A stretch of 64,000 bases of DNA, counting the filler, from Dirinaria sp. TL-2023a (lineage: Eukaryota): assembly GCA_051941275.1 (NCBI GenBank). It is 10 parts of 10 records of this genome, joined end to end, with 100 filler letters (N's around TTAATTAATTAA, not from the genome) between each part and the next. Parts side by side here need not be neighbours in the genome. Positions count along the whole stretch, not along the records: positions 25,905 to 32,247 come from JAVEBF010001494.1; 9 more parts are not named here. The stretch is one strand, 5' to 3'. Shown piece after piece: positions 1 through 64,000 of this stretch. Each line of letters starts with the position of its first letter. Position 1 is the first letter of the stretch. The position numbers and the translations under genes were made by a program. Below the pieces are notes generated by a model that was given only the letters and a program-made list of their open reading frames with translations, had not been told where the DNA came from and did not search any database.

Positions 1-58
1 AAGAAGCCTGCGCTATATAGTCTTGATAAAGTAAAACAAAAAAAAAAAAAAAAAATTT

Positions 59-223
59 GGGGGGCCTGGGGAGTCGAACCCCAGCCTATCCGAAGTGCAA
101 GGAGTCATCCGGCCCACTAGGCGATATCCGAAGATAGCCTAACCCGCAATTACAACAGCTAGACAGTGCGGTTCACGTACACCCGTGGGATAGACCATTT
201 TTGGTAACTAAGACCATGGACCC
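59..223 (-). tRNA. tRNA-like gene, probably a degenerate tRNA-Pro(CGG)-like pseudogene with a ~90-nt structured intron
   Basis: Minus strand reads GGGTCCA-TGGTCT...; anticodon stem CTATCC/GGATAG with CGG-G after it; T-arm TGGGG-TTCGACT-CCCCA; 3' GGCCCCCC followed by a long T run (Pol III terminator; A run at ~38-55 on +). D-loop lacks the conserved GG and the acceptor stem pairs poorly. Confidence 0.5.
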
Positions 224-949
224 AAACTCGAAAACTCAGTCTATTAAAATAATATATAAACACTGAACACTTTCCTTAACCCTTTGAGATACCTAAGCCA
301 ACACTTTTTTTTTCTTTCTTTTTTTTCATCTACCTGCCCAGAAAAAGGGGCTACTCAAGCATGGTCAATGGAAAATGGATTTCAAAGCAGCTCATGAAGC
401 AACGTTCACACAGAACAGGAACCAGGCAGTCAATTATTTTGATGATCTATTATTATGGAATCTAGATATTCTTAAATAGAGTAATTACGACGCAGTAGGC
501 GAGTAGTTAGCAGCAAGAGCATGTTGCTGATACAGAGTACTGAATCTCATAGCCTCAGAAACACAGATTTACTTGACATACATTTACTTGGAAAAATCTT
601 CATTGATTGACGGTATTGCTGTAATCATGTCCCTTTATTGAAAGGACCTTGCTCGGCGTCTTGATTTTCAAATGATAGTCGTTAATTCAAGTTATTCTCG
701 AAAGTTTAGGGATGCGGCTCTCGAGATTCCTGTTTCGAGGTGGAATCGGCTGGCTCATTACTGCGATTTGGACGATTTGGAATAACTATGAGTGAATGTT
801 GAGGTTTCATCTTCTCTGAATTTCCTAAGGAAAAGGATGGAGAAAAATCCCGGCATAATTACTGATACGAGAATGAGGAGGTAGTTGATTTCGCAGTCAT
901 AGATGGCGATGCTTGTTGGTCTTTTCATGCAACACATTCATTGCGGTAT

Positions 950-1590
950 GTTAGCTTCCCCTGCTCCGTGCGGCGAGGTACTTGGATACCGCGGGCAATG
1001 ACTGCGTTGGGGGCTTCTAAAGCGGCAGGTATGAAGCCCGCAGTCGTTGGAGTGGTGGTCATGCCTGCAAATGTGTTGGCCATTGTTACAGCGGTTGAGA
1101 CCGTATTTGTAATACTGCTGGTAGTGTCACCTCAATAGACAATTAGCATGATGAATAGTCAAACTGGGAACGCTATTGCACGATGCTGATGATAGTTGTC
1201 GTAATCGTGCTCGAGTACGTATGAGTGACTTGAGCGTTTGTGGTAGTTGATGTGATCGTTGACGTCTCGCTGATAGTGTCTATGACCGCCGGTGGTGTAG
1301 TGGTGGAAATAGGGGTGGAGGCTTTTCTGAATGTCGCTCGACTCGTCATAGTTAAGACGAAGGCCTTTGAAGGCACTGGGATCTTCTGGAAACCTCCTGG
1401 AAGGGCGGTACAGTGTTCTGAAGATTTTGTTGAGTCACAGATGGCGCAGGAAGAGATGACTAGACCTCTATGGAGGAGCTGGGGCAATACGAACTTTCCA
1501 CTAGAACAAGTGGCGATTCTCAATATTCAAAGCTGAAAGGAGGAGCAGAGCAAGCAAAGACAGGCTGTCCAAGAAAAGTTCAATATTCAA
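950..1590 (-). pseudogene. Possible decayed Ser/Thr-rich secreted protein gene
   Basis: Hydrophobic signal-like stretch LSLLALLLLSALNIENR, then a frameshift into a Cys- and Thr-rich ORF (1173-1523), a putative intron with a GCTAAT branch site, and a further Thr-rich segment (TTPTTAGFIPAA). Confidence 0.3.
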
Positions 1591-3437
1591 AGACTCATTA
1601 GAAAGAGACCACACATAGTCGCCGAGAAATAACAAGATGCCCATATTCATATAGCATTTGAAGTGCTAGCACACCGACTATTCTCAAATTGACTGTATAA
1701 TACCAAAAGCATGACCATTTCAAGAGTCTCGACCAAGCTCTGTGATTTAAGGCGGCATTCACACGATTATGGTTTGAATCTCGGTCTCATTAGGTTGCGG
1801 TTCTGGGCAGCTTCGGCTCTTTACGAGCTCAGCTCGACGCCGCTAAGGGGATGCTTTTTGGGAAATGAAGAGTTTTTGGTGGATTAGGTAGGTATAAGCG
1901 CTGAGGTTGAAGTCCCACTGGGATATGGCTTCTGATTGGGTGCTTTGATACGAGTTCAGAAGACATGTAACGTACGTACTTCGTATTTCTCATTTTAGGC
2001 CTTTTTTGGCCGTGATTGACCGGATGGGTGGTTCTATCCGTACATGTAAGCAGGCTGTAGCCAACCGCTGATATTTTCAACAGCTTTCGTAATTCCCTTG
2101 ATTCTAGGACTTCGATTAATACAAGAAAGGCGTATGCAGAGTGCAATGATACCTAAAGTAAGTAGAGATACTTCTGTAAGACTCGGTAATGAATGCTCGA
2201 AGTGACTTGATCTGATCATAGCTCTTGCAGAAGTAGCCTGCGAGAATTGGTTCCTACCACCTCTTTCGAGTAATGTACGCTGATCAGAAGCTAGGGAGGT
2301 TGTTTTGGAGAGCGCGGGTACACTTAATCGTACCAATAGCCCGAACGCGCTCTAATATGCTCCGAATATCAGCTTCCCTGTGGGAGGATGGAAGATCTCA
2401 ATAGTGACAGTGCTGTGCGTCTAGTCTACGCTGTTGCTGAATCTTAAAATTATGCCAATAAAACGGAAATCCTTATGCTGGCCGTCATGGTGTGAGACAA
2501 CATTCTGTGTTGCATGTTATACCTTGCTCATGAATTGCCTCTTTATGAGATGCCAACTGCCCTGTTTTTGTGAGTTGAGTAAAACTTCATGAAGAACAAA
2601 GTCAGGATGACAAGGTCTCGGTTAAACAATCTTTGAGCGAATCAGGCTCTCTATTATAGTCTGAAGACTTCTCAAAGATAACGGTTCAGCATTCGCCTGA
2701 GGATGTAGGATTTCTTTCGGAATGTGATTGCTCATCATCGGGCGTCCGGCTCAATTTGATGTTCATATATTCCCTGGTATTTTCTGAGATGTACACGAGG
2801 GCATCGGGAACAGTCACGATGCTGATAGAAATTAACGTCAAGACATGGATAGATAGAAGAACATAAGACCAAACGAAAATAATTGTAAAATAGAGGCCAC
2901 TCAAAGGAGGCGGGAACATGCTGTAAGTATACGCCCTGTGAGAATATCTGAAAATCCCTGAAGGTACAATACTCGAAAAGAGTTGACTAGGAGCGTACCT
3001 GTTAATGTAGTCAAGGAGTCAAGGTCGAGGTAAATGAGTTCGATGATAGCGTCAGCTCGCTTAAAGCGGCAGTAGGGCCGCCTAGCCCTTTTAGATGCCA
3101 AGACCATAAACGAGTCTCATGAAACCTACAGTACTGTACCTTAGCATTGGCCGAGTCTGCGCAACAAGACCGCAAAGCTCCATGGAAGAGTACCTCACAA
3201 TTTGAAGCTCTTTGCGATGTCACTACTTTTCGCATTTCCGCCGAATTCCGCATGTTGTGCCTTTCTCAAGCTCTCAGGATATCTGACCAGCTCGTCCTCA
3301 TAACTAGCATCGACGCGAGGTACCCAGATGCCGGAAAACGTCTTGCCGATGCTGGAATTCTGTCCTTGGAGTCGATGACATAGCGAAGGCTTTTGAGCGC
3401 ATTCCCGACGTCCTTGAAAGCAGGAAATACCTCGTAC

Positions 3438-5789
<2,352 letters not shown>

Positions 5790-5822
5790 TATATATGCTT
5801 CATTATTCGGTATTGTACGCCC

Positions 5823-5869
5823 TTTTTTTTTTTTTTTCTTTTTCTTGTGTTTTTGTGTGTGTGTGTGTG
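5823..5869. repeat. Poly-T plus (TG)n microsatellite in the MNS1 3' region
   Basis: Visible T run followed by tgtgtgtgtgtgtgtg. Confidence 0.85.
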
Positions 5870-6055
5870 ATGGTCCGGGTCTTTTCTGGGCGATGCAGTA
5901 CATTATGTACGAGTACGAGTACTACCACAAAGTCATCTGGCATAGAGTATTTGAGGCGTGCATGGCTGAAAAAGATTGTATTTCTAAATAACAGTAGCGG
6001 CGAGCGGTTCTTTTCGTTAAAAGCGATTTTGTAATTGAGGTTGCGGTTCGGCTAT

Positions 6056-6401
6056 TTATTTTACTCTTTGCCGTTTCCTAGACTTGCCGTCCCTTTCATT
6101 GATCATAGCGGTATAGCTCTGGGAGCAATCCTGTGTGAACGGGTGTTCTGGACCCAACACTTTCTGAAGCCCTGTTAAGGCCCTGCGATAGAGCACAGAG
6201 GCGTCGTCGTACCGCTGTTGAATATGAAGTAGGTAGGCAAGGTTGTAAACGCTAAGCAATGTGTGTGGATGCTCGACTCCTAGCACCTTCTCTCTGCCTT
6301 CTAAAGCCCGTCGGTTCATCATTTCGGCCATCTCATACTTCCCCTGATTGTTAAGCACTAGTGCCAGATTGCTAACGCTAAGCAATGTGTGTGGATGCTC
6401 G
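6056..6401 (-). CDS. C-terminal kinesin-light-chain-type TPR repeats, probably the 3' end of a fungal NLR (NB-ARC/NACHT-TPR); 5' truncated by the contig end
   Basis: 42-aa repeats NLALVLNNQGKYEMAEMMNRRALEGREKVLGVEHPHTL / NLAYLL..QQRYDDA..LYRRAL.G.QKVLGPEHP; an identical 28-nt block at 6248 and 6374 (126-nt period). Confidence 0.85.
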
Positions 6402-6501
6402 NNNNNNNNNNNNNNNNNNNNNNNNNNNNNNNNNNNNNNNNNNNNTTAATTAATTAANNNNNNNNNNNNNNNNNNNNNNNNNNNNNNNNNNNNNNNNNNN
6501 N
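6402..6501. other. Artificial contig linker
   Basis: N44-TTAATTAATTAA-N44 (stop codons in all six frames). Confidence 0.99.
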
Positions 6502-7986
6502 GGTGGCTTACTATGCAGTATGTGGTTTGAGGATGTTGCGAATAGGAAGGTGTTTTTAAGGAGGGAGAGCTTTATTCGTGTGCTTATTGTTGTTGTTTAC
6601 TTCTGCTTAGTCCCTAACAACATAGTGCGATGAGTGATCAGGCAAGCTAGTAATGTATGTAACACACATCGGCTTTATAGCGGCTTCCGTTTATCAACCA
6701 CTAGGTTGGCTATTTTAAAGGGTGCGTACTGCTTTGAATGAGTTAGATATCCATTCCCTTCGATGTGTTGAAGAAACCTGGAGTATCACAGTATGCCATG
6801 ATGTCTCCGCTATCTTAGTTCGAGCACTCAGACGACCCGACAATAATAGATGGAGCATGTTTCGATTCCACATCCCAGACAATGAAAAAGCCTAATTAGG
6901 CCACGGCGAAGCAAATACATTCCATAATCGAGTGCTCGTTTCAGCGACATGCCAAGCAAGACGGTAAGTCGTAAGCAAGCATCTCATCGAAGTGATAATG
7001 GCCGAGTCCGCCATTCAAGAGCCATCGTCAATTAGGCCACTCGTCAAAAGTATCAATCCCATAGTTACAAGGATCACGAACGAGAAATAGAGACGAGTCA
7101 CTGCCCTGGTAGAGATAGAACGCATCTCGTATGACGATCGACGTTCCATGGATGATCGGCGACTTCACTAGGGTTATAAAGCGTCAGATGAATCCTTCGA
7201 TTCGAAGAATGATATTACATTGTAAAAAGTAGTCTTCTCTCTGATAGGAACATAATTTTGACATACCTTGACGTCCGCAGGATCCTCGATTCAAGTAGAA
7301 ACGGTTTTCCCCCTGCAGCCTCGCGTGAAGTCTCGCTCCCATTCGATCAAATGATCGACATTTCCAAAAACTGCTGAAGGATTTTTTGAACGAAGATAGC
7401 CACGAAGCAGAACGCCAGATCGCGAATACAAAACCGATGAAAGGAAGATAGACTTGTCTTGCTCTTGCAACTTATACTCAGATTAGGTTGCATCTGATAT
7501 CCTTGCTCTGCACAATTATTCTACGATCAGTAGGCCGACTCCCATCGCACTCTGTGAACAAACAGATCATTGCTGCTGTTGCCCATTCCTCCAAGAACAT
7601 CGCCGATAAATGGAGGTAGTAGAGTGAGACAAGCGCTTGTTGGTGCCTTGCCAAATGAGAAAGTCACATTCCGGTGCTTCTGTGTAGCAGAAAAAAAGCA
7701 AAGAGCAAGCGACAAGTAACTAAATTATGTAAGCCATACCAATTTTGACTGGTCGCCCTACAAGGCTGAGAGGAGACTGCTTGCCCGAACAACACTGCGT
7801 ACTTCTTTCGCTGTAGCTTGTGTCTTCATTTAATTGTTGCAGAAGTCACACTGAGAGCCATCCCAATCAAGACTTCGATTTTTTTTCGATTATCATTGGA
7901 CTTCGTGGGATAAATCGTGCCCATATATCGGAGACCCATTGACCATATGCCTATCTTCTCCTCGAAAGTAGAGGGCCCTACAAAAT

Positions 7987-9649
7987 ATGTCTGACTTTGG
8001 AGAACAGTCTTCTTTCGAAGAAGCCGAGCCTCTTGTCTCGAATGCCTTATCTTCTCCACGGCTCTCAGGAGAATTGCCCAGCACCAGGTCGCATACACTG
8101 CAGCTAACGACCAATACAAACGAAGACTTCGCTCCGCACGCTCACACCCAGACCTGGCTGTTCTGTTCGCATTTCTTGTCAACCTGGAACTCCCGAGTTT
8201 TCGAATTTGGCGCGGTTCTCTTCTTAGCTGATATATACCCTGGTACTTTACTACCAGTATCTGTCTACACACTTATTCGATCAGCTTCGGCTATCTGCCT
8301 TTCTCCTGCTGTTGGAGGCTACATTGACCGGAAGAATCGTCTCAATCTTGCGAGGGGATCTATCATAGGACAACGGCTATCTGTCATACTGTCATGTCTT
8401 CTTTTCGGAATTCTGACGACCGATGCTGTCAGCCACGCAATCCTCAAAACTAGCTTATTAGGTGTTTTATGTACCTTAGCCTGCGTGGAGAAAATCTATT
8501 CGGTGATGACTCTGATTGCTATTGAGCGAGACTGGGTGGTCGTTATTGCCGAAAGCACAGAGCTCGACCTGCAAACACTGAATTCGCAGATGCGACGCAT
8601 TGACCTGGCTTGTAAGCTTTTTGGTCCTCTCGCCATTGCACTATTGGATGCTATATCCACTAGAGACGCCATCTATGCGACTTTTGGCTTAAATATCATC
8701 TCCGTCTTCCTTGAATACTTTACGATAGAGAAGGTCTGGTCTGTCCTTTTATCTTCTTGACATCTAGTCTAAAGTCAATGTGTAGGTCTACCGAGAAATA
8801 CCAGCACTCCACGCTCCTCACAAGGCGAATAACGCCTATCCCAGTATTGAAGATTCATCGGTGTCCACGCCCCTGCAATCGCACGTATCATCTGCCTGGA
8901 GAATTATATCGGTTTACATTTACCACAAGGCATTCCTACCGTCGTTGGCATTATGTATCACCCATTTCACCGTACTCTCTTTCTCTGGACAGATGGTCAC
9001 TTATCTTTTGTCCGTGGGATTCTCCTCTGCCTCGATTGGTCTCATGCGAACAGTGTCCGTAGCATTAGAGATGTCCGCGACCTGGCTTACTCCATTGGTA
9101 ATGGATCGAATCGGCCCATTGCGTGCGGGTCTATGGTCTATTTATTGGCAAATTTCCTTCTTAATAGGCGCAGTAACTGTTTTCTGGTCTATCCAGTCAC
9201 CTGATATAGCTGCATTGGGCCTTGTAGTTGGTGTCGTGCTCAGTAGGGTCGGACTGTGGGGCTTTGATCTATCCGTGCAGATACTCGTACAGGAGGTATG
9301 TGTTTCTACAAGAATATTGTTCTTCAAATTCTCAGTGGTCATGAACTGAGTGGAACAGAATGTTGGACCAGACTTGAGGGGATCCTTTTCATCCATTGAG
9401 GCTTCAATGGTGAATTTATTCGAACTCTTGGCGTATGCATCTACCATCGTCTTCGCCCGTCCTGCTCAATTTCGATATCCAGCCTTAATGAGCGTTATCG
9501 CTATCTTTGCCGCAGGTGCGACTTATGCCGGATACTCAAGGAGCCGCAGAGGTCACCTTTTGCACTTATCGAAGTGTGTAGCAGGTGCACGTCAAAGGCT
9601 TACTAAGCCACCAGGACATGAATCAAGTATTCGGATGCGAGACTTGTAG
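7987..9649 (+). CDS. FPN1: Ferroportin-family (SLC40/FPN1) metal transporter, ~515 aa; exons 7987-8733, 8786-9295, 9359-9649
   Basis: Motifs SHFLSTWNSRVFEF, IERDWVVV, LNSQMRRIDL.CKL.GP, TVLSFSGQM, SRVGLWGFDL.VQ.LVQE; multi-pass TM pattern; two GT..AG introns join the three ORF-track pieces in frame. Confidence 0.9.
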
Positions 9650-11872
9650 TAATTTGATCTACGCCTAATCACGGAATATTGGGTCTGATGAACCACTGCT
9701 TTGTCCAAGTGAACTACTTTTAAACTCGGGAATTATCATTCTAAGACGAAAAGCTATCACAGATTGAGCAAACGCTCTGAGAAGCTTCTTGCCGGGGTGT
9801 TCGTGCCGGAGTCTTCAGAATATTCTTAGGCATCTGACGCACGAACATCAGAGATTTGACGCACGAGACTTTTAGAAACTTCGTCCACCAAAAAAAATTA
9901 AGCGGATAGTATGACCATCAATTAATAAGAGATTGCTCGCTGGTGTCCATAAGGAGACTGTCGCTCCGAGATCCGTTCCATCTAAGGGAGACTGAGTCAC
10001 TGACAGCCGCTAGTGGTCTCCCTGCTTTTAAGTCCTTTCTGCGTTAGCTGTGCGCGCTACCTTGCTCTTGTATTTTGAGCTTAACCGGCGCACTTTCTCA
10101 TAGCCTACAAAAACCCAAACTCAGTATTCTGGGGGTGATGCTGAGTACACTACCCTCAATGGTGTTTTCACCAACGATTTTGGTTAGTCTCATGACATGT
10201 CAGGCCAGGCCGTAACATGTTCACGCGCTTGGAGCTGCAGCGGAGGAAGATGAGATTGAGAGGACAGTAGAATTACAGGTATACTCGTGAGTTATACCTC
10301 TATCTTCACATTCCGGATGGAAAGGGTTGGCGGACAGATTTTGAGGATGTCAAAGGATTGTTTTTGATTCCTCCTACCATGGAGGATGACACGAGCAGGA
10401 GATAGTGGTGGTAATGCTTCCATTTTTACCTAGTCTGCACCAACGATCAGAATCTTTCATCTTCAGGGTTCTCTATGAAGAAGGAAACGGAAACGCGTGA
10501 GAATAGACCCCTAGTTGTTAAGGCCGCAAAAACAGGGTGGCGTACGAAACATTGTCTTCTCGTTATGTCTTGCAATGAGTTCACGAGACTTGAGAAAATT
10601 GAACAAAATCAGGGAGACTGTAATAAAATCTATACTAAATGGCGAAATCAATAATGGACTCGCCGTAACAAAAGTCAACAGCAGTGCCCAAGTTGATATA
10701 CCGGCCACCTGCACAGCTACTGAAGATCCTTGAGGAAACTTCAAACAATTATAATATCAATTCAATTATATCCTACTCCCAACCCAAAGTGCGGAAGGGA
10801 CAGCGTCTCCATCCTCGTCACTTGGCACTACATTCGATCTTTCTTGCTGGCTGCTTACATGAATACAATCACTCTTTTGACTTGGCTGCAAAAGAGTGCT
10901 CTTTTTTACACTCCGAAGCCATGCCATATATGTACAACAAATTCAGACTATCTCTTTGAACAACATCTATATCAAGTCCAGCCAGGCGGCGGATTCTTGC
11001 GCGATCTAGAATATAGAATTATCCCGCTAAACACTACCTTTGCTCTGATCCTCTTCCTGTCCAAAGACAGATGGAATTTTGCCTCGGGAATGCTGGCAGT
11101 GGTAGAGATTGTTTCCGTTGAATTCCACCTACCGCTTTTCTTTGCTCTTCCACGATAGAGGTTCTGATATGCCCTGACCCTGCACGCCGAAAGCCAATTG
11201 ACCAAGTGTTTATTGCTGGTGAATTGGAGAGTCAATGCCTCGACACTCTTATACTCTTCCTTTCCTTTGACACTCGTGGTTCCACTGTCATTCATCTTCG
11301 ACACATCAGCTTCAACATATTTTTATATTCCTTAATCTCGGAGAAGTAACACAAACCCAGTGACAGCTCTTGGCGGTAATTTCAGATATCTATTTAAACC
11401 GTGTCCTTCTTGACCCTCTTCCTTCTTATTTTTGCACTGCGCCAAACTCCAATTACTACTTGTCTATACTTTACAAAGCTACTCATTTTACTTCGATAAC
11501 TTCCACTACAGTCACTAGTATTCTCTCTCTTTATATACTTATCTACTCAGACATCCGAGTCTCGGCGATGAAAGAGGTGAAGCTCTCACTCTTCGACATT
11601 CGTTGCTGTTCATCCGTTGGAGAGGTACCAGACACAATATTTCTGGCAAAACTCACCGCTCTTCACAATTGGTGAGCTTGTTGCCTTTGAGACGCAGAGA
11701 TGGCACATCGCGGTAGGCATCTACTTCAAACATAGATTAGTAGCACAACTAATTTTGTTTCCTGATAGTGCCACACGAGCTCTCCAATACACAGATGCCT
11801 ACAGCCATTCGACAAGATCCTTGTGAGGCTCGTCCGTCGCTACCTTGCTGCGACGGCGCGACACCGTACTCA

Positions 11873-12133
11873 ATTGGGAAATACCCTTCCAGATATGACT
11901 GGGAAGGTCTTTCAATGTGGATGATAATAGACACCAAACCGGGCTACATCAGTCAAGCCGGGATCAACGCACTCGAGCAGATGAGATCTAGCTTGCTGCA
12001 ACATTACGATACCTCACCCGATTGAGGGTTACCCATCAAGACACAATTGGGAAGATCTCTCAATGTGGATGATAATAGACACCGAACCGGGCAACATCAG
12101 TCAAGCCGGGATCAACGCACTTGAGCAGTTGAG
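11873..12133 (+). repeat. Imperfect tandem duplication of ~113 nt (148-nt period) in a decayed coding region
   Basis: 11873-11985 vs 12021-12133; both copies encode ..W E.LSMWMIIDT.PG.ISQAGINALEQ.R. Confidence 0.9.
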
Positions 12134-12684
12134 GTATATCAGACAAGCTGCCAGGCCCAATGGCAGACATTTGGACATCTATACCCTCAGAGCATTCGGC
12201 CGTTGCGCAGACACGGTCTTCTTTAGATCGTGTCTATCGACTCGGATCATGATATTCTGGAGACGATTGAGGCAGTACAGTCTGTTCGGTCAAAAAATTC
12301 TCACATCAATGTCCCGTCCACAGGCAAACACGCGATGACTGTATTGACATCGATCCGTAACAACGGCCAAGCACTTGGTGATCGTATTGACATCGATCCC
12401 TACCAATGGGCTAAAAAGCGTACGATGGTACCACATTAACATCACTCAATTTCTCACTATGACAAGAATAATGCCGGACAAAATAAAAGAACGTATATAC
12501 AGTAATAATCACCCACTTGTTTTAGAGTCTGTTCGAGATCCTCTGCTCAACATCAAAAAGTCTGATATCGCGAAGAAAAAAAGACGTCCGTAAGGCGCTT
12601 CGAACAAGCAAAACTCTACTCAACGTCTATCTTTTGGGTTTGAGTATGTGCAGGCAGAAGCTGAAGCGAAGAAAGCAAAGAGAC

Positions 12685-12850
12685 ATAATACATGTCGAGG
12701 TCGTTCTCGCGGATGCGGAGTTCTCTGCTATCGATGAGGAAGTAGCCGATGAGGCCTGCGAGGTTCTAGGCATAGCACCAATACCTCTTTCTAGACCGCG
12801 TCCGGTCAAAGGTTTTAACGGGGAGCTCTCCGTTTCTACAATCCGAAAGC
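12685..12850 (+). mobile_element. Relic of a Ty3/Gypsy retrotransposon aspartic protease domain
   Basis: VLADAEFSAIDEEVADEACEVLGIAPIPLSRPRPVKGFNG resembles fungal Gypsy protease (AL.DTGA.GF.FIDE..A...C..L.I.P..L..P.P..GFDG); the catalytic DTG is lost; lies at a contig end. Confidence 0.6.
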
Positions 12851-12881
12851 TTCCGTGTGCAAGGCGGCAGCCGTCTCAAAA

Positions 12882-12981
12882 NNNNNNNNNNNNNNNNNNN
12901 NNNNNNNNNNNNNNNNNNNNNNNNNTTAATTAATTAANNNNNNNNNNNNNNNNNNNNNNNNNNNNNNNNNNNNNNNNNNNN
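12882..12981. other. Artificial contig linker
   Basis: N44-TTAATTAATTAA-N44. Confidence 0.99.
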
Positions 12982-15152
12982 GTCTTACTCTTCTCATTTC
13001 AACCTCGCTTTTTTTTAAATCATCTCCGTTTTTCAACAAACTCTCACCGTCCACCCTCTCCCCTCAAAAATAACACATTAATTCATCTTCTCAACAGAAT
13101 AAAAAGTTCAAACAAATCCTAAAACGAATTTAATAAAAGAAAATGAATTGCTTTTTTATCAAAATGTCGACGTCAGCGTCAAATGAGTAAAATAAAATGA
13201 AGTCGATGAAAAGCTAAGAATGAAGTAAAGTTATGTAGAAGAGAAATTTTCAGAAAAATGAGTTTTTGTCCCTTAATCCAACATCATGAAATCCACGCTC
13301 TCAAACCAACTTCCAATCCCTTTCCCTCATTTCATTTCTCACATCCACAAAACAAAAACCACAGTCCTAAAAATTCTCCGCCCTACTCAATTCCAAACCA
13401 TTCTCACTAGCCAAAAAAGCAGTCCTAAAAATCGATATTTAATTCTCCCGCCGAGCGGGGGGAACCCAGCATCCACCAAAATGGGATTTTCGTTTTCGAG
13501 AAAGGAGAGGGAGGGATTTTGGTGCTCTGAGACTTCGTTTTGTTTTTGAGATCTTCCGCTTCTTTGTATTTTTTTGGGATGGGGGAGAGGAGGGGAAAAG
13601 GGGAAAGGCATGGTGTTCTGGAATGTCGTGTTGGGGAGAAGGGTGGTTGGAAAGTAGATTGTATGAAAGATTTGTTAGGAGATATTTAGTAAGCCAGAGA
13701 TTGACAGTTGATAATTTTTTATCCGATTTGTAAAAAAGAGAAAAAAGAAAAGAAAAAAGAAATATCCTGTTGAAATTTCTATGAAACCCACCTTTCTCAT
13801 CTCAATCACTCAAAACCCTCAGAATCTTCCCTCTACTACCCACTTTCCAAGACCTCCCTCAAAGTAATTCCCTCGGAACAATCCTCCTCTATCGAACATG
13901 GAGGAATCCAAGATATCGTGTCTTCTGATCGAGTTTCGAAATGAGAGACAGAGCACAGCTGACAGACAGATCTTTGATATTTGTTCATAACCGCAAAATT
14001 GTAGTCTCTTTTCGCGTTGTCGAAGACTTTCTTTTGTATAACTAATCTCATCACAAAAAAAAAGAAAAATTTAAACAATTGTCATCAGATGAGACTCGTT
14101 GAAATCTGTGCATTTCCTTTCTTGACCTTCTTCCCGTCGTCGGAATGGGATCAGATCAGCAAGCGATATCCAGACTGTCGGACTCCCGCATCTGAAGAAG
14201 GGCCTAGTGTGATGCTGATATGATTGGAGAATAGAGCGGTTGCGGATCACAGGGAGCATTTGCGTCCTATGTAGAGAGAGAGACTTAGTCCTAAATGCAG
14301 GGTGGACTGTTTTCTTTCATGGTGTCTTTTTTCTTGAGAGCTGAGGGAGGGCTTTGTTACTTCTATAAGAAAATTATTATATTTTCGTGTCTTTTTTTCC
14401 CTGCAGGATCCCGTTTGACATTGACCCTCTTTAAGGTGTGTAGCAAACATTGTTTTTTTTTTTTTTTTTTCTTTTCTTCGTCTTGGTAGAGGGAAAAAGG
14501 TTACTGTATCAATGGGTTCTTTACTCCTTTATCACTGGTTGCGGCTAGGATCAGCGGCTCAACTTTGATTGATCATATCTCGTCGTTCGTGACTCTTGGA
14601 CAGAATATTGTTGTAGATGAGATGAACTTGCCTTATTTGGCTCAAGTTGAGGTGTAAAAATTCTAGTCATGCAGAGGATATGTATTGGTATATTTATTGT
14701 CTAGTCCGAGGTTCTTTCGAGAAGAATCAAATTTAATTCGTATCGTCAGATTCTTCATGATACAAATCGACAGTCATTAATCCAAGTGCGCACAATGGAT
14801 AATCATAAGTCTTGTGCATCACGCAGATGTATGTGATGAATAATAATCAAATCACTTGCGAAATTTTCGTGCTCCTTTTGCGACGCCAATGCAAACTGTG
14901 AGAATGCAGTCGCTTTTTCAAAAGGGTACGATTTACGCTCCAGAAATTCTTTAGAAACAGCATACTTAGACTATGATATAGCAACACTTACTCAACTTGG
15001 CGTTCTCATGAATTCAATGGGTTTGAATATTTGAGATCACCCCATCTTGAGCACCTAAGGACGTGGTGTCTTCCATTCGACAAATAAAACGCCTTTGATC
15101 AGAGTTCGGGTTTAGCTGGTGGCAACCAGGGTTGAGAGGCATTCCAGACCAA

Positions 15153-18100
15153 TTATGTGTGATTGGCAACGTCGGTGGCTTGTTTGGTCTGGTAGACCTC
15201 CCTGTTGGACTTTGCAGAGGAGTCCGTATAGAAGTCCCAGTCTTCATACGGCTTCGTCACGACAGAAAAGGCGATCTCTTCCATGTGGCGCCCAATGTGT
15301 CGAGCACGCTCATCCAACATTGATTTCCTCAGCATTTCCCCGCAAAATAGACAAGCGAGTTCATTTTCATGAACAGTGTTCTCGACTACGGGGTTTTCTT
15401 TACTTGGATGGCTTTCCAACTCTATGACCACATCTCTAGATTGTCCTTCTAGTTCATGCACCAGAATTTCATGATTCAAAACCGATGATCGTGAGGCATA
15501 CGTATGCTCGGGTGTAGCACAATCTGGAAAGGTGCACAGGTAGGGCCGAAGGTCGCTTATGACGTGTTTTCTGTTTATACAGGTTAGCACATAGAGCGAG
15601 ACTCAAGGCGCTACTCACTGCCACTCAAGTCGCCTTTCCACTTGGACATGCTGTCCACATATGTCACAATAGAAGCTTTTGACCCTGCCCAGCTCTACTG
15701 GGGGCGGAGGGAGAGCCGGTAGCATTTTCAAGCTAGCAGATGAACCGCTTTGATTATCACTTAGAAAGACCGGGTTTTGTTCTTGCGGGTCGAGCGTTGG
15801 ACGCCCACGCAGAGAGCTATTCACACTGGACTCAGGCGAGCATGTTGTAATTGCAGTTCCACCTGTCCAGAAGTTTGAAGATGAACATTTGTCCTTTTTG
15901 GGGTACAACTCGAGTCCTGACGCTTCAGTGTGACGTGTTTCCTGAGGAACGCCTAATCTTGGGACATTATTGCAGAATTCGTCAACTTCATGGTGTTTGG
16001 TCACCTCGTGTCCAGCTATTGTCCACAAGATTGATTCTGTTTGACTAAGTTGATTACCCAGACCAAGCGTAGGCGGTAGAGTGTCGGGCTTGAGGAGAGA
16101 AGGTATCTCAGCACTACCGTAAGCGTCATTTTCTGGTTGACGTCGCTGATATTGTTCCACATCATCTGCGATTTCAAGAACTTTCTCTCGCTTTTTGGTG
16201 ATTCCATATTCGCAAATGCGAATGTTCTTTATCAAGCTGTCGAATTTTTGTGTATCCTCAAATCCCTTTTCATGAATATCATTCATTATTTGGTTGAACT
16301 CAGCTTCTGTTTCGTTTTGCAAATCACGAATATCATCTTCCGTCTTGCCAAGATCGTCTCTCAGGTATGAAATTTTCCTCTCGGCAGAGTCAGGGCCTGG
16401 AATCTCCTCAAATTCTATGGCCCATCGAGAGATGCAATACCTTGTGAGAGTTAGACGCTTTCTCTCGATACGTGCGAGTGCCTCAGCAGCTGAGCTTCGC
16501 CACGCCTCATCTCGAGGGCTATCGAGAAGGCCGCCATACCTCCGAATGTAGAAACATACTTCGCTCTGTCCAATACTGGTGTCACTCGCTCGGACCCGGA
16601 TCCACTTGGGAGAACAATAACGGTAAAAAGATACGCAGTGATTAACTTTCATATTTTGTAAGTCGTTAACTGCGTGAATCAGGAAATTCTTCCAACATCG
16701 AGAAAGCTCTTCTATGGTTTCTAAGCTAATAATTCGATGTCGAAGTTGCGTCCTGCGTCTCGCGATGGCAGCAACACGAGCGTGCCTCACGTCATTTTCT
16801 GGTAGAGGTATCTCTTCCCCTACCATGGTATCCCGTAGCGAAATGTCAACGCCTGTTTGTGCCATAGACGGTTCCAGACCATCCGCTTTTGGTGGCTTCT
16901 CGGCAGAAGAAAATGATTGGGCAGCGTCCTGTATTTCTAGCTGCTTCATTTTGGGCCGTTCAGAACGGAGTCGTTCAGATCGCTTGAAATTAGCTTGAGC
17001 GAGACGGCGGGTGAGGTACGTGGGTAAGCGAGGGTATCGGTCCCGAATATTGCGGCCATAGATTTGAGCACCGAGTTCTAACCCGTCGAATTCGTCCACG
17101 GCTTTATCGTCTTCCTTCGGGCCAGGCGCCAATGCCAAATGCACATTTCGAAAGACTTTGATTTCTTCCTCCTCTTGCGCGGTAAGAGTTTTATCAGGAA
17201 TTTCCGGACCAGGAGGGGACACGAGATTAGCAGCTGTGGACGGCACGGCGCTCTGATTGAGCCATGCATCGAGGGGAGAAGCACCGCTATTCCAATCCAT
17301 AGCAGTAACGGCTTCATAGTTGAAAGCCTGCTTTTCCTCTTTCTTTCGTGCCTTGGCAGGACGGCCGATTGCAGCCTCAAATTCTGATGGGCTTCGCTTA
17401 GGGGGCAGATTGGCCAATTTGCTGCTTTCGTCCATGTCAACAGCATCTGGCGGCTCCGGCCTGCTGCCATAGACTCGTAAGTCTTCTTCGACCTGCTGGC
17501 GGGCAATGTCGTCTTCTGAGACAATCACTTTATTAAGCATATCTTCCAAGCCGTCCGACATGGGGAAAAGTCTGAGATAGCAATTCCCACTGTTTCATTC
17601 AGTAACTGACGAATGTCACGGTTTCAGGCTCATACCAGGTTAATAAGCCTGAGATTTCGCATGTTCTCAGGCTAGCGCTTGAGCATCCTGGTCTGGGACA
17701 ATATCCCGGTTTACGCTGGAGATGAGACATGATCATCGACATTGTCAATGTTGCACCTTGAGATATAGAACGGCTCCAATGCTCTTTGTTCACAATCGCC
17801 CTTCGATTGTTGACGTCAATGATATGGAATTTTCCTTCCAAGATCTTCTTCTCCCCAGGCTTGTCCTTGAACTGAGCACGAAGGAACCCTTCAAACGGCT
17901 AACTGAAATTGTGAGTGGCTAATGAGAATCGACGAGCAGGCTCGGTGCAGGCGTACCTCCCAGTGACAGAAGTATTCATAAGGCAACTCTCTGTATTCGC
18001 CTAGAGCATTTGTGAATCGAATGTTTGAGTCGAGCAAAGAAGAGGGTGACTGTGCAAGACGCTCCTGTACTTGAACAACAGCCTGATATGTACGCCAGTC

Positions 18101-18936
18101 CGCTTGCACGATATTATAGAGAAGGCCGCGGATCTCCTGTGAAAATGTAGCAATAAAAGCGAAGCCCTGTCTCACTATATCTCGTACACTCATCACCGAA
18201 GATTGTGTTGCATCGCTTTTGGATGAGATAGCCTCCAATTTGGCCTGAGAAGTTGCTTCTATACCCTCCATTCGGTCCTGGATATACTCCACTCTACCTT
18301 GGACTTGATTCAGTGCAGCTCTCTGCTCCACAATTTTTGACATCAAAGCTCCATGATCTTTATTCCTTTTTAGATTCATTGACGAAACCGCTTGCCTATG
18401 CAGCATGGGTGAGCTGTCTATCATGCACAGTAACGGACAGGAATCATCCTCACGAGGTATGTGTAGCAAGAAGCAAGTTGATACTGATCAACTTTGCTGC
18501 CACCAAAGCCCTCAGCTTCTTCACCTCCTGCGAAAAGGAGACCGCCCATTTCGTCTTAGCGCCAGCCTTGCAAAGTGACGTCCGATCTGTCCAAGGTCCC
18601 AATGGCGACTCATATTCCTCCAGCTTCGTCATGAAGTCCCTGAGAGGCAGCTGGCAAGCAAGAGCCATTCCCCGAATAGCGTTCACTTGCCTGGCATTGT
18701 CCTCGGTAGGTTCCAGAGCCTCCAGGTGTTGGAGAGCATGTTTGAGGCCCTTAAGCTCTATGACAGCGTCCTGGTATTCGGCAGATGCGCCACCCGTCTC
18801 TTTCAGTGCCTTGCTAATCTTTCGGATCAGACCTGTAGGGAAGTAAGCACGGGGAGAATCTATCCATCCAAAAGTATGATCACCCACTGATCGTATTGAT
18901 GAAGTCGCCAACAGAAAAGCCAAATGCTGGTGTCAT
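15153..18936 (-). CDS. Multidomain protein, ~1172 aa: HeLo-like/SesA-type N-terminus, fungal ubiquitin-like domain with Cys knuckle, coiled coil, AcuF-like C2H2 zinc-finger C-terminus; exons 18936-18888, 18832-18454, 18395-17957, 17898-17636, 17589-15619, 15570-15153
   Basis: Five 46-58 nt GT..AG introns give one open frame of 3519 nt. N-terminus MTPAFGFSVGDFINTISLIRKISKALKETGGASAEYQ; IRFTNALG..RELPYEYF.HWE.FEGFL..QFK.KPG...I..G.F; CPRPGC..C..C; LPPPP...FYCDIC...W.KHV..DLRPYLCTFPDC...H...H...CLFC...HIGRHMEEIAF. Confidence 0.8.
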
Positions 18937-19352
18937 ATCTGAGTGCACTTCATGGATGCTCAATGCACTGGCAATGACCTCATGGGCAATCGCCGTCGAA
19001 CATGTCAATTTCGAGCTTCAGTCCGGTAGCGCAAGGCTGCCGAGGCTGCTGCATTGATTCAGCCTTGTCACTAACCCTGCAGCTTCAGACTCAGGCGGCC
19101 TATCAATGTTGATACTGTCTTAAACCGAGGTTCGATCAACCTTACTCGCTGGGGCTAGATTTTCAACCATAGAACCCTGCTCCTAGCTGCAATCCTCTTC
19201 AAATCTCGAATGAGCACGAGTACTCGTACCTGTTCTCAAACTTCCACTTAAAATCACCTACTTTTACCCATATTATTTCTTTACCTACTTGTAAGTAGGT
19301 AGACATTCAAAAAACAACACTATCAATCCTTTCCCACATCCTTCTCTTTACC

Positions 19353-19452
19353 NNNNNNNNNNNNNNNNNNNNNNNNNNNNNNNNNNNNNNNNNNNNTTAA
19401 TTAATTAANNNNNNNNNNNNNNNNNNNNNNNNNNNNNNNNNNNNNNNNNNNN
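19353..19452. other. Artificial contig linker
   Basis: N44-TTAATTAATTAA-N44. Confidence 0.99.
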
Positions 19453-20497
19453 GTCCGCGCCAGATGGGTCGGATACGGGTCCATCGGGTACATAAAGTAA
19501 GGTACATGAACAGCACGTTACCAATTACCATCTTGTTGACCTTATTACCCTGCATGGATCGAAATATTTGGAAGATACAAGGTGACTTCCCAATCTTGAT
19601 CATGGAGAGCAGCCCTATGTCAAAAACCGTAGTCGGTTAATTGCTTCCCCTGTAACAGGCAGGTGGATCCAGCAATTGATAGGCGCGGCTCTGCTGTTTG
19701 ATGTGGATGTGATGTGGAGGGAGAAAAAGAAAAGCATGGCACTGCTCGCATGGCAAATATGTAATGGGGCATTGACCTTGAAAGATCCGGATCCAGAACC
19801 CAAATGATGTCGATTCTGCATTCTCTAGTCTACTGACGTAGGCGTTTGGACCTGGGTTACTCACAGTGCTCGTTTGGTATTGCTGATCACGAGATGAGTT
19901 GCCCCATCCCCATTTCCGACGGTGGGCCCGAGTGCACCGACTCGTACAGTATTGGATCCTGACTAATTCGTATTCGCAGATCTCGCAGCACCCACGATCA
20001 ACACCAAAAAAGCTGTACATGTACGTTGATCTCGATTGCAGTGCATCCCAAACCGGTTTGAAGCTGCCTGGTTTAAGCGACATCGGAAAGCGCGCACATG
20101 CCCTGCACCATCCACGTGAGCTCAGATGTACCAGCCTACCAGGGCAAGGGCAAGCTCCGCTTTGGGCTCGTTTCGGATGGCAGGCACACCCACACGGCTG
20201 GATCGTTGCGGACACAGACCTCTTTGGGTGCTGTACGGTAATGTCCGCAATCCTTCCGTCAAATTAAATGTGCTTCCTGACGTACCTCGGCGGTGGAGCT
20301 GCTGCACCCGTGCTGCCTGTGATTGTGACATTCAGTGCTCCCGTACAGAACATTCGAAGCCGGAGAGAGCTACTGTCACCAATGCCTGGTGGCAGTCACG
20401 CTCGAATCATATATTGATCTCTAAATTCGATGGTTCCTGGTGCGAAGAAGTTTCGCAGTCACTCATCCAAATCTGGCAGATCTGCGCTCTCCACGGC

Positions 20498-22271
20498 CTA
20501 GCATTCGCAACGACCGTAATAGCGAGGCCAGGGAACAACGTCTCTGATGTTGCGCACGCCAGCCAGATAGCCCAGCAAACGATCGAATCCGAGTCCAAAC
20601 CCGCCATGAGGGACGCTGCCATACCGGCGCAGATCTGCGTACCAACCCAGATTGACGGACATGCCTGAAGGTGGCGAAACGGGATGGGGGTGTTGATCCG
20701 CGTTTTGAGTTCCCTGGGCACCCAGACTATGCTGATCCATAGATTGCAAAAGGGGCTCAAGACGGTGCTCACGCATAGAGCCGCCAACAACCTCGCAGCC
20801 GTCGGGTAGTAGAAGGTCAAAACATGCAGCTGTACTCGATTCTAGCCTGTCACCGGCAGAACCTTGCGCTGAGGGTAGCATGTAGAAGGGCTTGGTTCCT
20901 CGTGGGTAATCGGTCACAAAGACAGGGGACCCTTGGCCGACGTGTGCCGCTATAAATCTCTCATGCTCTAGCTGCAATCCGTCGTTCCATGATGGTGGGT
21001 AATCAAAGATTGTCTTTTCTGCAGCAACCCTTCGGAGGAGCTCAATGGCGTTTCTGTAGGTGACACGAGGCCACGGAGAATTTGTAAGAGCATCCCATCG
21101 ATCCGACACCAGCCTGGCAAATGTTCCTCCCTCGTCTTCGGACAGAACGTCATTTCTTCTCTCGAGGTCGACTAGTTCTTGCAGTATACCTGAAGTCCGT
21201 AGCTCTCTAACGAGCGTTTTTATCATATCTTCCGCTCCGTTCATGACATCGCACAAGCTCTCCGTCCGCATCTCAGCTTCCAGCATCCAGAATTCGCTGA
21301 CGTGACGCGGGGTATCACTTGTTTCGGCTCGGAACGTGGGGGACAGTGTCCAGACCTTTGGATGCTCATGTACAAAAGCTTCTAAATGCAACTGGGACGA
21401 CACTGTAAGATATTTTCGATCTCGGAAGAAATGCTCCTGATACTGCGGTAAAGGTATAGCGCTTGTCGCGCCGGCTCTTGTCGCTGCGTTAGCAGTAACC
21501 GTAAAAACCTCACCAGCGCCTTCGCAGTCTGAGGATGTAATGATGGGTGGTTGTAAACGGATGAAGCCCTTTGCACGAAAGTAGCATGCAAGATGGAAAT
21601 CGGATTCGGATCTGAGTCGCGCAAGTAGTGCACCCAATGGTGTCCGCAGTCTCAGGTGAGGGATGTTGCGGAGATACTCGGCAGTGTGGAATTTCTTTTG
21701 GAGAGGATACTTCTGTAGCAAAAAAATAATCAGCTTCGATTGCATTATCGACGGCAGCCCACACCTGGTGTCAGAAATGCTATCACAAACCTCAGCATCG
21801 GTTGGGCCGAGGATACGGACTTCCTGGGTCTTGAGCTCGTAAGGCTGTTCTTTACCAGGCGGACAATGTTGCCATATGCCCGTTAATGCAACCGAAGTCC
21901 CAGTACCAAGTCTTTCAATGCCTTAGCCTTGGGTGGCGCTGTTGTACAAGCTCCGCAGCAACGTACCCTTCTGCATGTTGAGGCTCCAGTATAGCCTGCA
22001 GAGGACGAGACGTGGAGCCGTCGCCGATCTCGAGGAAGCATCGATGCTTCTGCTTCCGAATTGTCCGCACCGATCCGGTGACACGAACATTATTAGAACC
22101 AGTGGTCGTGCCAGGTTCTTTGGCCAGTATCGCGGCGATGCTTTCGTCGCTGGAGCTCAGTGTTGACGCGTGCCGGTTCGGCCGCCTCTGCCCCAGAATC
22201 TCAATGCTGTAAGTGTAACGATGGCATGGTCGGTGGAGATGCAGGTGACGGTAGAGGGATCTCCGTAGCAT
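20498..22271 (-). CDS. SLM5: Mitochondrial asparaginyl-tRNA synthetase, ~546 aa; exons 22271-21967, 21911-21791, 21712-20498
   Basis: Arg-rich presequence; OB-fold (VTGSVRTIRKQK..FLEIGDGS); class IIb motifs YPLQKK, HLRLRT, TSSDCEGAGEVF, YLTVSSQLHLE, FRAE.S.TPRH.SEFWMLEAE, WYADLRRYGSVPHGGFGLGFDR. Confidence 0.93.
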
Positions 22272-24436
22272 GACAGTATCGGAGAGTCAAGAATTAGTAG
22301 CTCGAGCAGAATGGAAAGTGAAATATGTACGGGTTTGCGCGTTTTGGGGGTGGCCTAAAGTTTCAAATCGTCGCCCGCGGTAAGGTACATTATTACCCGA
22401 GGTAAGTTAGAGGTAAGGTACCTTAGGTACATTAAAAAAAGGCGGGAGGAGGGTTTTTGAAGCTACCTTCAATCCCAGGGCCACCTTATCTTTGGGCACC
22501 TTCAGGTACGAGGGTATAGATAGACAAAGCGGAATAAATCGCTCTCGTTGAGGATCATTTCAATGAAAATCATCATACAAGCTGACCAGTGAGTTCCTGT
22601 ATATTCTCGCAGTATGAACTTACATTTGAAACATCTCCGAATAGTGAGACCTCGCAATTCCATAGGCACGGGTCAGGCAGCCTAAGATTTCATGCGTGTA
22701 ATCATGAATTATTACGCTTTCATTACTTGTATCACATTTCCATAATGGTAAGGCAGTTTAAGCTGCCGTGGTTAGTCAGGTATTCGCATTTTGTACTTTC
22801 CATAATGCTCTGTTCGAGTCACCCACCTCGAGAGTCAAGAGAGCTTCGCACTTACTTTTCAGTAGTCCTTTCACTCTCACAGTAGATACAATAGGCATTT
22901 CAGGAGTCTTATAACAGCTTCGTAGCTCAGGAAACCTATTGCCAAGACTCGGCTGACATAATCACCAAAAACCATCTAAGTAATGTACGCTGGTACTTTA
23001 CTAAGTCACAAGCTAGGTACATGTATGCTAAGGGGAAAGAAGGCCCGGTTTTTCACCTACATGCACTACTCACTTAAGGTAGGATTTCAGTCCCACTTCA
23101 TCTAGCTAGTCTAGAGTAGGGCAAGGCGGATCGGATCGGATTTTCCCCCCCTGGTCACCCGATCTGCCCTACCAGTCAAAAGAGAGATTGAGGAGAAACA
23201 GAGTGGAGACGAGATGGTTTCCATCAATGATCATCAAATCATCCTCCTCCAATCCAAACATCCAAGACATGGCATAGCAAGAAAAAGGCAGTGGTTCCGA
23301 GAGCCAAAACCAGCTGCAGGGACGGAAATAGATCCACGGTCAACACACGACCCCGTGGCGTTCTATCAATCAACTTCGATCCAACCGGGCCATTAATTAT
23401 TATTACTCGGGCAACAGTCGGACCCAGACAAAGGGTGTCGATTAATCTCCGACTTTCATGACTCGTTTGAATGTTTCAAAACTTGCATTTACTCTAGCCC
23501 AACCACGCAAAGTCGTTCGGGTCCATAGCCTGACGATTTAAACGAATGAGATGGGTAGGAGCGGCACCACGGCAAAGGTCAAGGCTGAGGGTACACGCAG
23601 ATAGCCGAGGCCGGGGCAAAAGTGATCTGTCAGATCCTTAGCTAGCTTGCAGTTTGACAAGCAAGATGGTGTGCTATCATCTCTGCCAACCTCCCCGAAG
23701 CCTTGGGACCGGAATTCCGTCTCTTCGGCCTGCTGGGATGCTCTTCCCCATGGCTTCTTCCAGTGGGTCCGCCATCCCAAAACGTCGCACTGCTCTATGC
23801 TAGTCTTGTCTGCCCCTTCAGAAACATGCACAGCAGTAGCGAAGAGGGGCGTCATCATCATAAGGTAATCAATCAATGGTCGCCAAAGGTCGTCAAGCAG
23901 CGCTTTGGCTTTGTGGCGTTTGACTATGCCATACAAGTAGGTGCCGTCGGACCTGATTCGTTGACACACTGCTGGGTCGATCTAAGGCCGACCAAAAGTC
24001 TATCTTTCTCCAGTCACCCAGCTTAGATCACTTTGGCCCGTACCCAAGGCCATGCTCGAGTGCGTCAGAACCTCCTGTTAGCACGCGTAGGATTTTCAGA
24101 AGGGCGGGACATGCAGCCTCCCCATCCATTCCCAGGAGACGGGGAGCCGGAATGGAATGCCCCGTCGAGCTGCCAATCACTACTCCACCGAGCGATACTG
24201 TCAATGCGTGATCTATATTCCTTCCATTCCCATCGTGGCTGTTTGGGCCAGCGTTCGGACTTGGCCTTGACCATGGTCTAGACAGCATGCCACGAATTTG
24301 GCGCGGCCGAAAGCTTACCGGCAATCATGTCACATGATATGGACTGGAGAGTATTAGATATGACTTCGATAGCTCTCGTCGTCTCCTCTTTTCCGCATTC
24401 CGCCTGTTGTCAGCTTCTTGAACACAGACTGAGCAT

Positions 24437-24607
24437 TTATCATTCTGCCCTCCCGCTTGTTGTTTGTTCTGTCGATGTTTCTTGGTTATCATAACTTTGG
24501 TTATCATAACTCTACCTCTCGCTAGCTTGGCTGGAACCAAGTACGGTACCATCACTGTCGCGGCGTCTTTCGTTATCAAAACCTCGTTGGGGTATCTGCT
24601 TCTATCA
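24437..24607. promoter_or_regulatory. Cluster of GATA-type (WGATAR) sites upstream of the macrodomain gene
   Basis: TTATCA at 24437, 24486, 24501, 24573 and CTATCA at 24602; two sites lie in an exact 15-nt tandem repeat TTGGTTATCATAACT (24482-24511). Confidence 0.45.
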
Positions 24608-24653
24608 TCACGTCTGACAGCTCCAAAAGTTTTCTTCTTCTAACATTCCCGAT

Positions 24654-25633
24654 ATGCCTCCCGCAAAACTCAAGCCTTCGGATATAGCTGGGGAAGCCAA
24701 GCGCATATACATACCCTATATCGAACGACAATGTACTCAATGGCCCGTACCGTCATATTCATTTCCTGATTCATCCAAGATTCGCGTATCGCCCGCCGGA
24801 GCTTCGGGACGGAAGCTTCGTGTGGCGGTGATCGACGGAGACCCCATTGACGTTGCGTTGGACTGGTACGATTTCAATCTGAGAGAAGATAAGACTCCAT
24901 TCACACGCACTTGTCGTGTCGAAAGCGGGCCTATCGCCGTCGTCAACATGGCAAACGAAAAACGTGCCGGCGGAGATTGGGAATCTGGTCTACTTGCGCC
25001 AGAAGAATGTCTTTGTAGACGTTCAAACCTAGTTCATACTCTTACCACCTCGGCGACGCGGACATCTCACTATCCAATACCAACGAACGGAGGCATCTAT
25101 TCGCCTCATGTCGGTATGGCCCTCTCCAATACCCTTGCACATGAGAGGGTTCGCTAATATCCCATTCCGCAGTTGTCTTCCGCTCTGGTGCGGACAAGGG
25201 TTACAAGGTCTGGAAGGAATTCAAAGATCTACCCGTCGTTTCCGTTGCGCCTGTGCGCCGTCCGAAGCTCGACGAGTCGGAAAAGGAATACTCCTTCGAA
25301 CAGGAACGGGAATTGATGAAGGAGAAGATGAGGACCGTTCTCCGGATCGCGGCGAGTATGAACCATTCGCAGCTGTGCATGGGAGCTTTCGGCGTTGGTC
25401 CTGGCTTCCGCAATCCTCCCGCGCAGGTTGCGGCTATGTGGAGGTCTATTTTGTTCTCGGAGCGAGAGTTCCAAGGTGCTTTTTCCAACGTCGTGTTTGC
25501 CATTGAGAGCTCAGGAGGTGGGTGTCCGAAGAGCGGTCTGACCGATTTCGAGGTCTTCAAAGCGGAATTCGACCCTGCGAACATTGTGAAGACTTCATGG
25601 AGGACGCAGGACGTAAGCCATCTGGACATGTGA
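24654..25633 (+). CDS. DUF2263/TIGR02452-like microbial-type PARG macrodomain protein, ~306 aa; exons 24654-25113, 25173-25633
   Basis: VVNMANEKRAGGDWESGLLAPEECLCRRSNL, GGIYSPHVVVFR, VVSVAPVRRPKL, MKEKMRTVLRIA, LCMGAFGVG.GFRNPP..VA, F..VVFAI; a GTATGG..GCTAAT..CAG intron restores the frame. Confidence 0.88.
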
Positions 25634-25804
25634 GGCGGTGTCTCTAATGTGGGATTGAATGGCGTTTGATGTCAGGGCAAGGGAGGGCAGGTCTGAAGCG
25701 TAAGGTACTGTGGATTCGGCTAGAAGGACATTAACCTTGTTTGGAATGAATCAGATGTGCACTGGGTTATGGAGGGGGGGAAAGGGCGAGAGAGGGCGAA
25801 AGGG

Positions 25805-25904
25805 NNNNNNNNNNNNNNNNNNNNNNNNNNNNNNNNNNNNNNNNNNNNTTAATTAATTAANNNNNNNNNNNNNNNNNNNNNNNNNNNNNNNNNNNNNNNN
25901 NNNN
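25805..25904. other. Artificial contig linker
   Basis: N44-TTAATTAATTAA-N44. Confidence 0.99.
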
Positions 25905-25935
25905 CGACGCAGTACTTGTGTGAAAGACGTGGCAG

Positions 25936-26288
25936 TGTAATAGATTATATGGCTACCTGATACTGTAGTTCCTGCTAGAACTAATCACTAAGGACTCCCC
26001 CCGAAAGGGTGGGTGGTCCCCTATACTTAACCGCGAGCGTTAACATTGCCCCACCGTGACGAGCCCCGCGCTGGCGGATCACGAGCGTTCGTAGGCACAA
26101 TGCTCTATAAGCGTCAACCGCTCACTGGCTCCTAGTTATCCTCGGGATTCAACCTTCCGACGCTGGCTCCTAGGCGGCGCTAGCCATGCTTCAGACCCCG
26201 AAGGATTGCCCCTGGGCACCCCCGGCTGCCAAGCGGCGCTAGCCTGCATTGGTCAATATATACCAATGTATCAGGTATCACTGTTACA
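25936..26288 (+). mobile_element. Probable retrotransposon LTR (353 bp), likely a 3' LTR whose internal region lies in the gap
   Basis: Ends TGTAATAG...CTGTTACA (7/8 inverted match); subterminal inverted repeat TACCTGATAC (25954) / GTATCAGGTA (26268); purine-rich GAAAGACGTGGCAG just upstream (PPT-like); internal short direct repeats; GC-rich unlike its flank; no TSD. Confidence 0.65.
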
Positions 26289-27314
26289 TCGTTGTGGGCC
26301 CAAGTTAACAGAGACCCTCGAGCTCGTTCAAGAACACTCTTCGATATCTCGAATGAATCAAGAAGTGACAGAAGCATGGTCAGATCTCTTGAAGCGGAGT
26401 TCACGATCACAGATTGTTGAGCAGCTGCGGGCACTGCAACAGGCTCTTGGTTGTGAGAAACGATCTGACTGGGCACGCCATTGAAAATGTTTGCATTTAA
26501 GAGGTTGGAAACCGCTGTGACACAAGAAGCAGGTATAGTTGAGTAAGTCAAAGGATTCTGTGTAGCAACGCTGATAGCCCGCTCAGAAAGGAAGTGAAAA
26601 GCGTCCGTCGAGGTTGCAGGCGCATTCTTCGTAACAAGTTCCAAATTCACGCTTCTTTGATGTTTTGCTTCATTATTCAAATCGTCATTTGTGCTTTCCT
26701 CTCTCTTTCGCTTTTGGGAGCTTCGTGTAGAGCTTTGTGGCGAGGAATTATCGATTTCGATATCTTTCCCAACTTAGTACACATGAAAACATGGGAATAA
26801 GACTCATATCTGTTTCTTGAGCTCGGACCTGATGAACCCTATCCTCAAGTCTGCGGCAGAGAAGAGACTCTCGATGTTTGACAATATATTTGACAAGTTT
26901 TATTTGGTGAGATCGATTAAGATGATGCACTTTGTGTTTGTCTAAGGCACAGAAAACTAACAGGAGACAAGGCCAATCTATGACGTTTGAATTCAATAGA
27001 AAGAGGCTTTGCTTCGCAGCCTTGATTTGCCAAAACTTCTTCAGGCCGTTCAAGAATCCTTCATGAATCTCGCTTAGGCCTTTCTTATTAATCTCTTCGA
27101 CAGTGCTTCGAAGCAGCGTTTTGTGCCTTTCGAGTGTTTGATCCACGTAGAGATCGCGATGTCGATCAAGACGCTCCTCAGAAAAGGCAACCAATGCAGC
27201 GCGAAGGTGGCAAACAAAGTCCTTAACTTCTTCGTCGGCAAGACTCTCGAAGCTATTCGATCATTTGAGATTAGGATTGATCGGAGTGCTGAAAGTGATG
27301 TCGGTAGATGACAT
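26289..27314 (-). pseudogene. Orphan gene with an internal TGA, one probable intron and a 3' end interrupted by the LTR
   Basis: ATG 27314 MSSTDITFSTPINPNLK*SNSFES... is in frame with ORF 26748-27194; the next exon (DIEIDNSSPQ...QKRKREES) is in frame with ORF 26180-26680; the last ~35 codons of that ORF are LTR sequence. Confidence 0.55.
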
Positions 27315-27632
27315 TGTGCATGTCGCTACGCTAGAATGTAAGATCTGATGAAGTACAAAGTCATCACTCATAAGATAGCTAAGTCCTGACTATCAATCGA
27401 TCAGCGCCCGTGAGGGTCCACTACACGATCCGATCTTGACGTACATCACGCTAGCTATCTATGGCGTGGTCCCCACCGACTGCAAATGCAAACGTAAATT
27501 GGCTTGGCCTCGTCGCTTGTCATTCCACGGCTTCTCGCACATTATCGAGTTAGACCTGGGTCCGAAATTATACGATCTCCTTCAACTAAGATTGAAAAAA
27601 AAAAACATTTTAAAAGTATCATTGAGGTAAAT

Positions 27633-28463
27633 CTAACGATTGTATCGAGCAAACGCTTCACGCATCGCTGCACGACCACAGTCAAATGCTATATCATTGC
27701 GGCGATTCAAGTCATTGATGGGACTGCCATCTATGTTCAGGCGACAGACTATCATATGAAGATCTATTCTTACACTCAACATCGAATCTCGAAGGCGATC
27801 CCTATCCTCGAGAAAGCGATCCTTTTCCTGTTGCACACATCGTAAATGAGCCTCCAACTTCGAGATCGACTTTTGAAGACAATCGTTATTCATGCGAAGA
27901 CTATCTATTTCCTCTTCCACATGTTGTACTTGAGCCTCCAATTTCGCGATTCTTTCGATATCTTTTTGTTTCCGAAATGCCTCGTTGTTGGCGGCGGCGA
28001 CGTTGATTCGCTTGCGTACTTTGGCCTTCGGCTCGATATACGTGTCATATATCATTCAGTGATCAAGATTCTCTGGTCTGCTTGATGCAGGCATAGCCTT
28101 TTTGCCTGACGACATCCGCGGCGTTGTGGACGAGGAACCAGCGCTCGAAGGAATCACAGATAGTGTGATGAATGACTCAACTCGACTGATCTGATTGTAA
28201 GAAGCCGAATTGACATCGCTGAAGTGTTCTCGACTCTGCGAAGTCTGCCGACTCATTTCGCGACACAAAGGTGATCTCGTCAAGAACGAGCTATTCGTGT
28301 CAGATTTTGAAAGAATAAGTTCTTTGATGATAGTTCTCGCATCTAAACAATCGTCGGGTCGTACTGAGACACTTCTGACACTTAGTTGAGAGTTCAGAAG
28401 ATTTTGAATATCGATTCGGCGCGAATCTTGAGGGTTCATTTCGGATACCTTGCTGAAAGACAT
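27633..28463 (-). pseudogene. Orphan coiled-coil protein gene broken by a single in-frame TGA
   Basis: ORFs 28056-28463 and 27633-28055 are contiguous in one frame (ENLDH*MIYDTYIEPK); the C-terminal half shows heptad repeats (RIAKLEAQVQHVEEEIDSLRMNNDCLQKSISKLE). Confidence 0.65.
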
Positions 28464-28653
28464 CTTGTAACACTGAGAATAATTTCAGACTACATTGAGA
28501 ATCTGGTGCTTGAAGCGGAGGGATTTTCGAATCTTAGGTGAAAATTCAAATAGGAAACAATGATTGTTCATTGTAGATCAGATGACAATTGATGGCAGAG
28601 AGGCCGACGCCGTATAAAACTATCTTACTTAATCTTAACTACCTACCTTAAAG

Positions 28654-28902
28654 TAGTCTCATACGGCGACGTCAAGTCGACGCTGCATAAGCTTCGGTAA
28701 GATACCTTAGTCTCATGCGGCAGCGCCAAGTCGACGCTGCATATTGCATAATGTACTTTAAGCAAAGGTAAGAAGCGAGATTAAGGTACTCCGTACTCCG
28801 TAGGCCGTTTACCCTTAATTGAAGATACCTTAGGTAAAGTACATGTACATAGTATAGTATTGTATCTTAGTCTCATGCGGCGGCGCCAAGTCGACGCTGC
28901 AT
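28654..28902. repeat. Three direct copies of a 35-bp imperfect-hairpin repeat
   Basis: Consensus TAGTCTCATGCGGCGGCGCCAAGTCGACGCTGCAT at 28654, 28708 and 28868. Confidence 0.95.
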
Positions 28903-29020
28903 CACATCATGTGGCAATCTTGCATCCGTAACATGCTCATTCGTCTCTTTGCTGGACCACAGATTAATCGTAGGACAATTGTTATAGTCTTATGGTCATC
29001 AGTTGAGCAACTTGTGGGAC

Positions 29021-30800
29021 ATGGTCCAAAACACGAGGCTTCGTTTGCCTCCGTTCTCAAATCAGTTGCGTTCCAATGGACAACCAAGGCAAAACGTCGC
29101 CTTTATTCCATATCAACGCCATGAAGCAGTTTCTCATGAGCGTCAGCAGACGAGTAATGTGCTTCAATTCTTGTTCACAAGGTTAAAACCACATACCAAC
29201 ATCTTCTAGAAGCTAGAACTATTTCAGCGTCGGCATACAACAGAGATATCTCTCGACTACAGCGGCGGGTCTTAGAGTCTTGTTCGCTTCTTCACGAAGA
29301 AAGTTCTGCCAAAGAAGTTCGACTTAGATCATTTTCTTTCGCAATTAGGCATCATCTGCAATGTAGTCCCATACATTGCGAAACACAATCAACCCGAATT
29401 CTATGAACTCGTGGTTGCGACACGATGAACCAACTTGCTGCAATTCTCAGAAAAGTCTCATGATTTTGAATTAGAGACTTATTATAATCCGCTTGAACCA
29501 ACTATGAAGGCCATATCTACCTTTGAGTACAGAGCGGCCAAACAAATAACTCGACTCAACACACTCAAAAATGCTGCGGAAGCGACTCGCAGTGAATGAG
29601 GGAATGAATCAGCAGAATGCTATCGAATTCTTATCAGCAACGCTGGCCTCGAAACACAGCTCGAAAGAGAAATGCTGAGTTGAGACATTCAAATGAGCTG
29701 TCTCACACACATATTCTTCAACATGTTTGCTGACAACGGCAAGCACTCCGACAATTGAGTTCTCGAGAGCTTCACGCAAAATCTTTTGTACTTTGATCTG
29801 AGATGTTGTGACCGCTATGACACATCCTCCGCCTTCGACATCCTTGATCGAGATCAGAGTGACTGGCTTCGACCTTTTCGAAACGATTTTACAGACAGTA
29901 TTTCAAAAGAGTCAGAGCAGCAGACTATTTCGTTATTTGAAAGTCTTCTTGAATTCTTCGGATGTAAGACGAATTGTCAACGGCACAAGTTCGGAATGAA
30001 TTATACGACAAGTCAAAATGCGTCTCTCTGCGTACAGTTCTTGAGCATTCTCTGTTCACGTCAATTCGAATATTTCGATTCGCAAGAAATTCAGCGCGCT
30101 TTTGCCAAGTCGAAACTTTTCGCAGGACAATCGGAGTCAGACATATCGAATCCGCTCGAATGAGGTAAAAAAATGTTAATATTCGTGTCTGTCGGCTTTT
30201 CTGACAACTATCTGGTACAACTGTTCAAACCGAAGCTGATGCACGCTAATAGAAGACTCAGAATCTATCATCGCAATTGCTGTGCGATTTTGATGCACGA
30301 AAAATCGAACGAATTCGTCTCGATCTGTAAATTCTCATTTCACGCAGAGTGAGAAAGCAATGCTAATTCAAGATAGTGAGCACTTCTACAGCTACCTTTC
30401 ATGCCTCGAAAAGCAAGAGAACAATATACTCGTGCTTCTTTCTTGAAGCTGAAGTTATCATAATCAGAATCAGACTCTGAAAGTGCTGAGAGATTGGATA
30501 AGATCGAGAGAAAGCTTGAATCTGTATAAACGATTAATTGAAGATCTATGACTTCAGCAAACACCGAAGCAGTTTGGAATGACTCTAATTGCTTTATTGT
30601 GTCGAGAGCAGCTCCTTTCATCGATCGATCAACACACTGCCTACAACACTGCTCGGCCTATCGTAGATAGCTTCTTGGCGGATCTTGATAGTATCTTGAA
30701 TGATCAAGAGGTCAGCAATAGGCGTGCGGTCTTTGGAAAAACGATCTCTTCACTCTGGAATGTGCTATTCTTCCTCGACTCTAACAAAGGAATGATTTAG
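29021..30800 (+). pseudogene. Long orphan gene (~570 codons) inactivated by in-frame TGA/TAG stops
   Basis: One frame from 29003 to ~30326 has stops only at 29207 and 29273 (TAG) and 29426, 29597, 29681, 29756, 30161 (TGA), with no frameshifts. After a putative GTAAAT..GCTAAT..AAG intron it continues with three more TGA into ORF 30579-30800. Confidence 0.65.
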
Positions 30801-31626
30801 ATACTTACGGACTTTGTTGATAGACAGCATTGTCTTAAAGTATCTCCGCTTCTGAAAACTCTGGATGGTATCTTGTATCGGTATTGCGCGAAGAAGGTTC
30901 ATGGGCAGGATCACAAAAGAGCTTTCGAGGAAGTCAAAGTGGAACTTGTTCAGTGTTTGAGGGTAATGTTTGTACGGGATCAGATTGCCGATGCTGACTG
31001 AATCATGATTCGGGACCAAACATTGGTGGATAGTATGTTTCGAGTCTCGGGGGTACGCTCTTCTCTGAATTTCTAAAGGAGCCCTCATCTTTGTCGGCTG
31101 TCTCTTGTCGTCATTTAGTATTAGTCATCATGTATCAAACGTGTCCATCGCCGCCCATCTATGCAGATCAATGATATCGTGATGACAAACTCAGTAGATG
31201 TTGAGTAGACTACTGCAAACCGGGAAAATTGAAAATGGCTCGGGCATGCCCCTTCAACTGAATTGGGAAATGATAAACGAACTTTGAGCCTCAGCTTTAT
31301 GATGCTGCATGAGACAAGAAGGACAGAGCATAAATATGATGGGTGCCTCGCTCGGACGTGACCTTGTTCTTCAAGTCTGACAGACGCCGTGGGGTTTCGT
31401 AGGTGTATTTTCGATCACGTCTTCTGCATCTTTATTTGACAGCTGTTAGATTATACTTTGTGGTAAGTGCAGTCTGTTCGAATTCGATGTCACGTGTCTC
31501 TCAGATCGATCAGCAGAAGAAACGACGTTATATGTTGAGATGTTCACAAGTTCAGGTCAGGCTGAATTCTGTCAGAAATGTGAACATGCGAACAACGAGC
31601 ACAGAATAAAGAAGTGTAAGACTTAC

Positions 31627-31866
31627 GGGTGTCAATTTCGATGAAAGCGCTGCCAGATTCGGATATGTCTGTCGTATCAATCGTATCATCTAAACATCCG
31701 GCAGTCGTCACTGCAAACAACGTGCTGTCGCGTAACTCAGATACATCGTGCAGCAGTTTTGGTACTAGCTTTCAGATATCGGGTGGCTCTCTACATGCAA
31801 CTGCTGGGCCTGAGCTATCTAATTCGGCCCCAGTGACTGCAGACTCGGTGGAAGGTCTTTGGATGC
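31627..31866 (-). pseudogene. Internal exon of a fourth degraded orphan gene
   Basis: Flanked by a GCTTAC..TAG acceptor and a GTAAGT donor; reads IQRPSTESAVTGAELDSSGPAVACREPPDI*KLVPKLLHDVSELRDS... with a single TGA. Confidence 0.4.
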
Positions 31867-32247
31867 TATGCTATGTAAGCATTTCCGTGGTGATTACAGA
31901 GCTCTGTTAGAGATGATCTTGCGGGCAACGCTACTACTGGTTTGACGAATTAGATTAGACTTATATAGCAGCAATATGAAATGTCCTCGAGATGCGCAAT
32001 GCAGCGCATGAATGATCTCTAGCTTGTGAGTAGTAGCTATCATAGGAGCGAGATGACAGTATATTCTCACTTAGAATCAAATAGCGCAGAATCTTCACCA
32101 GAATTGAGGAAGCGTCGAGTAGAGCAATGTCAAAAGCGGAGCGCTCGTGAAAAATGCTAGTATCAAGTCCTTAGAGGTTGCTCAGGGGAAAAAACATTAA
32201 ATTCGTCAACCACAAGGACGCAAGGATATCCGCGGTTGTAAAGGGAG

Positions 32248-32347
32248 NNNNNNNNNNNNNNNNNNNNNNNNNNNNNNNNNNNNNNNNNNNNTTAATTAAT
32301 TAANNNNNNNNNNNNNNNNNNNNNNNNNNNNNNNNNNNNNNNNNNNN
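32248..32347. other. Artificial contig linker
   Basis: N44-TTAATTAATTAA-N44. Confidence 0.99.
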
Positions 32348-32626
32348 GCCATCCAAATGAATGGCATGCTAGGAACATGGAATTCCCGAAGTTGCTTACC
32401 GAGTAGCCCAGACATGGTATAAAATTCTTTTGTCTTTCATTGATGAAACGCAAGTTTCTACGATCCATCCACAATCCTTCTTGCTTGCTTTCCCTAGAAA
32501 CCCGGAACCCAATTTGAAAACATAGGTATTCATCAAAATCCATTCATGTAATAGAAAGCAAAAAGGCCGTTTCAGCAGCGGCTGCTAGCTAAGTAAGTTA
32601 GTTCCGATTCTTTCGGCGTGATAAAT

Positions 32627-33031
32627 TTATTCAGCGCTCTCAATTTTTTCTTTCACTTGTTGCATACTTTGATGCGAATTTCCATCGAATTGATAAAGAA
32701 GTTGAAATGGATCGGTTTGTGATGTCTCGATCCGTGGATTTTTCATGAATGTCGGTGAACAATGGTTCCAGGGATATACCTCGTCACAGTTCGCGTGGCC
32801 AAGTTCACGACGCTGAAGCCTGTTAAAAAGCTTCTTATTGGTGGGAAACAAGGTTTGATGAGTGTAAAGATGTTTCATGAGGAAATGGATATAGAATAGA
32901 TTGGCGTTGACAATTTGGGAGCTTCTTATCAACCTCGTCAAAGCCATCTTATGTCGTGCTTGCGCCTCTTGAAGCCACACTTCTCTTACTCTTGAGAAAA
33001 GCCGATCTTGATACTCTTGAAATACCCTCAT
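32627..33031 (-). CDS. Hypothetical protein or fragment
   Basis: Open frame from MRVFQEYQ...; no recognisable motif. Confidence 0.25.
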   Translation of the reverse strand: MRVFQEYQDRLFSRVREVWLQEAQARHKMALTRLIRSSQIVNANLFYIHFLMKHLYTHQTLFPTNKKLFNRLQRRELGHANCDEVYPWNHCSPTFMKNPRIETSQTDPFQLLYQFDGNSHQSMQQVKEKIESAE

Positions 33032-33445
33032 CGTAGACCTTAAGATGAATCTAGGAAGGAAAATTCTTCTCTTAAAAGAGAGAAAAGAGAGAAATTGGTG
33101 CTCGGGAAGTGACTTAGCGCAATGACGACTTCGCGCATGCGGTTGTAAGTCGAGAACACAAAGGGAGCCGGCCGATGAAGATTTGCTGGATGATGGGACA
33201 TGGCTGGCAATCAGGGTCAAATGCCGATCCTCAAGCTTAGATGCGATAACTCGAGGTATGTCGAAGAAACCATTCTATGGAGATGGCAAAGCGCCTAAAC
33301 AAGACTAGAATCCTTCCTCCACCTGTTTGACTGGAAGACCCGCAAGTGCAATCCACGACGTCGTCTCCTTGCATCTGTATGCAGGATCTGCTACCGCGCC
33401 GAGTCAACCTCTTGCGTCTCCAGCTTTAAAAGACATTTTTTGCTC

Positions 33446-34566
33446 CTACGCAGTGCTAACACTATCAGACCCCGACGCTGGATAGCGATAGGTGGCGGTC
33501 ACGCTGAAGGTTGCAGCGCGCCGACCATTCTTATAGATAGAGGCATCTATGCTTTCGAACTGAGAAGTGACCATCATCACCTCGAGGACCATTGTAATTC
33601 CAGTGAGCAGCTCACCATAATCTAGTGGGCCCGTACCAAGCCAGGCACTTACAAGATTTGCTTGCATGATCAGAGTGACCCCGGAGACCGATGCGAAATG
33701 TATCTTGCAAATATTACCGTGTGCATTGTTCCGGGCCATCGCGGCAGAATTTGCAGGTATCAAAATTGCGAGATTCCAGCGAACAAAGGCTCCAAGCCAG
33801 AGCGCGCGTGGGTCAGAATAAGCTATGGCTCCACGAAAGTCAATATGCGTTGTGATTTCATCATTGGATGCGACGAAGGATCTGCCATCTGGTGCGGCTG
33901 AATGCACACTAGAGCTTTGGATGCTCGAGGAATTGGATGCAAGCGAAGAGCTATTTGCAGCCAATATAGGGCTAAGAATATCACTCGCAAAATATCCTAC
34001 TCCTTGGGGTGGCGTTGTTCTTGTGAGCACTTGGAGGTCCCACGACTTTAGGTCCCTTTGAGGGACAAAGTACTTGCTAAGCATGTTCCAGAGAACAGCA
34101 GCTGCAAGGCTAGGCGTAATCTTGTAAGGTGGACCCACGGCAGAGATGCGCGTCATAATATTGGGGTAAAGACCTGTAGAGACTGAGATGTCTTGTGTGA
34201 CGGGTCTATTATTGTTGACTCTCCAAAACCGTACCATTGCAACATAGAGAGAATAGAAAAGTTGATTGGCGGTTTCAACGGAAATTGAGCGTTGGTGTGA
34301 AACCCACTCAAGGCCATAATCGTCTCGTAGCGCAACAACACCGCTTTCCATCGGAAAAGCAAGCTCGACATCTTGCACTAGAGTATCGTTTGTTATACTG
34401 AGAAGCATTAGACGCATGATGAGTTTATCGGGATGCTCTACCTTTTGTTTGGCGACACTATGGTTGTGCTGCTGAAAGACGGGGAGCTCCGTGGCAGCAA
34501 TTGAGGCAGGACAAGCGCGTTGACTGTATAAAGAAGACCGAGACACACAGGACTACGGATCCACAT
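33446..34566 (-). CDS. Secreted orphan protein, ~358 aa, with two tandem alpha/beta-like domains and a Ser-rich linker; exons 34566-34442, 34397-33446
   Basis: Signal peptide MWIRSPVCLGLLYTVNA-LVLP; a 44-nt GTAGAG..CTAAT..CAG intron joins it in frame to the 366-codon ORF; linker ANSSSLASNSSSIQSSS. Confidence 0.7.
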
Positions 34567-35599
34567 GGTGTCAACAAGAGTAATGGAGCTAACCAAATCT
34601 CCGAATGTTTTCGCTCGTACTGACAGAGGGTTTATCTAACGGGTTCGCAGAATTGAAACGCGGATTTACAAAGAACGCGTCGGATTAGCAAATCAATTTC
34701 AGGAAAAGCAATAGGTGCCACAGCCATGAAATACAGAGCTAAGAAATACAATTGAGAAACAGCAGAGACCAAAAGGGAAAACCAAAAGAGGAGATCAATG
34801 CGTGCTCTCGGATGATAAGCAACACGTGTAGGGCGGATCCAGCGGCTCTACTTGGTAGGCAGCTTACAACGTTCCGCTTTGTGTATCATATTTAGCCGAA
34901 AATGTGTGTAAGCGCCAGCCGCCAGGAGCTTGACACGGGAAGACAAGTTGCGATTGGCGATGGACCGGCGCTGGATTGTATCTTCGAGGCGGATTGTGGG
35001 TCATACGTCTCCGCACAAGACTCTCCGGTCAGTGTGAGTGACTGACAATCCGCTTCTGTGACGACTGTTGCTGGTATCATGACGCTGGCCCAGTGCCCGA
35101 AGTCTCTCGCTTAATCGGACTGAGTATATGGGGAATGAGCGTAAAACGCTACTGACGAGACCTGACTGGTTTTTCACTTTGCGCCTGAGTTTGGTAGCTA
35201 TACCTGAATTTGTCTGACTATCTTGACCTCAGATGTTCGCCGATCAAGCGGAGGCCCCTGATTGGCAATAGACATATTAGACAGTACAGTACAGCGTAAC
35301 CGAAGACCTCGACCATCTTAATATTCACACCTTTTCCTGACTATAATCCTGGATGGTATTCGGACAAGTTTCATTATTGGAAAGCAACGAAATCATGTCG
35401 CAGTACTCGACTACTGGCAAAGAGAACAGTAAAAAGGACAGTCTCCATAACAGGCTCAAACATGTCCTAGATATACTTCGTGCTCTCGAGTGGCGAAGTG
35501 ACTTTTTGAGAATCACTGCCAGACATTGAAAGTCATTTTCATATTTCCCAATCTCCAGTTGGGGGCGAGTATGACACCCTCCAACCCTACATCAACCCT

Positions 35600-37310
35600 C
35601 AAAGCCGGTGACTGTGTAGGCAGAGACCACACTTCTTGCACATCACGTGAGCAGATACTTTGAGCTTTGGCCCAACATGCAATGTCGTCAATGTGCGCTC
35701 AAAATTTCTAATTCTACTTTTATATTAGACAACTGATAATTGATAATGCCTGTTGCGCCCGAAGAGAATTGTAGCTGTTCCACACCGCTTATGAAAGTCT
35801 TCCACTCTCGCAAGTGTCATTCATTTGAAGCTCATTTGAAGCAAAGAGCAGCTTGGGATACATGAAAAAGACGGAAGAAGAAATGTGATGGGCTGTTGCC
35901 CAGTCGCACTGGCTGTCCGAGTCTATAAGTAAATTGCCGTTACAGTGACGCCAGGAGACCATGTCGCGCTGGCTCGAAAACACCAGCTCCTGAGGTAATT
36001 TACCATTGTCTGCGTGGCTTGAATACAGATGAGGTTGAGATTCTTCACCAATTTTATACCCTTACATTCAAGCACTCTTGGTTCCTCACAAGTGCAAGAT
36101 GTCATTGCAGGCTGTCTTTTTGCCGCCATTGAGTAAGTCTTATAACTTCTCAAACCACGCTATCCTAACACTCGCAACGTCACAAATGATGTTTATGTCC
36201 GAGCGGTATGATCTCAGACATCAACGAGCACTTCAACAAAGCACTGCCATCATTTCGTCAATGACATCTTTGCCTATTTTGACTACTCAAATCAATGCAG
36301 TCCTGACAAATTCTGTACTCTTGAATGCAATGGCATTCGTCAAGGGTCATCACTGTTCTTTGAATTCCTGACTCTATACAGACACGGGAGACTCACAGTG
36401 GCTGAGTGGACACATTGGAATTAGAGCTATAGTGCCTGACGTCAGACAAGTTCTCAAGCAGAGCTCATGGGCTGTTGTGCTCATGAAAAAAGGTTACTCT
36501 TTCCACGGTAAACATTGTGTGCCATTCGACGACGAGAGTTCAGAATGCGAAGTATTTTTGAGAAAGCTTCAGGCTCATTTTTCATCCGGAACGCCGAATC
36601 TAGCTCTTTCAAAAACGGGTATTTCGTGATCATTGACCCCTCTGCTAGCGGATCAGGCTTTCGACGATTCTTTTCACAAATTGATGACCGTTAGGTATCT
36701 TTTTACGTCGGGGTTCTGTTAAATGCTACGGTCTATCGAGCTGCCACTTTGTTGTTGCTGACGCATTGGTTAGGCCTGATGAACAAATTTTCGCTATGAT
36801 GGATCTCTCGGATGGTTTAGTCAGAATGCTTCGCCAGCTGCAGCTGTCTTGATCTCAACAGAGATGACATCGTACGCGAATCACTTTCGTTCTGTGCATG
36901 CTGTTGTGACTTTCTATCGAGACACGGAGAACAGAAAAACCTGTGAAGCTTTACTGAGGAAGAATCGTGCGAAGCTGCACAGCTAGAGTCTACGACGAAT
37001 CTTCAAACCGTCAGGTCATTTCTAACAGCTAGTCTCGCTCAAAAATGCGGAATGCATTGGTCAAACATCTATCTACCCAGGAATAGAGCGTTCATCAGCC
37101 AACTAAACCGAGACTTCGACCTAGATTCTTAAGAATATACAGGAAATCGCGCATTCTGTTTTTCAGAACTTGCTTTACCTCTGTTACTCCCGATGGTGAT
37201 TACTTCACACTGGTCCCATTCGACAGCCATCGATCTGGATGCCACACAACATGGTTCAGATTGTCGCTACTACTGGCGCAAAATCTCGCATGCCGGAAAA
37301 TGTCTCATTA
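35600..37310 (+). pseudogene. Decayed Upc2-like Zn2Cys6 transcription factor
   Basis: Fragments EVEILHQFYT..STLGSSQVQDVI, HQRALQQSTAII..INAVLTNSVLLNAMAF..NS*LY...QWLSGHIGIRAI...LKQSSWAVV and LCYSRW*L resemble the middle region of this family; stops and frameshifts; the zinc cluster is barely recognisable. Confidence 0.4.
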
Positions 37311-38127
37311 GTTGAAATAGAGTCGAATAAGCCTTGAGCGATCTGGGTCATGCAGCAGAGTGTTCTAAGACAGATGAGAAGACCTTAGGTACCGAAAGTA
37401 CATGTAGGTGAGGTTGGTAGGACCCTTGTACGGAGATCACACGATTAGTCCGGGTTAGGGCCATGAACGCCAAGACGAGGCTGTCTAGGCGACTATCTAC
37501 ATGTAGGTACAGTTGGGTTTTAGCGAGCAAGTGTGCGGCTCAGGTAGTCGTTTGGCTCCTTCCGGCGAAAAGCTTAGGTGGTTCCCGGGCGGCTTTCAGT
37601 TGATCTCACTGCCTTACTTGCCTCTAAGGTCATGTAGGTAAGGTAAGTTTTCACCTAGTGTCTTGGCAGCTAAAAGAGGACAGAAAACTGCCCCCAACTC
37701 AGTCAGGAGTTCTCCCGAGGGGAGTGCGTTTCTAGCGAGCTGGTTGGATGAGCCGGACTGACTCGGCCGTCTAAGAGAGAAAAAGCAGGCGTGCAGCTTG
37801 CATGCGCTTACTCAAGTTTCTCCGATTCGGCTTTTTCTAGCTCCAATGATTGAAAGCTCTAACGTAATACATTCCGCTGTACCGAATGGCAAACATCTGA
37901 GGTGGCAGCCACTCATATATCCCGTCTTCAATTGATCATGCCACCTTTCCGTGATGAGCATCGTGAAAGACCTCACACGCAAGGGATATGCCTGGCTTCG
38001 CTACACCTGAACGCTATTTGCTGACTGCTGTGCCGTCCATGACAGAAAACATGCTTTCATCTAAGGCGTTTCCGAGGTCCAGAGGAGAGTTGCGACTGGC
38101 AAAGATACGATTCTAGTCGGAAGTAAT

Positions 38128-38671
38128 ATGGCCTCGACTCATAATATTGACGCAGAATACCTGAATAACCTCTTTCAGCTCGAAACTAGATCCTGGCCCA
38201 TGATGGAACGTCCTGGACTTTCTATCCAGCCACCAATTTCAATATTTGACCCTCGTCCCCCTCTCTACCTGCCAGATTTGAACTTCATCCTTCGCAGACC
38301 TGCTTCAATCCGCTGCTTATTACTGCACCGGAACCGCAAAAGTAGTTGGTAATTCAGCCTCCAGCTAATTCTAGCATGTATCTTCCCACAATCATCGCTG
38401 TTGCCTTGGGGCTCGGCGTGGTCAGGTAATTCGGCCTATGAAGGAGCTACGCATAGATTGCTAATCTTCGATTCCCAGTGCAAAGCCAACTCCGACATCA
38501 ACGTGCACAACAACACTCAATACTCTGATACCTTGCAATCTCAGCCCGATTACGACCGAATATCTTACAACCCATACGGCCACTAGCCGGGTGCCATGCA
38601 GCGGATGTGCACTTGTTACCAGGAATATTGGAGGAATCTGTCCGGTGAGTTTGCGTACCGTCCATCTGAAG
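38128..38671 (+). CDS. Possible 5' part of a hypothetical spliced gene, truncated by the contig end
   Basis: ATG ORF MASTHNIDAEYLNNLFQLE...; downstream GT../CTAAT..AG signals; no family motif. Confidence 0.25.
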
Positions 38672-38771
38672 NNNNNNNNNNNNNNNNNNNNNNNNNNNNN
38701 NNNNNNNNNNNNNNNTTAATTAATTAANNNNNNNNNNNNNNNNNNNNNNNNNNNNNNNNNNNNNNNNNNNN
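38672..38771. other. Artificial contig linker
   Basis: N44-TTAATTAATTAA-N44. Confidence 0.99.
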
Positions 38772-38807
38772 TCTCTAAACATTGTCTATCTACCTAGCCT
38801 CGGGAAT

Positions 38808-40121
38808 CTACCTCGCCTCGGAATAATCATTCAACGCGACACACACGGCGCCCCTGTGGTGGCCGTTATACTGCCTGATGACGGCCTGCGTGCCCAGCTC
38901 CCACAGCCGCGCGTAGTGGTCGCTGCAGGCCGTGACGAGGTACGCGCTGTCGGCGCTGAAGGCGCAGTCCCAGACCCAGCGCTGGTGGCTCTCGAGGCTG
39001 GCCTCGAGCGGGAAACCGGGGGATTTTTTGTCTTCGATCTCGGATCCCCCTCCTCCTGCTCCTCCATGTCCGGGTCCCGTGTACCCGTTCACGGCCCCGT
39101 TGGTGATGCTCGGGTGCGCGATGCCGTTGGTCATGTTCTCGGATGACGGGGGCGGGGACCGGATGCTGCTCAGGGTTGTCGACGAGGAGGAGGTCATGGC
39201 TGCTGCTGCTGGGTTGGTGACGACGGTCCAGATGCGCGCGTTGTGGTCGGCGCTGCAGGTCGCGAGGTGTCGCACGTCTGGGGAGAGGAGCACGCGTGTT
39301 ATGTAGGCTGTGTGTGCGGCGAAGGAGCATACAGGGACCAGGGAGGTGACGTCCCGGCTTTGGATCAGTTTCCAGACGTAGACGTTGCCCTACAGTTGGA
39401 AGCGATGGATTTTGGGGATGCGGTTAGTGGTTGCTGGCGGTACGGGGGGGGTTTTTTTTGTGGATAGTAGAGGAATGGATGTGAAGTATGTGAAGTAGGA
39501 GGTTGAGAGAAATTTTCTTACGGAATTGTTGCCTGCGCATAATAGTGTGCCGTCGCTGGCCACGGTGACACTGGAGACTGAGACGTCTTCCTCCGGTATC
39601 AGCTGGTGCGTGCACTTATTCTCTCCCAAATCCCATATCCGCACATTGCCCCCCCGATCGCAACTTATCAGCTCCCCCTGATTCGGGTGTATGACCACAT
39701 CATTGACCGGACACCCGTGGGGGTAATTCCTCTGTATGCTCCCCGTCCTCGTATCCCAGATTTTGACCGAGTGGTCTTCGGAACTGGTGACCATCCATTT
39801 CCCCTCGCAGTGGAACGCTACGCCGGTTATGTTCCCCGTGTGCCCTTCGAAAGCGAGGAGCGGGTTGGGGTTCGTGGAGCGGATGTCGTAGAGTTTCACG
39901 TTGTGGTTGCCGGCTGCTGCGAGGTAGCGTTTGTCGGGGGAGATGCAGAGGCGGTTTACTTGGGAGTCCGGATGCTGGATCGTGCGGGAACAGATGCCCG
40001 AGAGAGCTTCCCAGAACCGGATCGTGTGGTCGTAGCCAGCTGCCTAGGGTTGAGATTCCGTCGTGAAGTGTGTGTGCTGGAGACCAACTTGAGGCTTACC
40101 GGTACATAGAATGACGCTCAT
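38808..40121 (-). CDS. LST8: TOR complex subunit LST8 (WD40), ~373 aa; exons 40121-40100, 40039-39522, 39389-38808
   Basis: [99 protein letters not shown]. Confidence 0.97.
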
Positions 40122-42806
40122 GTTTGCTCCGCCTTTTTAGGCCGTCCAGCGATTGCAATTGATTGAGAGTCACCTGTTCGATCAGCGAAAGACGAAGATG
40201 ACGGGCTTCGGTGTTGCTGCGTAGCGGGAGTTTCCCCTCTAGCTTGAAAAATATTCCATTGGGAAAGTGCACAGATTAAATATATTGAGATTTGATTGCT
40301 GGTTGCTAACTAGGATCCTATTTACAAGAGACGGTCAACCAGGCAAGATATTATTATTGCCTTGTTTAAGGCTGAACAAGGCGCGGCTAAGCTAGAGGTA
40401 GATATAAAGTCGATTGTGGGGATAGGGCTGGCCATAGGGCGAACAAAACATGACTCAGACACGCAATTGACTTTTACTGCAGATACCGGCGCATCATGAG
40501 TCAACTTGTCGAATCTCGGAGCCTATAAAAGTGTTTCTATCACCATGCTCAATGTTGAAAGGACGGGGAAGTCATTCGACATGCCTCGCATGCATCTTTA
40601 TGTTCGATCTGCACTTATGGCTTCCCGTAGCCCCTGCCTCCCCCTGTCCCTCACCCATGCTCGCCATGCTCTCGCCTTACTGCCACTACCCGTTAAGTCG
40701 TAGACCAAGACACCATATTCCAACGACAATCCATCTTGCCTACGAAACGTCCAATGTTTTGTTGAAGCCCGAGCAAACTCTCCAGATTGAGAAATGAAAA
40801 TGTTTTGGGCTTCGACAACCCTGCGACCTCATTAGCGGAGGCGATGAGAGGGATTGCGAAGCGTTCAAAAGCCAACCACAAAACCTTTCTGGGGGTTCGA
40901 ATCGCCGAACTGAACAAATACATATGGTCCTAGATTCACGGTCATCTTCAAATTCGTAATCACGATGCTGCGCCGTCGCCAATCTGGATCATAGTCGCCC
41001 TCCCATGACGGTAGCTTCTGTGACTCGGTACTTTGTCATTTAACTCTGAGGGCGGAACTGGATGGAGTCTCCCTTAATGACTGCCTCATTGGCTGCTAAG
41101 GAGCAAAATTCTTGACCTGGACTTCTCAAGTATAGGCTGAGTGGGTTTGACGCCTATGAGCCTGCGTAGCTCGTGTCGTTCGGTTCGGATGGGTAATGTA
41201 TCTAATGTTCATCTATTTCCGGAGGAATGGTGGTATTAAGCGGCCTGCGCGCCGAGTCGATCTCTTCGCTCTATCGCCATGGTATATGTCTCTTCATGCT
41301 TACACCGTGGTCTGGCAATCCATGTGCGTTGAAGGTATGTCTAGGCTTCTTGTCATGTCTTTGGCCTGGATGGTTGCTGCCGTCAGTCAGCCTAGGGCAA
41401 AGGTTCCTTTACATCTAGCTTCGCAGATTGATGCCTCCACGAGTGGTACCTCCTGTCGAAGCGACAAGACAAACTATTTTTTCCCTTCTCCTAGCCTAGA
41501 GACCTAGTGATATAGGATTCTATATTCATTGCAGCTTCCAAATAAGCTGCAATGAATGACGAGGTGTTGACTCTCTTCCCAGAAAGAGACTGATATAGTC
41601 TACGGGTCAGAGCCGGGACTGTCACAAATAACAATTCAAAATACATTCGCGTTAAACATTTTAAAAGATTGAAAGAGGGACCGGAGTTTGAGTGAATAAC
41701 GCGAAGTCTTATCATAAGATGTGACTATGGAAGGCCATAGCCAAAGAGTTCACGGAAGAAAGTCCGATATACAGCGATGTTTCCGTCCTCAATACCGTAA
41801 CAATTTCGATCTGGCCGGATGGACTACTTGATAGTCAGAAAAAGGGGCGCTAAAGGAGCTCCTTTGTTGAATCGTCCGCCCGAAAGCATTCACAAAACCA
41901 GCGGCAGGCATTCCCAAGCGAAGCTCAGAGCTGTCATCCTTGCCTCTGATCGACTGCTGGGGCAAATGACTGCCTAAGCCCCTTTCTAAAAATTTCCTTC
42001 TCGCAGCTGACAATTGAACTGTGGTTCGTGGTTGCCAGAGCAATCACCCAAGCTCCATTCAGCCTTCGGCAATCCGTTGGGCGCCAAAATGACTCGGTAT
42101 ATTGTTCTATAGCCTCGTGATAGCAGCCACATCCACCACCAACCGAGCGCTTAGCATCTTCCATCTCGCAGCTAACATGGAGCCATCGCTCGTGTTCAGG
42201 CAACCATAGCGATCCGTTGAGCACAAAAATGCCTCAGTTCATCATTCTATGGCCTTGTCCGAGCAGTCGAACTTGTCGATCGAGCGTCGTTGCCTCTGAG
42301 AGATCGTGTGTTTTCAGGCTTTCAGGTCGAATTAATCGCTCAAATACATGTTCTGGATGCTCAACTTCCTCATGAAGGTCTATTGTCAGTCTAGCCTGCG
42401 ACTAATTCGTACCCGTATGGTCCCGTAGTGTCGTTTGTACGTTGGGGATGCCGCCACTTGCGCGAATTCCGGCTGGAGGCTCGGTCATTGAGCTGATACC
42501 GGTGAGGATTTCCGTCATCCGTCCTTGGTTCTGGTTGAGCAATTTTTGCCGCTCCCCACGTCTGCGTATATAAGAGAGCTCTTTCCCCTCGCTCTCGGTC
42601 TTTCCTTCCTCAGATTCTTCACTACTTAGATGCTGCCTTAATTAAATTTGACCACTTTGTAAACCGCCTTCATCACTCTTGAGCACTTGGTAACTACTTC
42701 CATCAATTGCTCATCATTTGCCAACAGCTTAAGCATCTCTGCTTTACATTCGTAACTTCCCCAAGCCTTCTCTATCTTAAGACATAGGATACTGCCTGAG
42801 TTGATC

Positions 42807-43739
42807 ATGCCTGCCCAACGGACTCAGCCGGGAAAGTTCACCGGAAAAGTTGAGAAAGCTGAAAGTTTACCTTGGACGCTCGACAAAATCAACCATATCA
42901 ACTCAGATATGGATCACAATCTCATGCACATGAACGTCGATGAGAACGACGCGGAGACCATGCCCTCCTCAGTTGCTTCACCGTCTGATCGCACCCCGTC
43001 TATTACCGCATCCAGTACCTCATCCAGAATGTCTTCTGGCTCGGAGAAGATCATCAACCTCGAACTCGTGCATCCGAAACTATGTGACGGCAAGCCAATC
43101 ATCAAAACCCCGCCTGGCCAGAGGAAAGCTGCCGAGGAGAAAGCTGCCGAGGAGAAAGCTGTCGAGAAAACCCCTATCCAGAAGAAAGCTGCCGAGAAGA
43201 AAGCTGTCAAAGAATCCAATTCGGGTCCAGAAATCGACGAAGCCGCCGCAGCTTCGCAATTTGCTAACAACATGGGTATGGAGCACGTGGCCAAATACAT
43301 TGGCTTCACGGACTCGGCGCAGGGACCTGGCATGTGGGCTTTGGTCGGACTCCTTGATTATGTCAACCCTGCTATCGAATTTGCCAATGCCAATGCCAAT
43401 CGAAGCTACCAAGCTTCAAACCAGCAAGCTCCAAACCAGCAAGTACCAAACCAGCAAGTATCAAATCAATCAGGATCAAATCAGCAAGTACCAAGCCACC
43501 AAGCATCACCATACCACCAACTACCGAACTCCCGAGTCCCGAACCAGTATCCCGCGGCACGATCCCAAATGCCCGCTTCCGGTTTTCACGGGTCTAGCAA
43601 TATGAATATCGATGCGTCTCACGCCGCCGCTGCTTCGCAAAACCACTTCCCCCGCGACCCCGGACACTTGGGCCAACGACTACCTGACCAGGGTTATTTG
43701 CAGCCTCATTCGGACTATGCCTTTGGTGACTTCTACTAG
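42807..43739 (+). CDS. Intronless orphan low-complexity protein with KAAEE repeats and a Q/N-rich segment, ~310 aa
   Basis: 933-nt ORF; TATATAAG at 42567 followed by a CT-rich tract; in-frame 15-nt repeats. Confidence 0.55.
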   Translation: MPAQRTQPGKFTGKVEKAESLPWTLDKINHINSDMDHNLMHMNVDENDAETMPSSVASPSDRTPSITASSTSSRMSSGSEKIINLELVHPKLCDGKPIIKTPPGQRKAAEEKAAEEKAVEKTPIQKKAAEKKAVKESNSGPEIDEAAAASQFANNMGMEHVAKYIGFTDSAQGPGMWALVGLLDYVNPAIEFANANANRSYQASNQQAPNQQVPNQQVSNQSGSNQQVPSHQASPYHQLPNSRVPNQYPAARSQMPASGFHGSSNMNIDASHAAAASQNHFPRDPGHLGQRLPDQGYLQPHSDYAFGDFY

Positions 43740-43811
43740 GAAGTTGATGGAGGATTGGCGATAAGAACGTGAGTGATGAATTAAGGTTGTGGAGTTGATG
43801 AAATGGGATGG

Positions 43812-43926
43812 ATTGCACGACGCTGTTGGATTCTGTGTACAGTACTATCACGGTGGGATTGGATTGAATACATTGCACAACCTTGTTGGATTCTGTGTAC
43901 AGTACTATCACCGTGGGATCGGATTG
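43812..43926. repeat. Two-copy 60-nt-period tandem repeat
   Basis: attgcac.ac..tgttggattctgtgtacagtactatcac.gtgggat.ggattg at 43812 and 43872. Confidence 0.9.
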
Positions 43927-44067
43927 TTTGTTGGAAGTTCGCGTTGGAGCAGCATCACCATTAGCTGTCTTCTAAACTTCCTGTACTTAAAACTACTCAA
44001 AAAAACAAAAAAAAAATTTAAATAGAAAAAAACCCAAAAAAAAAAAGCTTTTTAAAAAAATTCCCAA

Positions 44068-45087
44068 TTACTCCTTTTTCCGTCCTAGCCATCCCCTCTT
44101 CCTGCCACCTCGTTGCATCTGTTGCAGCTGATCATGGATCGGCACCTCGCCGTCATGGTAAGCGCTCCGCCTCCCTACCTTCTTGCCCTTCTTCACGTCC
44201 CGTCGACTCGCACAGCAGCAACACATCCCCATCTGCACCAGCCAGCCGACAATCGCGCCCGCGGCGGCAACCCACATGAACGCGAACATCTTGGTGCCGA
44301 CGCTGGCTTTGATGTTGATGTCGGCCCCTTGAGAGTTGATGATGTTGCGGAAGATGATGAAGAGGACAGTGGCGATGATGCAGGCTGCTGTGGTGGTGAG
44401 GGCGCTCAGGAAAGAGAGGAAGGCGATCGGAAGGCTGACGAGACGGGAATAGATGCTTAGGGGTGTGAGGAAGATGCAGAGGAAGGATAGGGGAGCCGCG
44501 GTGAGGAACAGCGCGAACATCCAGTGCGAGGCATCGCGGACGAGGCCAAGGGCTGTTAGGATATCTCTCGGTAAGGCAACTGTTTAGGTCTTTGGATCAG
44601 TTCCCTTTCCTTATTTTTCTTTTTGATATCTGCTAAATTATCGAAATCAAAGACTTACTAGTAGCGCCGGAAAGCAGTTCGCTCAGGATAATCTCGACAG
44701 GGTCGAACCAGTACAGCGTCTTCGGTTTGCTGCAGTTCTCGATCTTCTCCCCATACCCTTCGCAGTAGTTCCACAGCCCGACCTGGTAGAAATCGTGCAG
44801 CCCCAACGTGCGCGCGATGCTGTTGATCAACACCGCGTTCGGCACCGTTTGAGGGACAATATTGGCCAGGCTCAGCTTGAAGAACCAGATGCTCCCCACG
44901 ATCGGCCGCTTGGAGGAGATGTTGCCGACTTCGACGAGGATCAGGAAGACGAGGCTGGTCAGGAAGCAGAAGGACGTGAAGAGCGCGAAGAGCAGGCGGG
45001 TTCGGGTCGCGGATTTGAGGGTGGATTTGGAGGGGGCTTGAGGGGTGGGTTTTTCGGTTGGGGAGCTAGAGGGACGTTGTTTTGTCC
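44068..45087 (-). CDS. SUR7/PalI-family four-TM plasma membrane protein, 5' partial; exons <45087-44659, 44579-44068
   Basis: LVFLILVEVGNI, SIARTLGLHDFYQVGLWNYCEGY (claudin-like GLW..C motif), WFDPVEII, G.KMFAFMWVA, C-terminal CCCC; GTAAGT..CAG intron. Confidence 0.88.
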
Positions 45088-45187
45088 NNNNNNNNNNNNN
45101 NNNNNNNNNNNNNNNNNNNNNNNNNNNNNNNTTAATTAATTAANNNNNNNNNNNNNNNNNNNNNNNNNNNNNNNNNNNNNNNNNNNN
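45088..45187. other. Artificial contig linker
   Basis: N44-TTAATTAATTAA-N44. Confidence 0.99.
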
Positions 45188-45473
45188 CATTTGAGGAATG
45201 GGAGAGATAAAGAGGAACGGTGGGAGTCGGGTAGGAGGAGAAAGGGGATTCAGGTTGAGAAGAAGAGGAAGTCTAGATGCAAGCCAGCGCTTGCTTAGGG
45301 GATTACTGATAGATACCCTGCCTGTTGATGTTGCACGTGCAATAGCAATTGGGTTTTTTTAGAATGGTCGGCTGAAAAAGGGGGCCGCCGACATCTCAAT
45401 TACATGCTTCCAATGCTTGCTATATACAAATTGCCAATGCTGTGTCCCAATTCCGGGGACGTTTTTTTTTTTT

Positions 45474-48400
45474 TTATACATTGCCGCTATATCCACCCAA
45501 CCCTCTCCTCCTCATCCTTGCTCGGTAGAATTTCCGGCCTTCATCTACCCAAAACACGGAACTGGCGATGCCGGCCAGGATGACCAAGTCGCGCACATTC
45601 AATCCTTCGGTCTGAAAGATGCGCTGCAAGAAGGGCAGATAGATCACCGCCATCTGGCCCAAAAGGCTGCCACCGACGGCGAAGTTGAACATCCGGTTAC
45701 CCACAACCTTCAACTCGCCCCTCAAAACGCTTTTGCCCTCGCTCCGGCACGTCAATGCGTTGAACATGTCAAAAAAGACGAAGCAGGTGAATGTCATGGT
45801 CGTGTCTCGGGCCGTGACGGTGCTGTCGGTGGACATTTCGCGGATATAGATGATGATGGTGCCGAGCATGATTATGGATGCGGAGGTCAGCACGCGCTGT
45901 ATCAGAGTGCGGGTGAGGACTCGAGCATTCTTCGCTCGGGGCGGCCGCGACATGATTGCTGGGTCGACAGGCTCAACGCCCAGTGATTGCGCCGGTGGCC
46001 CATCCATCAGTATATCTATAGCCAACGTTAACGGGTTTCCACAATGAGAGACAAGCTTTGGTAGAGACATACTAATCCATAGTATTTGCATTGCATTCAA
46101 AGGATTTCTAAAGCCGAGAAAAGTGCTCAAAAGGACAAGAGACAGGGCTGCGACGCTCGTGCTGAGTTGAAAGGTGATGAAGTTCTGGATATTATAGAAA
46201 ATCCCTTTACCTTCCTCAATGGCACTGAGAATGGTTGAAAAGTCATCGTCCGTAAGGATCATATCTGCTGCCTCTTTAGCGACGTCGGTTCCAAGTAGAC
46301 CCATCGATATGCCGATATCAGCCCTTTTGAGGGCTGGAGCATCGTTCACTCCGTCGCCCGTCATGGCAACAACATCTCCTCGTGACTGAAGTGCCCGAAT
46401 AATCTTCATCTTATGATCCGGGCTTGTCCGTGCGAAAATAGTTGTACCGGACATAGCATTGGCAAGCTCTTCCGCTGACATGCGATCAAGCTCGTCTCCT
46501 CGTAGCACTGGCCGGTGACCCTCTGCAGCACTCGGTCTGGCTGGGTTCAGGGGCATTCCTAATTTTCTCGCAATGGCGAGAGCAGTCGTCTCAGCGTCCC
46601 CTGTAATCATAATCACTTTGACGCCGCCAGCCATAAGCCGTCGAATCGACTTATCGACGCCCTTTCTTGGGGGATCATTCATGCCAACGATACCGGCAAA
46701 TATTAGTCCTTTATACGCGTCTGGGCTGGTCTGGCGATTTGCATTGCGGTCCGACTCGGCGGGTCGTGGTGTTCCACTTCGGCTTGGAGCTTGCGAAGAA
46801 CGCCGAGGAAGATCTCTGTTGGAGCCACTAGCGAAGCCAAGGACTCGCAGGCCATCCTGTGCCATTTTCTCGGCAGCAGATATGGCTGCTTGTCTCCTAG
46901 GCTCGTCAAGGATGATCTCGCGACCTTCCCTTGAGAGATATGTATCGCACCGCTTTAGAATCTGCTCTAAAGCGCCTTTAATGTAAGCAACATCTGGGCC
47001 ACCGCCTAATTCGTTGCTCTGGTTGCCGCCTATAATCACGCCCATCCACTTCCTTTCGGAGCTGAAGGGGGTTTCTGCGCTGCGTGCTCCCAGTCTCTCG
47101 CGCACATCGTCTTCGCCGAAAGCATCCAGTAAGTCTAGCATGGCGACGTCTGTTGGTTGGCCTACCCAACGGCTCTTCGCGCTGGCGGAATTAGGGTCGT
47201 GCCCCAGAGTAGAAGACATGAGTGCTGCTGAAGCTGCCGCCGTCGCAGGTGAGCGACCATGTGCACCGGACAGCCGGGCGTTGTTCGCGATATTCCCAAT
47301 TCGTAAAATAGTCCGGATAACAGGGTCTGGTGTCGACGACGCCAGCTCTTTGTTTACCTCGATCACAGAAGGAGCATCAAAGTGCCACAACTTCGTTACA
47401 GTCATGTGGTTGAGCGTGAGGGTACCTAATTTATTGTCAACCATCATGGATGGGTCTCGGTGTACGACTTAAGCAATACCTGTCTTGTCACTGCAAACAA
47501 CATTGACCGAACCCAGTGTCTCCACACTTGGTAGTCTTCTGACGATCGCGCCTTGCTTCGCCATTCTTAACACACCCAATGCAAGCGTGACGGTGACAAT
47601 AATCGGCAAGCCCTCGGGGATGGCAGCCACAGCAAGCGAAACTCCAATGGTGAACATTTCCAAAGCTTTTCTCCCCTGCCAAATGCCTACGACCATGATT
47701 ATCGCAATGACGGCAAAAGACATGTAGCTGAGCTGCTGACCCAGCTTGTCCATCGCCAATTGCAGAGGCGTTCGCGGGCTTTCGATTTCTTGCAATGAAG
47801 CAGATATGGCGCCGAACTCCGTGGATCCTCCCGTACCGATCACTAGACCCTGGCCATGTCCTGAACGGACCAGTGTGCCCATGAATGCAATGTTGGTCTG
47901 TTCGTTCAGTCTGATGTCTGTCCCAACGGTTCCTGCTGCTGGGGATGCAAAAGGAGGCGAGTAAGGATTCGCTGGTGCTGCTGGACTCGTGAGAGCTTCA
48001 GCCTGTTTGAGAGCGGGCTCATTCTCCCCAGTGAGGTTCGACTCGTCAATAGACAAATCGGCCGCACGGGTGATCCTGATATCCGCAGGAATGCGATCGC
48101 CAGTGGAAAAGATCACAAGGTCGCCCGGGACAAGCTTTGAAGCAGTTACAGTGGTTGAAGCCTGCTTTGTTGCAGAGACCGAGCTGTCCAAACGACTTTC
48201 CAGCTCAATGCCAATTTCCCCATCTTCTCTCTGGCCTGATCGGTCCCTGCGTGATGTAGCATCAGGAGTACCGCGTATGAGGTGCGCATAGTGTGGCACC
48301 AATCTATTGAGCGCTTCTAGTGATTTTTCTGATCGGTACTCTTGGACGAAGCCCACGGTTACCACAATGGTCACCGCGATTGTAATGCTGACTGCATCGT

Positions 48401-48806
48401 CCAGATTTCCCATGAACCATGATATGACTGCCGATCCAAGAAGGAGCAGGATGAGGGTCTCCTTGAATTGTTTGAGAAATCGCAGCCATAGAGGCTCGGG
48501 CTCTTCGTGCGGGAGCTCGTTGGGGCCATTGTCAAGAAATCGGGCTTCAGCGTCTGACGGCGAAAGGCCATGTGTCAGGGAGGTATTGAGATGCTTTCGG
48601 GTCTGTTCGACGTCGAGTAGAGAATACGCTGAAGTGCCCGACTAACGATTTGATCAGTCAGGCAATGCAAGCTGTAAAAGGGGAGCTCTACGACTCACAG
48701 AGCCAGAGAATATCTGAGGTGTTGCAGGTCTGGGAGAGCGTGGCCGAAAGGCTGATGCTGGACGGTTGGGCGTAGGGAGGGACGATGGAGTGTGTGATCT
48801 CGACAT
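45474..48806 (-). CDS. PMR1: Golgi Ca2+/Mn2+ P-type (SPCA) ATPase, ~1054 aa; exons 48806-48699, 48641-47480, 47425-46073, 46015-45474
   Basis: [81 protein letters not shown]. Confidence 0.96.
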
Positions 48807-49617
48807 TATTTCATGGCTGTGACATGGGTCGAAGTAACGACCACCACCACTGTCGACAACACTTCAGTTTGAAGTGCGTTGCCGGCAGGGGGGAAATCGG
48901 GGGACGTCTCCAGGATGCTGGCGGTAGGATCTGGTTGGTCAATAACAGAGCTTGGTGAAACGAAGGAACACCTTTATGAGTGCAGTCCGCATGGGGCTAC
49001 AATGAAAATGCTGTGCGCGTAGAAAGAGTAAATACACATCTCATTTTTTTCTCGTCCGTGACAGGCGACAGAATAATAATGCGACTGCAACTTACCTAAG
49101 GTGACTTGCCTCGCTTCACGCTTGGGTCTCCGACGTCCGAAACCATCCTGCCGTCATCCCTGCCGCAGATCTGGAGAAAAGAATGTACGAGTACCGACTA
49201 CCGAGGACACTCTGAGACACTCACAGTTTACTACTGTATGTGAATGCCAAGCCGCCAAGCCGCTTACGACTCGCCATTTCGCCAAGTCTTTCACTCGTTC
49301 TCCTCCCAGCCATGTTTCCCTCATTCTTTCCTCTCACCCACCACCTTGCGCCTATCCTTCCCATACATCATTCAACGCGCCCCCATTGGGCTGCTTGCTA
49401 CTTTGCTAAGCTTCTCAACCTCATACAACTGATGCGCGACATAGCTTTCTCTCTCTCTGGCCTCACATTCATACTCGAGGCGGTCGCGACGCGCTACCTA
49501 TCAACAAAAACATAACAACAGAATTCCTCGCTTTGCGCGCCGACTTTTCATCTTCACCAACGCTGATACGTTCTACCAACTCCATCGCGTCAGGCGACAC
49601 GTTGTCGACGAGTGACG

Positions 49618-51500
49618 ATGTTTTACTCAGAGAGCCTCTTATCGAAGACGGGGCCATTGGCCCGCGTCTGGCTCTCTGCCAATCTCGAGCGCAAATTGTC
49701 CAAGACACATATCCTCCAATCGAACATCGAAAGCAGTGTCAATGCCATTGTCGACCAAGGGACTGCGCCAATGGCTCTGCGCCTCAGTGGACAACTCCTC
49801 TTGGGCGTGGTGAGGATATACAGCAGGAAAGCACGATACCTGCTAGACGACTGCAATGAGGCACTACTGAAAATCAAGATGGTCGGCTGATGTGAACCCC
49901 CGAGCAATTGGCATATGCTAACATTTACCAGGCTTTCAGGCCGGGCAACGTTGACCTCCCGGCGAATCTGACCATGCCGAGCGCCGCGGCGCTTACAGTG
50001 GCTGACAAGATCAGTGACCCCATGATGCCCGAGCTCGACCCATCCTTGCTGGACTTCCAGCCCATGGAGATCGATCTCGGTGGCAAGAAAGACGATCCCT
50101 TGAATTGGACGAGCCAAATGCTTTCGGATCCCCTGAGCATAGAACAAGGTCGTCGCGCTGCAGAGCCTAGACCAGACATCTTCGACGAGGACGATATGCA
50201 CGTAGAGCTTGATCTGGATCTTGGCGATGACGAGGGACCGAGTGTTGAGGTTGGACGACGCGCGCCGGCGCCAAGACCTTTTGAAGATTCCCTAATGGAT
50301 AATGTAGACAAATTCCAAAATGATAATCTTGGATTGGATTTTGGAGAAGACGAGCCTGCTCGCAGGCCGGAGGAGAGTCCTGTGCCCTCTTTGATCCCAG
50401 ATAACCCGAACGAGGAAGATCACATGCTGTTAGACGACGGGATGAATGACTTTCAAATGCCTATGGACGACCTAACTTTGAAATTTGGAGGCGAGCCTAT
50501 TGCGCCAACAGATCCTCGATTAGAACGCAACTCTCAGTCGCCTCTCTCATCTGTCCGGTCCAGCGTTGTCCGCACTTTCGCCCTGGATGAAGAGGAGGCG
50601 GATGAGCAGACCATGCAGCAAGCCCACAAAGCCAAGAAACGAAAAGTCCTCCAAGCAGATTCCGCTACGTCAATGTCCAACTCACAGATCAAGGCGCTAC
50701 AAGCAAATCGCGATGCGATTCTAAGACCTACCAACCTACTACCGCGCGACCCGCTTCTGCTGAGCTTAATGAATATGCAGAAGAACGGCGGGTTTGTCTC
50801 CAACATCCTAGGCGACGGACAGACCAAGTCATGGGCTCCTGAACTCCGCGGCTTGCTCTCGTTGGACACGGTGCGGAAATCCGGCGAATTAAAACGCAAA
50901 CGCGATAGCGGGGTCGCAGATGTGGACGAAGAGGAAAACGCAGAAACAGACAAAGTCACCCAGACACAGCCGGACATCCCCGACGACGAAGAGCAATTCC
51001 CTGCCCCCGCAGATAGCTTAGGCGAAGACCCCCTCCAAGGACCCTCAGAACCAGCAACCGACGGGTTGCAACCCCCACCACTCTCCGACATCCCAAATCC
51101 AAACGACCAGCTCGCTGACAGGGACGACGACAACGAAATCTCCCCCATCCGGGACACCTTCGACGACACAACGGCACCAATACTCGACCCTCTCGAATCC
51201 GGCCCCATCTCCATCGGCACCCAGCACGCGGTGCACCTCCTCCGCAACCGCTTCCGCACCTCCACCTCCTCCTCCACCAGCACCACAAACCTAGACCCTG
51301 AACCCCAATCACCAGCCCAGCTCAAAAAAGCCCACACCCTGTTCCAGGACATGCTGCCCGAGCGCAGCACGACTAAAGCGGACGCGACCAAGATGTTCTT
51401 CGAGGTCCTGGTGCTGGCGACTAAGGACGCTGTGAAAGTCGAGCAGAGCGCTAAGGAGCTGGGGGCGCCGTTGAGGATAAGAGGGAAGCGGGGGCTGTGG
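49618..51500 (+). CDS. RAD21: Cohesin kleisin Rad21/Scc1/Mcd1, 3' partial; exons 49618-49881, 49932->51500
   Basis: [46 protein letters not shown]; separase-type sites SIEQGR and SVEVGR; C-terminal [21 protein letters not shown]. Confidence 0.96.
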
Positions 51501-51600
51501 NNNNNNNNNNNNNNNNNNNNNNNNNNNNNNNNNNNNNNNNNNNNTTAATTAATTAANNNNNNNNNNNNNNNNNNNNNNNNNNNNNNNNNNNNNNNNNNNN
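51501..51600. other. Artificial contig linker
   Basis: N44-TTAATTAATTAA-N44. Confidence 0.99.
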
Positions 51601-52868
51601 GGCTATGGGTGGTTATTATTGCTTAGTACTTCCGTGCAGTAAGGTTCTTTCGAAGCGTGAACGCCAAACATGTGTGAGCGAGCGGTTGCACCTGGGAGGA
51701 GCTGAGCTTCCTGTCAGGTAGTCCCGAATTCGCCTACGAAAAGGAAAAAAAAAGAAAACATTCGAGATTATTATTGCACATAGGCAAGCTTGATACTACA
51801 GTCTATCATACCGGTTCCCTCCTCGAATCCGACGAAAATGATGTCTCTGCTATGGTCACCACGGTTTCGGTGTTGCGTTCTTGTGCACCGGTCGCATGTT
51901 TCAAAGAGGGAGGCAGACCACCTTTTGGGCGGCGCATCTTCCTGTCATTCCTGATGATTTCAATCGATTAGCATTGTGGTAATCTCGCTAATCTGCTTTC
52001 GGATTAGTCCATCCTATCCCTGCCCGTCCCCCAAACCCAGCTAGGCTGCTAGCCCCATCCGCGCCATCAGGAAGCAGGGCAGGTGAGGCAGGTAAAGTAA
52101 GGTAAATAAGGTAATGATGTGAACGAACCCAATGGAACTTTCGGACTTTCGATCTTTGTTCACCGAGGTCCCTCTCTTTCGCCATTCAGGGAACCTTCTC
52201 GCTAGAGCACCGGAATTGCCCTGAAACGAACCTGGATGGTCAATCAATCGGTACCATCTGATCACCAGAATGCGTGATATTCAGATGCTACCTAGGTAGT
52301 CAATATTGTGATTCTTACCTTGTGTCTTGAAGGCAGAAGTTGCCTACAATATGATCGTGGATAGAGGGTAGAGCACTTGGAGGAAAGACTCTAACCAGAT
52401 CGTATATTAATAGGTTTCGTCTTGCCTTCCGCCCTCCACAGTACTGTATATCAATTCGGTCCTGTACATAAACCCTATGCGCGTGGGAACCACTTAGTCC
52501 ATGCACCCTAAGGCAAGGTCGTTTACGTCCTCATGTATAGTGAAGTATACCGACCAAAAAAGATACGAGAGGCTAGGTACGATTATACAGTACATAAAGT
52601 ATGCTGTGCACGGCTGTCGACAAAAACGTAATGCACAATCGCCATGACGCGCCAAGCCCCCATTTCCGAGGCCTCTATGTACTGTACTGTACATACTGTA
52701 GAGCACAGAAGAGAACCCATCGGTAGTCGGTACCCAGACAAACCCTTCTACGGTACCGTGCGACATGCATCATACGCAATCAAACGCCACATCCCATCTG
52801 TGGCAGGGCCTCTACACTACAGTATGGGGTACTCATGCAAACGAAAATATCCGAACCTTACCTTTACC

Positions 52869-55158
52869 TTAGACCCCACCTCCCTTGTTCTGATCCAGCA
52901 GCAGCTTCGGCTTGATAAAGCCCTCATCTAATTGCGTAAACCACGCCGCATGTTCCTCGGATGTGCCATGGAACAATTGACTGATGGCATCTGTGGCACT
53001 CAGGTGCACATCCGGAGTGGGCGTCTGGGTCCCTGACGCTGAAGCTACGGGCGCCGAAGATGCTCCAGTCCCCCGCGAAACCCCTCGGGTCGCTGGGGAT
53101 TGCTTTCTCTTGGGGGACCGTTGATGTGTTCGCGCAGCGGGTGGCAAATCACCGTCGGACCATAGATCATCCTCGTCGCTAGGCGGACCGTCGTCTCTGC
53201 TCAAAAGGCCATGTTGTGCAGCAGCTGCGTCCCTTTCCTTTTGCCCGATGACGGAATTCTTGCGGCCGATAGCAGAGGTTGGCCTGACTGGAGGACTTGA
53301 GCTGTGGCTGCCACTACTGTAGCTGCCGTAACGGCCATCTTTGTGGCCGTTGGCGCGGATCTCGACGCCATCCAGCGGCACTGATGCCCCATTACGCCGC
53401 GGCGTGTGCCCAACAGCGTTGCTTTTGTAATAGGTTCCATTTGTGGCGGTTTCAATGTCGAACTCGTCGTCTGAGTCTATCTCTTCAACGACACCTGTAC
53501 GGATGCCCATGATCTCGAGCATACGTGCTGTCGTTCCACCAAAGATGATGACGGTAAGAACAACGACTAAGAGGACTGTTGCTTTCAGAGTAGGGCTGTT
53601 TTTTCCGGTCAATCCGGCAGCGAGGGCAACACCAACAGCTCCACGCAGGCCTGCCCAGAACAACATCACTTGATGAGAATAAGGAAGCTCGTCCGCGACT
53701 TCTTTGCCTCGCCGCTTCGACCGGTAGCGAATGAACCAATTGATCAGTTTCGATAGGGGGAACACTGCTGCCCAACGAGCCACACAAATGCCAATAACCG
53801 TAATTATGATGAAGAGAGGTCGGAAGGACAGAGAGTCACCAGTAAAAAGGGTCAGCCCTAAGTAAATGAATATGAAATTCTCAGTCAATTGCGCGAGAAC
53901 TTGAAAGACATATTTCGTGGTGAGCTGTGTCCGGCGGGACATGTTGTAATAAGCGTAATGTTTCATCGTGATGCCGCAGAACAGCAGGCTTACGATACCT
54001 AACATCATTTCAGTAAGCCATACTAGTAGCAAAGCCAAGACACTAACCTGACATGGTGGCCCCGTTGGCAAAGTAGTAGCTCGCGTACGCAATCAGAATG
54101 ACCAAGCAGCTCTCAATCTTCGGGAATCGGCGCACAAGCGTGTATTTGAGGAGAAGCGCAGTACTAATACCGACTGCTACTCCCAGCAACAAGCTTCCGA
54201 AGAAAATTAAAAAGAAGTACCCGATGGCTTCAAAGAAACCTGCTGCTGACAGAGCACCATGTCTCACTCCGCCAGGTCTGTAACGTTGAGCAGTCTCAAA
54301 TATGACGATCGCAATAGCATCATTCAATATTGACTCTCCAAAGATGACTGTATAGAGCTTTGGATCGACCTTGTACGTATTGAAGATCGCAAGGATGGTG
54401 ACTGGGTCCGTAGCGGAAAGGGTAGCCCCTACAGATATCGCCTCAACCAAGGATATCTGGAAGCCGTCAAGCGGTATCCGGGTCCACAACCATAGAAATA
54501 ACCCTAGCACAACAGCAGAAATAAATGTTCCAGCAAATGCGAACGTTAAAATTGTGCCAATATTCCGGAAGAAATTCGCCTGGTCAATAGTCAGAAGAGT
54601 TCTGTACGCCTCCACTGTCCGAGAAGGGGAATACCTGATGAAGTTCGTATCCTGACGCAAGAATGATAGGAGGGAGAAGAAGATTGAAGAAAAACTGATA
54701 GTCGAAGCTGACGGTGGCCTGAATAAATGTGCCTTCAGTCAACCTTATGACCAGGCCAGCAGCCATTCCTATCATGGGTCAACAGCCACGTCAATATTGA
54801 ATTTTGCTGGCTCGCGGTGCCTACCAGCAAATATAGAAAGGACCGTCTCATGCACCACTTGGATTTTTTTGTGTTGTAACATGTAACTGGCGAAAAGTGC
54901 GATGATGAGTAGCAGTATGAGGATGAAGAGCGCCCATGACGAATATTTCTCCTTTTGGCCTGCCTCAGGCTCTGTTTCCATCTCGTAAGCCATGGTCGGC
55001 CTCTCTGGGCGCGGAAGGGTGGCACTGACCTTCTTCCGGGTCTGTATCTTCCGCTTGCCGTTCTGCGGTTCGATGATGAGCCTTATCTTCACGTCTGTCC
55101 GGAAGTCAATCCACTCACTGAGCAGTTCATATACGGCTCCCCCGATTATGGAGGCCAT
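52869..55158 (-). CDS. NHX1: Endosomal Na+(K+)/H+ exchanger; exons 55158-55119, 55062-55030, 54971-54825, 54768-54635, 54579-54048, 53998-52869
   Basis: FFFNLLLPPIILASGYELHQANFFRN, LSATDPVTILAIF, FGESILNDA, MSGIVSLLFCGITMKHYAYYN, ENFIFIYLG, WAGLRGAV, GGTTARML; five GT..AG introns restore the frame. Confidence 0.95.
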
Positions 55159-56316
55159 TCTGAAGCCGGGTTGGTGTGACGATGGGGAAGGGCCCCTTTC
55201 AACAAGTGCCGCAGTCTTCAGGCTCCATGGACCGAAGGTGGAGAAGTTGGCGTCGCGAGCGTGGGTCGAATGAGGATGTATCGCGACCACATCAAGAGCA
55301 CCTATGAGGAATATGATGGGATGTTTAACGTTAAAGACGACTAGTACAGTGCAGTCCTTGCCTTACCTCACCTTGCTTTATGAAACTTGGCCAGGGTGGT
55401 GTTACCGGTGGAGCTAGACTGGTTTGGGCGTGGCTTGCAGCCGACTTCCTTCAGGGTTTTGGTGGCATTAATTATTAAGGTACCATAAGGTAAGATCTTA
55501 GGTACAGTGGGAGAATGGCTACCTGTCATTGGCGGCTGCCTCCAGAGGCCTCAGGGGTCCCAATGGAATGGTCGGATTACGAGGACTTGCATAATGGAGC
55601 AATTCATGATCTCAGGAACACACACAACTTTAGCACATTTACTTTACGTTGTCTGGCCCCTTCTTCCAAGTGGTACTTACCTTAGGCTCTTTAGCTCTAG
55701 AGTCCGCATTTATAAAGTGTCACCATGCTCCGTCCAACTCTCCCCCTCCGAGCTCACACAAGTACACATGTTCCCCGGCCGTTGGGCTCGGGGAAAACCC
55801 CGCGAGCGCCGGTGCAACTCCGCGGGCACTACGAAGCCTAAATCAGCCGGCGCCTGTAACAGGCTTCAACGTCATCCTGTGGATACTTTACCTACCTACT
55901 GTACCAGTGCAGGCTGTGCGTCGACGCTGAGCCCGCAGGTGGTAACAGCCAGCTTGGCCCCGAAGGTCTGATCCAACAGGCTCTGTACCACTGCATTCGT
56001 TACATACTTCCATTCTTCCTCGCTCGTGAGAGATAGTCAATCTAGTCTCAACGCCATTGCAGATTTGAGTGTCACTCGTCAATCGTCCATGAGATCAGCC
56101 CCCGCTCACCTGACTCACACGCTTGACACATTGAAAATCATGCTAGGCACAAAATGGAGGCGCCTATAGCTTCTCAATCGCCAGATTAAGACGACCATAT
56201 TCTTATCCAAAGGAGGCCATTGAAACAATCGTCCTCTGTTTCGCAGCGATCGTTCGTCAGGGGCTGGAAGCAGAAAAAATACTCCTAGATCATACCGAGC
56301 AGCATACGGGTGTTTG

Positions 56317-57908
56317 ATGGCACAAAGTTTGCCTGGATCGCCGCAGTCTTTAGGCTACTCGAAGCAATACTCAGAAGGTCGAGATATCGATGAAATTGCA
56401 AAATCGCAGTCGCGGAATTCGACAGCTTCCACCAAAGGTGCCAGAGGTCGTCATTCACTGGAGCAGCTGAATGAAAGCTCGCCTCTCTTATCGCCGGAGC
56501 AAGATGGCTTTCAAAGCGGCCACACACCACCTCTGCCGGGCACGCCCTCGGGCATGCTTGACTGGGGCGAGGACGATGACGAGGAGGAATCGAAGAGCGT
56601 CTGGTACCTCTTCGTGCTCACTTTGAGCATAGGAGGGTGAGAGTACTCTACATGGCCCCTCTATTAGGGAAATACATCGTTCGTCTGCTGACAATTGTGC
56701 ACGCAGGCTTCAAATAGCATGGACTGTTGAAATCTCGAATGGATCCGTAAGGGCACCCTCGAACCCTTCCCCCCTCCAACCACTCGACCAATTCCTAGCT
56801 AATACATCGCTCGTCAAAGCCTTATCTCTTATCATTAGGCATGAGCAAGTCCTTGCTTGCATTAGTGTGGATTGCAGGGCCGCTGTCCGGAACACTGGTG
56901 CAACCGTACATAGGAATTCTTAGTGACAACTGTCGAATATCGTGGGGAAAGCGCAAGCCATACATGCTTGCAGGTGCTGCAGCAACCATAATATCCTTGG
57001 TGGCTTTGGCTTGGACAAGAGAGATTGTAAATGGCGTGCTGGGTCTCTTTGGCGCTGATCCAACTTCCCAAGGGGTCAGAGTGACAGCGATCACTTTCGC
57101 AGTCCTTTTTGTGTACATCCTTGACTTTTCCATCAATACAGGTACAGTGAACCCTGTGGGACTCGGGAAAAGAGAATAGCTGACAATATCTGTAGTCCAA
57201 GCAGGTATCCGTGCTTTCATAGTGGATAATGCGCCCACTCACCAACAAGAAGCCGCCAACGCCTGGGCAGGTAGGATCACCGGCATTGGTAGTATTCTTG
57301 GATATCTTTCCGGCTATGTAGATCTCCCAAAAGTCTCCGGGGGCTACTTGGGAGACACGCAGTTCAAAGTCCTATGCATCATTGCATGCTTTGCCCTTGG
57401 CGGTACAGTTCTCATTTCATGCCTCTGCATCCGCGAACGAGATCCACGACTTGAGGGCTCGGCATCAGAAGAAAAACTCGGCGTCGTGTCCTTCTTCCGC
57501 CAAGTCTTCCACTCGATGAAGTGCCTCAATCCTCAAGTCCGCAAAGTCTGCGAAGCTCAGTTCTTCAACTGGATCGGCTGGTTCCCCTTCTTCTTCTACA
57601 TCACGACCTACATCGGCCAACTGGAAGTCAACCCTTACTTTGCCGCTCACCCTAATCTCAGCGACGACGAGATCGACTCCGCCTGGGAAAAAGCGACCCG
57701 GATCGCAACCTTCGCCCTCCTGATTTTCGCCATAGTCTCCTTCCTAGGCAACACCTTCCTTCCCTTCCTCGTCGTCCCAACCTACCGTCCTCCAATCACC
57801 ATCTCGCGCGTACAGTCTTTCCATTCCGCCCGCTCACCCCACCGGCACAACGCCCCCACAACCCCAACAACCCCAGGCGCCCTGTCCGCAAGCATGACCT
57901 CCTTCTTC
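56317..57908 (+). CDS. SUT1: GPH-family sucrose/alpha-glucoside:H+ symporter (Sut1-like), 3' partial; exons 56317-56636, 56707-56746, 56820-57141, 57196->57908
   Basis: GGLQIAWTVE..NGSPYLLSLG, VWIAGPLSG.LVQPYIG..SD.C...WGKRKP, DFSINTVQAGIRAFIVD, QFFNWIGWFPF.FY.TTY. Confidence 0.9.
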
Positions 57909-58008
57909 NNNNNNNNNNNNNNNNNNNNNNNNNNNNNNNNNNNNNNNNNNNNTTAATTAATTAANNNNNNNNNNNNNNNNNNNNNNNNNNNNNNNNNNNN
58001 NNNNNNNN
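57909..58008. other. Artificial contig linker
   Basis: N44-TTAATTAATTAA-N44. Confidence 0.99.
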
Positions 58009-58503
58009 TTCCTTGCCAACGTGCTGGATCTCGATCCAGCTCCGACCTTACAACATGCAACGATTGATAATTATTGCATCAGGGCGTGGGGCAAGCGTCA
58101 AGCGCTCATCCAGGGCTCTCAGAGCTCAACAGCCGACGGGCAGGTGTACATGGCGAGGTCGGAAGAGGAGGTAGAGAAGCTTGCCGATTGGGTAGGATTT
58201 GCATACGAGGTGACCCAGTGCCACTTTCGGCTCGATGACGGTCAAAGACTGAAAGGAAAGACCTTCACGTTCTGGTGGGATGCGGACGAGCTGGAGAATA
58301 CGAGCTGAGGGCGTTGGTTCGACCGCCAATTCTGTGTCCCCATGACTCATTGGACCCACTCACAGAGCAAATGGTGATGAGGCGCCCAAAACGCAAGTCA
58401 AACCACAAATGGTTTGCGAATAGGTGTAAGCAAGCAGGTGAGGTTCAAATTTTCAATAGGCTACTCGTGCCATGGCACCAGAAGTTGCTCTTAAAGGCCA
58501 GGG

Positions 58504-59250
58504 TTACAGCAGCCACCAAACGATTTGGACCCCGCACAGCAATGCTGAGGCAACGGGAATGCCTACATCAAGGCCGACTCAAAGATGTCCCTGATCCAGT
58601 AGACGAAGGGTCATGGCTCTGTCCTGCTGTGCAAGCGTGGCTCTGCATACTTGTGCTTGCCGTGTTTGGGCTCGCTATTACAGCCGCTCCTTTGCTAATG
58701 ACTGTTGGGATTTCGAATGTATGTCCTGAGGTGTGAATCATTCCTATTGTTGTGAAAGCTACATTATCCTGGACCAGCGAAACATTTGCGCCCGCATTAC
58801 AGGTTTCGTTCTTCTTCAAACAAGGTTGAGGGGGTTTGAGGCCAAAGACAACATTATTGATGAGGAGATCCGCAGGAAGATAGTTTGCGTTCAAGAGCTA
58901 GCTAGGCTCCACATTAGGTCTTATCTCGAAGCAGCTTCGGGGAGCGTACGCACCGTCTGACAAACCACAGAACTGAGGGCATGAAGAAGCCTATTAGGTG
59001 GACTCTGTGCAAGTTCTTCGGAACATGTCTACGATGAGCTTCGATGCCAAGTTGAAACTGTTTGAATCCGAGCATGCACGAGTTTCGAGGCAAGCGCAAT
59101 GTGTGCCGAAGCAGCAAGAATGCTCTGTTGATGGTAATACGGCACATCCCCTGCCATTACAGTCCCACCCGAACTATAGCAGAATGCGTGAATTTGCACC
59201 ACTCGTGCTGAAGGAAATATTTGTCAATGAAAAGAGGATTCTGATTGAAT
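58504..59250 (-). pseudogene. Decayed Cys-rich cell-surface (GPI/TM-anchored) protein gene
   Basis: Fragments CYSSGG....GDVP, HSCCFGTHCACLETRAC and FRRTCTEST**ASSCPQFC match the fungal CY.PDG..D.PC..S.CC...C....C..YRG.CTD..W.S..CP..C pattern; a GTGCGT..CTAAT..TAG intron; S/T-rich stalk; frameshifted hydrophobic tail VGIPVASALLCGVQIVWWLL. Confidence 0.5.
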
Positions 59251-60566
59251 TGATGACTGTAACCCGGGTGGATATCGTGTTGCAATGCCAGTTTAAATCC
59301 TTGCGCTACAATATTCGTTGACGATTATCGTCCTAGAAGTATGATTCTGCAATCATATGAGTTCGTAACGCCACAGCATTAGCAATGTCGATATAAAGCT
59401 CTGGCGAGCGACAAGGCAACCATATCAAATAACGCACATTCTTCAATGTGACATTCGACTCTCTAATTTTCGGCGGCTATCTTATGTAAGGAGAGCAGAA
59501 AGCTACCTTTGACCACTCTCAGGTTCTTCACTCGAGGAACGAGAAGAAAAGACAATCATATTAAGACAGAAGCACTAGCATTGAGATGATCAGACTCGAC
59601 ATAACATGTAGTCTTCTTCGAGATCTTACCGCGGATCTTCTGATATTTTGAGGACTTTGCTGCGGCGGGGGGTTTGAAACTTTGAACCTACACATAGGCG
59701 GATATGAGGCGGCACACTGTAAATAAGAGATCTCCCTGACCCTGTCATACCATCAATTAAAGCATTCGCAGGATGGTGCGGCTATCCAAGAGGTGCCGCA
59801 GAGCAGTCGCTGACCGATTACTGCTAGAGACAAGTTGGAAAAGGTTCACCATGGAGGTCATAAAATTGTGTATTGTACTGATTCATACCCCTTCTACGCT
59901 TCAGGAGTACAAAGAAATCTTCCCGCATTTGGGTAAAGAACACTGGAATCTGAAAGATTCGTAGTCCTGTTACTGCTCACGAGATAAGCGCAATCGAGCA
60001 TTTCGGGTAAGAGGCTTTGGGTGGAAAATCAGAGTAAGAGATAAGATAAAGGAGGCAGAGGAGAAGTAGTAGCTCAAATACAGACCCTGCAAGAGTCGAG
60101 CTAGATGAAAGTTGCTATTATATAGTCCCTGACACACCTTCGAGAAGTCTGACCAAAGCCAAGAGCGAGTAAGGAAAAGACGAGTATTGTTAAGGATCCC
60201 TTAGTATCGAATGACGCTTAGACTCGAAGCAAGACCTTTAGTCGCATCGAGTTCAAGCAATTGTGGGCTAGCTGTGGGTGCAGGTCCTCCATTGCTCGGC
60301 CATTGTTTCTTTCCGACCATGCACCTTTGTCTTGCGGTCAAGAACGCATTCTTTGATGTTATGGTGCTAAGAATTTCTCGGCAGCGATATGCCACGGATG
60401 ATCCAATGAAAGCAGGCCTTGATACTTCAACGGCGTCATGAAGCTGTAGAAATGCATGTACTTAGTCTATTGGATCCATGCAATTTCCCGTCATACGAGT
60501 TGGTCTGCAATTCAGGAATATTCTTTACGTCCCACGCGAGGCACCATAGCACTGATCAAGAACATC

Positions 60567-62531
60567 TCACACCTTTTCGTCAGTCTTCGTCGGCTCTCCC
60601 CTCGACACCCATCGCACTAGAGGTACTTGAACCAACTTTGCTACCGTTGCGCCAGGTTTGGAGCTTTTGCGCAGCTTGTCACAATTATAGGTTCCAACGA
60701 TATACTGTCTCACATCGGCGATGCCGGCTTTCAGATCGGCGTGGATTCGGGAGGTCCACGCTTGCTCGTAGATATAGAAATCACCGGTTCGATCCGTGGT
60801 ACCCTCCGTTGCGGTGATATAGATGTGACGCTTTCTCTCGCGATCAAACTGCATTGTATATCCGAGACCTTTGTCGGCAGGATCTTGACCGAGCAGCCAG
60901 GCCAGCCATTCTACGACTCGTGCATCAGTCAGCATGGATATGCCGCTGTCTTTGTGTTCGTGGGAGCTGGTCGTGTCATTTTCCCAGTGACATCCATGAA
61001 TGCACGCAGAAGAATCTGGCTTTCCCGCCATTGTCCGAAAAGGTTGGATGTGGAGACGTTGGCCGCTGTAGTCACAGGCGAACATACTACATGGGTCGAT
61101 GAGACGTTTTTCTGGGTCAACTCGTTTTGTGCTCGCCTGCACGAAGCATTCGTCTGTTTGACCTTCGGGTACCTTGAACTCCATGGGTATCACAACGAAT
61201 GGATGAACTACGGAGCCGTGATCCATCCAAAATGCCATAGTCCATATGTGTGTCCACATAGTATTTTCGACGTAGTTCGGGTCCTCTCTGTTCGTCGTAC
61301 GTCGTCGATTCTCAATCAGCCGGCTGATACTGACATTATGGAAAATATGATGGGAAGCATCCCTATGAATTTCGTCGTTGTGGGTGTTGTCAATAGAGTC
61401 TTTCAAAATTTGCCAGAACGGTGTAGTGCTTAGATATGTCCATGCCCATCGTGGAATCTCCACGATGTCTTGAGTACAAGCCGCAAGGACTTCAATGAGA
61501 GTGATGGAATCTGATGTGCTGTTATTAATGACTGCGTATTCTGCTTTTTTCGTCCAAGGAAGGCCAAACGATGTGCCAAAGGTCCAATACAGGATTCGAA
61601 GCAAAGCTGCACAGGCCTGAGCCGTAATCCAGATGATGACTTCATTATTCGATCCCGTCTTGACAATTGCGTACTGGCAAATATATGCGGTGACCGTAAT
61701 CCCAGCTACGATCAGCCCTGCAAGCCGTACCGGTAGCGTTGTGATATGGGAAACATCTTCCTGGAAATGCACCACGTCACCCCCACTAATTCGAACGAGG
61801 AGAACCGAGAGCGAGCCCTTCTCTTGCGACCCATCATGCAGGAGATCCCATTTCTCTGGTGTCAAGTGGAGCTGCGGGCGACCCGTCCTAAAAATGTACC
61901 ACAAAGGTAGCGATGTCATACCCATAAGGCACACATGTAAACCAGCTGTGGCAACCAGTTTAGTCCAATTCCAAGGGGCTTTTATGACCAGCAGCAGCCA
62001 CGAAGTAATCCCGGAGCAAATGAAAGCGACAAAGAAGGAGAACCATGGACGCTCCATCAAGGCTGCCTCGTGCCACACATTGCCGAGATTGATCACGGTT
62101 TGGCACTTGAAACCATCTTTCCATGCGGAGCCTACGGCAACCATTGGAGTATTCTCATCATCTAAAAGCCGCTCCTTGCGGTGTATAGTAATTTTATCGT
62201 GGGAGAAGGTGACCTTGATGGAGTAGCACTCGAAAATCTTGCCTCTTGAGGCCGGCTCTCCTCTGCTATACCCAAATAAACCACGAATCGAGTCCAGATT
62301 GAAACCTGCGGCACGGCAGCGATCGAGGCCTAGGGTGATTTTCAAGGTGCTTTTGACAAGACCCAGCAGACCCAGCATGGACAATGAGGATATGGCCACT
62401 GAAACGGTCCCCTGCTGCGTTGCCAGCGCATTTCTTTCCACTGAGTCAGTACCGAAAACCCCGGCCAAAGCCGCCAAATCTTGCGTTCCATTTGCGATGT
62501 TAGATCCCACGCTGTCGCTGGCATCCGACAT
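60567..62531 (-). CDS. Intronless multi-pass membrane protein of unknown function, ~654 aa
   Basis: Uninterrupted ORF of ~1.96 kb; N-terminal NGTQDLAALAGVFGTDSVER...SSLSMLGLLGLVK motif; several hydrophobic TM-length stretches; soluble C-terminus. Confidence 0.8.
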   Translation of the reverse strand: MSDASDSVGSNIANGTQDLAALAGVFGTDSVERNALATQQGTVSVAISSLSMLGLLGLVKSTLKITLGLDRCRAAGFNLDSIRGLFGYSRGEPASRGKIFECYSIKVTFSHDKITIHRKERLLDDENTPMVAVGSAWKDGFKCQTVINLGNVWHEAALMERPWFSFFVAFICSGITSWLLLVIKAPWNWTKLVATAGLHVCLMGMTSLPLWYIFRTGRPQLHLTPEKWDLLHDGSQEKGSLSVLLVRISGGDVVHFQEDVSHITTLPVRLAGLIVAGITVTAYICQYAIVKTGSNNEVIIWITAQACAALLRILYWTFGTSFGLPWTKKAEYAVINNSTSDSITLIEVLAACTQDIVEIPRWAWTYLSTTPFWQILKDSIDNTHNDEIHRDASHHIFHNVSISRLIENRRRTTNREDPNYVENTMWTHIWTMAFWMDHGSVVHPFVVIPMEFKVPEGQTDECFVQASTKRVDPEKRLIDPCSMFACDYSGQRLHIQPFRTMAGKPDSSACIHGCHWENDTTSSHEHKDSGISMLTDARVVEWLAWLLGQDPADKGLGYTMQFDRERKRHIYITATEGTTDRTGDFYIYEQAWTSRIHADLKAGIADVRQYIVGTYNCDKLRKSSKPGATVAKLVQVPLVRWVSRGEPTKTDEKV

Positions 62532-64000
62532 GGCGACTTGTTTCGACCTCTGTTTTCGGTGACCGCTCAATTACGTCAAACGGCTTTCTTTTCCTCAGCA
62601 GCTAAGGAGATACTGAGAGTAAAGTCTTCCTTATTCCCAACCTCAAGCACCGGAATTGGCGTGGCAAGCCATATTCATTGTGCATGATCCTAGAACCCAG
62701 TTTGTCTGGCTTGTAGCTCTAGAACGGACTAACTCCAGGCCTTAAGCCCTCAGAAATCATGTGCTTGTAGTCAACAATAGTCAATAAGTGCTGTCTGTGC
62801 GGGTTTGGTAGCACAAAAGATGACGAGCCTGAAGAGGCAGCATGATCGTAAGACTTGACGGCGCGAAGACGAGGCCAGAGCCTGCTCGACATCCTAAAAG
62901 ACCTGGTGAGGCTGAAGGATCAGCCTCAAAGTAGACGCTGCCTAAATTCTTCTGCAGACAGCAAAACAGCAAGTCGAGCCGATGTACGTGCAAAGTACAC
63001 GTAACGTGCGATAAGACCAGCATGTTGTAGCTGAGGATCGAAAGCACCTCTGTAGTGAGAACCATGGAATCGTTGCCAAAATTCAGAAACCGCAACGGCG
63101 ATTCCATTTTCTAATGTAGAATCAGAATCGATTTCTGTACTCGAGCAAAATCGAGATCTATGGCATACTGTAGTATCAGTGGACGTGTTAGTAAGCTAGG
63201 CGGCCCGGCAGGCAAGTATGACAGGCAGTATGTATATCCGACAAACACAAAGAAAAATCTCAGTCAGGCATAGTTTGCATTTATACACACAAGCAGGAAT
63301 GGCTAAATCACTTTCTAGAGTTGATTACAATATCAAGGAATCACGGATCCGATTCCACAATTCCCGTCACCACAAAGGAGGGCACAAAGACCACGCCCAA
63401 GTCCGAATCTTTGGAATCTAGAAGATGATTTAATGACCATTTGCCCGGATGTCTAAGCAAGCATAAAGTTACCATTTGCAAGATTGCCAAGATCGAGCAC
63501 AAAGATCGTGATACGATCATCTCAAAGATGATCGAACATCGTAATTGCTCCCATTAGTAAAAAAAAAAACCGATGAACTTTCAATCGCGCTGGCAAGTTT
63601 GCCTCTCGGACAACATGCTGTTCTCGCAAGCGGCAGCTATCAATCCATCAATTCCATATTCTTGAACAGCACATATATAGATCCGAGAAAACAAATCTCC
63701 TGATTCCACTGCTCTAAACGTTTTTTTTTTCAACCATCCCATCATATCCTTGATCCCCAAAACCAAGGCTCTCGAAATTTCCTATTCCACAGCGCTCTAT
63801 CTCTTACGCTGAGGTAAGAATTCCGCACCGATCGCACCTGATATACCCTCATCACTTTCCTACCATCTATACCGAGCTTTCGATTGTGAACAGCAATGGA
63901 TACCAACCATTTCGCCAACTTCGGGTGCGACGCCCAGAACACAGAATGGCATCTATCGACCGGAGCCTCGTATGCTGTGGTCATCATCCTGCCGCTTGTG

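Follow-up and report, generated by a model that had tools for sequence, protein, structure and literature searches.

The window, the 64,000-nt stretch of DNA analysed here (filler included), consists of ten contigs of the lichen-type fungus Dirinaria sp. TL-2023a, arranged largest first and separated by nine linkers. Positions 25905–32247 correspond exactly to one unplaced contig of 6,343 bp with a G+C content of 44%, which was found to carry three damaged protein-coding genes, here designated A, B and C (Table 1). As linkers bound the contig on both sides, the edges of the block are assembly gaps, and because the contigs are artificially chained by these linkers, those adjoining 25905–32247 in the window carry no linkage to it.

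Table 1 Features of the contig at 25905–32247 and of its borders (o/e, dinucleotide ratio).
Feature	Position	Strand	Basis or remark
Assembly linker N44-TTAATTAATTAA-N44, left end of contig	25805–25904		Sequence
Left end, no mutation signature, G+C-rich (55%)	25905–26288		CC o/e 1.10, GG o/e 1.00
Gene A exon 2, first part only	26289–26763	−	Homology; zero in-frame stops
Gene A intron, 46 nt	26764–26809	−	5' splice GT reads AT
Gene A exon 1	26810–27314	−	One in-frame TGA
Gene B, 276 codons, basic region and coiled coil (bZIP-like), terminates at TAG	27633–28463	−	Homology
40-nt repeat, three copies (28649–28688, 28703–28742, 28863–28902)	28649–28902		Divergent spacer between B and C
Gene C, exons 29228–29692, 29744–30214, 30262–30326, 30377–31076	29228–31076	+	Homologue-supported
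Gene C introns	29693–29743 (5' GT reads AT), 30215–30261, 30327–30376	+	Homologues
Right tail, CC/GG still depleted	31077–32247		CC o/e 0.55, GG o/e 0.71
Assembly linker, right end of contig	32248–32347		Sequence

A preliminary description of this DNA had read four orphan genes as single frames with about 13 in-frame stops, of which 11 were TGA, two TAG and none TAA. In the frames as written the counts differ: 26289–27314(−) has eight stops including two TAA, 27633–28463(−) one internal TGA, 29021–30800(+) 19 including three TAA, and 31627–31866(−) three TAG and one TGA. Single frames go wrong because of the introns, one in gene A and three in gene C, and gene C continues in another frame to 31073. 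The exon models supported by homologues do give 13 in-frame stops (11 TGA, 2 TAG, 0 TAA), with one in gene A, one in gene B and 11 in gene C (9 TGA and 2 TAG ahead of a natural stop TAA at 31074). With the introns modelled, no frameshifting indel is needed across approximately 1,150 codons, which bears out the absence of frameshifts described before. It was also correctly noted that no housekeeping gene and no transposase is present among the genes, while the term orphan has to be abandoned, since A, B and C all have relatives. The fourth proposed gene is given up as well: the right tail, in which the exon at 31627–31866(−) had been placed, holds no supported gene; that exon matches nothing in Pfam and resembles none of the related loci, and a frame overlapping it is just as open.

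In gene A, the TGA at 27261–27263 aligns to Trp in the relatives, and the altered splice donor, GT in the related locus L009, reflects G>A change at a G preceded by another G. Homology to the relatives ends at about 26289, whereas their exon continues for approximately 480 aa more and enters a TPR-like region that forms their C-terminus. A word-index search with exon 1 gave no match at near length (28 candidates scored, none passed). The 384 bp to the left of gene A showed no relationship to gene A's relatives when compared with the related loci; a MITE at this place was considered but set aside, as only a single 10-nt inverted match and no other copy were found.

Gene B is predicted from its sequence to encode a bZIP-like regulator. 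Its Pfam bZIP_1 score (12.8–14.2 bits) is below the gathering cut-off of 27.6, whereas the ORFs that occupy its position in L009, L005 and L021 score 27.1–28.5 bits for bZIP_2, above its cut-off of 22.3; the pairwise match between gene B and the bZIP ORF of the relatives is weak (E = 0.07) and confined to the basic region. Pfam, run on every frame, yielded nothing for gene B beyond coiled-coil noise. The in-frame TGA at 28056–28058 corresponds to Trp in the homologue P0001. Over 176 aligned residues the two differ at 54. One C>T or G>A transition suffices to explain each of 30 differences, and one reverse transition each of five; of those 30, 23 have a CpC/GpG context and eight are Pro>Ser. 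Genes B and C diverge from a repeat region, as had been stated. The triplicated hairpin repeat reported there is indeed present as three 40-nt copies (starting at 28649, 28703 and 28863), but its potential to form hairpins is only modest, with energies of −6.9 to −9.5 kcal/mol (z scores between −1.3 and −2.6), and the repeat was absent from the relatives' spacers with which it was compared.

Gene C is a member of an all-alpha protein family without a Pfam name that comprises 151 clusters in Pezizomycotina and has a confident predicted structure (pLDDT 81.7). The structural comparison proposed earlier was uninformative: Foldseek against the PDB gave no match below E = 0.5, the best hit of the wide VIA-align search (Z 5.6, helical-repeat-like) is under the level that is meaningful for helical proteins, and an Atlas search had no match above 0.79. 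The donor of the first intron, GT in 17 of 17 relatives, reads AT in the window, so that together with gene A two 5' splice sites have undergone G>A change.

The composition of the contig sets it apart from its neighbours in the window. CC and GG are depleted (o/e 0.61 and 0.72, versus pooled values of 0.96 and 0.94 in the remaining nine contigs). TC and GA show a rise that TA does not share (TA o/e 0.65, CA 1.10, CpG 1.10). Among 232 intervals of 500 nt examined, 11 have a CC+GG o/e below 0.6, and ten of these 11 are inside the contig. Depletion is strongest in mid-contig, in the gene C region (29501–30750, CC+GG o/e 0.27–0.47), and near 26505–27104 the CC and GG ratios, taken separately, are 0.67–0.78. 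Some patches are strand-asymmetric, with CC 1 versus GG 14 at 28305–28604 and CC 3 versus GG 20 at 30705–31004.

The spectrum of change was established for gene C from a DNA alignment with 17 related metagenome loci and, relative to their consensus, a sequence of about 70% identity that can only approximate the ancestor, C>T change was found at 86 of 184 CpC sites (47%) versus 123 of 644 other C (19%; odds ratio 3.7, p = 3e-13). Of 239 CpA sites, 34 were changed (14%), and the 22% found for CpG sites in the window copy is roughly half of the CpC figure. Changes of the C>T/G>A type numbered 174 versus 96 in reverse, a directional excess (reverse transitions, 101/857), and Pro>Ser and Gly>Asp/Glu replacements are in excess. 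The 5' neighbour of the mutated C had little effect (0.19–0.29), which rules out an APOBEC3G-like context, with C preceded by C. The damage is moderate, with 47% of CpC sites affected on a background divergence from the relatives of about 12–20%; a genuine repeat that passed through RIP several times might show heavier damage.

The stop codons follow the same pattern. From base composition, the probability that 11 or more of the 13 stops would be TGA is 9e-5. The stops had been proposed to read as Trp, and this holds for nine of the 13 (8 TGA, 1 TAG), which fall at Trp/TGG positions of the relatives, but not for the other four, found at Cys TGT, Arg CGG, Ser TCY and Arg CGA/Gln codons. Within gene C, four of 11 stops fall outside the Trp positions of the relatives (3 of 9 TGA, 1 of 2 TAG), and seven of the ten TGG codons of the relatives' consensus are now stops (6 TGA, 1 TAG), as against none of 22 Gln codons (p = 4e-5); one Trp has become TAG by a CpA-context change. 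Ordinary old pseudogenes, in untargeted decay and with an excess of TGA by chance, could account for the four stops outside Trp codons and for the background divergence, but the context tests on TGA share, CpC sites and Trp versus Gln codons contradict such decay, the loss of CC/GG is restricted to this contig among ten, and the long indel-free reading is not expected of it, so that we regard it as highly improbable.

The origin of the stops thus lies in directional C>T/G>A mutation of a RIP-like kind rather than in an altered genetic code. Translation of the contig with TGA as Trp, as in an organelle, plasmid, endosymbiont or contaminant whose genes would be intact, can hardly be entertained, even though nine stops (8 TGA, 1 TAG) coincide with Trp of the relatives and the frames are open over hundreds of codons under table 4. 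Stops are also present at Arg, Cys and Ser of the relatives, in-frame TAGs occur, and three TGG codons are retained in gene C; the same G>A/C>T bias affects Pro and Gly codons, splice sites and the gene-less right tail. Spliceosomal introns, a G+C content of 44% and the existence of relatives' copies intact under the standard code contradict it further.

A burst of C>T mutation on both strands has changed CpC to TpC, equivalent to GpG to GpA on the opposite strand. On the coding strand it converts TGG (Trp) to TGA, CCN (Pro) to TCN (Ser) and GGN (Gly) to GAN (Asp/Glu), destroys splice donors whose GT is preceded by a G, and leaves Gln codons intact. Because the target is CpC and CpA is spared, the stops are TGA derived from Trp rather than TAA or TAG derived from Gln.

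Canonical RIP, as in Neurospora crassa and most Pezizomycotina, converts CpA to TpA, targets duplicated DNA before meiosis and requires RID and/or DIM-2. Gln codons are the usual victims of this CpA-type mutation, which is unable to convert TGG to TGA. The damage in the window resembles canonical RIP in being dense, directional C>T/G>A change on both strands over kilobases, free of indels, with nonsense codons and gene death, and in affecting a family that is multicopy in relatives, among which L008 and L012 show the classical CpA form. It differs in that CpC is preferred (47%), CpA is spared (14%) and TpA is not raised in the window. The process is therefore RIP-like but not canonical RIP, as it prefers C followed by C; the earlier reading as RIP-type mutation stands as regards direction and fails as regards the classical CpA context. 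RIP indices built on TpA/ApT and CpA+TpG would miss the signature of the window.

Dinucleotide preference of RIP-like mutation varies among fungi. The accessible portion of the RIPCAL paper gives CpA, CpG and CpT as dominant RIP biases, with CpC merely possible, and cites CpG/TpCpG-biased RIP-like mutation of MATE in Aspergillus nidulans and of Ty1 in Microbotryum (PMC2621366). The latter cases provide a precedent for such variation, and in L021 CpG and CpC are about equally strongly mutated (49% and 57%). Unlike these CpG/TpCpG-biased systems, the window has only 22% of CpG sites changed and a CpG o/e that is not lowered (1.10). No report of CpC-dominant RIP was found in a literature search whose reach ended at subscription papers and supplements.

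Related loci were found in 23 instances in metagenomes, with up to four copies of gene C per assembly prefix, and blocks of about 11 kb occur twice in related contigs at about 95% identity with different flanks. Co-occurrence of the same genes, which had been suggested as a check, is seen in the relatives: tblastn shows the order A(−) ... C(+) in seven of the 23 loci and blastn adds L021, and a bZIP_2 ORF is in gene B's place in all three order-keeping loci scanned (L005, L009, L021). Single-copy status together with intact syntenic orthologues had been held to speak against a multicopy block; intact syntenic homologues do exist in the relatives, but they are not single-copy there. Many related copies carry RIP-like damage, which takes two forms: copies with a CpA signature (L008, L012/L020) have TAA and TAG stops only, whereas in the CpC-type copies (window, L021) TGA predominates, and copies of the gene C family of both kinds sometimes share one assembly prefix.

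The multicopy state and damage of the relatives lend indirect support to the earlier proposal that the block was itself probably multicopy. Effector genes of Leptosphaeria maculans beside repeats reportedly suffer leakage of RIP, of the CpA type and graded from the repeat border, and the present nonsense mutations likewise affect genes that are not those of transposons. A–C might be a single-copy locus, never duplicated, into which hypermutation leaked from repeats just past the contig ends. The moderate mutation load, the strand-asymmetric CC/GG patches, the ending of the contig at assembly breaks and the failure to find a second copy or look-alike of the contig, by place or by sequence, in the other sequence windows examined are all consistent with leakage. 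On the other hand, the mutation here is of the CpC type, depletion does not decay from either end and peaks in mid-contig on gene C, the left 384 bp are wholly unmutated, and gene C is a multicopy module in the relatives; leakage is accordingly thought rather unlikely.

The neighbourhood of gene C in the relatives is suggestive of Starships. A ferric reductase (FRE) gene follows gene C in 11 of the 23 loci; two further loci have weaker or partial matches. A DUF3723-bearing segment of 4.7–6.7 kb is located 2–5 kb downstream in L006, L009–L011, L013 and L016. L012/L020 carry SesA/PigL_N and NB-ARC+TPR genes, and L016 has two FRE matches and one DUF3723 match within 21 kb. In the accessible text of Gluck-Thaler et al. 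2022 (PMC9156397), DUF3723, FRE, PLP and NLR are the conserved Starship companions, and a degraded Starship is a region with at least three companion matches and no captain. Starships are described in lichen fungi, Tangerine being that of Xanthoria, in the portion available of PMC13486527. The relatives of the block thus resemble Starships or degraded Starships in adjoining FRE, DUF3723 and NLR-type genes and in occurring as several copies with mosaic flanks and RIP-like damage.

The contig, unlike Starships, has no captain, ends or marker genes: a Pfam scan of its frames detected no captain, DUF3723 or FRE, so that the proposed Starship-like cargo is backed by the relatives and not by the contig. 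The search for a DUF3435 captain, recommended in the preliminary description, was equally negative in the relatives (the 179 ORFs scanned in 13 of the 23 loci, within the ±10 kb visible, included no such gene), and the alternative of a virus-like insertion found no support. That the block is cargo of a Starship, degraded or not, is a narrower form of the explanation preferred below and is possible but doubtful. The adjacent FRE, DUF3723, SesA/PigL_N and NB-ARC+TPR genes argue for it; against it, element ends are not visible where the contig ends in gaps, FRE and NLR genes are common outside Starships too, and HD-domain and adenylate kinase genes flank the other side of gene C in L012/L016-type loci. 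The conserved Starship companions given in the portions available of PMC9156397 and PMC13486527 do not include A, B or C.

Taken together, the contig carries a small, dead accessory gene block that was disabled by a CpC-preferring RIP-like burst. By analogy with RIP, the trigger was probably the presence of the block, or at least of gene C, where damage peaks, in more than one copy per nucleus. With less assurance, the block may have been carried in, or have adjoined, a Starship-like cargo region. A wider proposal, that lichen-type fungi possess two separable repeat-mutating activities (CpA and CpC) and that the A–bZIP–C module is an unrecognized companion of FRE and DUF3723 in Starship-like regions, is speculative and seems improbable at present.

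If the CpC preference is true of the genome defence of this fungus, CpA/TpA-based indices would under-report RIP in lichen fungi, and pseudogenes with TGA as their only stop would be a simple marker for such RIP. The process disables ordinary-looking accessory genes, beyond transposons. Paralogues of one family with either CpA- or CpC-type damage constitute a natural experiment that could separate the enzymes or pathways behind RIP specificity, and the association with FRE, DUF3723 and NLR neighbourhoods makes A, B and C three further candidates for cargo or companions of lichen Starships.

The window is a pseudomolecule made up of ten unplaced contigs, ordered by falling length from 6,401 to 5,992 bp and joined by nine N44-TTAATTAATTAA-N44 linkers; synteny seen across a joint is artificial. 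The block under study (25905-32247) is precisely one contig of 6,343 bp, so that the genes shown on either side of it are no physical neighbours of it, and its limits are set by gaps in the assembly. On the remaining contigs lie ordinary fungal genes with introns and the standard code (GH47, class II aminoacyl-tRNA synthetase, PMR1-type P-type ATPase, Rad21/Rec8, Na/H exchanger, ferroportin). The apparent in-frame stop of the P-type ATPase, the single one dividing that frame, falls within a short intron (47442-47489, minus strand) inside the DKTG phosphorylation motif, and the gene looks intact.

The preliminary description had listed four reading frames on the contig, with about 13 stops, nearly all TGA and none TAA. 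As first drawn, the frame 26289-27314 (minus strand) contains eight stops, two of them TAA, the frame 29021-30800 (plus strand) contains 19, three of them TAA, and 31627-31866 (minus strand) contains three TAG and one TGA, an excess that arises because single frames cross introns into wrong frames; the frame 27633-28463 (minus strand, gene B) contains one TGA. Exon models built from homologues contain 13 in-frame stops (11 TGA, two TAG and no TAA) and require no frameshift, which reinstates the original tally; given the base composition, p = 9e-5 for at least 11 of 13 stops being TGA. Intron 1 of gene C is bounded by GT...AG in all 17 related copies, with lengths not divisible by three, and the longer family members align to 30357-31028 in a frame other than that first read. 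On the contig itself, two intron donors read AT in place of GT. The attribution of the stops to Trp codons holds for nine of the 13 but not for the other four. The supposed exon at 31627-31866 was not counted as a gene: it neither matched Pfam nor resembled any of the related loci, and an overlapping frame is as open. Genes A, B and C are shown to be real.

Coordinates of features in the window and in related metagenome loci (L handles) carrying gene C relatives
Feature	Position	Strand	Remark
Linkers	6402-6501, 12882-12981, 19353-19452, 25805-25904, 32248-32347, 38672-38771, 45088-45187, 51501-51600, 57909-58008		
Gene A, exon 1	27314-26810	-	from homologues; 46-nt intron follows
Gene A, exon 2	from 26763	-	from homologues
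Gene B	28463-27633	-	
Gene C	start at or before 29228, end at 31074	+	from homologues; ends in TAA
Gene C, introns	29693-29743, 30215-30261, 30327-30376	+	from homologues
Gene A, stop at Trp of relatives	27261	-	TGA
Gene B, stop at Trp of relatives	28056	-	TGA
Gene C, stops at Trp of relatives	29597, 29681, 30161, 30444, 30549, 30999	+	TGA
Gene C, stop at Trp of relatives	29273	+	TAG
Stops at non-Trp positions	29426, 29756, 30450, 30798		in order: Cys TGT, Arg CGG, Ser TCY, Arg CGA or Gln
Tracts nearly without CC/GG	L009:13001-20000, L013:8001-16000, L021:4001-13248		o/e to 0.05; CpA normal
Classical CpA-depleted tracts	L008:14001-19288, L012:1-1000 and 20001-20974, L003:14001-16000		TpA/ApT raised

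The genes had been called orphans, a status refuted for all three by their homologues. An exhaustive search with gene C returned 151 clusters at E<=1e-3, of which 51 reached E<=1e-10; the clusters include hypothetical proteins from Rhexocercosporidium, Bisporella, Fulgogasparrea and Cirrosporium. No Pfam family exceeded its threshold in the 16 gene C relatives scanned, the sole listed match being CBP_BcsR on the related protein P0012 (16.9 against a cut-off of 25.2 bits). The structure model of this family is all-alpha and confident (pLDDT 81.7), with no convincing match to a solved fold. Homologues of gene A are present in metagenome contigs, and, as a lead from the Atlas only, their long exon 2 looks like a TPR/MalT-type helical array (features 0.97, structure TM 0.68). 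Gene B has one relative, the protein P0001 (65% identity), with Trp at the position of the TGA in the window. In the scanned relatives, the place of gene B between A and C is occupied by a minus-strand ORF, 315-330 aa long, whose bZIP_2 match exceeds the Pfam cut-off. Since gene B matches this ORF at the basic region only (E=0.07) and falls below Pfam's bZIP cut-off, it is named here as bZIP-like and as the positional counterpart of that ORF, not as a proven orthologue.

The spacer between B and C does contain a 40-nt repeat in three copies, as described earlier, although the hairpins are modest; the repeat is not shared with the spacers of relatives. Its first copy has GACGTCA (28664-28672), which resembles a CRE-type bZIP half-site, and the other two read GCGCCA there. 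The spacer bearing this motif is common to bZIP-like gene B and gene C.

Canonical RIP (repeat-induced point mutation) converts CpA to TpA, so that TGG becomes TAG, Gln codons become TAA or TAG, and TGA is out of its reach. The change of TGG to TGA is a G>A preceded by G, namely C>T at CpC on the opposite strand. Dinucleotide composition agrees: the observed/expected ratios (o/e) of CC and GG are 0.61 and 0.72 on the contig compared with 0.96 and 0.94 in the other nine contigs pooled, those of TC and GA are elevated, at 1.34 and 1.27, and TA is steady at 0.65. CC+GG o/e was below 0.6 in 11 of 232 windows of 500 nt, ten of them in this contig. The depletion spans 26289-32247, with its maximum on gene C (CC 0.39). 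In two strand-asymmetric patches (28305-28604 and 30705-31004) CC is nearly lost (1 and 3 left) and GG is near expected (14 and 20), as if one strand only had been struck.

The left 384 bp (25905-26288) are G+C-rich, free of this depletion and of hypermutation, and unrelated to the gene A relatives, whose exon runs on there. A direct repeat of 21 nt (26165, 26224) and an inverted match of 10 nt (25954-25963/26268-26277) lie within this segment, of which neither the rest of the window nor the related loci showed a further copy. The segment may represent a small, more recent insertion or the junction of a rearrangement.

Context was tested with 17 related gene C DNA copies, 68-72% identical, the consensus of the eight least-damaged gene C copies serving as proxy ancestor. 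Counted over both strands, C>T had occurred at 86 of 184 CpC sites (47%), compared with 34/239 for CpA (14%), 42/187 for CpG (22%) and 47/218 for CpT (22%), which corresponds to an odds ratio of 3.7 for CpC against the remaining contexts (p=3e-13); reverse transitions amounted to 101/857 (12%). Seven of ten consensus TGG codons are stops here, as against none of 22 Gln codons (p=4e-5), and analysis of the gene C amino-acid consensus gave the same bias (34 vs 11). Gene B differs from P0001 at 54 positions, 30 explained by single C>T/G>A steps and five by reverse ones; of those 30 steps, 23 lie in CpC/GpG context, and eight of them are Pro>Ser. Thus A, B and C are shown to have been inactivated by directional C>T/G>A mutation with a CpC preference, and Trp>TGA is its main nonsense outcome. 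The RIP-type origin proposed for the stops stands as regards direction but not target, which is CpC and not the canonical CpA.

Several observations exclude a code in which TGA is read as Trp: some stops are not at Trp positions, TAGs occur in frame, some TGG codons are kept, the damage extends beyond codons, the genes have spliceosomal introns, and there are relatives that are intact under the standard code. An APOBEC3G-like CC>CT context was likewise rejected, the effect of the 5' neighbour on C>T in gene C being slight (0.19-0.29).

A metagenome scan with narrow alignment gave 23 related loci. Seven of them (L004-L006 and L008-L011) preserve the A(-)...C(+) order, as does L021 judged by DNA similarity. 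In the relatives, multiple copies of gene C occur, with up to four loci per assembly prefix and copies 75-100% identical to one another, and blocks of ~11 kb are common to related contigs at ~95% identity with differing flanks. By the four-exon model, six of 17 related copies, representing three distinct sequences, are intact, a seventh has just one stop and the others are broken; these broken copies provide a natural control. L008 and L012/L020 bear the CpA signature, with changes at 17% and 32% of CpA sites and <=5% elsewhere, and their stops (5 and 9) are TAA/TAG only. A CpC preference occurs in L013 (33%), L015 (30%) and L002 (21%), while L021 is altered at 57% of CpC and 49% of CpG, with TGA as 21 of 23 stops. 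Both types recur in flanking tracts: at 14-20 kb of L009, CC+GG o/e is 0.05-0.31 with CpA normal, and at 14-19 kb of L008, CA+TG is 0.40-0.60 with TpA/ApT at 1.0-1.6. The two types sometimes share one assembly prefix; as a prefix denotes a metagenome, one or two organisms may be concerned.

Genes next to gene C in relatives bear on the suggestion of a Starship-like cargo. In L004/L005 a ferric reductase (FRE) gene directly follows gene C; in L006, L013 and L016 this FRE gene is interrupted after ~51 codons by a segment with DUF3723 fragments, of 4,655 bp in L006 (12025-16679) and 6,669 bp in L016 (12026-18694). This segment is absent from L004/L005 at the same junction (L005:12024/12025), L005 and L006 being otherwise ~99% identical, and neither terminal inverted repeats nor a target duplication were seen at it; a DUF3723 unit polymorphic for insertion or deletion could account for the difference. 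L009-L011 have DUF3723 fragments and the remainder of the FRE gene ~7 kb downstream of gene C, and L012/L020 have SesA/PigL_N and NB-ARC+TPR genes. According to PMC9156397, DUF3723, FRE, PLP and NLR are conserved companions of Starship captains, and regions with at least three companion matches but no captain are taken as degraded Starships; Starships occur in lichen fungi, according to PMC13486527. Companion-type genes thus lie beside gene C in relatives, but no DUF3435 (the captain domain) was detected in 179 scanned ORFs from 13 of the 23 loci, and no marker (DUF3435, DUF3723, FRE, PLP, NLR) on the contig under study. For these reasons the Starship link is a lead from relatives and not a finding on the contig, and former cargo status of the block, a narrower version of the duplication reading given below, is possible but doubtful.

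As for the cause of the damage, duplication of the block would have set off a RIP-type defence, which would in turn have driven the CpC-preferring C>T/G>A changes inactivating A, B and C. We infer this trigger because the family is multicopy and RIP-damaged in relatives and the damage peaks on gene C. The main rival, in which mutation leaked into a single-copy locus out of repeats next to it, seems unlikely. The dominant RIP contexts named in the publications consulted are CpA, CpG and CpT, and no report of CpC-dominant RIP was found in the literature searched, subscription papers and supplements being outside its scope. On the whole, the contig probably carries a dead accessory block A-B-C, killed by a CpC-preferring, RIP-like burst that duplication would have triggered.
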